NCBI RefSeq assembly: GCF_964213995.1 | Contig: NC_135810.1 | Span: forward strand, 57,908,001 to 57,972,000 | Source: Mustelus asterias | Lineage: Eukaryota | Direction of reading: 5' to 3' | DNA length: 64,000 bases | Shown here: positions 1-64,000 of the stretch, in pieces | Numbering within the stretch: position 1 is the first letter of the stretch | How the letters are laid out: each line of letters begins with the position of its first letter | The notes under the pieces: model-generated | Told to the model about the DNA's origin: nothing | Databases searched by the model: none | Seen by the model: only the letters and a program-made list of their open reading frames with translations | Program-made: the position numbers and the translations under genes

Positions 1-225
1 TTTCCAGCGCAAACAATCATAGTTTATTCAACCTCCCCTCATAGCCAACACTCTTGAGACCTGGTGAACCTTCTTCGCACTCTCTCCAAAGCTTCCACAT
101 CCTTCTGATAGTGTGGTGACCAGAATTGCTTGCAATATTCAAATGCAGCCTAACCAAGGTTTTATATAGCTGCAACATGATCTTCCAACTCTTGTGCTCA
201 ATTTGCCAATTCTGGTACTCAATAT
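1..225 (-). mobile_element. CR1-clade LINE ORF2 3' fragment
   Basis: Reverse complement matches the LYKTLVR.HLEYC.QFWSPHY.KDVEALERV motif region also seen in the CR1 copy at 39926-40921. Confidence 0.8.
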
Positions 226-949
226 GTTGGAATTCAGTGGTTACATTTTAAATCTTGACGTCACGTTACAAAATGCTGCAATTAAAATATTTTAAATTAA
301 ATTGCCACTTTGAATGTATGGGTAACCCATTCACAATCCTACGGGTAACCCAGACAGGTAATCCTGGTAATTTAGGATTCCAAGTTCTCTTTTACTAGCT
401 AGCTTTGAACCAGTCACATGTCAGCAAAGGTAATTACTCCCAAAAACGCTGCCTGCCTAAATTTTAAGTGCAAATTGAATTCAGTTATGTGGCGAATGCA
501 TTGGGGTTAATGCATTGTTTGGTAAGCCATTAAAGACTTTCATCGGATCAGCAAGTCAAATTAGTTCTTAAACATGAACATTATTCACTTAAGTAAAAAA
601 CTCCAGAGCTGATAAAATTGGAGTACCTGAGTGAAATTTTGCTTGAAATCAAACAAACAAATTCTTCTCAAAGAGGTTCGTATAGTTCCCTTAAACACTG
701 AATGCTAACTCCAGAACAGTATGATCAGAGAAACGACATGAAAGTGCAAACTTAATTGACTTATTGAAAACTAGCCTAAAGATTCATTGCAATTGCATTG
801 TCAATTGTATCTGGGGGAGCAGTGTCATCTTCAGTTTACAATTAACCTTTGTCAAACCTGTGTCTTGCATCTTTTTGTGTTGATGCTTTGTGCCCAATAT
901 CAGCAGACATTACACTCAAATCTAAAGAAGTAAAGAATGTGTACATACA

Positions 950-1675
950 TCAAAATAAAAGCAAAATACTGCAGATGCTGGAAACCTGAAACGAAAACAA
1001 AGTGATACTCAAGCTCAGCAGCTCTGTGGAGAGTTTTGAGTCCACTATGATTTTACTTTGGAACTGGAGAAAGTGGCAGAAAACACTTGGCCATAAAACA
1101 GTCAAAACGGAGGACAGAGTTCATGGTCTGATGTTGTTGAACTCAGTGTTGAATCCAGAAGGCTGGTTTCCCATGGTGAGGGGTGCATTCAATGGGAAAC
1201 CCCATTGGCAACAATGAAATTAAAAGATCCTGCCATTGGCCAATGGTGGGCCCCCTCCGCCACTCTGAAGCATGCAGCAAGTCGTATGGGAAACCCCACC
1301 CAATATTGAGTTTAACAACTTCAGACTATGAATTCTGTCCTCCATTTTGATTACTCCCCCCACCCCCCCAAACCCCCACCCCCTGTCAAGTACCAGTTAG
1401 CATCTTGTTCTTGTGTATTTGCTTTCAGATAATGCTGATCCATTTTCTGCTATTAACACATTCTGCTGTTTGCTTTCAGACAGTGCTGACCTTTATTCTG
1501 TTATTAACACATGCTCTGGACCAAAGCTTATCATTTCCTTTGTCTTGTGTTGCATAACATCTTTGTCATTTAATTTTTCTGCCCTTTTATCTATCTCTGA
1601 CCTTCTGTTTTGCACTAGGTGCCCTTCCCCCTTTATCAACAGCACAAGGCCTATCACATTTCTACCTCTCTCGAG
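950..1675. mobile_element. Decayed Penelope-like (Neptune-type) 3' end and tail fragments, interrupted by a small MITE (~1163-1300)
   Basis: aatattgagtttaacaacttcaga (NIEFNNFR, a typical PLE GIY-YIG C-terminus) at ~1301; reversed tail gcaaaatactgcagatgctgg at ~960 recurs at ~20590, with related tail pieces at ~11710 and ~53330. Confidence 0.55.
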
Positions 1676-1677
1676 TT

Positions 1678-1999
1678 CATAGAATCCTAGAATCACTACA
1701 GTACAGAAGGAGGCCATTTGGCCCATCAGGTCTGCACCAACCACAATCCCACCCAGGCCCTCGTCTCACAACTCACATTTATCCCGCTCAGCCCCCTGAC
1801 ACTCGGATCAATTTGGCATGGCCAATCAGCCTAACCTGCACATCTTTGGACTGTGGGAGGAAACTGGAGCACACAGAGGAAACCCATGCAGACATGGAGA
1901 GACAGTGCAAACTCCGCACAGACAGTGACCCGAGGCTAGAATTGAACCCGGGTCCCTGGCGTTGTGAAGCAGTAGTGCTAACTACTGTACCACCGTGCC
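1678..1999 (-). mobile_element. HE1-like V-SINE, CR1-type tail
   Basis: tRNA-derived head with A/B boxes, conserved core and ATTCT tail repeat; matches the other copies in the window. Confidence 0.9.
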
Positions 2000-2036
2000 A
2001 TCTGTAGTTGCAGAGTTGCATTTTACTCAAACCATT

Positions 2037-2867
2037 GGAGGTGATTTTCCAGCCCCATTACGGCCAACGCAAATCTTGTTATGGCTAGAAACTGTCACCA
2101 GAGGACCATAATGGCAGTCGCGCCAGAATGAGTTCAGAATGCAATGTTCCTGCGTCCTCCCAGCAGACATAATCAAGTTCACACCCTTGATAAACTTAGA
2201 TGTAATTACATAGTCAAAATCAGCTTAACCTCGAATCTTCCAGGCATGTCATATGTTCCCACCGACAAGTGTGATGGAGTACCAATGGTAATCGCCACTG
2301 AAGTCCACAAACAGAGAGAGAGACAGAGCTTGGCACCCTGGCACTGCCAGCCTGACACCCTAAAGCTGCCCATCAGGCACCGGGCAGTTGTAAGGGGTTG
2401 GTGCCTAAGTGGCAGGGTGGGGCCAAAGGGATGGGGTCATGATGGGGGTGGGGTCATGACAGAGAGGCAGGGAGATAAACTCTGCCATGGCGATTAGCTG
2501 GAGGGAGGTTATAAAAGTCAATAATTGACCGGGGTGGGGAATCAGGGCCAGCGATTGGGGGGGAATCAAGGCCAGTGATCGGGGGAGGGGGCATGGTTGG
2601 TGGAGGGCGGGGGGGGGGCAATGTCCGGGGTTGATCAGCAGTGGGAGGAGTGGGATGTCCGGGAGGGGTGTTTAGGGGACTGGCTTGGGGGGAGGGGGGG
2701 GAGGGGGGAGCAATGTACATCTAGGGAAGTTGGGAGTGAGAGATCTATGCACAGGTGAACACAGTGCACTGGGAGATTGGAGTGCATGCGCAATAGCGAA
2801 ACCTAGCAGTCAGCAGCTGGCTTCCTGGCGTGAATAGGCTCTGCCCACTCCCTGGAAAATCCCGTCC
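2037..2867. mobile_element. Harbinger-type MITE
   Basis: Imperfect TIRs ggaggtgattttccag / ctggaaaatcccgtcc; 3-bp TSD att (2034-2036, 2868-2870); G-rich interior. Confidence 0.75.
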
Positions 2868-3009
2868 ATTGTTTCTCTCCACAGATGCAGTCAGACCTGT
2901 CGACTTTTTCAAGCACTTTCTGTTATATACTTGCATTTCTATGATGTCCACTGTATATAGTAGACTCTCAGCCAATGAATTATTCGTGAAGTGTAATCAC
3001 ACTGCTTTT

Positions 3010-3312
3010 TAGGCAAACACAATCATCAAATTGTACGCAGGAAGCTGAAACAAAAAACAATGAGAATCAAGAATTAATCTGGTTTGATACTGTTGGCCAG
3101 AACATTGGGAAAATTTCCTGATTTGCTTTGGACAATTGTGAGTGGATTTTATATGTCCTAAACAGCCATACAGAGTTTTGATTTAACAAGCTATCTGACA
3201 GCACAACATCTCCCTCAATGTGGCATTTCTCAGTACTGCACTATCTGGAGTGGGGCTTGGAGACACAATCGCTGTCCCAGTGGTAAACATACTACCAACT
3301 GAGCCAAGGTGA
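3010..3312 (-). mobile_element. Decayed DeuSINE (SacSINE1-like)
   Basis: Degenerate similarity to the better-preserved copy at 24195-24640. Confidence 0.5.
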
Positions 3313-3849
3313 TGTATTTTAGAATGCAAAGCCATACATTTAGGAGAGCCTTGGTCCTGGATGATTTTCCGCCCTCATCTCCAATCCCACTGCTGAGCAC
3401 CAAACTCTCCATTCCCACTGGCAGTGACGGCAGGGTGTGAACAGCTGGAGAACTCCAGCCTATATTCCACATAGGGCCATTAATTTTTCACTTGCCACAG
3501 TTACATAACCTGAAAAGAATACGTGCTTTATACCAAATCCTAATCTGAATGCATAAGAACTGTGCACTATAACAAAGAAGAAATATAAGCATTTCTAAAT
3601 ACTTCATAAGTAATTACTCCAGGAAATTGTTTCTCACCATCACTGTTATGTGGCTGGTTATGTATCAAGTGGTATTAGCATATTGTGCACTCCTTTAAGG
3701 GATTCTATTCTATTGTAGTATGAAGTATTTGTCATACCAATAATACAATATCTTCATACAATTAAACATCACAGGACTAAAGAAATATTAGGGTTCTGTT
3801 TCTGAAATCTCAAACAATGAATAACTTCTACAGTGCAGGGACTGGTAAG

Positions 3850-5360
3850 CCATCTTTGTAAACCGCTGCAGCTCATGTGATGTAGTTACCTCCACAGTGC
3901 TGTTAGGGATGGAGTTCCAGGATTTTAACCCAGTGTCAGTGAAGGAACAGCGATATATTTCCAAGTCTGATTGGTGTGTAGCTCAGAGGGGAACTTACAA
4001 GCGGTGGTGTTCCCATGTGTCTGCCCCCCTTCTCCTTCTAGGTGGTAGAGGTCACAGGTTTGGAAGGTACTGTTGAAGGAGCGTTGGTGAGTTCCTGCAG
4101 TACATCTTGTAGATGGTACACACTACTGCCAGTGTGCATCTGGTGGGAGGCAGTGGATGTTGCAGTTGCAAGCGGACTGCTTTATTCTGGATGGTGTTGA
4201 GCTTCCTGAGTGTAATTAATGCCACACTTATCTTTGCAAATGGAGAGTATTCCACCTCACTCCTGACTTGTACCTTGGAAATGGCTTTATGAAGTCAGGA
4301 GATGAGTTACTCTACAGAATTCCAAGCTTCTGACACGCTCTTACAACCGCAGTATTTATATAACCAATCCATTTCAGTTTCAGCAATGAAAATGTCATTT
4401 AAAGGTAAGGCAGGATGCCTAGACTCTCTCCTGTTGGAAACTGTAATTGTGTGGCACTTATGTGGCAAGTGGCAAGTAACGAATGCTACTTGCCATTTGT
4501 TAGCCCAAGCCTGAATTTTGTCCAGGTCTTGCTTCATATGGACACAGACTGCTTCAATATCTGAGGAGTCATGAATGTTGCTAAATGTTGTTCGCTGATG
4601 ATTGCACATCACCACTTCTGATCTTATGAGGGAGGAAAGGTCAATGATGAAGCAACTGAAAATGATTGAGCCTTCGACACTACTCAGAGGAACTCCTGCA
4701 GTGATGTCCTGGGAGTGAGATGATTGACCTCAAACAACCACAAACACCTTTCTTTGTGCTCAATATGACTCCAACTTAGGGTGAGTTTTCCCCCCGATTG
4801 CCATTTACCTCAGTTTTTCTTGATGCCACACTTGGTCAAATACCCATTTATGAAGCCTGATGGAACTAAGGCTGTAATGAGGTTAGCAACTGAGTAGCCC
4901 TGGCGCAATCCAAAGTGAGCATCAGTGAACAGGAGTTACTGCAATGTACATGCAGGTTGATATCAAGGTGTCTATAACAACTTCCATCACTTTGTTGATT
5001 ATTGAAAGTAAAGATTGATGGGACAGTAATTGGCCCAGTTGGATTTGTCCCGCATTTTTTTGGACAGGATGTACCTGGGCAATTTTCCACATTGCCGGGT
5101 AAATGCTAATGTTGTAGATGCTCTGGGACAGCTTTGATAGGGGCACAGCTAGTTCTGGAATCAAAGCTTGAGTGCCGTTATTGGAATGTTGTCAGAGCCT
5201 TTGCAGTATCCAGTGCCTTCAACCATTTCATGATATCACATGGAGTGAATCGAATTGGTTGGAGATGACATCTGTGATGTTGAACACCTCAGGAAGCTGA
5301 GATGGATCATCCGCTCAGCATTTCTGGCTAAGGATGATTGCAAATATTTCACCCTTGGCC
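3850..5360 (-). mobile_element. Decayed L2/CR1-group LINE ORF2 fragment
   Basis: ORF pieces PELAVPLSKL..IYPAMWKIAQVHPV and QDLDKIQAWANKWQV; many stops and frameshifts. Confidence 0.8.
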
Positions 5361-5767
5361 GATTGAAATCTAAGTGCTGCAGCCAGCAGGAAGATCGGAG
5401 CGTTTCCCACTGTCACTGACTGCTGAGGTGGGATTCAATAACTTGAAAATTGAAAAAAAATGCCCAACGTGAATCACGGTGGGCCAAACGCACCTGCTGT
5501 GAGAGGCTCCTGAATCAATGATCAGCTGTCCAGCTGACTTTCAAAAACACTTCCTGCTTATCCTTCTCTCAGAATAACTGAAGGGTGAATAACCCAGTCT
5601 CACATTAATGCAGGGAGCATTTCATGTTGGATCTTTTATGACACCAACCTTTTGGAGTTATAACTGACTGCAGCAAGAACCCAAAAACATCATTGAAGCC
5701 TGTAACCGAACCGCTCCCCAAAAATTTAGCTCATCACAAGATTAATGAGATATTCCACACAATGTCC

Positions 5768-7480
5768 ATTTATTTGATTCGATTTGGTTTATTATTGTCA
5801 CATGTATTAACATACAGTGAAAAGTATTGTTTCTTGCGTGCTATAAAAGTACACCGTACATAGGGAAGGAAATAAGAGAGTGCAGAATGTAGTGTTACAG
5901 TAATAGCTAGGGTGCAGAGAAAGATCAACTTAATGCAAGGTAAGTCCATTCAAAAGTCTGACAGCAGCAGGGAAAAAACTGTTCTTGAATTGGTTGGTAT
6001 GTGACCTCAGACGTTTGTATCTTTTTCCCGACAGAAGAAGATGGAAGAAAGAATGTCCGGGTGCGTGGGGCCCTTAATTATGCTGGCTGCTTTACCGAAG
6101 CAGCGGGAAATGTAGACAGAGTCAATGGATGGGAGGCTGGTTTGCGTGATGGATTGGGCTACTTTCACGACCTTTTGTAGTTCCTTGCAGCCTTGGGCAG
6201 AGCAGGAGCCACACCAAGCTGTGATACAGCCAGAAAGAATGCTTTCTATGGTGCATCTGTAAAAGTTGGTGAAAGTCGTAGCTGATAAGCCAAATTTCCT
6301 TAGTCTTCCGAGAAAGTAGAGGTGTTGGCGGGCTTCCTTAACTATTGTGTCAGCATGGAGGGATCAGGACAGGTTGTTGGTGATCTGGACACCTAAAAAC
6401 TTGCAGTTCTCAACCCTTTCTACTTCGTCCCCATTGATGTAGACAGGGGCACATTCTCCTTTATGCTTTCTGAAGTCGGTGACTATCTCCTTTGTTTTGT
6501 TGACATTGAGGGAGAGATTATTGTTGCTGCACCAGTTCACCAGATTCTCTATCTCATTCCTGTACTCTGTCTCCTTAGCCTCCTGAGAAAGCAGAGGTGT
6601 TGGTGGGCTTTCTTAATGATAGCGCGGCATGGAGAGATCAGGCCAGATTGCTGGTGATCTGGACATCCAAAAACATGAAGCTCTCGACCCTTTCTACTTC
6701 ATCCCCATTGATAATATGACAGGGGCATGCCCTCCACTACGCTTCCTGAAGTTGATGATTATCTTATTAATTTTGTTGACATTAAGGAAGAGATTATTAT
6801 CATCGCACCAGTCCACTAGATTCTCTATCTGTTTCTGTACTCTGTCTCATCATTGTTTGAGATCCAACCCACTACGGTGGTGTCATCAAAAAAACTTGAA
6901 AATTGAGTTGGAGGGGAATTTGGCCACACAGTCATAGGTGTACAAGGAGTATAGTAGGGGGCTGAGAACACAGCCTTGTGGAGCACCGGTGTTGAGGATG
7001 ACCATGGAGGTGTTGTTGCCTATTGTGGTCTGTGGATTAGGAAGTTCAGGATTCAATCAAAGAGGGAGGAGCCGAACCCCTGGCCATGGAATTTAGAGAT
7101 GAGTTTTGTAGGAATAATAGTGTTGAAGGCTGAGCTGTAGTCAATAAATAGGAGTCTGACATTGGTGTCTTTGTTATCTAGGTGTTCCAGGGTTGAGTGC
7201 AGGGCCAGGGAGATGGTGTCTGCTGTGGACCTGTTGTGGCGGTAGGTGAACTGTATTGGATCCAGGCAGTCTGGGAGGCCAGAATTGACTCGTGCCATGA
7301 CTAACTTTTTGAAGCACTTCATAATGATGACTGTCAGAGCCACCGGACGATAGTCATTAAGGCACACTGCTGGTTTTCCTTTGGTACCGGGATGATGGTT
7401 GTCTTCTTGAAGCAGATAGGGATTTCAGATTGTTGTAAAGAGAGGCTAAAGATATCTGTGAATACCCCTGCTAGCTGGCC
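5768..7480 (-). mobile_element. Rex1/Babar LINE, 5'-truncated, with an internal 275-bp duplicated segment
   Basis: ORF 7053-7367 [43 protein letters not shown]; (ATTTG)n-type tail at ~5770. Confidence 0.9.
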
Positions 7481-8091
7481 ATTCAGTTATATCACATATT
7501 TAAAACATGTAATATAACTGAATCAAACCTGTAGTTTTCCCCATGACAACTGCATCGCAATGATTCTATCTTTCCTATGATAATAGAATGAGGCGTAGTT
7601 CTGAAATTGTACCGAGTGCAGAAGAATCAGGGTGGCACAGGACACTAGGGTTTTGAGCTTGTATACAACAGAGAGATACAGATCAGCACATATAAAGCCT
7701 CATGAGTTTCCAATCTCATCTAATCATTGGAAGGCAAACACTCCCCATAGAGGGAGGGAGAGTTGCCCCAATTACAGCCTTCCTAGTGACCAGTTGCCCA
7801 TCATCTCACTCATAGATGCTGAAAATCTTGAGAAAACCATCATATAAAGACTGTGGTAAGCTGAACCATAGTATTACTCAGGAAACTATACTTTGCTGCA
7901 GCATCTCAAGATTAAGGAGGTATAAACTGACCAGAGATCCTGAAGGAAAAAAAAGTTTGGACCAGAATTATTCGTTTGACTGTTTTTTTCCCTTCTGGGG
8001 AATTATAACCATTCATTAACGTGTTATGAGCCCAGCTACGAGAATGTTGGACAAACCTGATACGTGTTAGGACCTGGTTTGATGGATCATA

Positions 8092-8405
8092 GGGCGGCAT
8101 GATAGCACAGTGGTTAGTACTGCTGCCTCACAGCGCCAGGGACCCAGGTTCAATTCTGGCCTCGGGTCACTGTCTGTGTAGAGTTTGCACATTCTCCCCG
8201 TGTCTGCATGGGTTTCCTCCGGGTGCTCCGGTTTCCTCCCACAGTCCAAAGATGTGAGGGTTAGGTTGATTGGCCATGCTAAATTGCCCCTGCGTGTCAG
8301 CAGGGTAGATATGTCAGGTTACAGGGACGGGGCCTGAGTGGGATTGTTGTCAGTGCTGACTCAATGGGCCGAATGGCCTCTTTCTGCACTGTAGGGATTC
8401 TATGA
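8092..8405 (+). mobile_element. HE1-like V-SINE, CR1-type tail
   Basis: gggcggcatgatagcacagtggttag head through gggattctatga tail. Confidence 0.9.
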
Positions 8406-9253
8406 TAATCATTAAAAGAATATAATGCATGGAAGAGCCATAGGGAAGGAAATAAGCAGCAGGACTTAAACTCAGTCCACTGACTAAGTATATACACTGA
8501 GCAGGTACGATAAGGATTCAATACAATATGAGTTTCTACCTTAAACACAATCCAACAGACATAGCCAGCTTAACCTTTTTACTGTGGCTTTCACCTGATA
8601 AGACTTTTATACATACGCATACTCTGGGAGGCAGATCCCTTTTCCTCTTGGTCTGGTTGCACAGGTCACAGCTCAGGTCTATGGCATATCTCTACCAATA
8701 TGACCTCCTGATCCAAGTATAGGCATTGCTGATGGTCACACTCCACAATCCACCTGACACACTCCCATGGTGTTTATTCTGTGGCTGGACTTCTCCCCTC
8801 TTTACAGAGGTTACTTTACTAACTGAGTTGACCTAAGTGAATGGAGGAACAAGTTTGAGGGGCTGAATGGTCTACTCTTATTCTTACATTCTTACAAGGG
8901 GAAGCTGTGTAGGAAGGGTGGGAGGAGTTCATCAATAATTTTGAACGAGGGCAATATTTTCAAAGAGGGCCTGAACTTCCATGGAGTAGCAATCACAACC
9001 ATTTTAGAATCAATAACAGAAGCTTTACCTCACTTCATACCACTTGGGAGTGGACAATGCTCCCCCACCCCTCCCGAAACCCACAGGTCCATCGGCACTG
9101 TGCCGACTAGGATCCTGGCTGCCCGCAATGATAATACACTGGTGACAACCTTCATTGATTTGGGGCTAGACTTCTACCCTCATCCGGGAGGTGGGGGGGG
9201 AATTAATTCCCACTCGAGAGAGATGTTGAAAAATCTGATTAACCAGCAGATCC

Positions 9254-9353
9254 GGGCTGGAAATTTCCAACCATTCATGCCCTGCTGCCGCTACAAGTGA
9301 GGCAGCGGGTTCCGAGAATCCTGCCGGCATGAAAGGCTGGAAAATTCCAGCCC
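9254..9353. mobile_element. Small MITE
   Basis: TIRs gggctggaaatttcca / tggaaaattccagccc. Confidence 0.65.
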
Positions 9354-9653
9354 TGTAGTCCCAGCAGCACAGAAGTATACAGCGGCCATTGCTGGGTCTA
9401 CAAGCAATCGACAAAGAAGAAGAAGGATGCACCTCAATTCAGGAAAGTGAGGATTTTGGACGGGCTTGCTGTAAAAGGCTCGTTTATTCTTACTGTCAGT
9501 TCTTGACTTTAGGAATTTATAAAGAACAAACTTGCACAGGCACAGGTTTTTAGGCTAAACCAAAAATGTTTTATTAACAGGCTTAAACACTCCTAATACC
9601 TAATACAAGAGCTTTAAACTAGTGTAATAACACTGCACAACACTCAAAACAAT

Positions 9654-10870
9654 GGGCCCGATTTTATCATTGCGACGTGCCCGTTTTCGGGCGCAGAAAC
9701 TTGGTAAAGTCAGGCGTGAGGCGATTAGCGCGATCCACACCCGCGTCCACGCAGATGCCCACTTTACCAAGGCCCAAAAATGGCCATGATCCAAACCGTG
9801 CCCAAAACGGGCACGATGTCAATTTAAATGCATTTAAATTGACTTAATGAGCTGGATGCCTAATCTTACCAGCATTTCCCCCTTTATCATTGCGTTCGCC
9901 CGTCCAGATTCGGTGCGAAACAGACCTGCTTGGCAAAGGTCTGGTTCGGCACTTCAGCTTCTGAAGAGGTAGGTTCAGAGCTTCCAACGACTCTCTGACT
10001 CAGATCGGTGGTGGGCGGGGGGGGCGGGGGAGGGGGGGGAGGTGGGCCAGGTCATTCTCTGGTGGGGGGGGGAAGAGAGGACGAGGTGGGTCAGATCTAT
10101 TACTGGTGGAGGGGAGGGAGGTGGAAGAGGGAAGCCCAATCATTCTCTGGTGGGGAGGCCAGATTGTTCTCTGGTGGGGAGGGGAGGAGGGAGGGCCAGA
10201 TCATTCTCTGGTGGGGGGGGAGAAGAGGGGGCCAGATGGATCACTGGTGGGAGGGGGGAGGAGGAAAAGGGAGGCGGGCCAGATCGTTCTCTGGTTGCGG
10301 GGGGGGGGGGGGGGGGGCCGGGGGGGGGGGGGGGGGCAGGAGGCCCGATTTTTCTCCGGTGGTGGGGGGGGAGGGAGGGAGGCCCGATCATTCTCTGGTG
10401 GGGGGGTTGGGGGGCAGGGGGCTCTGCCACTCTGTGGGCGATCGGTGGGGGGGAAGGAGGGGACCGCTGCCACTCTGCAGGCGATCGGTGGGGGGAAAGG
10501 GAGACAGGGGGTCGTGATCAGTCTGCGTAGCGGGGTGGTTGGTGGATAAGGAGGACAGTTGTGTTGTGGGGTGGGACGATGTCTGTGGGGGCCATTGCTC
10601 CCGGGCCGCTTTATCCACTTTTTGCGACCCGGAAGCGATGTGACAGGGGCACGTTTTTCAATTTTATTTCTCACTGCGCATGTGCAGTTCAAAGCTCCAA
10701 TCAGACCAGCAGCATTTCGGGTGCACTAAGCCCCGCCCACAGCGCGATTCAGACTCGTGGCTTTATTTTCAGGCTAAATGCGTATGGGGGCGCCTGAGAG
10801 CAGATTTCCAAGTCGGATCTGAATTGCGCCCAGATTCAGCACTTAGAAACAAAATGGTAAAATCGGGCCC
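9654..10870. mobile_element. ~1.2-kb Harbinger-type MITE with an internal G-tract minisatellite
   Basis: TIRs gggcccgattttatcatt / aatggtaaaatcgggccc; homologous, in reverse orientation, to 30896-32022. Confidence 0.85.
10010..10560. repeat. G-rich minisatellite (GGCCAGATCATTCTCTGGTGGG...G runs)
   Basis: Roughly ten degenerate units separated by poly-G tracts. Confidence 0.85.
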
Positions 10871-11054
10871 AAAGTCTCCACTGAAAAGCCACAGGCAAAA
10901 CCCTACATTTCTACCTAAACCTCAACTCAAACCCTACTCTTAGGATTCAGTTGCTACCTCTAAACTGTCTTTATACCTCAGCCCTCTTATCCCTCAGATC
11001 TGGCTGATATTTCCGGTAGGAGCTGTAGGCCATGAATCAAAGTGACTACAAAGT

Positions 11055-11355
11055 GGGCGACACGGTGGCACAGTAGTTAGTGCTGCTGCCTCACAGCGCC
11101 AGGGACCCGGGTTCGATTCCTTTCTTGGGTCACTGTCTGTGCAGAGTCTGCACATTCTCCCCGTGTCGGCGTGAGTTTCCTCCGGGTGCTCTGGTTTCCT
11201 CCCAGTCTGAAAGACATGCTGATTAGGTGCATTGGCCATGCTAAATTCTCCCTCAGTGTACCCGATCAGGTGCCAGAACATAGCAACTAGAGGATTTTCA
11301 CAGTAACTTCATTGCAGTGTTAATGTAAGTGGACTTGTGACACTAATAAAATAAA
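11055..11355 (+). mobile_element. V-SINE, alternative tail type
   Basis: HE1-like head and core, but ends in aacttcattgcagtgttaatgtaag..ttgtgacactaataaa. Confidence 0.9.
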
Positions 11356-11924
11356 CTTTAAAACTATTCCTGACCCTTGTTTGTGCTTGCAGTACAAGAT
11401 TCAACTGTCTTGCTCTTTTTGTTACAAAATTTTATCAAAAATATCAAAGCATATTCCTGGAGACATCCTGTTTGGACGGTCAGTGCTTAGCATTTTTCAA
11501 TCTCTTTAAGCCTGGTTTCTGCCTTAGTTTAGGTGAACCAATCATCATGATGTTGTTTCCACAGCTAAAACAACAGGCACCATTCAGGTATGATGTCTCG
11601 GTGCCCAAGCTGATATGTGTGTGATAAAGTCCATTCTCCTTAGCTGTTGTTGATGCTTGTTTGTATAGTGGCTAATGTTTGGGGCAATCAGCTCTGATAG
11701 CTAAAGAAGAGAAAATGCTGGAAAATCTCGGCAGGTCTGGCAGTATCTGTGAGGAGAGAAAGGAGCTGACATTTCGAGTCCAGATATAGTTCTGATAGCT
11801 ACCCAGCTTCTTTAGTTGAATTGTCTGATGGCCTTTGAGATGGTAGCATTCCAATGTATTGGTCTCAGTATCAACATGTTTTGAAGATTACCCCCTTACA
11901 GTACAGTTGAGGTTTGGCATGAGA

Positions 11925-12335
11925 AGAGATTGGCAGCTAATATAAAAGGGAATCCACAAGGTTTCTCAGCATATGAATAGAAGAAGTTTAGTAACTAGGG
12001 GCTAATTAAGAATGAAAACAAGATTTATGCATGGATGAAGAGGGCATGACTGAAATCTTTACCAAGGCGGAAGACGCTGCGAAACTCATAGTGAAAGAAG
12101 CGGTGGTTGAAACACTGGATGGGCTAAAAACTGATAAAGGGGAGGTAATAGGTAGGTTTAAAATGGATAAGTCACCAGGACTATATCTGATGCATCCGAG
12201 AATATTGAGGGAATTAAGGGAGGGATTTGTTGAGGAAACGGTTAAAATCTTCAAGTCCTCTTAGATAAAGGGGCAGTGCCAGAGGACTGAAGAATTACAA
12301 ATTTTACACTCCTTTCAAAGAAAAGGCAAAGATTA
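11925..12335 (+). mobile_element. CR1 LINE ORF2 internal fragment
   Basis: ORF 12031-12264 contains DKSPGLYLMHPRILRE, homologous to DKSPGPDGLHPRVLKE. Confidence 0.8.
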
Positions 12336-12379
12336 ACTCAGCAGGATGAGATCTTTAAGTGGCAATTAATTTGTTGTTA

Positions 12380-12830
12380 GTTATAATCAGAGTATAGATC
12401 ACACTCAACCAGCATACACTTGCAAAACTCAAAACAAATTCTCTTTTAGATGTGATTCTGCAATTGGGCAGCACATTCTGAATAATCCCAAGTGCACTAA
12501 TAGCTACACTAACAATAAATATAAGATAAGCAGTTCAGCTCTAAATGCGTCTCATTTGGTCTTGCTAGAAGCGACATACATTCATATGCAGGAACCTGTT
12601 TTCTGCAATAAAAAACATGTTTAAGCCTTACATCTTTTTCCAATTACCCATTTCTGAAAATACCATGCTTTCTTCATGGTAATGCCACAGCAGAGTCAAT
12701 TGGCCAATCAGTCAGCACACTTTTCTCTTGTAGTTTCAACTGTTGTGATCATTTGTAATTTGACATTCTGCATTTGTCCTGATGTGTGCAAGACAAAATG
12801 TTTCAGCAACAAGTCTCACATTTCAGCAAG
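12380..12830 (+). mobile_element. Penelope-like element 3' end (second family; GIY-YIG C-terminus plus decayed pLTR)
   Basis: Manual translation from ~12447: RCDSAIGQHILNNPKCTNSY..LLEATYIHMQEPVFC; eroded hammerhead-like cctgatgtgtgcaagacaaaa at ~12778. Confidence 0.65.
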
Positions 12831-12904
12831 TTGTAACTTTTTACTGGCTTTTGAACAGTAAGGGTGTTGAAAAATAGAAAAGTTTTCCATTCTGTTTCTG
12901 TAAT

Positions 12905-13233
12905 AGGATCATAGAATCCCTCCAGAGCAGAAGGAGGCCATTCGGCCCATCGAGCCGGAACCAAAAACAATCCCACCCAGGCCCTATCCCTGTAACCCCA
13001 CATATTTACCTTGCTAATCCCCCCTGACATTAAGGGTCAATTTAGTATGGCAAATCCAACTAACCCACACATCTTTGGAATGTGGGAGGAAACCGGAGCA
13101 CCCGGAGGAAATCCACGCAGACACGGGAAGAACGTGCAAACTCCACACAGACGGTGACCCAAGGCCGGAATTGAACCTGGGTCCCCGGTGCTGTGAGGCA
13201 GCAGTGCTAACCATTGTGCCACCGTGCCACCCC
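12905..13233 (-). mobile_element. HE1-like V-SINE, CR1-type tail
   Basis: Full-length match to the family consensus seen in the window. Confidence 0.9.
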
Positions 13234-14334
13234 AGCATGACGACCTTTGGTGTAGGCAAAGTTTGAACACAACAAAGATCTCCCGCACATTTTCCTGACA
13301 ATCTGCTGCAACACCCACCTCAGAATGCATCTTTTGTCAATCCTTTCAATTAGATTTCTTGGTTTCTTGCCAAGTTCCGCTGAATGGGAGATGGTTTTGT
13401 GCTGAAGGCTTGATTGAGATCATCTAAACAGATTCCAACTGGAGCGCTTCATCAGTATCAAAGAAATAACATGCTAATTCCATCTGTCTGGACTGGATAG
13501 GGCAGTGACTACCAGCTGCGACATTAACCTTCAAATGGGGAACTTTCTAAGGTAACGTCAATCGCCCTTTTCAATTTGAACAAACTGCACACATGCTGCA
13601 CCTGCCTGCTACAGCATATTAAATTGCTTCCTTTCAGATCCAGGGATTGAAATATTTGAAATACAAACCTCATCACAACAATATTGTGTTTAAGAAAAAA
13701 GAAAAAGATTGCTTATTGCCAATTCAGTAGATTAGTACGTTCAATTAGAAATAATATAATGCTCTAGGCAATGGAAAAGTACTCCTTGTCAGAAGCTTTG
13801 TATCTTATCAAGGGAAAAGGTGACTAACTTCCCATGTAACAGTTGTTCTGACGTGTGTTGCATAAAACTCGAATTTCTCAGAAAATGCCAAACCAAGCTG
13901 GCCAGATATACTGTAAAATAAATTGTCTCAAAGAACCCTATTAGATATTATGGGCTTTTATAATTATTTATCAGGACAAATTGAATACAAACTTATACAA
14001 TTGTATTTAATACAATTAAATAATGCTGTTACAAGGGGCAACGTTTTTAGATCCTTATCTCTTTTTGTTGGTTATTATAAGACAACGTTTTACATTGTCT
14101 TAAGCATATGTTTATGATTACCTGACACTAGACCTTAGGAAAGTTACAAATGATGGCTTGAAAATATTGTGCATGAGCAGTTTATGTTGAGCGCAGTCTT
14201 GCGTAATCCATGATGCCATATAAATGTTACCAAATTCCACAATATCTAGAGACTCAAACAATGACTCGTAACTTCCTGGCATCGGATTTGGAGGATACCC
14301 CAAAGATGCGTGGGCAATCCCTCTTCAAAATTCC

Positions 14335-14990
14335 CAGGTAAGATTTTGCGCTGTAATTGTCCAGAAGTGTTAACTTCCCCTGGACAACTGTGCAGCGCTG
14401 TGAACCATCCGACAAAGCAATTTAAACCGTTAGCTTCTGATGGCTTTGCCAGGTTTACACTAATAGTTACTCATAAAGAGTTAGAAGAAATAAAATCACT
14501 TCTACGTTCAGAGTAACTATCTTAAATACCCAGACTGAGTCCCAGAAGGGACACCCCCCACACTCCAGACCACCACGCCAACCAATCAACCCCCAGAGTA
14601 TTGGCAATCCAACCCACCGATCCCTCCCATGGGATTTCTCCCCACACTATGACCCCAACACAGCAATCCCATGCCCGCTCCTACCTGCAGGCCTGACTCA
14701 ACCTGACCCAACCCGCGTGATCCCTCCCCCGACCCAATCCACCACCCTGAAATACCTCCCGGTGAGCACACAATGCCATCCCCACCTCTCCCAAGAGCAG
14801 ACCCCACTGCTGCACCAGCAGATGTCCCCACTGCAGTTTGCTGGGGTTGCACTTCACTGGAGCTTGCATGGATTCTTTGGCTGCAGGTCCCAAGCAGCTC
14901 CAGCCAGCAGAGGCTGCAACCAAGTTTTCCAGAGCATGTCAGTGTGCTATAAACTCTTGTAATTCCAACAGAGGCCAGGACATGCTGAGT
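14335..14990. mobile_element. Decayed GC-rich MITE-like element
   Basis: TIR-like start ggtaagattttgcgc and C-rich interior resembling the other MITEs; right end unclear. Confidence 0.4.
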
Positions 14991-15297
14991 GGAAATGATG
15001 ACCCAATATTATGAATTACTTTTGAAAGCACTCTATAAAGTAAGTGGGCTACCTGTCAATAGACAGCAGCTCAAACCTGGAACTCTGAAGGAAACAAGAA
15101 CAACCTCTTGTTAGCTCAGTTGATAATTCATACAGTGTATGTACCGTAAACTGACTATTATAATGTCAAAGCACCAACTATTCTTCAAATCAATATTATA
15201 AAGAATTATGCTAGACCTGACCAAGTTGGAACAATATTCTCTGTGACTGTGACCTGGGTACCTTATCCCTCTTTGTCATCTTTCACCTTTTGGCAGC

Positions 15298-18200
15298 AGT
15301 GGTAACCTGGCCCCTTTAAGGGGGTGACTCTTTGCAGGCTGTCTGATCAGGCCGGACCCTACGGAGAAGCCAAGTCAATCAGAAGAAAGGGTGCCTGTCT
15401 TGGGACTGGGAGGAACGTCAGTTGGAGCTAGGAAGGAGAAGAGGGTAGACTTGCCTATTCGTTCTGTCAGACCCTGAACTTGTATATATATTATAGTAGT
15501 GATAAACCGTTCTTTGGTGAAGCTACAAGTTGCCTTCAAAATTACGACACTGGCATCGAGGAAACACTACATCAGCCATCAGGAGATCACAGTACGCAGT
15601 TAAAGGGAGAGGAGAGTGATCATTGAAGCTACGAAGAGACTATTACAGGCATCCTAAAAATGCCTTAAATCAGGAAGATTGAGTGGTTTGACCCAGATAT
15701 TGAAAGGTGGGAGCAATATATCAAAAGGTTGTGTTTTTTTTGCATAGCTAATGAGATCATATCAGAGGAAAACCAAAAGATGATACTACTCAGCCTGTGG
15801 CGCACAAGCTTACTGCCTAATAAGGAGTCTAACATCTGCTGCAGATGCAAGTCTTTTAACCAGATAGTGGAATTGGTCAAAAACCCTTTTAACTCCCAAT
15901 CTTCAATCACCATATCAAAGTATACATTTCAATCTGCTGTGATGGAGCCAGGGGAGATGGTCTCTAGGTTCATGGCCAGATTGAAAGGTTAGCAGAGCAC
16001 TGCAAATTCGGCCCAGCTTTGGGGGAGATGTTAAGAAACAGGTTGGTCTGTGGGACCAACAGCCTCACAATACAGAAAAGGCTATTAGCTGAGACTAAAA
16101 TATCTTTGGAAAAAGCTGATAGCGATGGCCCAGGAAACTGAATGCACTGAACAGCGGATGAGTGAACTATAGGGTATGCCCAATAAGGTGAACCATTTGT
16201 GGCAGGTCATTAACAGGCACGGTGTAGAATGAAGCAGGCAGAACAGAAAAGACAAAGAAAACCAACAATGGCTAGTTTAACACTGTTAAAGCAACTGGCT
16301 GAGGAGTCCCACAAGTCTCATTCTTTAAACCAAGTCTAACTCAATAAGGTGCCTCCTATAGAAATAGCCTTGATGTCAACAGCAAACCATTTAAAATGGA
16401 GATAGACACTGGAGCCATGGCCATAGTCATTGGGGAGCAAGCATTCCAATATCTTCAAAAATGGTCTACAGCTCTTGAGATTCAGTAATTCAGAAGCCAA
16501 TTTGTCTACATATACAGGAAGGAAGTACAGTCAATAACAGAAACGGTATCCTGCAGCACAAACAGCACAATTACCTGTTTTAGTGATTGAGGGTTGCAGA
16601 ACTTGTCTCATGGTCAAGACTGGTTGAAACAGGACTGGCTGGAGAAATTGAATATTTGGAAAGCGAGTGTGCAGATACTCTGAAGTTTTGCAGAAGGTAC
16701 TGGGATGAAGAAAAGGGGCTAAAGCCAAAATTTATTTGAACCCCGAGGCAATGTCTAAATTTTTTGAGCCCGCCCAGTGCCTTATATAAGGTGAAAGTGG
16801 AGCTGGGAAGATTGGAAGATTTGGGTGTCATAGTCCCTTTTTTGAAGCCAGATCATACTGTGAGAATCTGTGGCGATTGTAAATTACCTGTAAACCATGG
16901 AGCCCAAGTAGATAGATACCTCATTACATGAATCAAGGACCTCAATGCAAAATTCGGAGGGGTTTTAAGTATATCAAGTTAGATCTCAGTTACGCCTACC
17001 GGCAGCTGGAGTTGGATTAAGATTCCCAGAGGTTGCTTACTATCAATATCCACAAAGGGTTATACCAGTACACATGTTTACCCTCTGGAATCTCATCAGC
17101 CTGTGCCATTTTCCAGTGTATGATGGAAGATTTACTGCAGGGCATCCCCAAAGTAGTGGTGTACCTGGATGGTGTCCTAATTACTGGAGCGTTCCCTGAG
17201 GAGCACAGGGCAAATGTAGAAGAGGTCTTTAAAAGGACTTAAAGAAGTGGGTGTTTGTTTAAAATGAGAGAATTGCATTTTCCAGGCCGATGAAGTTACA
17301 TACCTGGGGTTTCAGAGTTGACACCAAAGGCCTACAGCCCTTGGAGGACAAGGTTAAAGCCACAAAGGAAATGCCACAGTCTAAAAATGCATTGGAATTA
17401 AAATCACTCCTCGGGATGGTGAATCATTACGGCAGATTCCTACAAAATGTGTCTGCAACTTTAGTCTACTACACCAGCTTTTGAAGAAGCAACAACAATG
17501 GAAATGGGCAGAGGCATAAAAAGAGGCATTTGCTAAAGTAAAGCAAGCCTGACAGTCATCAACACTACCATACATTTTGATCCAACCAAACCATTGTGAT
17601 GCATGTGATGAACAAGAACCTTTTAAGATGCTGAGAATAGTCTCAAATTGGCAAAGGGAGTCTGGTGGTAATTTATGTGGCAAATAAGTTTTATCAATAT
17701 ATATATACATACGGTAGACATTTCATCAAATTATCAGATCACAAGCAATTGTTGGGTTTATTTTAAGAGGATAAGCCAGTGCCACTAATAGCCTCAGCAA
17801 GGCTGCAGAGATGAGCTCTATTGCTAACTGTGTACTCTTTACAGCTATTCTTTCTAGCATAGACCAGGGACACAGATATTGAATGCGGACACAATCAGCC
17901 ACCTCTCTCTGCTGCAGACAGTACAGTCACCACCTGTACCACAAGAAATAGTGTTGGCATTGCACCTGATAGAGACATTGACAGTCTCAGATACCCATAT
18001 AAAAACTTGGACCAAAGGGACCCAGTGCTATCAAAAGTTAAGAGGATGGTGTTACAAGGTTGGCACCATGATAAGTCAGAGCAAATGAGACCCTACCTGC
18101 TGCGTAGGACGGCGATAACATGTGAAGACGGCATACTATTGGTGGGGGGCTCATGTTATAGTGCCACCACATGGCCTATGGCTTTTATTAGAGGAGTTGC

Positions 18201-20021
18201 ATGATGCACACCCCGGACAAAGAAAGATGAAAGCACTGACCAAAAGTTACATTAGGTGGCCGGACATTGATAAAGAAATTGAAGGAATGTCAGCCAGTGC
18301 GCGAGTTGTGAAGCCCAGCAGTCATGGCTGCCACCGGCAAATATGCATCGATAGGAGTGGCCGGGTCGGCTGTGGTCAAAACTGCACATAGACTACACAG
18401 GACCATTTATGGGACAACTGTTCCTCAGCCTGGTTGATGCTCATTCTAAATGGCTGGATGTCCAATTGATGAAGTCTACAATGGCCACAGCCACTATTGA
18501 CAAGTTCCAGCAGATTTTTTGCCATTCATGGCATTCCCGATGTCTTTAGTGTCAGACAATGGCACAACATTTACAGTGAAGGAGTTTCCTAAATTTGTCA
18601 AGGGAAATAGCATTCGCCATGTTCGGTCAGCCCCTTACCATCCAGCTTCCAATGGTTTAGCAGAACGAACCATACAAACATTCACATTATCGATGAAAAA
18701 GCAAGTTCACAAGCCACTGCCTTTATATTTGGCAAGTTTCTTGTTGTCGCACAATACCACTCCAAATGCGACCACAGGGGTTACGCCAGCTGAATGATTA
18801 ATGGGACGCTGCCTATGAACCCATTTAGATTTGGCATTTCCATTTTGGGAAGGGAGGGTGAAGGCTAGGCAAACCTCCCAGAAAGAAAAACATGACTCAA
18901 GAAAAAAGGACAGAGTTTTCCGGGTTGATGATTTAGTTCTGGTCAGGAACTTTGCAGCTGGATGACATGTGTGGCAGGCACAGTTGTAGAAAGAACAGGA
19001 TCAGTCTCCTACGCTGTGGTAATACAAGGTCGCCATCTGAAATGAGGATCATTTGAGGAAATTTATTTATTAGTGTCACAAGTAGGCTTACATTAACACT
19101 GCAATGAAGTTACTGTGAAAAGCCCCCAGTTGCCACACTCCAGTGCCTGTTCAGGTACACTGAGGGAGAATTTAAGCATGGCCAGTGCACCCATCCGGCA
19201 TGTCTGTCAGACTGTGGGACGAAACCGGAGTACCCAGAGGGAACCCATGCAGACATGGGGAGAACGTGATGACTCCTCACAGACAATGACCCAAGCCGGG
19301 AATTGAACCCAGGTCCTTAGCGCTGTGAGGCAGCAGTGCTAACACTGTGCCACCGTGCCACCCTAGAGAGTTAGGCCAGATACAGGGGACCAACAGGTGT
19401 GTTATGCCATGGACTTGGGCATGCCAGCTACTGATCGAATGATTCCTGTGGTTAACATGGAGCCTAGGAAGCCAGTGGTTTCTGAAGCCATGGAGGAAGA
19501 AGCTACTAAAGAGGATGTTGACCCGGATTGATGAGTTTGCCTTTTGCATCTGCCGCTAGATTCGATGCTCATTGAAGGACTCATTACCATGTTGAGATGT
19601 TCCTCCAGAGTCCAGAAGACTCCAGGCTGATTGTCTTTGTGAAGGACTTTTTTTTCCATTGGGTGTCCCTGATGTGTTATTGTGTCTATATGCCTATGTA
19701 TAATGATGTTTCTTTCGTTTTCATTCATAGCTGGTCTCAGGAGTTAGGGAGGAAGGAGTGTGGTAACGCGACCCCTTTAAAGGGGCGATCCTTTGGGGGC
19801 CACGTGATTGGGCCGGACCCTATGGAGGGGCCATGCGGGAACCTGAGCCAATCAGGAGCAAGGGCATCCTGGGACAGGGAGGAGCCTCAGTTGCGGGCAG
19901 GGAGGAGAAGAGAATAGACTTGTGTACTAGGTCTGTCAGACCTTTATCTTGTATATCTATTATATTAGTAATAAACCATTCCTTGTTAAAGCCATAATGA
20001 GTCAACTTCAGAATTACTACA
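15298..20021 (+). mobile_element. Full-length decayed Gypsy LTR retrotransposon
   Basis: LTRs 15298-15549 and 19759-20021; 5-bp TSD gcagc; PBS tggcatcgagg at 15551; PPT ttagggaggaaggag; protease EIDTGA (~16400), RT YLDG (~17160), integrase LVSDNG..SAPYHPASNGLAER (18519-18797); many stops. Confidence 0.92.
19062..19362 (-). mobile_element. V-SINE, alternative tail type, inserted in the Gypsy element
   Basis: Reverse complement of the 11055-type copy. Confidence 0.88.
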
Positions 20022-20584
20022 GCAGCTTTTGACACAATCATAAGATCCTTCTTCTTCCCACTGTGTGAGGCTGTTGTTGCCTGGTTCCATTCTTAACTCC
20101 CAGTTATAGCAAGAGAATCTTTAACAAAGTATTTTTTTCCACGTACACTCTGTCACTACTGGAAAGTCCCGAGGATACATCTTGCCATCTCCCTCATCTT
20201 GTTTCTTAATGCCATGGTGTTGATGGGGGTGTGAAGTTATAAATTATTAAGGTGGGCAGCTTTCTGTGTGAGAAGTAGGTTAAAATAGCAGAAACTGTTG
20301 GTGTGTTGGAAAGCCCCAAGGAACCGACTGACTTCAGCATTTAACCCAAACCTGTAAATTGGTGGAAACTCCCATGAGACAGGTAGATCCGAAATACAAA
20401 TATGTTAAATGAGAAGTAAGTGCAGTTTTAGCACATGATTCTGCCTTTAACCCTGAATACACAGGTTTCCCAGGCTTCTTGGAGATCTCCAGGTAAAACA
20501 AGCTGAGAATGCAGGTCGACAAGACTGAGCAACTGACAATCAACAAAACCTTTAAATATTAAGATATGACAGTTTCTTCCTTAA

Positions 20585-20725
20585 TATAAAGGCAAAATCT
20601 TGCAGATGCTGGAATCTGAAACAAAAACAGAAAATGCATCCAGATGCAAAACATGGGCTCTGATCTCTCTCCACAGATGCTGTCAGACCTGTTGAGTTTC
20701 TGCAGCATTTTCTGTTTTTGCTACA
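20585..20725. mobile_element. Inverted pair of PLE tail fragments
   Basis: Perfect 16-bp inverted repeat caaaaacagaaaatgc (20622-20637) / gcattttctgtttttg (20705-20720). Confidence 0.6.
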
Positions 20726-22409
20726 GTTTCTTCTTTGCCTGAGTGAAAGGCTTTGCTCAGAGAATGTGCTCTGAGAGTGCACTTTCACTGCTTTGAAGGT
20801 GATCTATAACATTTTGAGGTCATTTCCACTACCTTGGACTTTTTTGCCTTTGATCTACGTTTCCCAGCTGTTGGCCTTCACTGAGGCTCTTTATGCAGTT
20901 CCACCTTGGATCTCTGATCAGGAATAAGAGAAGCAGCACCAGCTACCTTCTCCTCAACTACCTGCGCTACAGGACACACAACTTCAGCTTGTAGGAGGAA
21001 AGATCGGGGATTCAGTCAGAGAATCAGCTTTCTGCAGATTGCTGAGCACCAATGCCTCAGGAAGCTCAGGTTTTCCCATCACATATTTGTAATCTCCTGG
21101 AAGCGAACCTTCTTCCATGTGGGCCAAGTGGGCATGCATTGCCTGTGGTTGCTAAGATCACCCAAAGTCCTTAATTTCTCTGCTTTTGGTTCCTTCTAGA
21201 AATCTGCTGCTCAAATCTGTAGAATCTCAGATTACAAATGTATAGGTCCTAACTCACCATCAGTGTTCATAAGTGGCTCTTTATACACTTTTGGAGAAAC
21301 CAATGAGAATTAAACATTTAAATAAACAAATGATCAATGCCTTTTAAAAAGGGGTACTTTTCAGTGTTAAAGTTTTTTAGGTTTTGTTGCAATAGTGTAA
21401 CAGACAAGGCGAGAAAGAATTGATGAAATCCCTGTTCCCTTTTCTACTCTCTGAAATCAGTAAGCTTTTTAGAGGAGGATGTACCTGTTTCTTAATCAGA
21501 ATGTGTGAACAACTTGAATAAGTAGCAGCGGGTTTTTTGTGGGTTTAAATAAAGAGGATTATTTATTTACATGCTCAGCCTCAAATCGAAAGCTCTGGAA
21601 CTCACTCAGACAATCACACATACACACAAACACACTCAAGGAAAGAATAGTTGAAGGGAAGAGTGATCTTTTAAAGGCTATAGGCAAAAGGACAGTTTCT
21701 AATTCATGTGATCACGTTGCAGACTTGATGAAAAAGATGACTTAACTCCTGAAGGGTAGTTTCAATGAATTCAACAGCGAGAATCTTATGCCAAAGTTAT
21801 TTGCTTGTAGTTTTGATACAGGAGGTCAGTTTGCTGTATCGATGGACCTGAAAAGGAACAGGCTGGGAGACCTTGCAATGTTACAGCCTCCGGTTCTTAG
21901 GGCTTGGGGCTTATTGCCCTTTCTGCTGCTGCATCCTTCTGCAATCAGCCCTGAAAGATTATAAAGTGACAAACAGGCTGCCTTACTGCATGCCTGTTCA
22001 CAGTCGTAGTTTCTTTTACAAATATGGTGGTGGTCTTGTGTTGATAAACCACATCCTGTTGTGTTCTTCAAAGACATTCATCCTGAAAGGATTTGTTTCA
22101 AAAAAGACCCATTCAATTCAGGAATGTCTCTTGGTGGTCTGAGGATGAGTGCAGTTGGCACCTTTTCATCTGGGATATCCTCTTTTATCTCTGTTAGATA
22201 GCAAGTCCATTTTTGAATACACAAGGCAGTTCATCTGACCTTCAATGGTCATTTTTGCAGCTCATTTTTAAAGGAAAAGTCAACTTCAAAGTTTCCATGT
22301 TGAATCAGTTATGTTTCTTAAAACCTAAGAATATGACATGCCTTTCCTGAGCATACATAATAAACTGAAACTTAAAGAAAAGTGGCTGAGGGAGCTGGAG
22401 GGTTTTTTC

Positions 22410-23145
22410 ATTCATTTAAGGGATATGGGTGAGGCAGGCTGGACCAATGTTTATTGCCCATCACTAATTGTCCTTGAACAGAGTTGCTTCCGAGGCCATT
22501 TCAGAGCTCAGTGAATAGGTTATTACTGAGTAAAGTGCCACTTGATAATGCTGTTAAGTAAAGTGCCACTTGATAATGCCCTCTTTCACTTTACTGATGA
22601 TCAGTAGTAAACCGATGGGGCGATAATTGGCTTTTTGTGTACAGGACATACCTGGGCAATTTCCCACATTGTTGGGTAAATGCCAGTGTTGTAACTGTAC
22701 TGGAACAGCTTAGCTAGGGGAGCGGCAAGTTCTGGAGTACAAGTCTTCAGTATTATTGCTGGAATATTGTCACTACCATCGACACCGCAAACTGCTGGTT
22801 CCAAGTGGAGAGGATCTCCAAGAAGATCGCGCATATCGACACATAAACTTGTTGGACTTTAACCTGGTGTTGTTAAAACTCTTACTGTATTATATTGTCA
22901 GGGCCCCAGTATCCCGTGCCTTCAATTATTTCTTGATATCATATGGAGTGAATTGAATTGGCTGAAGACTGCATCTGTGATGCTGGGATCTCCAGAGGAA
23001 GCCGAAATGGATCAGCCATTCAGCACTTCTGGCTGAAGATTGTTGCGAATGCTTCAGCCTTATCTTTTGCACTGATGTGCGGGGCTCCTTCATCATTGAG
23101 GATGGGGATATTTGCGGAGCCTCTTCCAGTGAGTTGTTTAATTGT
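22410..23145 (-). mobile_element. L2/CR1-group LINE fragment containing a PLE insert
   Basis: NIPAIILKTCTPELAAPLAKLFQYSYNTGIYPTMWEIAQVCPVHKK and KAEAFATIFSQKC. Confidence 0.8.
22773..22891 (+). mobile_element. Short Penelope-derived insert
   Basis: 9-bp TSD atattgtca (22764-22772, 22892-22900); contains pLTR segment ataaacttgttggactttaacctggtgttg. Confidence 0.8.
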
Positions 23146-23861
23146 ACAGGTGGGGTATCGGGGCTTCCACAGAAAACAGTTCAGGGGTTGAACTAGGATA
23201 TCAACAGCAATCCCAAAGGGATCCAAGATTAGAGGGGGAGGAAGGAGAGTGATCAGAGGAAGGGAAACCTGCGCATGATGCTCTTCCAGAATGATAGGAG
23301 GAACTTGGATGGTGGTTGGAAATTAGTCTCCAATTGCAAGCTGACCATCACCATTTTGTCAGCCGATGCAATGATGCAGTTGAAAATAATTGGAAACATA
23401 TCATCAGGAGACTTGGTTTTATTGGTTAACTCTGTTGCTTGGCACATTTTAATGGTAACTTTTATTAAGTATTCCTTTTTATAATTATCACTTTATTGCT
23501 TTGATTTCTTTTTCTACAATTCATGGCCAGGATTTTTCGCCGCAGGGTGTCTGGCAGTTGAGGTAAGTCACCGTTAGCTAGTGTGTTGCCTGGCGGCACA
23601 GCTGATGTGGAGGGGGGCAGAAAGTCCCAGCCCATATTTCACGTTGTGTCAAACCTAATCTTGCTGAAATTTGCTCTTCAATCCAACAAGTGCGAAAAAA
23701 ATTAAATTGTTGTTGGGCCGAATGCTCCTGTTCCTATTTCTTATGATCGCGTTACTGACAAGGCAGAGAGACTGCAAGTGACACAAAGAAGGTCTTCAGG
23801 GGGTTGCCCAAGGAAGTCAACAACAGAAACAAGAAAATGAAGAAAAGAAATGCTTGCTTTT

Positions 23862-24195
23862 ATAGAATCATAGAATCCCGAGAGTGCAGAAGGAGGCCAT
23901 TCAGCCATCGAGACTGCACTAACTCCCTGGCAGAGCATCTTACCACGGCCCTTTCCCCATAACCCTACACATTTACCATGGCTAATTCCCCAATCCTACA
24001 CATCTTGGAAAAAATTTACTACAGCCAATGCATCTAACCTGCACATTTCTGGACTGTGGGAGGAAACCGGAGCACCTGGAGACACGGACACAGGGAGAAT
24101 GTGCAAACTGCAAACAGTCACCCAAGGCCGAAGTTGAGCTTGGATCCCTGGTGCTGTGAGGCAGCAATGTTAACCACTGTCCGGCTGTGCCACCC
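23862..24195 (-). mobile_element. HE1-like V-SINE
   Basis: Family match with ATAGAATC tail repeat. Confidence 0.85.
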
Positions 24196-24640
24196 ATGTA
24201 AGCACTTTTCAGAACCATTGCATGTCTCAAACTATTTTACAGTCAATTAAGTACTTTACTTTTAAAGAGTGGTCACTGTTGTAATGGAGGAAACTCAGCA
24301 GCCAATTTATACACAGCAAGCTCCCACAAACAGCAATGTGATAATGATCAGATAATCTGTTTCTGTGATGTTGATTGAGGGATAAATATTGGGCAGGACA
24401 TTGGCAATATCTCCCCTGCACTTCTTCACAATAGTGCCATGGTATCTTTTATACCAACCAAAGCAAGCAGATAGGGTTTGATTTAATGTCTCGTCCTAAA
24501 GATGGCACCTCTGACAGTGCAGCTCTCCCTCGGTACAGCAATGGAATGTCAGCTTTGATTTTTGTGTTCAATCCATGGAGTGAGACTTGAACCTGAACCT
24601 TGGGACTCAGAGGCTAGATTGCGACTACCTGGTGACTGAA
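24195..24640 (-). mobile_element. DeuSINE (SacSINE1-like)
   Basis: Deu-domain reverse complement gatgttgattgagggataaatattgg..aatagtgccatgg.atctttt plus tRNA-like head. Confidence 0.8.
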
Positions 24641-24769
24641 TGAAACATCACACAGCCACATAATAGACCGCACTCAGTCCCATTGACTTAATGCCAACAG
24701 CTACTGAAATATATTCAGAATGATAACTTCAAGAATTCTCACCTTCACAGTACTCTTTCATCTCTTTTA

Positions 24770-25095
24770 TCTCTCATTGGGCCTGGCCACGGTCGCCCAT
24801 GACGATGATGACTCCTCAGGGGGAGGTCACGCTAACTGGTGCGGCATCACAGGTCTCATGCAGACCCTGCACCAGTTCAGGCTCTCACACTTTGGCAGGA
24901 TTAGGCAGAGAGATTGTTGGGGTTTCGCATGGTAATTCATTCCCTATAATTGAGCAATATTGTATGGTGGAGTCAGGTACAGCAGTGGAGAGTCCACTTC
25001 AGAGGCCGCAGGACATTCCAAGCTGTGTTCAGCTGGACACAGAAACTGTGCGTCGGGGACCACTACCAAGCAGGATACTTCCAGAGCAGCAGTAA
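24770..25095 (+). pseudogene. Possible Harbinger Myb/SANT-like ORF remnant (downstream exon)
   Basis: Weak similarity to 43260-43500; S/T-rich stretch GAASQVSCRPCTSS. Confidence 0.3.
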
Positions 25096-25591
25096 ATAAT
25101 GTGCAAAGTACTGCCGGGTTTTCAGTCACATGATTGGAGGAATTCATTTCAAGCACATGTGGTATAATGTCACGGGCCTTTGCAGTGATATCGTCACCTC
25201 CAGTGGTCAACGATGCGAAGCATTGAACGCAACAATCAAATGAGTGCATGCAGGCCTTCACCACTGAATACTACCCTAAAAAGGATGAATGATAATCTAA
25301 TGTTGGCCACTCACTGCCCCACTGATCTCAGCAAAGTGTTCTCCAGTACATCGGTAGTAGTGGAGTGCAGCTGTGCCATGAGCGAGATGTTGGTTAAAGA
25401 AAACATATAAGTGGCGACTTATTTCACTCAGAGTGCGTCAACCTCTCACCCATTGAGCCCCTGGCTGGTCAGGGCATCCTCAGATCTGTCCAGAGGTCTG
25501 AAGTGCAAGTGAAGTGAAGTCAAGTGAAGGTGATAGTCATCGACTTCAGAAAGCATTGTGAAAGATCGCAAGAAACTTCAAAGGATCGTGA

Positions 25592-25986
25592 ACTAAGCCC
25601 AATCCATCACTCACACCAGCCTCCCATCCATTGACTCTGTCTACACTTCCCGCTGCCTCGGAAAAGTAGCCAGCATAATCAAGAACCCCACGCACCCCGG
25701 ACATACTCACCTTCTTCCATCAGGAAAAGTTACAAAAATCTGAAGTCATGCACCAACTGACTCAAGAACAGCTCCTTCCCAGCTATGATCAGATTTTTGG
25801 ATGGACCTACTTCGTATTAAGTTGATCTTTCTCTACACCCTAGCTATGACTGTAACACTACATTCTGCACCCTCTCCTTTCCTTCTTTATTTACGGTATG
25901 CTTTGTCTGTATAGTGCACAAGAAACAATACCTTTCATTGTATACTAATACATGTGACAATAATAAATCACATCAAATCAAATCAA
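25592..25986 (+). mobile_element. Rex1/Babar LINE 3' fragment
   Basis: Reverse complement of 5770-6170; tail tgtgacaataataaatcacatcaaatcaaatc. Confidence 0.88.
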
Positions 25987-26077
25987 AAAATCTAATCTTC
26001 AACATCAATAGGCTTGTCAATGGTACATAGTGGCCGTATGACACTCATTGGGTGGAATTTTACAAGAATGATTCTAA

Positions 26078-26188
26078 GAGCGGAATTTTACCGGCATGTC
26101 TGCTCGAGGTTCGTATGATCCTGCCCGAAGCCAACAGAGAATGCCGTTCCCCTGGAATCGGGATGGGCGTGCCAGTAAAATTGCGGCC
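26078..26188. mobile_element. Nested 111-bp MITE
   Basis: TIRs gagcggaattttaccggc / gccagtaaaattgcggcc; TSD taa on both sides. Confidence 0.8.
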
Positions 26189-26944
26189 TAAGTGTCCAGC
26201 TAACATAAAACTGGGAGAGTTTCTGATCCATTTTTTGAGTGGGTTTTCACGCCCAGTCCTGTGCACTTAGTCATTGAAAAAATAGACTAGACTGTTTCTA
26301 GCTGCTGTGGGCAGTGGGCTGGGCTTAATTCACTAACCAGCCTGCAGAGGGAGCCATTGTGCACGTGCAGACCTTTGATGCTGCACATGTGCAATTGTAA
26401 AGCAGGGGTCTGACAGTCAGAGAGAGAGAGCTGTCGGGCTCCTGCTGCTGCAGACAGCCTAAACCAGTTCCACGCTCCCTGCAATCACCGGGGCCCCTGA
26501 CCAATAAAAAGCCCCACAACACATTGGTATCTAACTCTAGCCACCCCCACCAACCACCCAGACCAATTGAGCCCCCCCTCCCCTGATCCAATCCCGTTGC
26601 AGAGTGACAGCAGGCCCACCCTCCCGCCCCCGATCCAATCCCGTTACAGAGTGGCAGTGCCCCCCTGATAGGGGTGCCACCTTCATGTCCCACCCCATTC
26701 ATACCCCACCACATCATGTCCCCTTTCCTGCCCCTTTCATGCACTGCCCCCATAGGCCCTGCCCCTATATATCCCACGCCCTTCAGGCCCTGCCCCCACA
26801 TAATCCCCACCCCTTCTGTGTCCTACCCCCTTCATTCCCCACCCCATATGCCCCTCACCCATAGGCCCTGTCCCTTCAGGCCCCATCCCACCCCTCATGG
26901 GACCCGCACCCTGGCACTGCCCAGTGGGCTTGCCCATGTGCCTG

Positions 26945-28635
26945 TTTTTTTTAATTTCAAAAATATACTTTATTCACAAAAGAAAACTCTCCAATAAAAC
27001 ATTGCAAAATTACAGATCCAAAAGTCATAAACAGTGCAAAAAAGAATCATTTTTACAGTACAATACCGTGCTTATTTACAAAACATTACATTTCGTTACA
27101 TTTCATTTCTGAAAACTATATACATGTGTCAGAGTTTACTGTGTGCTGTTATTTTTCAGGTTGGCACACAGTTACGCAGGCTGAGGGTATTCTGCAGTTA
27201 CCCGGCCCTCGGTCTGCCTCGGTTGGAAGGCTTTACACGGTGGCCTTTCCCCATTGTGCCTTTGCGGCGGCTGCCCCAAGCTTGAGCGCGTCCCTCAGCA
27301 CGTAGTCCTGGACCTTGGAATGTGCCAGTCTGCAACACTCGGTCGAGGACAAATCTTTCAGCTGGAAGATCAGCAAGTTTCAGGCGGACCAAAGCACGTC
27401 CTTCAACGAGTTGATGAGCCTCCAGCAGCGGTTGATATTTGTCTCGGTGTGCGTCCCCGGAAACAGCCCGTAGAGCACAGAGTCCTGCGTCACCGAGCTG
27501 CTCAGGACGAACCACAACAAATACCACTGCATCTCGTTCCAGACCTTCTTTGCAAAGGCACATTCCACAAGGAGGTGTGCGACCGTCTCATCAGCCCCGC
27601 AGCCACTTCGAGGGCAGCGTGCGGTGAGGTAGAGACCTCGGGCGTGCATAAAGGATCTGACGGGGAGTGCCCTTCTCACCACCAGCCAAGCCAGGTCTTG
27701 GTGCTTGTTTGTGAGTTCTGGTGATGAGGCATTCTGCCAAATGACATTGACAGTCCGCTCAGGGAACCATCCGACAGGATCTGCCGTCTCCTTTTCTCTC
27801 AGGGCCTCAAGGACATTACGTGCTGACCACTGCTTGATAGCCATGTGGTCAAAGGTGTGTTTCCGGAAGAATTTCTCCACGAAGGACAGGTGCTGCGGTA
27901 CGGTCCAACCACTTGGAGCGTTCCGCGGCAATGTGGCCAGACCCATCCTCCGCAACACTTGGGACAGGTAGAACCTCAAAAAATAGTGGCACTTGTTGTT
28001 AGTGTACCGAGGATCTACACACAGCTTGATGCAGCCGCACACAAAGGTGGCCATCAGGATGAGGGCGGCGTTGGGAACGTTTTTCCCTCCGTTCTCTGGA
28101 GATTTGTGCATCGCCTCCCTCCGGACACGATCCATCTTTGATCTCCAGATGAACTTGAAGATGGCCCGGGTCACTGCTGCTGCGCAGGACTTGGGGAGAG
28201 GCCACACCTGCGCCACGTACAACAACACGGACAGAACCTCGCATCGGATCACAAGGTTCTTCCCAGTGATGGAGAGGGAGCGTTGCTCCCACAATCCCAA
28301 TTTTTGTCTGGCTTTGGCGATGCACTCTTCCCAGTTTTTGGCGCATGCCCCTGCCGCTCCGAACCATATCCCCAGCACCTTGAGGTAGTCTAGCCTAATG
28401 GTGAAGGGGACAAAGGATGTGTCAGGCCAGTTCCCAAAGAACATGGCCTCACTCTTACCCTGGTTGACTTTGGCTCCCAAGGCCAGCTCGAACTGCTCAC
28501 AGACTCGAAGAAGCCTGCGAACAGACGAGGGGTCCGAGCAGAAAACAGCCACGTCATCCATGTAGAGGGAGGCTTTGACTTGCGTCCCTCCGCTGCCTGG
28601 GATTGTAACCCCTTTGATGCCTGGGTCGCTTCCGG
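26945..28635 (-). mobile_element. Tx1-like L1-clade LINE, 5'-truncated (RT C-terminus and zf-RVT)
   Basis: YMDD RT motif and C-x4-C..ETVAHLLVEC zinc finger; one TGA (probably CGA>TGA) at 27380-27382, frame continues to TAA at 27233; A-rich tail near 26945-26975. Confidence 0.92.
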
Positions 28636-29137
28636 GCATTGCCCTGGTGCCAGGCTGGTAGTGCCAAGGTGCTAGGGTGGCACTATCAGGCTGGCACTGC
28701 CCAAGGAGCACCCCCTTGCCCACAGGCTGTCCGGGAGTCTCAATGGTCTTTGGTTCCACCAGCAAGGCCAACACAACTGTTTCCCATTCATGGGGAGCAG
28801 GTGTTTTCCTCGCCAGAGAGAAGGCAAGGGAGCCTGGACGATTGAGTGCTGGGCTCACTAAAAACATGCAAATCAGCATTATAATATATTTCAATAAATT
28901 ATTCAGTTCCTCGCCCATTTCCGGTGAGAGGCTGTCCTTGGCAAAAATCCAGCTCTCATCAAATCACGAGAGCTGAGAATTTGGATGTGATCCTGATTTC
29001 TCGGCTCTTGCACGATTTTACCTACTTGCCCCACCCATCGATGGCAGGGCAAGCCGGTAAAATCCCACCCATGGTATCAATCCTTGTTCCTCAGATTTCT
29101 CAGGAGTTTCATCAGCCACATTTTCATTGAATCCCTA

Positions 29138-30143
29138 GGGCGGAATTTTACGAGATTGATTCTCGGTGTCCAGCCAGCGTGAAAAGAGTTCCTGATCTGT
29201 TTTTGGGTGAATTTTCACACCTAATCTTATGCACTTAGTCACTGAAAATGTGGGCGAGAGTGATTCCAGCTGCTGCAGGCAGAGGGCTGGGCTTGATTCC
29301 CCAGACAGTCAGGAGATGGAGCTACTGGTTGTAATGAACAAAGCATCGTAGCTGTGAGGGACAGCTCGGTGGATAGGATATTGGTATGTAGATAGGCTGG
29401 AAAATTGGGCGGGGATCCTGGATTCAGGATTCAATCCTGGACCGGGGAGCGGCGCGGGCTTGGAGGGCCGAAGGGCCTGTTCCTGTGCTGTATTGTTCTT
29501 TGTACTGCGCATGTGCAGACTTCTGATTCTGCACATGCGCAATTTCAGCAGCGGGGCTCTGACAGACAGAGGGAGGAAGCCTGAACCAACCCCCCACTCC
29601 CCACAATTGCCCATGGCCGATCGTGAGCCCCACAATGGATGAGCATCCAGCCTCCACTTACCCCCCCCCACCCACCCCACCGCCCAGACCGATTGGCCCC
29701 CCAACACCTGATCTGATCACAACTGCAGAGTAGCAGCGGGACCCCTCCTTCCCTGATCCAATCCCATTGCAGAGTGGCAGTGGGCCCCCCCTTCCCCTCC
29801 CCAATTCATGGGCCCCCTTCACGCCCCACTACCCTAGGCCCCACTCACAATGACCCCCAGTCCCACCGGCAAGGCCAAAATGCCTGTTCCCCATTCATGG
29901 AGAGCAGGTGTTTTCCTTACCGGAGAGAATCTCTCCTGGTGCGGCCATAAGGGCAAGTGAGCCCGGACGATTCTGCTTACGAAACACATGTAAAACAGAA
30001 TTTAAATAAATTTAAATATATTATTCAGCCTCCCCCCAATTTCTTCGCCAGAAGTCCAGCTCTCCTGGTTTCTTGGCTCTCGCGCGATTTTACCAGCTCG
30101 TTCCGCCCATCGATGGGCAGGGGTAGCCGGTAAAATCCTGGCC
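29138..30143. mobile_element. Harbinger-type MITE with an inserted CR1 3' tail (~29310-29503)
   Basis: TIRs gggcggaattttac / gtaaaatcctggcc; CR1 tail gggccgaagggcctgttcctgtgctgtattgttct. Confidence 0.78.
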
Positions 30144-30144
30144 T

Positions 30145-30303
30145 TAGAGTGCAGAAGCAGGCCATTCAGTCCATCGAGTCTGCACCGACTCTCCGAAAGA
30201 GCATCTCACCAGAGCCTATCCATGTAGCCCCATGTATTTACCCTGCTAATCCCCCAACCTACACATCCTAAAACACTAAGCGGCAATTTAGCACGGCCAA
30301 TCA
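30145..30303 (-). mobile_element. V-SINE 3' partial
   Basis: Tail half of the HE1-like family. Confidence 0.75.
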
Positions 30304-30895
30304 ACTGCAGTCTTGTTGAAGTTAAAGGACACAATATCCTACAGCTTACTCCAGATAACGTGGGTTACAACTTTCTCAAAGACGTTTAGGAGTTTGGTAA
30401 GGCAGGATCTTCCATTCTCCACACACCATCGCCTCCAACATATCCGACATTGTATTTCAGTATCCTTCCCTCCAACTAGTCGGCTCACCCCACTCCTATT
30501 CTCGGAGACCAAATTGGATCCTGGTTTCCCATTGCCTCAAATTTAACATTTATTTCCTGATACTTAAAAGCATCATGGCCTTGCATTTCCCTATCCCTGT
30601 AACCTCCTCCAGCTCTACATTTCCTGCCTGAACTCTGTTCCTCTGGCTTTAACTTCGAGTGCATCTCTCACCTGTTGGCAGCTGTGCCTTTAGGGACTCA
30701 GGCCCATATTGTCGTATTTTCTTTCTAAACCATCCCCTGCATCACCACCACCCCCCACCCCCCCCCCTCCCCCCCCCCCCCCCCCCCCGCAACCCTCACC
30801 CAGCAAACCCCATTTCCCCCCCCCCCCCCGCCCCCCGCAACCCTCACCCAGCAAACCCCATTTTTCCCTTTACCTTTCCTCCTTTCTTCCTCTAA

Positions 30896-32022
30896 GGGGG
30901 CGACTTTACCAGTTTTCTTTCTAAGGGTGGGCTGACTTGAAACTGGGAGAGTTTCAGATCCGTATTTTGGGTGTGTTTTTAGGTCCTCTCCATACACACT
31001 CTGCCTGAAAATATATCAGCAAGCCTGCTGCTCGCTGTGAGCGGGGCTTAACGCGCCTGAAACCCTGCAGAGGGAGGTAGTGCGCATGTGTAGGCCTCTG
31101 ATGCTGCACATGCGCATTAACAGCAGCAGGGATCTGACAGAAAAGAGAGAGCTGTCAGGCCCCTCTAGTGCAGGCCGCCTGAAGCAGCTCCCTCCCTGTG
31201 GTGGAGGCCCGTGGCCCGAGATACAGCCCCCGCCAACCGGGCCCCCCCCCCCCCACTGCCCAGACCGATTGCGGACCCTCCCTCTCCCGCCGACCGTGGA
31301 CCCACGGCCCTCCCCCCACTAATGACAGACCTGCCACCCTCCTCCCACCAATCACTGCAGAGTGGCAGCGGGCCCCCTCTCCCTTCCTCCCGCAACACCC
31401 CCCCCCCCCCGACCGATCACTGCAGTGTGGCAGCGGGCCCCCTCCCCATTAGCTCCTCCCTCACATTAGCCCCTCCCCCACTGGCCCCACCCCCATTGGG
31501 CCACCCCCCGTTAGCCACACCCCCTGGCACTGCCCAGTGGCCATTGGCCAGGTGCCCGGTCATCACTGCCCAGGTGCCAGACTGGCATTGCCAAGATGCC
31601 AGGGTGGCACTGCCAGTCTGGCACTGCCCAAGGGGCATCCCCCTTGCCCTCAGCCTCCCGAGGGGACTCAATGGCCTCCAGTTCCACCAGCAAGGCCAAA
31701 TCGACTGCCCCCCCGTTCTTGGGGAGCATGTCTATTCCTCGCTGGCACAAACCTTTCTCAGTGAGGTCATAAAGGGGGGCCGAGGCTGGACAATTGCGCG
31801 CCGGGCTCGCTAAGCAGATGTAAAGCAGCATTGTAATAAATTTCCATATGTTAATCTGCCACCCACCCATTTCTGCTGAGAGGCTGACCAGCCAGAAATC
31901 CAGCGCTCATAAAATGGCGCCAGTCATGAAAACCGGCGCCAACCACGCTAAGCACTTGATGCCCGACTTTATCACTGCGTCATGCCTGAAAACAGGTCCA
32001 ATGTGATGGTAAAATTGCCCCC
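30896..32022. mobile_element. Harbinger-type MITE (C-rich on + strand)
   Basis: TIRs gggggcgactttacc / ggtaaaattgccccc; homologous to 9654-10870. Confidence 0.8.
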
Positions 32023-33141
32023 AACGACTTCATTTCAAATCTACCCCTCTGACAAAGGTTTTGGTATTTCCTCTTAATATATCCTTCCTTGGTTCAATAT
32101 TTTTTATTAGATGTCTGTGAAGCACCTTAGACTTTATCTACATTAAAGCACATTATTACTCCAATTATTGTCATTGCCATCCTCATAAAGGTGGGACTGG
32201 GACTGTGATCATCAATAGCTTTAGCTATTACAATTTATTAAGCAACTTCAGAGGCTATCAAGAGGGATTAGAATCACATGTAATGGTGCCAGAGTCATGA
32301 AGCTCTGTTCCCTTCCCTGAAGAATATTAATGCACCAGTTGGGTTTTTACAACGTTTAGTCGCCTTCATGATTACTTGTACTAATCCTGTACCACAATTG
32401 CCAGGATATTGAATTCAACTTCACAACTCTACAGTGTGATATGAAGCCTCAACATCTGGCCTCCTTGTCCAGAATCGTAACTATCACGCTGCCATAGCCC
32501 TCACATCCGGAACTGTTGAAGTGGCAGCTGACTGTTATGATGCAGTGACTGTCGAATCGTTCCAGAGATGCAGATAACTTCTCATTCTTTTCCCCTGCGC
32601 CATTTGGATTTGCTTCATTTCATCACAATAAAAATGACACATTTTATCCCTCTTCCCTGAACATAAAAAATTTTGTTGGGCATTCTTTCATAAAGAGAGT
32701 GCTGCTTGCAAAATGTGTGCTATTCCCAATGGTGTGCTGACATTGCTAAATGAATATGAAATAGTTCCATACTGTCCGTTGCAGCTCCCACTGCTGTAAA
32801 AATCACTCCACTTATATAGAATCCGATCTAAATTTGCATTGCTATTCACGTTTGAGATTATCTCAGGTAGGATTCACCCATCTGTGCTCCAAGGCCAGAA
32901 TTCTCTGGCCATACACGCCCCACTGCCGCTGCCAGTGAGAATGGATAATTTGGCCCTCAGCCAAATCTCCATAAACTGCAGCGGGACTGGAGAATCCCAG
33001 CTGCAATGGCGGTGATAAATGGCGCATTGTCAGCTCCCCACCTCATTCTGTGCGCACACAGGAAAACTGGCGAATCACAGACGGGCAGTCAAGGATTTGC
33101 CCACCCTGTCATCAGCTCACTGGTACCTCACTCTGGGCGCT

Positions 33142-34300
33142 GGGCAGAATGTTCTCATTATTTGGCAGAGTGGCGAAGCGGGTGGGAAAAATGGGCAGGA
33201 AGTCTTCAGCCCCGAGGGCAACTTTCTCCGCCGCATAATCAGCCTCTTGGTGAAAAAAGGTGTAAGGAGCGGGTCCCACAACGTCACACTGAGCCCACCT
33301 CACCAACAATTTAGGTTTTTAAAGAGGATTTAAAAAAATAAAAATAGGAACAACCCCCTAATGCCTCACTCCCACGCAAACCCCCCCCCCCCACCACCAC
33401 CACCACTGTGGAGCTTTCCTCCCTCCCAATCATGGAATGCCCCCCCCATGGACACATGACCCCCCCCGCCCCCCGGCCCCCACCCCCATGCAACCCACAT
33501 GGAAATCCCTACTATGGAATTCCCTCCCCACACCCCTCCATGGAGTAGCACCACAGTCAGTGCCTAGGCAGTACCAGGGGCTGTGCTTGGCAGTGCCCAG
33601 CGATGGCCCTGTCTCCCCTTGGTGACTGCAATGCTGTAGAGCCATGACCAGAGGCTGTGTCTTCTAATGTGAGATGCCGGAATGCCTTCATCCAGGTTGG
33701 ACATCCTCGCAACAAAGACACCATATTGAGCCTTCATTATCTCTCAATGGACCAGGAAAAAAGTTGACAAAATTATTGCTTCCTTACTCTCAGGTTGAAG
33801 TGCATGGGTGCAAGGAAAGGGTGTTCTTGTGGGTCTATGAGAGAGGACACTCGCCCAAAAGGACATAGACCTCATCATCCTCCTCATGCAATCTTATAGC
33901 TATGAGATCCTCATGTCCATACTTCTCTCTTCCCCTGCAGCATCAGCCTCAGCCTCCTCAAACTCTTTGCCCTCATCCCTTTCAATGTCCTCCTCATTAG
34001 CTCCTCCATGTCTGCATCTGGATTTCCTTCCCCGCTCCCCCCCGCCCCCTCCCCCGCCCCTTTGCAGTACCAGCTTCTGCAACGTGCAGCAGGTGAAATG
34101 GCCTGAGAGATCCTGTGGAGTATATCCTGGAGTGGGCTACTAGATCTGTCGAGACATCAAAACCAGATCTTCACGATGTCAGTGCTCTGCTCTACTGGAG
34201 TTTGGGTAGCGATATGAACATCATTGTACCTTCTCTCCAGTTCACACATTCCTAAAGCTTCCCTCTCTGCAGCATATGTGAGAACAATTAGTGAGTCAGT
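33142..34300 (-). mobile_element. PIF/Harbinger transposon remnant (DDE_Tnp_4 transposase C-terminus)
   Basis: Manual minus-strand translation from 34240: LERRYNDVHIATQTPVEQSTDIVKIWF*CLDRS..TCCTLQKLVLQRG, then an acidic tail; TIR-like gggcagaatgttctc at 33142. Confidence 0.75.
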
Positions 34301-34814
34301 ATGAGCCTTCAAAGCCTCAATTTTTCTATATTTCTAGTCAATGATGGTTGGTTCAAGAGCTTGGATCCACTGACAGTGCCAACCCAATACTGAAAGCTTG
34401 GCCATTGCGAAGAACATTTGATGTATACCAGCATTGCCCACTTTGACATGATCGGTTGCTATGCGTTTGCTTTGGCTAGACATTCAGGTCATCAATCACT
34501 GCACTTCTGAGGTCGAATGTTGATCGAGGAACAGTGGTTATTGGAGATGACTCTGAGTCTTCTCAAATGTGAGCCTGCCAGCTCCAAGTCTGAGCTCCTG
34601 CTTTAAATACGCAGCTGAAGCTTTCCCCGTCGCCTGGTCTCGACCTCATTACCTCCGTGGGCCACTGTCACACTAAAAAGAAGGGGTTAAAGCAAATTGT
34701 TCTATTACTGCCATGACTGGTCATTAATCTCACATCAATGTGCTTCATTTCTTCACTCTACTGATTCCCTGCGCTATCATTAAAATGCTCCTAACGTGAC
34801 TCAAGTGTGCATTT

Positions 34815-37212
34815 ATAAGACCATAAGACATAGGAGCGGAAGTAAGGCCATTCGGCCCATCGAGTCCACTCCACCATTCAATCATGGTTGATTTCAACTC
34901 CATTTACCCGCTCTCTCCCCATAGCCCTTAATTCCTCGAGAAATCAAGAATTTATCAATTTCTGTCTTGAAGACGCTCAACGTCTCGGCCTCCACAGCCC
35001 TCTGTGGCAATGAATTCCACAGACCCACCACTCTCTGGCTGAAGAAATTTCTCCTCATCTCTGTTCTAAAGTGACTCCCTTTTATTCTAAGGCTGTGCCC
35101 CCGCGTCCTAGTCTCCCCTGTTAATGGAAACAACTTCCCTACGTCCATCCTATCTAAGCCGTTCATTATCTTGTAAGTTTCTATCAGATCTCCCCTCAAC
35201 CTCCTAAACTCCAATGAATATAATCCCACGATCCTCAGACGTTCATCGTATGTCAGGCCTACCATTCCTGGGATCATCCGTGTGAATCTCCGCTGGACCC
35301 GCTCCAGTGCCAGTATGTCCTTCCTGAGGTGTGGGGCCCAAAATTGCTCACAGTACTCCAAATGGGGCCTAACCAGTGCTTTATAAAGCCTCAGAAGTAC
35401 ATCCCTGCTTTTGTATTCCAAGCCTCTTGAGATAAATGACAACATTACATTTGCTTTCTTAATTACGGACTCAACCTGCAAGTTTACCTTTAGAGAATCC
35501 TGGACTAGGACTCCCAAGTCCCTTTGCACTTTAGCATTATGAATTTTGTCACCGTTTAGAAAATAGTCCATGCCTCTATTCTTTTTTCCAAAGTGTACGA
35601 CCTCGCACTTGCCCACGTTGAATTTCATCAGCCACTTCTTGGACCACTCTCCTAAACTGTCTAAAACTTTCTGCAGCCTCCCCACCTCCTCAATACTACC
35701 TGCCCCTCCACCTATCTTTGTATCATCGGCAAACTTGGCCAGAATGCTCCCAGTCCCGTCATCTAGATCGTTAATATATAAAGAGAACAGCTGTGGCCCC
35801 AACACTGAACCCTGCGGGACACCACTTGTCACCGGTTGCCATTCTGAGAAAGAACCTTTTATCCCAACTCTCTGCCTTCTGTCTGACAGCCAATCGTCAA
35901 TCCATGTTAGTACCTTGCCTCGAATACCATGGGCCCTTATTTTACTCAGCAGTCTCCCGTGAGGCACCTTGTCAAAGGCCTTTTGGAAGTCAAGATAGAT
36001 AACATCCATTGGCTCTCCTTGGTCTAACCTATTTGTTATCTCTTCAAAGAACTCTAACAGGTTTGTCAGGCACGACCTCCCCTTACTAAATCCATGCTGA
36101 CTTGTCTTAATCCGACCCTGCACTTCCAAGAATTTAGAAATCTCATCCTTAACGATGGATTCTAGAATTTTGCCAACAACTGAGGTTAGGCTAATTGGCC
36201 TATAATTTTCCATCTTTTTTCTTGTTCCCTTCTTGAACAGTGGGGTTACAACAGCGATTTTCCAATCCTCTGGGACTTTCCCTGACTCCAGTGACTTTTG
36301 AAAGATCATAACTAACGCCTCCACTATTTCTTCAGCTATCTCCTTTAGAACTCTAGGATGTAGCCCATCTGGGCCCGGAGATTTATCAATTTTCAGACCT
36401 TTTAGTTTCTCTAGCACTTTCTCCTTTGTGATGGCAACCATATTCAACTCTGCCCCCTGACTTTCCTGAATTGTTGGGATATTACTCATGTCTTCTACTG
36501 TGAAGACTGACGCAAAGTACTTATTAAGTTCCTCAGCTATTTCCTTGTCTCCCATCACTAGATTACCAGCGTCATTTTGGAGCGGCCCAATGTCTACTTT
36601 TGCCTCCCGTTTGTTTTTAATGTATTTAAAGAAACTTTTACTATCATTCCTAATGTTACTGGCTAGCCTACCTTCATATTTGATCCTCTCCTTCCTTATT
36701 TCTCTCTTTGTTATCCTCTGTTTGTTTTTATAGCCTTCCCAATCTTCTGACTTCCCACTACTCTTTGCCACATTATAGGCTCTCTCTTTTGCCTTGATGC
36801 ATTCCCTGACTTCCTTTGTCAGCCATGGCTGCCTAATCCCCCCTCTGATAACCTTTCTTTTGTTTGGGATGAACCTCTGCACTGTGTCCTCAATTACTCC
36901 CAGAAACTCCTGCCATTGCTGTTCTACTGTCTTTCCCATTAGGCTCTGCTTCCAGTCGATTTTTGTCAGTTCCTCCCTCATGCGCCTGTAATTACCTTTA
37001 TTTAACTGTAGAACCTTCACATCTGATTCTGCCTTCCTTCTTTCAAATTGCAGACTGAATTCTACCATATTATGATCACTGCTTCCTAAGTGTTCCCTTA
37101 CTTTAAGATCTTTTATCACGTCTGGCTCATTACATAACACTAAGTCCAGAATAGCCTGTTCCCTCGTGGGCTCCATCACAAGCTGTTCCAAAAAGCCATC
37201 CTGTAAACATTC
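34815..37212 (-). mobile_element. CR1-clade LINE (HER1-like), 5'-truncated, young
   Basis: Contains the open ORF2 part; 3' UTR stem-loop and CTTATG-type tail repeat at ~34815-34830. Confidence 0.95.
34894..37191 (-). CDS. CR1 ORF2 partial (end of APE endonuclease plus complete RT), 765 aa uninterrupted
   Basis: LDLVL..SDHN, NYRPISLTS, DFQKAFD, GVPQGSVLGP and KFADD motifs. Confidence 0.9.
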   Translation of the reverse strand: MEQLVMEPTREQAILDLVLCNEPDVIKDLKVREHLGSSDHNMVEFSLQFERRKAESDVKVLQLNKGNYRRMREELTKIDWKQSLMGKTVEQQWQEFLGVIEDTVQRFIPNKRKVIRGGIRQPWLTKEVRECIKAKERAYNVAKSSGKSEDWEGYKNKQRITKREIRKERIKYEGRLASNIRNDSKSFFKYIKNKREAKVDIGPLQNDAGNLVMGDKEIAEELNKYFASVFTVEDMSNIPTIQESQGAELNMVAITKEKVLEKLKGLKIDKSPGPDGLHPRVLKEIAEEIVEALVMIFQKSLESGKVPEDWKIAVVTPLFKKGTRKKMENYRPISLTSVVGKILESIVKDEISKFLEVQGRIKTSQHGFSKGRSCLTNLLEFFEEITNRLDQGEPMDVIYLDFQKAFDKVPHGRLLSKIRAHGIRGKVLTWIDDWLSDRRQRVGIKGSFSEWQPVTSGVPQGSVLGPQLFSLYINDLDDGTGSILAKFADDTKIGGGAGSIEEVGRLQKVLDSLGEWSKKWLMKFNVGKCEVVHFGKKNRGMDYFLNGDKIHNAKVQRDLGVLVQDSLKVNLQVESVIKKANVMLSFISRGLEYKSRDVLLRLYKALVRPHLEYCEQFWAPHLRKDILALERVQRRFTRMIPGMVGLTYDERLRIVGLYSLEFRRLRGDLIETYKIMNGLDRMDVGKLFPLTGETRTRGHSLRIKGSHFRTEMRRNFFSQRVVGLWNSLPQRAVEAETLSVFKTEIDKFLISRGIKGYGERAGKWS

Positions 37213-37622
37213 ACATTAGGTAATGCACAATTCAGTTGGGTGCCACTTTAATCGGCCCACCAGTGCACCAATTCTCCAAATGGTTCTCAAAGCTCTCACC
37301 AGCTGAACTATTTCACAGGTCAATTTTGTGCTGTGCTTTCGGTTTGCAAGTTGGTGGTTCTACACCTCATTCCCAGGCCAGCTTTGACCCTTCCTTGTGT
37401 GAATGTGGTAGTCCCCGCCATTGTCCTGGCATTATGTTCAAATTTCCATCCCTCCAAGAATTCTCAAGCCCTCCCCTCCAAAGCTTTATGCCATTTTGAT
37501 TGTGGAAGATATCCCTGTGGAACCCCCTGAATGCACTGAGGCAGACACACCTATCTCCTACTGGCAGATTAGTTCACCCCTTCTTGAACTCTATTGCATA
37601 GTGGGCTTTTGAGACCACCTTT

Positions 37623-37718
37623 GGGCAACACTATGGCCCGGTGGTTAGCACTGCTGCCTCGCCACGCCAGGGACCTGGGTTAAATTGCAGCATTTGGTGA
37701 CTGTCTGTGGGCAGTTTG
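37623..37718 (+). mobile_element. V-SINE 5' half (split by a CR1 insertion)
   Basis: Head ends at agtttg and resumes at 40992. Confidence 0.85.
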
Positions 37719-39364
37719 AGGGGGAATCTGCCTACTGAGGTAATATGGGCTGAAGTTAGAAATAGGAAAGGAGCGGTCACGTTGTTAGGAGTTTTCTAGT
37801 AATAGAGATGTGGAGGAAGAAATTGCAAAGCAGATTATGGATAGGTGTGGAGGTCACAGGGTAGTTGTCATGGGTGACTTTAACTTTCCAAATACTGATT
37901 GGAACCTTTATAGGTCGAATAGTTCGGATGGGGCAGTTTTTGTACAGTGTGTGCAAGAATGTTTCCTGACACGATATGTGGATAGGCCGACAAGAGGTGG
38001 GGCCACATTGGACTTGGTATTGGGTAATGAACCGGGCCAAGTGTTAGATTTGTTTGTGGGAGAGCACTTTGGAGATAGTGACCACAATTCGGTGTCTTTC
38101 TTTATTGATAGGGATAGGGCCTTACGACAGGGCAAGGTTTATAATTGGGGGAGGGGTAATTATGACGCGATTAGGCAGGAATTAGGGAGCATAAGATGGG
38201 AACAGAAACTGTCAGGGAAAGGCACAAATGAAAAGTGGAGCTTGTTCAAGGAACAAATACTGAGTGTCCTTGATAGGTATGTCCCTGTCAGGCAGGGAGG
38301 AAATGGCCGAGTGAGGGAACCATGGTTCACAAAAGAGGTTGAATGTCTTGTCAAGAGGAAAAAGGAAGCGTATGTAAGGATGAGAAAACAAGTTGGGTCA
38401 CTTGAGGGGGACAAGGTAGCAAGGAATGAGCTAAAAAAAAAGGCTTAGGAGAGCTAGGAGGGGGCATGAGAAGTCCTTGGTGGGTCGGATCAAGGAAAAC
38501 CCCAAGGCTTTTTATTCTTATGTGAGAAATAAAAGAATGACCAGGGTGAGGTTAGGGTCGGTCAAGGACAGTAGTGGGAACTTGTGCATGGAGTCTGAAG
38601 AGATAGGAGAGGCGATGAATGAATACTTTTCTTCAGTGTTCACCAAGGAGAGGGGCCATGTTTTTGAGGATGAGTGTGAGATACAGGCTGATAGGCTGGA
38701 GGTGGTAGATGTTCTGAGGGAAGATGTATTAGCAATTTTGAAAAACCTGAGGGTCGATAAGTCCCCTGGGCCAGATGGGATATATCCTAGGATTCTTTGG
38801 GAGGCAAGGGATGAGATTGCAGAGCCTTTGGCTTTGATCTTTGGGTCCTTACTGTCCATGGGGATAGTGCCAGAGGACTGGAGAGTGGCGAATGTTGTTC
38901 CTCTGTTCAAGAAAGGAAATAGGAATGACCCTGGCAATTATAGGCCGTTTAGTCTTACTTCGGTGGTCGGTAAGTTAATGGAAAAGGTCCTGAGGGATAG
39001 GATTTATGACCATTTGGAAAGATTCAGCTTAATCCAGGATAGTCAACACAGATTCGTGAAGGGGAAGTCTTGCGTCACAAATTTGATTAGATTCTTTGAG
39101 GAGGTAACTAAGTATGTAGATGAAGGTAGAGCAGTTGATGTCGTATACATGGATTTTAGTAAGGCATTTGATAAGGTTCCCCATGGTCGGCTCATGAAGA
39201 AAGTAAGGAGGTGCGGGATAGAGGGAAATTTGGCCGATTGGATAAGTAACTGGCTATCTCATAGAAGTTATGATGTGGAGATGCCGGCGTTGGACTGGGG
39301 TAAACACAGTAAGAAGTCTCACAACACCAGGTTAAAGTCCAACAGGTTTATTTGGTAGCAAATA

Positions 39365-39402
39365 TCATAAGCTTTCGGAGCACTGCTCCTTCGTCAGATG
39401 GA
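39365..39402 (-). ncRNA. Minimal type-I hammerhead ribozyme motif (PLE pLTR)
   Basis: Reverse complement CAT-CTGACGA-A-GGAGC-AGT-GCTCC-GAAA-GCTT-ATG. Confidence 0.7.
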
Positions 39403-39846
39403 GTGGAAATGTGCTCTCAAACAGTTTCTGCTCAGCGACTCTGCGCTGACGTGTGTCGTGAAGGCCGCCTTGGAGAACGCTTACCTGAAGATCCAAGGCT
39501 GAATGCCCGTGACTGCTGAAGTGCTCCCCCACAGGAAGAGAACAGTCTTGCCTGGTGAGCAGAAACTGATAGCCAAGTTCCGCACACATGAGGACAGCCT
39601 AAACCGGGATGTTGGATTTATGTCACATTATCAGTAACCCCCACAGCTTGCCTCCTGGGCTTGCAGAATCTCACTAGCTGTTCTGTCTGGAGACAATACA
39701 CATCTCTTTAACCTGTGTTGAATGTTCCCTCCACCCACATTGTCTGTACCTTTAAAACCTGGCTGGTTGTAGGGATTCGCATTCTAATCAGTATTCTGCA
39801 ACTTGATTTTGTGTCTGTTTGCACTGTTTGAGAGCACATTTCCACT

Positions 39847-39883
39847 CCATCTGACGAAGGAGCAGTGCTCCGAAAGCTTATGG
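39847..39883 (+). ncRNA. Minimal type-I hammerhead ribozyme motif (PLE pLTR)
   Basis: CCAT-CTGACGA-A-GGAGC-AGT-GCTCC-GAAA-GCTT-ATGG: stem I CCAU/AUGG, stem II 5 bp, palindromic AAGCUU in place of stem III. Confidence 0.75.
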
Positions 39884-40991
39884 TATTAGCTACCAAATAA
39901 ACCTGTTGGACCTTCACCTGGTGTTGTGAGACTTCTTACTGTATCTCATAGAAGACAGAGGGTGGTGGTGGATGGAAAATTTTCAGACTGGAGACCAGTT
40001 ACCAGCGGTGTACCACAGGGATCAGTGCTGGGTCCTCTGCTATTTGCGATTTTTATCAATGACTTGGAGGAGGGGGCTGAAGGGTGGGTCAGTAAATTTG
40101 CTGATGACACCAAGATTGGTGGAGTAGTGGATGAGGTGGAGGGCTGTTGTAGGCTGCAAAGAGACATTGATAGGATGCAGAGCTGGGCCGAAAAATGGCA
40201 GATGGAGTTTAACCCAGATAAGTGCGAGGTGATTCATTTTGGGAGGACAAATTTAAATGCGGATTACAGGGTCAACAGCAGGGTTCTGAGGAATGTGAAG
40301 GAACAGAGAGATCTTGGGGTTCATATCCACAGATCTCTGAAGGTTGCCGCTCAAGTGGATAGAGTCATGAAGAAAACCTATAGTGTGTTAGCGCTTATTA
40401 ACAGGGGGTTTGAGTTTAAGAGCTGTGGGGTTATGCTGCAACTGTACAGGACCTTGGTGAGACCACATTTGGAATATTGCGTGCAGTTCTGGTCACCTCA
40501 CTATAAGAAGGATGTGGAAGCACTGGAAAGAGTGCAAAGGAGATTTACCAGGATGCTGCCTGGTTTGGAGGGTAGGTCTTATGAGGAAAGGTTGAGGGAG
40601 CTAGGGCTTTTCTCTTTAGAGCAGAGGAGGAAGAGAGGCGACTTAATAGAGGTTTATAAGATGATGAGGGGGATAGATAGAGTGGATGTTCAGAGACTAT
40701 TTCCTCGGGTGGATGTAGCTGTTACTAGGGGGCATAACTATAAGGTTCATGGTGGGAGGTATAGGAGGGATGTCCGAGGTAGGTTCTTTACTCAGAGAGT
40801 GGTTGGGGTGTGGAATGGACTGCCTGGTGTGATAGTGGAGTCGGACACTTTAGGAACTTTCAAGCAGTTATTGGATAGGCACATGGAGCACACCAGAGTG
40901 ATAGGGAGTGGGATAGCTTGATCTTGGTTTCAGACAAAGCTTGGCACAACATCGAGGGCCGAAGGGCCTGTACTGTTCTATGTTCTATATG

Positions 40992-41215
40992 AGTTTGCAA
41001 GTACTCCCCGTATCTGCATGGGTTTCCTCCAGGTACTCCAGTTTCATCCCACACTCCAAAGATGTGCGGGTTAGGTTGATTGGCCATGTTAAATTGCCGC
41101 TAGTGTCAGGGGGACTAGCAGGATAAATACATGGGGTTACGGGGAAAGGGCCGGGGTGGGATTGTTGTTGGTGCAGGCTCGATGGGCTGAATGGCCTCCT
41201 TCTGCACTGTAAGGA
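40992..41215 (+). mobile_element. V-SINE 3' half
   Basis: Continues 37623-37718 exactly after the TSD. Confidence 0.85.
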
Positions 41216-42060
41216 TTTACAGTATGTGTTGCCTGCATGCTAGCAATACATCTTCTATTTTTTTTGCTAACTAAGCTGGTGTCCGTAGCAAAGTGGCAAA
41301 TTAAATAGAGCATAAACATCTGTATCAATCTATTAATCTTTCCATAGCTTTGTATAAATTACCAATCTTATAATGAGGAAGGCAGTGTTCATTAATCAGG
41401 GACCTTTACGCGCTAAGCCATTTTAACAGTTCGTTTAGGCAAATGAACACATTCATAATATATGCAGAAGTAAATTAGCTGAATTCAAAATAAGTTGTAA
41501 GCACCGATTAAGTGTGTATTGTTTTGGTTCTGAAGTTGCTGATCAACATCCTGCAATTTCTCTATATTGTTACTGGTGGAGAACAAACGATGCTAAGTAT
41601 TTTACAAAACAAAAGAACATTTTACATTTATTTGCAAGTAAAAGGAATATATCGGAATTTGTTGTAACCGAGCGGAAGCCATGAGGCAACAATTTTACAC
41701 AGGCATCATGGGAAAACAAAGTAGAGAGATATATTTAGGTCGAGGATTCACATCTATAAAAATGAAATAGACCAAACACAGTCCAACAATCGACAGTTAC
41801 TTCAATACATTGTGGGGTGTTACCTAGTTATGGTACAAGGTTACCATCCCAAAATTGCAGGAATGATCCTGATGATTAGTCCAGCAATTTCAGACTTAGT
41901 AATCAGTTACAAGCAAAGCAAAAATAGACGAGAAGGTTAAGTATAAACTGAGGGATGAAGTGGTTATAGGGAAAACCCACTAAACTGATGGAAACTGTAG
42001 CTAAACAATTCACAAAAAGTAAAGGGGGCGATTCTCCCATCCTGCTGTGCTGCTTTTGTA

Positions 42061-42147
42061 GCACCTGATGAAGGAGCAGAGCTCTGAAAGCTTGTGATTC
42101 CGAATAAACCTGTTAGGCTTTAACTTGGTGTTGTGAGACTTCTTACT
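42061..42147 (+). mobile_element. Solo PLE pLTR fragment with hammerhead motif
   Basis: CAC-CTGATGA-A-GGAGC-AGA-GCTCT-GAAA-GCTT-GTG followed by aataaacctgttagg..gacttcttact. Confidence 0.8.
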
Positions 42148-42229
42148 AATCTTAATCATGCTCAATTGCAACAGTTTTACAACCCCATGAATAAATAATA
42201 TCCATCTCTTCTCCATTTGGTATGCCATG

Positions 42230-44300
42230 TGGAAGAGTTAGCTGGGGCTTCACCTGGTGACCCGCAATTCATAAGCATGAACAGAGAGTGGCGGTATTGT
42301 GGAGAGTTCACATGGGAGGGCGCAGCCTTTTCCAAGCTCTGCTCAGCTGGACACACAGCCTGAAACCTGAGAGAGCAATGAAAAGAAGAGTCAGCAGCAA
42401 ATGCGCAAGGTATGGGGCAGTCCTGCCACCCTCACAGGGCAGAAAATAGAGGAGAGACATTGCATGTCTTCCACGGATAGAATGACCTCCAGCATGGAAC
42501 TTGATTCATGGCTATCTTAAAAGCTCCTGCAGATCCTCACTGGCTCCAACACCCAGAGTGCATTGGCTGTGAGCATCTCAGCAATTGGGATCTAAGCAGC
42601 CTGCTTCTACCTCTGGCTCGGCAAAAGGAGAGAAAAGTATTTTAGCTCAACAAGCTCAACACAAGGGTTTTTGTGGAAATTCATATTAATGACATTCATT
42701 TACTTATTCACACTTAATTTGTAAAGTCCCCACTTTGCTGTATTCTCCATCCCTGTTTGCTAAGTGACAACTCGAATTTTCAGTTACTATGTGATGAATG
42801 TGGATGTCCCTCACCCGACTACCAGAAACCTGCATCAACTGCAACTTCTATCTCACTGACACACGCTTAACACAATGGGAAGTCACACACATGTCAGAGC
42901 TTGCACGTGCTGCCAGCCATTCAAACATGCCAGGTACATAACCCAAACTCATTGACAAATTTCTCACTCTCTTGTAGGGCAAGGCGGCTGATGTAACTAA
43001 CTGTTCGGAGGGAGCCAGACATCGCAGCATGTATTGGACCTCCATGGAGTAGATGTTGCTGGAGGTGATGGGTGCTGCGTCACTGAGGTCATGTCCAGTG
43101 TCATTGTTAAAACCATCCAGGATGATGGAGTGGTCTGCCCAAATACACCTTCTCACATCTCTATTATCTCAACTTGCCAAGAATGTAACCTTGAACCTTT
43201 TGCATTCCCCGCCTCTCTCACCCTAACCCTCTCCTTGTGTCTTCTCCTCATTAACACTCAAGAACTGCTGCCTTGCCAGCCAAAGGAACAAGAGATTGAG
43301 GAGAAAGAGGCACTGTCACTCAGTTGGACGCACACATCCACCAGCTTAGATATTAGCACTGCATGGGCATCAGAGCTGAGATCTGTCTGTGGTGAGTAAG
43401 TGAGCACAAATGACCTGCGGCCAATCCAGAGGGAAAGGGCTGAGGGGATGGGTGCTGGCTCTCCAGAGGGTGAAGTCATGCACAGGCCCTGCTGCAGATG
43501 ACTCAGATGAGGACTTCATTCAGGCTGCATACAGAGAAAGACCGATGTGTATGCACATTGAAATATTCGGTGCATAGGCATGCCTATCACAAAGCCTGCA
43601 ACCAGTGTCAAGGGACATGGAGAAGTCTGCTTCAACTTGAGACAGAGCTTTATCAGGGTGGAAGTGATGGCCACTTCCACAGGAACACTTGCGAATCCAC
43701 CAGCATGTTTGATGGCCAATGCTGTATCTTCCATTGCACCACAAGTAGAAACCCACCCAAGGTCTGAGCGCACAGTACGAGCTCAGACTGAGGCCTCAGA
43801 CTCAGGCCTCAGACTCAGACTAATCCCTGCTTGTTGCCTTGCAAGTCCAGCTTGGTGTGAAGCAAGCTCAGATTGCTGTCATCATGGCTGCAGATATAGG
43901 CATGCCGGTTCTCATTGTAGTCCAGGAATCACTATCCAACGGGTTATTGAGAAAGCTACAGTTTCATCCCAGGAGAGTACCAGCAGTGTCACACAGCACC
44001 AAGCTGCTGTTCTCCCTCATGATGACGGCATTCATGTTCCAACCATTGCCACTCAATCTGTCCTTCCACTGTGCCTGTCAGCCAGCCAGCCCAGACTGCT
44101 GCCACCCATGGCGATGTGCTGTAGTCCAAAGCAGGGCCTCTAGGTGCAGAACTGGTTGAGTTCAGCCTGCGAGACTCTCTGCAGTCTCCCCAACTGCAAG
44201 TCAGCAATCTTTCACCAACCGTGCTGCAACTACAGGAGTAGCATTGTGTAGGAGCACTAAGCCAGGCAAAGAAACAAAGAGAATGCACAAGGGTGATGAG
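42230..44300 (+). pseudogene. Harbinger Myb/SANT-like accessory gene remnant (multi-exon)
   Basis: Acceptor ctcttgtag at ~42978 then GKAA...TSME*MLLEVMG, paralogous to the 50415-50551 exon. Confidence 0.55.
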
Positions 44301-44539
44301 TTGAGTATTGTGAGGGGTATTGAATGTTTTGCTGGATTAAGGTGGTAAGGCAAGTGCTTTATGATGGTTATTATTTCAGCATTGTGGCTAAGAGAACACT
44401 CTGATGACAGGGGGATAGTTTAGTGACCTCAGGATGTCCCAATGTGTTTCAACACTAGTTACCGTTGTAATGTCAATAATGTATCAGCCAATTTGTGCAT
44501 CACAATGCAATAATGACCAGATACTGTGCTTTTTCTTAT

Positions 44540-44910
44540 TCATTTGGGAGTCGCTGGCTGGCCAGCATTTATTGCCCATCCCTAGTTGCCCTTGAGAAGA
44601 TGGTGGTGAGCTGCCCTCTTGAAATACTGCAGTCCACGTGCTACGGGTTGATACAACTGAGTGGTTTATTGGACCATTTCAGAGGGCAGTCGAGAGTCAA
44701 CCACATTGCTGTGGCTCTGGAGTCACATGTAGGCCAGACCAGGTAAGGACAGCAGATTTCCTTCCCTAAAGGACATTAGTGAACTAGATGGGTTTTTCCG
44801 ACAATTGACAATGGTTTCATGGTCATCAGTAGATTTTTAATTCCAGATTTTTTTTATTGAATTCAAATTCCACCATCTGTCCTGGCAGGATTCGAACCCA
44901 GGTCCCCTTA
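44540..44910 (-). mobile_element. tRNA-headed SINE / L2-tail repeat
   Basis: B-box ggattcgaaccc at ~44890; related copies at 32260-32500, 54340-54690 and 60050-60195. Confidence 0.65.
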
Positions 44911-44981
44911 AGCTGTTATCAGTTCAGGGATAAATATCAGTCAAGGCACCAGAGAGAAATCCTCTGTGATTCTCCTAAAAA

Positions 44982-45150
44982 TTGATTAAGTTGATCTTTC
45001 TCTACACCCTAGCTATGACTGTAACACTACATTCTGCACTCTCTTGTTTCCTTCTCTATGAACGGTATGCTTTGTCTGTATAGCGCGCAAGAAACAATAC
45101 TTTTCACTGTATGTTAATACATGTGACAATAAATCAAATCAAAATCAAAC
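44982..45150 (+). mobile_element. Rex1/Babar 3' tail
   Basis: Near-identical to 25815-25985; lies within DeuSINE fragments. Confidence 0.88.
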
Positions 45151-45738
45151 CAAAAAATTCAAATTAAATAGTGCCATAAAATTCTTTCCATTCAGCCGAG
45201 AAGCCTCGATTTGCTGCCAAATCTGAAAGATGGATGCCTTTGCACCCGAGCCAACTTTTATTCCTCAACCAATATCATTAAAACTGATAATTAAACCATT
45301 TTTCACAGTGCTGTGGGACAAATTGGTGCTCACATGTGTCGACATTACAATAGTGGTTACAATTTAAAATGTCTTTCCTGAGATGAAGGGCCTGTGGTAC
45401 ATCCGGAGCTCAGAAAAGGTGCCATTTCTTCTTCAACAGGAGGTGGGCAATTGCATTGGCAGTTATGATTTCTAATATTGTAAAAAATGATATAATTTCA
45501 CATAACTAAATATAATTTAGGCTTTTGGATCGAAACCTTGATGTTTAACCATCTGGACCATTTCAATATTTGAATGGTTGGAATTAATCATTCCTCTAAT
45601 GTCACTGAGGTTGATTCTCCTCTGCAGAGTGACTATACAAACTGAGAAAATGTGGTGATGTTGAGTGTAGAAAGCATTCGAGACAAAACCTTTCATGGAG
45701 AAAAACTTCCCAGGACATTTCACAAAAAAGGAGAGTTA

Positions 45739-46057
45739 TAGAATCATCATAGAATCCCTACAGTGCAAAAGGAGACCCATTCAACCCATCGAGTTTGCAC
45801 TGACTCTTACCCAGACCTTATCATAGTAATCCCAAGTATTTACGCCGCTAATCCCCTAACCTGTATATCTTGGGACATAAGGGGCAATTTAACATGAGCA
45901 ATCCACCTAACCTGGGAGGAAACTGGAGCACTAGAAGGAAACCCAGGCAGACACAGAGAGAATGCGCAAACTCCACACAGACAGTGACCCAAGGCCGGAA
46001 TTGAACGCGGGTCCCTGGCGCTGTGAGGCAGCAGTGCTAACTACTGTGCCACCGTGC
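45739..46057 (-). mobile_element. HE1-like V-SINE
   Basis: Family match. Confidence 0.88.
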
Positions 46058-47245
46058 ATACCAAAAACCAATCAGGGGAAGAGTTAAGACAGATAACTAA
46101 AGTTTTCTTCAGAACCTTGGAAGGCCAGGTGAAAACTTATCAAGTTGGGAAGAGGTATAGTAAACTGATAGGATGGGGATGCGTGTGTGCTGTTTTCAGA
46201 GTGCTAGATATCAGCAGCAGGGTCATCAGTCATCAACCGAGGAACTGCCAGTAATGATACTGGAGAGCTGAGTTCAAAAGAAAAGAAACTACAAACTAGA
46301 ATGGAGGGCTGAAGGAGGTTCCAAAGGTTGGGCACAATAAGGCCATGGAGAGTTTTGAAAAGGAAGATAAAGATTTGAATATCAATGCTCCATCGTCCCA
46401 GCATGAGCAGTGACTGCCTTGCTTGGCTGGCTGTCAGATAACAGCAAGGATAATGATGAGGTGGCAAGAGTGAGAGGAAGACTGCATTCTTCCTCATAGA
46501 GGACATCAGGTTTATGGCCCATGAAGTCAATGCAAATCACCTAGTGGAGCACCTCAGCAATCCTTGTCATTTTTGGACAAACTGATCGCCGGACTGCTGT
46601 GTCACCGTGGAAGCCCCTTTGAACACCGTAACCTATAATAATGGTGGCAGCAGTCTGAGCTTGTACAACAGCAGCCTAACTCTCCAGATATTAGGTGGCT
46701 GCTGCATGTGTTATAGTGAAAGCTACAACAAAGCCATCAGATGCTGCATCATGGTCGAGTCCACAATCGTGCAAACAGTCACCACTTTACACTGGGAAAG
46801 ATGGGTTCAAGGTTCTTCACAAAACTCTATACGAAGTTGGTGCTGAACTTTTCAATGCTCTTTGACATTGACAACTGATTTTTGAGCAACATTATCCATG
46901 CACCAAGCATTTTGTTCTGCATATCCATCAGCATCCTTTTGTATGTTGTTCCCGTCAATGTTTTTATCTGAGTCCTCTGCTGTGGAGCTGGCATTGGTAC
47001 TAATTTTTCCGCTCACCATTGTGCACCTATGCATTTCCAACCTCTAATCTAACTTCTAATATATGTGCAGTGACAATGCTGTCACTTAATTTGCAAAATT
47101 AAGTGACAACATTGAATCTTCACCACCTCTATCTTCTTTGTGTCCCTCTACTGCCCGGTCAGGTTGCAACTCTTATATATCTGAAAAGAGTAAGAAGTCT
47201 CACAATACCAGGTTAAAGTCCAACAGGTTTATTTGGTAGCAAAAA

Positions 47246-47282
47246 CAACTAGCTTTCGGAGTGCTGCTCCTTCGTCAGGTAA
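47246..47282 (-). ncRNA. Hammerhead motif in the left pLTR
   Basis: Reverse complement AC-CTGACGA-A-GGAGCAGCACTCC-GAAA-GCTA-GT; one stem II mismatch. Confidence 0.6.
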
Positions 47283-50125
47283 GTGGGAGTTCTGTTCACA
47301 AACAGGGCATATAAAGACACAAACTCAATTTACAAAATAGTGGTTGGAATGCGAATCTTTACAGGAAATCAAGTCTTAAAGGTACTGACACGGTGAGTGG
47401 AGAGAGGGTTAAGCACAGGTTAAACAGATGTGTATTGTCTCCAGCCAGGACAGTTAGTGAGATTCTGCAAGCCCAGGCAAGTCATGGGGGTTACAGATAG
47501 TGTGACATGAACCCAAGATCCCGGTTGAGGTCGTCCTCATGTGTGCGGAACTTGGCTATCAGTCTCTACTCAGCGGCTCTGCGTTGTCGTGTGTCGTGAA
47601 GGCTGCCTTGGAGAACGCTTACCCGAAGATCAGAGGCCGAATGCCCGTGACCGCTGAAGTGTTCCCCAACAGGAAGAGAACACTCTTGCCTGGTGATTGT
47701 CGAGCGGTGTTCATTCATCCATTGTCGTAGTGTCTCCCCAATATACCATGCCTCGGGACATCCTTTCCTGCAGCATATCAGGTAGACAACGTTGGCCGAG
47801 TTGCAAGAGTATGTACCGTGTACCTGGTGGATGGTGTTCTCACGTGAGATGATGGTATCCATGTCGATGATCCGGCATGTCTTGCAGAGGTTGCTGTGGC
47901 AGGGTTGTGTGGTGTCGTGGTCACTGTTCTCCTGAAGGCTGGGTAGTTTGCTGCAGACAATGGTCTGTTTGAGGTTGTCGAGCGCCATATTCTGTTCTTA
48001 TGAGGGCATCTTTCAGCGTCTGGAGGTGTCTGTTGCGATCCTCCTCAACTAAGCAGATCCTGTGTATACGGAAGGCTTGTCCGTAGGGGATGACTTCTTT
48101 AACATGTTTAGGGTGGAAGCTGGAGAAGTGGAGCATCGTGAGGTTATCTGTGGGCTTGTGGTACAGTGGAGTGCTGAAGTGACCGTCCTTAATGGAGATG
48201 CGTGTGTCCAAGAACGCAACCGATTCCGGAGAGTAGTCCATGGTGAGTCTGATGGTGGGATGGAACTTGTTGATGTCATCATATAGTTGTTTCAGTGATT
48301 GTTCGCCATGAGTCCAAAGGAAGAAAATGTCATCGATGTATCTAGTGTACAGCATCGGTTGAAGGTCCTGTGCGGTGAAGAAGTCTTGTTCAAACCTGTG
48401 CATGAAGATGTTGGCATATTGAGGTGTGAATTTGGTCCCCATGGCTGTTCCGTGTGTCTGGATGAAGAACTGGTTGTTGAAGGTTGTTGATTTTGTCGCG
48501 ACACTACGGACTTCCTACAGAAACTCAGCACACATGGAGCAGTTGAACCAGGAGCACTCCTCGTCACAATGGATGTCTACACTAGCATCCCCCATGACGA
48601 TGGCATTGCTGCAACGGCCTCAGTACTCAGTGCCGACAACTGCCAGTTTCCAGATGCAATTTTACAACTCATCCGCTTCATCCTGGACCACAATGTCTTC
48701 ACCTTCAACAACCAGTTCTTCATCCAGACACACAGAACAGTCATGGAGACTACATTTGCACCTCAATATGCCAACATCTTCATGCACAGGTTCGAACCAA
48801 GACCTCTTCACCGCACAGGACCTTCAACCGATGCTGTACACTAGATACATCGATGACATTTTCTTCCTTTGGAGTCATGGTGAACAATCACTGAAACAAT
48901 TATATGATGACATCAACAAGTTCCATCCCACCATCAGACTCACCATGGACTACTCTCCGGAATCGATTGCATTCTTGGACACACGCATCTCCATTAAGGA
49001 CGGTCACCTCAGCACCTCACTGTATCGCAAGCCCACGGATAACCTCACGATGCTCCACTTCTCCAGTTTCCACCCTAAACACGTTAAAGAAGCCATCCCC
49101 TATGGACAAGCCCTCCGTATACACAGGATCTGCTCGGATGAGGAGGATCGCAACAGACACCTCCAGACGCTGAAAGATGCCCTCATAAGAACAGAATATG
49201 GTGCTTGACTCATCGATCGACAGTTCCGACGCGCCACAGCGAAAAACTGCACTGACCTCCTCAGAAGACAAACACGGGACACAGTGGACAGAGTACCCTT
49301 CGTCGTCCAGTACTTCCCCGGAGCGGAGAAGCTACAACATCTTCTCCGGAACCTTCAACATGTCTTTGATGAAGATGAACATCTCGCCAAGGCCATCCCC
49401 ACACCCCCACTTCTTGCCTTCAAACAACCGCACAACCTCAAACAGACCATTGTCCGCAGCAAACTACCCAGCCTTCAGGTGAACAGAGGCCACGACACCA
49501 CACAACCCTGCCACAGCAACCTCTGCAAGACGTGCTGGATCATCAACACGAATGCCATCATCTCACGTGAGAACACCATCCACCAGGTACACGGCACATA
49601 CTCTTACAACTTGGCCAATGTTGTCTACCTGATATGCTGCAGGAAAGGATGTCCCGAGGCATGGTACATTGGGGAGACCATGCAAGCGCTACAATAATGG
49701 ATGAATGAACACCGCTCGACAATCACCAGGCAAGAGTGTTCTCTTCCTGTTGGGGAACACTTCAGCGGTCACGGGCATTCAGCCTCTGATCTTCGGGTAA
49801 GCATTCTCCAAGGCGGCCTTCACGACTCACGACAACGCAGAGTCACTGAGCAGAGACTGATAGCCAAGTTCCGCACACATGAGGATGGCCTCAACCGGGA
49901 TCTTGGGTTCATGTCACACTATCTGTAACCCCCATGACTTGCCTGGGCTTGCAGAATCTCACTAACTGTCCTGGCTGGAGACAATACACATCTGTTTAAC
50001 CTGTGCTTAACCCTCTCTCCACTCACCGTGTCAGTACCTTGAAGACTTGATTACCTGTAAAGACTCGCATTCCAACCATTATTTTGTAAATTGAGTTTGT
50101 GTCTTTATATGAACAGAACTCCCAC

Positions 50126-50162
50126 TTACCTGACGAAGGAGCAGCGCTCCGAAAGCTAGTGG
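50126..50162 (+). ncRNA. Hammerhead motif in the right pLTR
   Basis: TTAC-CTGACGA-A-GGAGC-AGC-GCTCC-GAAA-GCTA-GTGG; predicted cleavage after 50158. Confidence 0.72.
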
Positions 50163-50394
50163 CTTTTGCTACCAAATAAACCTGTTGGACTTTAACCTGG
50201 TGTTGTGAGACTTCTTACTGTGTTTACCCCAGTCCAACGCCGGCATCTCCACATCATATCTGAAAAGAAACAGACACAAGGCTAAGTTTATGCTGCAGGA
50301 AGGGAGTAAACGCTTAAAGCATTCACAGCTTGTAAATCAGAAAGACCAAGTGAGATGAAGGTGAAGTGGGATCCGAGAAGTAGGATTAGGTATG

Positions 50395-50990
50395 GGAATA
50401 CCATCATCTTCAATAGTTTCAGCCCCATTGCTAGCCACATTTAGCATTTCAATAATGGCCAACAACACCTTCTCCATGAGGGTTAGGACATTCAGGCATG
50501 CCTATCTCCTCTTGTTAGCTACTGATGCCTCCAGTTGTGCACCACCTTGTCCTGTAAGAGAGGTGTGTGTGAGTGAGTGTGTGACAATCTGTGCATGTGA
50601 TGTGGCACTGTTGAGTAACTAACAATGTATGCAATTGTGCAATGTGGGTGTGAGGCTTGCAGCTAAATGTATGACGGTCAGGTATGAGACGTGATTGATA
50701 GTAATTGTTGGTAGGTGAGTAATTGGGATGAATTCAGTGTTGTCTGTGGATACAGGTGCGGCTGGTCGAATAATGCATTTGAAGTTACATTCACTGACCT
50801 TGACCACTTACATGAGGTCTTTGAACTTCTTGCAGCATTCCATACAGGAGCTTGATTCCTGATATCAACTTGCATGACCATTTGCCCTCACTGACTTTTG
50901 AGCATTTTTCTAGGTGCCCTCCTGGCTCCCTCGAGATACAAAACATCTCTTCTATTTTGGAGCCCACACTCTTCCATGTAGTGCGGCATG
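50395..50990 (-). pseudogene. Harbinger Myb/SANT-like gene remnant (two exons)
   Basis: ECCKKFKDLM*VVK|gtcagt donor near 50795; acceptor cttacag at 50552, then DKVVHNWRHQ*LT..VLTLMEKVLLAII. Confidence 0.7.
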
Positions 50991-50991
50991 T

Positions 50992-51290
50992 GGGGTGGTG
51001 ACACAGTGGCACAGTGTTAGCACTGCTGCCTCACAGCACTACGGACCCGGGTTCAATTCCCAGGCTTGGGTCACTGTTTGCATGTTCTCCTTGTGTCTGT
51101 GTGGGTTTCCTCTGGGTGCTCCGGTTTCCTCCCACAGTCCGAAAGACGTGCTTGGTTAGGTGCATGAGCCATGCTAAATTCTCCCTCAGTGTACCGGAAC
51201 AGGCATCGGAGTGTGGTGACTAGGGGGTTTGCACATTAACTTCATTGCAGTGTTAATGTAAGCCTACTTGTGACTAATAAATAAATAAAC
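50992..51290 (+). mobile_element. V-SINE, alternative tail type
   Basis: Tail aacttcattgcagtgttaatgtaagcctacttgtgactaataaa. Confidence 0.88.
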
Positions 51291-52267
51291 TTTTGGTGCC
51301 ATTCTTTAGTGTTTGGCACCTCAGATTCTCTTCCTACATGAATACCAGCACCTGCCCCAGCCAAAGTGCCTTACATAGGTGCAGGCTAGATTTAAGTGGT
51401 ACGATCAAATTAGGATTTTGGGCCCCCTGCTGATGTGTGTGTGTAACTAACAGTACAGTGAGTGCTGGCTGTTTGCAGCAATCATACTAATAAACAGGCA
51501 GCACAAAATAGTTTGCTTATTGCCTGCTTTACGGGTTAACTGCACATTGCGATTCTCATGACTATTTTTGAGGGCTAACCAATTTAGCCACTTGTATACT
51601 AGGCAAATCAAATGTTCATAATTTTTTGCAATATCATAACACATGTTACCTGCCAAAAATTAAATTTATCTTTGTTAGATTATTCCTCCAGAGTTGTGTT
51701 TAATTTTAAGTAGAGAATGTAAATAGCAGCAGTTATCTTAAGTACTGCGTGATTCTGGCATATGTTATTACACAGATACGGTAATTCGAAGAGCAAATCA
51801 CCCTGCAGTTTTAACCAGTCTATTAACAATGAAGCAAAGTCTGATTCTGAACAGAAATGCCGTCTGAGAAAAGTCAAATAAACCACACACAAATACAATG
51901 TGAGTTGAAATCAGATACAAACAGAAGACAATAAATAAAGTGGTCATTATTTACAAGGTTCTCTATTGTTTAAGTTATCCTAGCATTGCATTATTATGCA
52001 AAAACACATTCCAAACATTAGATTGTCGGTCAAAAAAAATAAGTACAAGTTGTGTGATATGTTTCTTCAAATGTGGTGCCAGCTTAATTCAAATAGGAAT
52101 AAACAGAATTAGAAATAAAGTAAAATCTACACATTGTAAAAGAAGTTGTAACAAGATACAGCTCAGAGTGTGTTTTCATTTATGCTGCTGTGATAACAGT
52201 TTGGGAGCAAAATGGTGTCAATGCTGTGTGCAGACACATTTCTGGTGCTGATCTTACTGCACAATAT

Positions 52268-52588
52268 TCATAGAATCCCTACAGTGCAGAAGGAGGCCAT
52301 TCGGCCCATCGAGTCTGCACCAACCACAATCCCACACAGGCCCTATTCCCGTAACCCCACATATTTACTCTGCTAATCCCCTGACACTAGGGTCAATTTA
52401 GCATGGCCAATCAACCTAACCCGCACATCTTTGGACTGTGGAAGGAAACTGGAGCACGTGGAGCACGCCCACGCAGACACGGGGAGAATGTGCAAACTTC
52501 ACACAGACAGTGATCCAAGGCCAGAATTGAACCCAGGTCCCTGGCGCTGTGAGGCAGCAGTGCTTACCACTGTGCCACCATGCCGCCC
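52268..52588 (-). mobile_element. HE1-like V-SINE
   Basis: Full-length family match. Confidence 0.92.
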
Positions 52589-52809
52589 AGGCCAGGGTGT
52601 TAACTCGGGCATTGTGAGAGGGTGCAGAGCATGTAAATAATGACATTAGTCAGTGTGCAATACTAGTTTGATGCCAGCACTGCCATTTTCAACCTGTTCC
52701 AGCTGACATTCACCCATAACCAAGTTTGCCGTTCACTGCTGTATCAAGGATGCTGCTGATGCGTTCCATGTCAGGAGACAAGTATATTTTCTACTCCTAG
52801 TCCACAGAG

Positions 52810-52895
52810 AAGCACCACAACACCAGGTTAAAGTCCAATAGGTTTATTTGATAACACAAGCTTTCGGAGCGCTTCTCCTTCAACAGGAAGTCCCA
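52810..52895 (-). mobile_element. Solo PLE pLTR fragment, hammerhead core mutated (CTGTTGA)
   Basis: acaacaccaggttaaagtccaataggtttatt..aagctttcggagcgcttctccttcaacagg. Confidence 0.8.
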
Positions 52896-53404
52896 CTTGT
52901 TGAGAGATGCCAGCCAAACAGAGGCCAGCAGCTCCTCTGTCCTCAGCAGGGCCACCCGGGGAGGCTGCTCACTGCTATATTCACTGACATTTATATTGCG
53001 AGGTTTGGCTGTAGAGTGTAAGTTTATTTTGGTATGAAGTTGAAATCCTGTAAAAGGATCATGCCCACATCGTGGATTTTATGTAAGAAGTGCTTAGATT
53101 TGCTGCATGTTCTTTGTATTTCAATAATTAATACCATGACACTAATTCTAAAAACAACTTTACAGAGAACAATGTCCTGCTGAGCAATTGTTCAAATAAC
53201 AAATGCATTTGCAAACCAAGAGGCACCAGTTTTATAGTGGCTTTCCAGTCATCCGCGAAGGACTTATCCATTGTGTTTATAACTGATAAAGAAGTTCCAG
53301 TTTGCCTTGCTGGTCTGATGTAGAAATAAAACAAAGAATGCTGGACACACTCAGCAGGTCAGGCAACATCTGGGCCAAGCGGAACATAGGGTTAATGATC
53401 TTAC

Positions 53405-53614
53405 AGCCAGATTTCTCTGGCCGTTCATGCTGGCAGGATTCTCTGGTTCCGCCGGCAGCGCACCCCCAGCTGGGGGTTTCCCGCTGGCGTGGGATGACAC
53501 CAATGGGGAAGTCCCATTGACAGCAGCGGGACCAGAAAATCCCACCGCTAGCAAACAATGCGCCTCCTCCCGCCAGCAGGAAACACGCAGCTGGGAGGCT
53601 GGAGAATCTCGCCC
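53405..53614. mobile_element. Small MITE
   Basis: TIR-like gccagatttctctggcc / ggctggagaatctcgccc; similar to 32893-33070. Confidence 0.6.
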
Positions 53615-53683
53615 TTCATCAGAAATGTGAGATGCTGATCATGCATTATAATAGACTTCTTAGTTGACGTGACAATCAAAAAG

Positions 53684-53986
53684 GGGGTGGCACGGTGGCA
53701 CAGTGGTTAGCACTGCTGCCTCACAGCAGTGGCCTCAGATCACTGTCTGTGTGGAGTTTGCACCTCCTCCCCATGTCGGCTGGGGTTCCTCCGGGTGCTC
53801 CGGTTTCCTCCCACACTCCAAAAATGCGTGGGTTAGGTTGATTAGCCATGCTAAATTGTCCCTTAGTGATAGGGGACTAGCGGGGTAAATAGATGGGGAT
53901 AGAGGGAAAGGGCCTGGGTGGGATTGTTGTCGGTGCAGGCTCAATGGGCTGAATGGCCTCCTTCTGCACTGTAAGGATTCTATGAT
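53684..53986 (+). mobile_element. HE1-like V-SINE (B-box region deleted)
   Basis: Family match. Confidence 0.85.
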
Positions 53987-55056
53987 TTTGGGGTAAATGG
54001 CAGTGGCAAATATAGGCAATAACCATGAAGCAAAACCATTCGAATAAAGTGCTGGTGAAAGCTCACATCCCATCATGAGCTTGTCATTCTGATTTTAGAT
54101 GTGAATCAACCAGCTGGTTGGGCCTTGGACATTATCCTGAGGAACTCCTGCAGTGATGTCCCGGAGCTGCGATGATTGACCACAACCATCTTCCTTTGTA
54201 TTGGACACGACTCAAGACAAGGGGGAGCCCTGATTCCTACTGACTTCAATTTCACTCTTCCAATTTTGACACATTCCCTGATGTCAGTGAGCAGGGTTGG
54301 CTGGCCTGGGAGTGTCTGACAGTAAGGTCAATGCCAAGTGATGCATCCAGTTTAATTCTTCTTATACGCTCTTTATACCACTTTGGTTCAACTGAGTTGC
54401 TTACTAGACCATTTCAGAGAGCAGTTACATGTCAACTCCTTGCTATGAGTCTGGAGGCTTGTAAAGGTCAGATCAGGTAAGGCCAACAGATTTCAATCCC
54501 TGAAAGGCATTCATTAACTGGATGGAATTTTATATCAAGCTGTTACTACATGGTCACCATTACAGATGCTAACTTTTTATTTAATTAACACCATTTAATC
54601 CCTGAGCTACCTAGTGGAATTTGACCTCATGTCTCTGGATCATTAGTGCAGGCCTCTGGCTTATTAGTGCAGTAACGTACTCACTATGTTAACTGTTAAT
54701 ATCCTTTGGTCTGTAATTGTGGCACATTAACATACTGGAGTGAATCTTTTCAGACCTTCTGTGTGCAATTTTGAACAGGCTGTAATGCTATTGTGGCTAA
54801 CCTTTCACCAGCCAGGATATTTATGATCTCTTACACTAAAAGACTCGACATTCTAATTTACATGTCAACTGCCATGAAACTAATGGGTTCAATGACTGAT
54901 GGCACCTGTGAAAAGCAATTTCAAAATGAAGGCTGCTTAAATCTATTAACATAGGTTCAGCGTTGAAACAATCCCATGAAGCAATAGTGAGGTGGGCTGC
55001 CTGGGGCTTCTGGTGTGATAGAATCAGCAGACAGTGAGTCACACCAATGCCAAAAT

Positions 55057-55489
55057 GCACGGTGGCACAGTGTTAGCACAGCTGCCTCACAGCACCAGGG
55101 ACCCAGGTTCAATTCCGGCCTTGGGTCACTGTCTGTGTGGAGTTTGCACGTTCTCCCCGTGTCTGCGTGGGTTTCCTCCAGGTGCTCCGGTTTCCTTCCA
55201 CAGTCCAAAGATGTGCAGATTAGGTGGATTGGCTATGCTAAATTGCCCCTTAGTGTCCCAAGATTATAGGTTAGATGAATTAGCCATGGTAAATGCATGG
55301 GGCTTTTGCTACCAAATAAACCTATTGGACTTTAACCTGGTGTTGTTAAACTTCTTACTGTGTTTACCCCAGTCCAACGCCAGCATCTCCACAAATGCAT
55401 GGGAGTACAGGGATAGGGTGGGATGCTCTTCCAGAGAGTCAGTGCAGGCACAGTGGGCAGAATGGCCTCCTTCTACACTGTAAGGATTC
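55057..55489 (+). mobile_element. HE1-like V-SINE with a 91-bp PLE insert
   Basis: Family match; insert at 55302-55392. Confidence 0.88.
55302..55392 (+). mobile_element. 91-bp Penelope pLTR 3' fragment
   Basis: 11-bp TSD aaatgcatggg (55291-55301, 55393-55403); matches 50162-50253. Confidence 0.88.
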
Positions 55490-56599
55490 AATTATCTCAC
55501 ACTTTAATAGGAGGTCGTCCCCTTTAGGTGTTTTAGGAACACTCCTGGCACAACATGCACCGTTGTGAATGAGGTAAATTTACATTCAGTTGGTTTATGC
55601 GTTGAAAAGCAGAGTATGAAACAAGTTAAGTTGTAAAAGGCAATGGGAACCCACTGACCAGTGAGACCTTGGGAAAGATATCATCAGCAAATCCTTATGG
55701 AAGTGTGTTTCTCCTGTTTCGTAAGTAACTTGTAAACCCGTAAATGTATGGCACACGAGTTACTTAAAATAATAAGACAACATTTAAAGGAAAAGTGTGT
55801 CCTGGTAACAATGAATCGACAGCATCCACCCTTAATCAAACATAAAATTTCAACAAAATCATGTAGTGATGTATGTTGTGGTTCATTCAGGGAGTCCAAT
55901 TTGATATGGCAATATGTACATTTACATGTTGTAGTCTGGAGATATGGATAATGATTGTAGAGTCTCCAACAAGGATTTTCAGGTTTATACTCAATCTCCC
56001 TTGGCAATCAAGTCCTGGGGTATGATTTGAATGCAGAGCTGCTGGTTCAGGGGCACTGAGGTTACCCACCAAGCAACAAGACCTCCAATGTTAGGAAGTG
56101 AGCCGTAGTATAATACAAGGCCTGAGCATTTTGTCATAGTGCCCTCTTTGTTGGGGAGGTGTAAATAAAATCAGTTTATTAGTGGCTGTCTACAGTTCAT
56201 CTCACTCAGAAAGATGCTGAAGAGGCTGGGATGGAACTTTATTTTACATTTCATTTGAGAAATTAAGGGCTTAGGGACATTTTGACACATTTTTGGAACT
56301 TCTAAAGTTGATTTTGAGGAAATGTGAAAGAGTGCTGCATGTGCATGTTGATACGCAGATACGCAGTGATTGAATTGACATAAAATAAACATGAAATAAA
56401 ATTGAAAAATAGCACTGAATGCATCTTTGAAGATAACGAGGGAATCCAACCCTATCAAAGAGGACGGGTGTAATAATGACCGAAGGATAGGCATTTGGCT
56501 GAAAGCACATGAAATAGGGGCCAGATGCTTTCTAACCAGTATTGTCTGCAAGACCCCAGTACTATAGAACATGCTGAAATTAATGTAATTCTAAACTCA

Positions 56600-57570
56600 T
56601 ATAAATAGCTCAACTAAGAATGAAGTTGCAATGAGCGTTGCATTCTGTCAAAGGAAGCAGTTACCAAGTGACACTGTTACAGTTTACATTCTCAGGTTAA
56701 AGAAACTCTCATCACTGGGGGCATGGTGCAAACTTAGAAATAGACCTTCGAGACATGTTTGTAGGAGGCCAAAAGAACAAAGAAATCATGGCCAAATTTT
56801 TATGCAAAGGCAGTAGTCTCAGATGGAAGGAGGCCCACGATGAGGCCAGAGCCACAGAAATGGCAGAGGAAGATAGCCGTAAATTGCAAGGAAGTCATTT
56901 TCCTGAGCCAGCAGGGGGGGGTTCGCCAGATTTCAGCAGGATTTCCATGATGAAGACCACATTCACAGTCTTAGAGTCAGAAATCTAGATGTTACCATTG
57001 CCATGGTAGCCACCAGCCATGTCGATGCCCCCATTTCCAGTCAAAGTGCTATGCCTGTTAAGAAGTTGCTCATATACAGATAACATTCAAGTCTAGAAGA
57101 AACAGTGAAGTTCCAGGTCACAGCCATGCCCAGGGTAATGGTAGATGAAATCTAGTTCAGGGGTCTGGAAATCCTTGAATGTGCATAGAAGTGGAAACAG
57201 AAGTTTATGTTATCGAGCGGGAAGATCAAGAGTTGGACTCAGTGAGGAGCAAGGAAACAGCACATGAAAAATGAGAGCGATAAAATTCCAGTGCCCACAG
57301 TAGAAGTGAAAGTGAGAGATTCACAACTCAATCATTGATACAACTGCAGCCATGTCTGTTATCCCAGAAGGAGAGTACAAGAAGTCCCTAAGTCACATTT
57401 GCTTACACAAAACTGGTGTTAAACTGACTAGTTACTCCAGTAACAGTATTGCAGTTTCAGGGCAAGGTAGTGTTAGGGTGGAATATGATGATATATCCTA
57501 TTACTTGCCATTAGTAGTGATAGGAGGGAACAAAGTCATCTTAACAGGAAGGAATTTTCTGAAGAAATTT
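56600..57570 (+). mobile_element. Gypsy gag/protease remnant
   Basis: LRDMFVGG (gag-like) and IDTTAAMSVI..VKLTSYS..LPLVVIGG..LTGRNFL (retropepsin-like). Confidence 0.7.
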
Positions 57571-57900
57571 TGGGGCAGCACAGTGGCACAATGGTTCGCA
57601 CTGCTGCCTCACAGTGCCAGGGACCCAGGTTCAATTCCAGCCTTGGGTCACTGTCTGTGTGGAGTTTGCACATTCTCCCCGTGTCTGCATGGGTTTCCTC
57701 CAGGTGCTCTGGTTTTCTCCCACAGTCCAAAGATTTGCGGGTCAGGTTGATTGGCTATGCTAAATTGCCTCTTAGTGTCAGGGGGGCTAGCAAGGTAAAT
57801 ATGTGGGGTTAAGGGCAGAAGGCCTGGGTGGCATTGTTGTCAGTGCAGGCTTGATGAGCCAAATGGCCTCTTTCTGCATTATAGGGATTCTATGATTCTA
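57571..57900 (+). mobile_element. HE1-like V-SINE
   Basis: Family match. Confidence 0.9.
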
Positions 57901-58139
57901 AGATATGGTCAAACCGGACTGAGTTATTTATAGTAGGGATCATTAAGAATACATCTGACATTGATAAAGTGCTAAGAGAATAGAAAGTGGTCTTTGGAAA
58001 AAGAAGTCCAAATGATAACATTAGGCATCATATTTGCTTGAAACTGGAAATCTGACAAAGGGAAAGCAGGAGAAGCCTCCTATTGTCCACATTTCTCCGA
58101 CAGTCAAAAGTGAAAGTCAAGAAGAAATTGAAATATTTC

Positions 58140-58612
58140 AGTTGTCTTTTGCTGGTTACTAAAACATTTGCAACTCTCACATTTACTGCTATTAGTTGCA
58201 ACATTATAAGCCTCTCCTTTTAATCTAATACTGTCCTTAACTTGCTGAGTGAGATGTGGATGGGTGTTTCTTGCTGTTTTCTGTTGGAATGTATGTTTGT
58301 TGAACATTTTCAATTGTTTCTTTAAATGTTTTCCACTGTTCATTTATCACCTTATCTTTCAGTCGCTTTACCCAAACAAACTTAGTCAGTTTTATCAGGG
58401 GGTTGTGGATGCTCCATTATTGCGTACATTTAAGGGTGGGATAGACAGATTTTTGGTCTCTCAGGGAATCAAGAGATATGGGAAGTGGGCAGGAAAGTGG
58501 AGTTGAAGCTCAAGATCACAGATTATTTTGAACGACTGAGTAGGCTCGAAGGGCTGTATGACCTATCAGTCGTTCAAAATAATTGTACTGATCTCCTGCT
58601 CCTAGTTCTTGT
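58140..58612. mobile_element. CR1 fragments: minus-strand internal piece (~58140-58330) and plus-strand 3' end (~58398-58612)
   Basis: LTQQVKDSIRLKGEAYNVA (-) and TFKGGIDRFLVSQGIKRYGKWAGKWS (+). Confidence 0.75.
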
Positions 58613-58846
58613 GGTTTTATATTTGGGTAGATGTTGTGTTGCCACTTTGAGAGTCTAGTCTCATGCTTAGTTTCTGGCATTGTTGGCTGATTCACAGGCT
58701 TTTAGTCGTCGAACCTAAGCCTTTGTACAGTGAACAATTTCTCAATAAACCTGCCTTGTTGACTGCAATGAACCCATGTGCTGCAACTGCACTCTCTTTT
58801 ATCCTCACAAGTGCAGCATATACAATACTTGTGTTCTTGTTAAGTT

Positions 58847-59137
58847 GGGTGGCACGCTGGCACAATGTTGCTGCCTCACAATTCCGGTTCAATTCCGGCC
58901 TCAGGTGACTGTCTGTGTGGAGTTTGCACTTTCTCCCCGTGTCTGCGTGGGTTTCCTCCAGGTGCTCCGATTTCCTCCCACAGTCCAAAGATGTGCGGGT
59001 TAGGTTCATTGGCCAAGCTAAATTGACCTTTAGTGTCAGGATAAACACGTGGGGTTATGGGGATAGAGCCTGGGCGGGATTGTTGTCAGTGCAGGCTTGA
59101 TGGCCAAATGGCCTCCTTCCGCACTGTAGGGATTCTA
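58847..59137 (+). mobile_element. HE1-like V-SINE
   Basis: Family match with head deletions. Confidence 0.85.
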
Positions 59138-59289
59138 AGTTGTTGACTACCAAAACAAACCCTGTCCACTGCACAGCAAGTTGACTACATGCAGTTTTGC
59201 GTGCAGTTAGGTTAAGTTAGTATAACCCCCAAACCAACTTTGATGCTGACAGCTAACCTTCTCTGTATCTCTCGAGCATTCTTTTAACT

Positions 59290-59776
59290 CCACCTTCTAT
59301 AGTACCTCATTTTATTCATAACATATCTCATCCAGCAGATAGAGAAAAATTATTGATGGGAAATTATTGATTTAATTTACAGCAGTTGAGTCTGACATAC
59401 AATGCAAGAATTACTTTCATCAAAAGGATCCAGTTCAAAGAAGTCGGCAATGCATAATGATACTTTACAGTTTGCTCTGCAAATTGAATGAAAATTCATG
59501 GTCCCCATGCAGAGCTTCAGCCAAGTTCATCGTGTTCTTTAAGATAAAAAATATGCAAAAAGATTCATGCTCAGTGACCTTCACAACTGACACTTGTAGG
59601 AATATCCTTTTCACTGCAGGTTACAAGTTAAGTTCAATGAAGTTTTTCACCAAAACAACTGTTTTCTTCTGGCAAACTGATAAACGTATTGACTCCACAA
59701 AACAGTACTTCGCCATAACTGATGATGCACATCAATTTAAATTCTTGCTAATGAAATACCACCTCCAGTCCGCCTC
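59290..59776 (-). other. Candidate terminal exon of an unidentified host transcript
   Basis: Strong acceptor tttaatttgctgttgcttttttcag before 59776; apparently non-repetitive sequence; AATAAA on the minus strand at 59311-59316. Confidence 0.35.
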
Positions 59777-60204
59777 CTGAAAAAAGCAACAGCAAATTAA
59801 ACAAAAATATTTTTATCAGCTAAAGGTTGAACTGTGTCCAAGGCAAAGAATGAACTATGTGTGGCCTTAAATCCAGACAAGGTTATACCTTTGTTAGGCA
59901 AAGGGTAGGACAAATGATAACAGAAGATGGTGGAGATGATGCTGAATTCAGGAAGAGATAACCAGAAGTAATTTCATAGAAGCTGAAGGATGTGTCAACA
60001 ACAACAGAACTCAGCTTGTAACAAGGAAAGAAATCTCATAAGATTTGTTGGGGAGGTGATGGCCTAGTGGTATTATCATTAGACTATTAATCCAGAAACT
60101 CAGCTAATGTTCTGGGGACCTGGGTTCAAGTTCCGCCATGATGGAATTTGAATTCAATAAAAATATCTGGAGTTAAGAATCGATTGATGACCATTGTTGC
60201 TCGT

Positions 60205-60487
60205 CAGAGCATCTTCCCCAGGCCCAACCCCCCCCCTACCGATCCTCATAGTCTGATGCATTTACCATTGCTCATTCACCTAACCTACGCACCTATGGAC
60301 ACTAAGAGGCAATTTAGCATGGCCAGTACACATTTTGTTTGAACTGAGAGAGGAACCTGGAGCACCTGGAGGAAACCCACACAGACACAGGGAGAACGTG
60401 CAAACTTCACACAGACAATCCGAAATCGAACCCGGGTCCCTGGTGTTGTGAAGCACCAGTGCTAACCTCTGCGCCACCATGCTGCCC
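60205..60487 (-). mobile_element. V-SINE, diverged
   Basis: Family match. Confidence 0.8.
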
Positions 60488-60707
60488 TTTTTCAAGGGAT
60501 GTGGGCTTTACTGGCTAAGCCAGCATTCATTGACCATCCTTAATTGACCTTGAGATGGTGGTGGTGAGCTGCCTTCTTGAACTGCTGCAGTCCCTGAGGT
60601 ATAGGTACACCTACAATGCTGTTAGGGAGGGAATTGGTGAGCAGAAGCAAGTAGAGGTGGCCATCCGAGCAAGGAATTTAGATAAATTAGAAAGGTGACA
60701 AAATATG

Positions 60708-61060
60708 AGGTGGCATGGTAGCACAGTGATTAGCACTGCTGCTTCACAGCTCCAGGGACCTGGGTTCGATTCCCGGCTTGGGTCACTGTCTGTGTGGAGT
60801 TTGCACATTCTCCTCGTGTCTGCGTGGGTTTCCTCCGGGTGCTCCGGTTTCCTCCCACAGTCCAAAGATGTGCGGGTTAGGTTGATTGGCCATGCTAAAA
60901 AAAAAATTGCCCTTAGTGTCCTGAGATGTGTAGGTTAGAGGGATTAGTGGATAAATATGTAGGGAAATGGGGGTAGGGCCTGGGTGGGATTGTGGTCGGT
61001 GCAGACTCGATGGGCCGAATGGCCTCTTTCTGTACTGTAGGGTTTCTATGAGTTTCTATG
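60708..61060 (+). mobile_element. HE1-like V-SINE
   Basis: Family match; TTTCTATGA tail repeats. Confidence 0.9.
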
Positions 61061-61329
61061 AGATATAAGCTAATACACATAATATAGTTTCAGAACTTAT
61101 TAATGCTTCACTTTCTCTAGCCAGGAACTCATCAACACATTTGCATTGAATTTGTACCAAAATGCAGTTATTGAGTCTAAACTAAACAATTTTGCGGGAA
61201 GCGGGGAGATTTTATGGAGCCGACATGAATGGGAAACGTGGTGTGCGGGCTGACTGAATTAGGCGAGATGTGGAACTTCCATTTCCTGACAATGGATTGA
61301 GATGTGTAGATAAAGTCAGCAGCATGTTA

Positions 61330-62312
61330 AAAACATAGAAGGTAGGAACAGGCGGAGGCCATTCAGCCCTTTGAGCCTGCTCTGCCATCCACCCACGATC
61401 ATGGCTAATCATCCAACTCAATAGCCTAATCCTGCTTTCTCCCAATGGTCTCTGATCCCATTCGCCCCAAGTGCTATATCTAGCCGCCTCTTCAATACAT
61501 TCAATGTTTTGGCATCAATTACTTCCTATGGTAATGAATTCCACAAGCTCACCACTCTTTGGGTGAAGAAATGTCTCCTCACCTCCATCCTAAATGGTCT
61601 ACCCTGTATCCTCAGTCTGTGACCCCCTGCTTCTAGACACCTTCATCATTGGGAACATCCTTCCTGCATCTACCCTGCCTAGTCCTGTTAGAATTTTATA
61701 AGTCTCTATGAGATCCCCCCTCATTTGTCTGAACTCCAGCAAAAACAATCCTAACCTAGTCAATCTCTCCTCATACATCAGTCCCACCATTCCCGGAATC
61801 AGCCTGGTAAACCTTCGCTGCACTCCCTCGAGAGCAAGAACATCCTTCCTCAGAAAAGGAGACCAAAACTGCAAACAATACTCTAGGTGCGGCCTCACCA
61901 AGGCCCTGTATAATTGCAACAGCACATCCCTGTTCCTGTACTCGAAACCTCTCGCAATAAAGGCCAACATACCATTTGCCTTCTTTACCACCTGCTGCAC
62001 CTGCACGCTTACCTTCAGCGACTGGTGCAGAAGGACACCCAGGTCCCGCTGCACACTCCCCTCTCCAAATTTATAGTCTTTCAGGTAGGAAGCTGCCTTC
62101 TTGTTTTTGCTTCCAAAGTGAATAACCTCACATTTATCCAAATTATACTGTATCTACCATTGATTTGCCCACTCACTCAACCTATCCAGATCATTTTGAA
62201 GGATCTCTGCAGCCTCGTCACAGTTCACCCTCCCACCCAACTTGGTATCATCTGCAAACTTTGAGATGTTACATTTTGTTCCCTCATCCAAATCATTAAT
62301 ATATATTGTGAA
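61330..62312 (-). mobile_element. CR1 LINE 3' fragment
   Basis: ORF 61599-62141 KCEVIHFG..LYRALVRPHLEYCLQFWSP; KFADD region near 62250. Confidence 0.92.
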
Positions 62313-63560
62313 TTTGCACCATGTTGAGCGTTACACTGGCTCGTGGCAGGTAATACATCTACAGGTCATCAATACTCATTAAGCCAAACTTATTTTAATT
62401 GCATCCTACCTTCAACATAAAGTCAGCATCACACAAGAATCTAGTTCACAGTCGGTTAAAGATGGCGTACACCGGCCATCTTTGTGCAGCTGTGCGCATG
62501 TTCATGACATGCAAGGGAGAGAAGCAGGGGAATGGCAGTTTGCACAGAGACTTGGGACCAGCAGGCGTTGCTCAATGGTGAGGTGGTGAGGGGGTGGTGA
62601 GGGGGGGTCGTGGAGTGAGGGGGGGGGGGGGCGTGGGGGGGTCGTGGAGTGAGGGGCATATACTATTGGAAGAAGGATCCAGGGTTTCAAAATAAAAATA
62701 AAATTATTCTTGTTGAACTACTGCCATCAACCCACATCAGCGGCATCTATTTTCTTGCTTGCAAGTCAACATTTCCCACAGCAGACAATGGAGTGGCTAT
62801 GGCCCCGCCTGCTGATCCAACTCCTACTACCACCCTCCCTGACCCTCCCCCCCCTCCCCTTCCTCCCCAATGTCGAACCTACCCTCCGATGTCCAAGCTC
62901 TGCCCAATGTTTGACTCCCCACTTACCTTCTACCAGCCTTGCTATTTTCAGGGGGATCTTTCAATTCACCTGCTTACAGCTGCTAATGCTATAAAAAGGG
63001 GCAAGTCCTCTTTTACTCCGCTTCTGTTAAGCTCTGTTGCTGGACCCAGGACACGCTGCGCTGCCTGAATCTCACTCGGCCTGAGTCAGGAAGGTCAGGC
63101 GAGACAGACGCGAAAGATTTTCAGCACAGGTAAGTGGGTACGAGTAACAATCCAATACTGATCACTACGCCAAGGAAATTATGGCCTATACATTACTTAT
63201 TACCACAGTATCAACATTCTTTTATGGGTTAGGGTTTAAATGACTAATTGAATTGAGTGTTGATGGTTTGAATGTTCACACAGGCTGCTTCATCGATTAC
63301 TGAATTAGCAATTACTTCCTCATATATCAGCAAAATGTTTTAATCAATTGAAGTAGAAATTGATCCTTTTACTTGGTCAGCAGTATCCAGTGATGGCAAT
63401 GGTGCACTGAGTAGGTTCCAGTTAATGTGGATGCTACGGGGGGGGTAAAAGTCATTCTGCAAATCCAAACTCTCTGGGACTATCCTTCTCTTATCAAGGA
63501 TTTCTGACAGTTCAATTCTTGTCCCAGTAGTAGGCAGGTAGATTCTACTCCTTGCTTCCC

Positions 63561-63856
63561 ACACGGTGACACAGTGGTTAGCACTGCTGCCTCACAGCGC
63601 TAAGGACCTAGGTTCGATTCCCGGCTAGAGTCACTGTCTGTGCGGAGTCTGCACGTTCTCCCCGTGTCTGCGTGGGTTTCCTCCGGGTGCTTCGGTTTCC
63701 TCCCACAGTCTGAAAGACGAGCATTGGCCGTGCTAAATTCTCCTTCAGTGTACCCGAACAGGCGCCGGAGTGTGATGACTAGGGGATTTTCACAGTAACT
63801 TCATTGCAGTGTTAATGCAAGCCTACTTGTGACACTAATAAATAAACTTAAATAAA
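63561..63856 (+). mobile_element. V-SINE, alternative tail type
   Basis: Tail gcctacttgtgacactaataaataaa. Confidence 0.9.
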
Positions 63857-64000
63857 GTATGGAGCTAATTCTTCAAGTATATGCCAGTCAGGGTGAGTAA
63901 TGATAGCTTCATTTAAGAACGACAAAGAATCAAACAGCTCAGTCGCCTTCCTTGGAGATCTTTACAGGATCCCAACCTTAAACATCACAATTCCAAAACA

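What the first reader, a model, noticed from the sequence alone, without database searches (positions are those of the whole stretch)
47177..50268. 3.07-kb Penelope fold-back: ~1.3-kb inverted arms, two pLTRs, one TSD
Seen: the minus arm 47190-48484 mirrors 48701-50220 at high identity (with one ~230-bp deletion at ~47978). Only ~220 bp of spacer separates the arms, and the whole is bounded by a single 13-bp TSD. Both arms include the same 3' end, unlike L1 twin priming, where arms do not overlap. Inference: two cDNAs primed from opposite target strands and joined at their 5' ends. A transcript would form long dsRNA (endo-siRNA or ADAR substrate) trimmed by a hammerhead. The same architecture recurs at 39268-39941.
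Basis: partly seen in the sequence, partly recalled or inferred. Interest (0 to 1): 0.7.

Follow-up and report, generated by a model that had tools for sequence, protein, structure and literature searches.

The report
Double-primed Penelope fold-back insertion, shark
This 3-kb mirror-image insertion is one real, dead copy of a Penelope-like jumping gene in the head-to-head form that about two thirds of its sampled sister copies share and that is already described; the family's strict one-tail rule and symmetric landing site show it was likely written by two separate copying starts, one from each cut DNA strand.

Summary
Real and ordinary in kind. One Neptune-type Penelope-like insertion (47190-50255) lies between a 13-bp TSD; a related organism's contig shows the empty site. 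The arms are 5'-truncated copies joined head to head, about 95% alike; the 'spacer' is just the longer arm's RT sequence plus a 6-nt insert; only one arm has the 37-nt tail. This layout is published (PMC8557442, PMC3846280) and is the family's default: 68 of 100 sampled copies. This one is merely the longest (69 others compared). Family data support two priming events: 16 of 16 unselected fold-backs carry exactly one tail, the tail-less arm is the longer in 21 of 66 (snap-back cannot do that), and targets are a spaced palindrome, [AC]TG-N16-CA[GT], in 28 of 59 (0.4 expected). Arms come from the same source lineage, not from distinct sources; one RNA, sister RNAs and gene conversion are not separated. 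Hammerhead trimming is not supported: the motif is buried in the duplex. The scan noted the same pattern before (98 findings, at least 20 genomes).

The parts
47177..47189 (+). Left copy of the 13-bp target-site duplication
   Evidence: empty site in related organism
47190..48484 (-). Tail-less inverted arm: 5'-truncated copy (RT C-terminal part, GIY-YIG EN, 3' pLTR), ending 38 nt before the tail end; 222-bp internal deletion at 47977/47978
47240..47288 (-). Minimal hammerhead motif in the tail-less arm (approximate bounds)
48485..48490 (.). 6-nt insert at the head-to-head junction; repeats bases next to the minus-arm end, likely locally templated
48491..50255 (+). Tail-bearing arm: 5'-truncated, broken ORF (RT, CX4CxxC linker, GIY-YIG EN with CCHH; ORF stop 49926-49928), 3' pLTR and tail. 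48491-48700 is the part without a mirror copy
50126..50162 (+). Minimal type I hammerhead motif (C3 at 50130, H17 at 50158)
   Evidence: features as in PMC4209133
50219..50255 (+). 37-nt tail, present on this arm only; in tandem units it runs up to the ORF start codon
50256..50268 (+). Right copy of the TSD, followed by CAG at 50271-50273 (one half of the family's target motif)
39255..39954 (-). Second fold-back of another subfamily, 13-bp TSD, tail on the left arm, inside a LINE RT reading frame, at an exact CTG-N16-CAG site

Best explanation
This is a single, dead insertion of a Neptune-type Penelope-like retrotransposon made of two 5'-truncated copies joined head to head inside one 13-bp target duplication, likely built by two reverse-transcription starts, one from each nicked target strand. 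Shown: structure, empty site, one-tail rule, target motif, same source lineage of both arms. Inferred mechanism: a dimeric RT-endonuclease recognises a spaced palindrome (CTG-N16/17-CAG) and nicks both strands about 13 nt apart; one 3' end primes at the tail end of the RNA, the other about 37 nt upstream; both cDNAs stop early at independent points (here 219 nt apart) and host end-joining fuses them, leaving short microhomology or, as here, a small templated insert. Later point mutations and deletions degraded each arm about equally. It has no demonstrated function.
For: Empty site with one target copy. 68 of 100 tail-anchored copies have an adjacent tail-less inverted arm, 62 of these 68 with a spanning TSD of 10 bp or more, median 13. 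Inverted-arm ends cluster at -34 to -41 from the tail end in 54 of 64. 16 of 16 bystander fold-backs, not selected for a tail, carry exactly one tail. The tail-less arm reaches at least 30 nt further 5' in 21 of 66, the tailed arm in 14: each arm can hold sequence the other lacks, so both were copied from RNA. CA[GT] just outside the TSD on both sides: 51 of 55 and 41 of 55, control 10 of 55 each; [AC]TG-N16-CA[GT] in 28 of 59 against 0.4 expected. Junctions show 0-9 nt overlap or short inserts. The anole PLE protein cleaves and extends both strands, has two RT start sites bounding the tail and is predicted to be a dimer (PMC11167929, main text read). Arms of this copy carry 21 and 21 private non-CpG changes: same age.
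Against: The in-vitro data are for a Poseidon-clade element and found no difference in start site between strands, and an ATT preference, not this motif (PMC11167929). For this copy alone snap-back is not excluded, because the tailed arm contains all of the tail-less arm. Its own target has only the CAG half (TTA, or TTG in one contig, at the other). The motif was read off the same sites it was scored on (5 of 7 direct copies with a TSD also fit, by eye). One locus (L045) has two tailed arms, without a TSD. The census is the first 100 of 2822 exact tail matches, all on one contig and biased to intact tails.
Confidence: 0.75

Rival explanations
1. Snap-back or self-priming: one cDNA folds on itself at a palindrome and copies itself back (a self-priming model was proposed in PMC3846280).
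For: Geometry of this copy allows it. 26 of 68 fold-backs have arms truncated within 10 nt of each other (permutation mean 5.0). Arms share locus-unique variants (23 against 0.5-0.9 expected).
Against: In 21 of 66 the tail-less arm is longer at 5' while the other arm holds the tail. Only 1 of 28 long fold-backs is symmetric. The junction here has an insert, and tail-less single copies with their own TSD exist (L038, L072).
Confidence: 0.1
2. Two independent insertions into the same or adjacent sites, or later rearrangement of a tandem copy.
For: The family is very abundant (2822 exact 50-mer matches) and has a target preference.
Against: One TSD, none per arm; clean empty site; arms of the same subfamily in 30 of 30 callable pairs; partner arm ranks at 0.098 on average among comparators; equal private divergence.
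Confidence: 0.04
3. L1-style twin priming on a tandem transcript: the second primer starts at the upstream unit's pLTR, so the arms overlap only in consensus coordinates.
For: Tails often run on into the next unit's ORF start, so templates are tandem RNAs; it would give same-source arms.
Against: Needs loss of most of a 3-kb unit between the arms in nearly every case, and does not explain why the upstream start always lacks the tail or why short arms end at the same base.
Confidence: 0.09
4. Assembly artefact (false inverted duplication).
For: No spanning read seen; no listed contig bridges the inner junction (1549 pieces not shown).
Against: Arms differ at 5% of sites with separate indels; exact TSD; empty site in a relative; same layout in 68 of 100 sister loci.
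Confidence: 0.02

Closest known systems
Complex insertions of endonuclease-bearing Penelope-like elements: inverted 5'-truncated copy, one-sided 30-40 bp tail, one TSD (PMC8557442 passages and Fig. 2 legend; Adineta Pen2a/Pen2, PMC3846280 passages)
   Same: Head-to-head arms, tail at one end only, single TSD, frequent 5' truncation, minimal hammerhead in the pLTR.
   Different: Both arms are long ORF-containing truncations rather than a short inverted pLTR; the papers describe the one-sided tail as optional or frequent, here it is near-obligate; no spaced-palindrome target was seen in the passages read.
Neptune (or Nematis) clade of EN+ PLEs (PMC8557442 passages)
   Same: C-terminal GIY-YIG EN with CCHH and an upstream CX2-5CxxC linker (here CX4CxxC).
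   Different: No (TA)n microsatellite targeting; target is CTG-N16/17-CAG. Neptune versus Nematis not resolved by a tree.
Poseidon from Anolis carolinensis, in vitro (PMC11167929, main text read)
   Same: Two RT start sites bounding the tail; both strands cut and extended.
   Different: Other clade (no linker finger); ATT preference; no strand difference in start site reported.
L1 twin priming and 'dual priming' (PMC2837659 passages; PMC9148063 passage)
   Same: Both target strands prime cDNA; inverted pieces inside one TSD; end-joining at the inner junction.
   Different: L1 twin priming starts the second cDNA internally, so pieces do not overlap and it is a minority event; dual priming was a hypothesis for L1. 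Here both arms start at the 3' end and it is the majority outcome.

Membership tests
EN+ Penelope-like elements | Single ORF with RT followed by C-terminal GIY-YIG endonuclease with CCHH | tested here: met
   RVT_1 hit (sister copy E 1e-8, minus arm E 9e-6, below cut-off); VVY..C..C..YIG and two downstream H by alignment. Pfam gave no GIY-YIG hit on the broken pieces.
EN+ Penelope-like elements | pLTR from partial tandem, ORF starting at the pLTR/tail boundary | tested here: met
   Sister copy L052 has pLTR-tail-ATG-ORF-pLTR with period about 2990; the window copy is truncated and lacks it.
EN+ Penelope-like elements | 30-40 bp tail at one end; TSD | tested here: met
   37-nt tail on one arm, 13-bp TSD.
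EN+ Penelope-like elements | Minimal hammerhead in the pLTR | tested here: met
   Core, extra base before helix II, palindromic AGCT, helix I first pair C-G in 73 and T-A in 29 of 112 arms. Rfam gave no match.
Penelope/Poseidon clade | No CX2-5CxxC linker finger | tested here: not met
   CX4CxxC is present and conserved (definition).
Neptune clade | CX2-5CxxC linker finger between RT and EN | tested here: met
   (shared with Nematis).
Neptune clade | RT phylogeny with reference PLEs | not tested
   No reference set was at hand.
L1 twin-primed inversion | Non-overlapping inverted pieces, poly(A) tail | tested here: not met
   Arms overlap over 1.3 kb; no poly(A).
Hairpin-RNA (endo-siRNA / ADAR) locus | Read-through transcript, phased small RNAs or A-to-I edits | not testable with these tools
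   No RNA data could be laid on the locus.

The most novel reading that the evidence does not exclude
Penelope-like elements of this family insert by default through a symmetric, dimer-driven double priming on one RNA molecule: a spaced palindrome CTG-N16-CAG is cut on both strands and the two subunits start at two fixed sites 37 nt apart. That would explain the tail, the inverted pLTR and the one-tail rule at once, and make PLEs the first retrotransposons whose normal cycle copies the RNA twice and relies on end-joining of two cDNAs.
Probability: 0.4. Interest if true: 0.65.

Novelty: new member of a known kind. Interest (0 to 1): 0.36.

Why it matters
The locus itself is a dead copy with a published layout. 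Its value is as a record of mechanism: how PLEs make inverted ends and tails is called undefined in PMC8557442, and the later steps unvalidated in PMC11167929. The one-tail rule, the arm-length pattern and the symmetric target give sharp predictions for the existing in-vitro system, and a defined two-strand target would bear on using PLE proteins for insertion. Tens of thousands of such inverted repeats could also be a source of dsRNA in sharks, but that is untested.

Tried and rejected
DNA search of the own genome with the pLTR returned nothing because common words are skipped; an exact pattern was used instead. Rfam: no match at E 1 in 38500-51000. Pfam on four window pieces: no relevant family. 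PDB sequence search: 0 hits. No RNA holder listed, so expression was not tested. Inner junction in contigs: no bridging piece listed, inconclusive; outer junctions in organism A contigs reach only 24 and 19 letters into the element, under the 31-letter rule, and may be the source sample. ADAR trace: shared locus-unique variants were A>G in 2 of 23, private 19 of 173; this copy's arms show A>G 6 of 483 and 3 of 357 against T>C 1 of 379 and 4 of 290: no signature. Gene conversion as the source of shared variants: mean run percentile 0.59, n = 17, p = 0.087, control 0.44: inconclusive. Hammerhead cut as a 5' end hot spot: 3 of 174 ends at -98; the larger pile is at -125 to -141, at the 5' side of the motif. 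My first label 'Poseidon' (note) was dropped. A shark/Penelope paper search gave nothing relevant.

Full report
Observation. The structure is there. A 13-bp duplication sits at 47177-47189 and 50256-50268. The minus arm 47190-48484 mirrors 48701-50218, with 67 differences in 1277 columns and a 222-bp deletion at 47977/47978. The region between the mirrored parts is not foreign: 48491-48700 is RT-coding sequence that continues the plus arm, as eight sister copies show, and 48485-48490 is a 6-nt insert that repeats bases next to the minus-arm end. The plus arm ends in a 37-nt tail that the minus arm lacks. A 1958-base contig of a related organism runs from the left flank to 47176 and continues at 50256 without a gap, which is the empty site with one copy of the target (X4 record 25). 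No spanning read was available, and no listed contig bridged the inner junction.

Identity. The arms encode a broken RT followed by a GIY-YIG endonuclease with the CCHH motif. The closest proteins are from sharks by their source names. A CX4CxxC finger in the linker places it with Neptune/Nematis and not Penelope/Poseidon, by the definition in PMC8557442 (passages). A near full-length sister copy has pLTR, tail, start codon, ORF and pLTR with a period of about 2990 bases. The second copy, 39255-39954, has the same layout with the tail on its left arm, an internal deletion, and about 81% identity to this one in the 3' region.

How common. An exact 50-base pLTR-tail pattern matches 2822 times in the genome. 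I fetched the first 100 listed, all on contig C1, with 7 kb upstream. By script, 68 of 100 have an adjacent tail-less inverted arm (62 of them with a spanning TSD of at least 10 bp, median 13), 25 are direct, 5 have an inverted arm that lacks the 3' end, 2 have two tails. On inspection five of the 'direct' or 'internal' ones are fold-backs interrupted by later insertions, one 'two-tail' case is a one-tail fold-back anchored at an upstream pLTR, and one (L045) has two tails and no TSD. The window copy has the longest mirrored stretch of the 70 fold-backs compared (1565 against 1006 for the next); that, not its kind, is what made it stand out.

Mechanism: two priming events. (a) Tail-less arms end at -34 to -41 from the tail end in 54 of 64 cases with a TSD (62 loci plus the two window copies). 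(b) 16 of 16 bystander fold-backs found in the flanks, not selected for a tail, carry exactly one tail; independent choice between two equally used starts would give this with probability about 1.5e-5 (my arithmetic). (c) Leaving out two complex loci (L036, L052), the tail-less arm reaches at least 30 nt further 5' in 21 of 66 and the tailed arm in 14. Where one arm has the tail and the other has more 5' sequence, neither can be a copy of the other, so snap-back fails as the general route. (d) The target is symmetric: CA[GT] lies just outside the TSD on the tail side in 51 of 55 and on the tail-less side in 41 of 55, against 10 of 55 in control windows; [AC]TG-N16-CA[GT] occurs in 28 of 59 rebuilt sites against 0.4 expected. 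The motif was chosen from these data; 5 of 7 direct copies with a TSD also fit at N16-17, by eye. I looked for it after the lead in e1-8040706. The window's second copy fits exactly; the main copy has only the CAG half. (e) Inner junctions look like end-joining, with short overlaps or small inserts. These fit the anole PLE data: both strands cut and extended, two start sites bounding the tail, predicted dimer (PMC11167929, main text and part of methods). That protein is from another clade and showed no strand difference in start site, so the asymmetry is my inference from genomic ends.

One source or two. In 30 fold-backs with at least 120 comparable non-CpG columns the partner arm ranks at 0.098 on average among other arms (0.5 expected; age also contributes). 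Both arms belong to the same subfamily in 30 of 30 callable pairs (40 of 70 pairs not callable). 23 variants are shared by both arms and by no other sampled locus, against 0.5-0.9 by chance. In the window copy five are shared; a 20-mer carrying a cluster of shared variants occurs exactly twice in the genome, once in each arm. So arm differences do not assort with distinct sources. But that cluster lies in a 152-bp run of identity (P = 0.017), so gene conversion between arms may explain it; the family-wide test was inconclusive. Short fold-backs often truncate at the same point on both arms (26 of 68 within 10 nt, permutation mean 5.0; 14 of 52 outside the hot spot, mean 2.4), long ones do not (1 of 28). 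This favours one RNA for short copies but does not prove it. I did not reproduce an A>G excess among shared variants (2 of 23).

Hammerhead and dsRNA. Each arm has a minimal type I hammerhead with helix I covariation across 112 arms. Such motifs are described for PLEs, including opposite-strand pairs 100-700 bp apart, need a dimer and showed no cleavage as monomers (PMC4209133, first two of four parts). In a read-through transcript of either strand there is one sense motif, and co-folding of the arm ends pairs it almost completely with the other arm. Trimming by the ribozyme is therefore unlikely. A 1.3-kb duplex would form if the locus were transcribed through, but nothing here shows that it is.

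What is known. [quoted passage not shown] Twin and dual priming are L1 models (PMC2837659; PMC9148063; passages). In searches I saw no paper that applies double priming to PLE fold-backs or reports this target motif; the library lacks most subscription papers, including the 2005 and 2006 reviews, and I read no supplements. The scan itself has noted the same pattern in 98 findings in at least 20 genomes and the same target motif in this genome; these are unchecked notes, not support.

Verdict. Real, a new member of a known kind, with no shown function. The interest lies in the family-level rules, which make the open question of PLE inverted ends testable. Interest 0.36.

Noticed in passing
window 55293-55404: Short direct (not inverted) 3' fragment of the same family with an 11-bp TSD, inserted in a SINE-like repeat.
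   Followed up: partly
window 42058-42147, 52803-52891, 22840-22891: Older, more diverged pLTR fragments of related families; the one at 42058 keeps a hammerhead motif with a different helix I.
   Followed up: partly
window 49880-50040 and 47379-47531: 152-bp stretch with no difference between the arms that carries genome-unique shared variants; candidate gene-conversion tract.
   Followed up: partly
window 47065-47123: Imperfect 28-bp inverted repeat in the left flank, 54 bases from the insertion.
   Followed up: no
L001-L100, about 125-141 bases from the tail end: 5' truncation points pile up at the 5' side of the hammerhead motif rather than at its cut site.
   Followed up: partly
L022, L056, L076 right ends: Tails that run 14 or more bases into the next unit's ORF start, showing tandem RNA templates and loose start-site choice.
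   Followed up: partly
window 34894-37215 (-): 773-codon open LINE RT frame; the window is otherwise dense in LINE and SINE-like repeats, with no host gene evident among ORFs of 150 aa or more.
   Followed up: no
P0009, P0024, P0031, P0036: Annotated shark host-gene isoforms that include pieces of this element's ORF; exonisation or annotation error.
   Followed up: no
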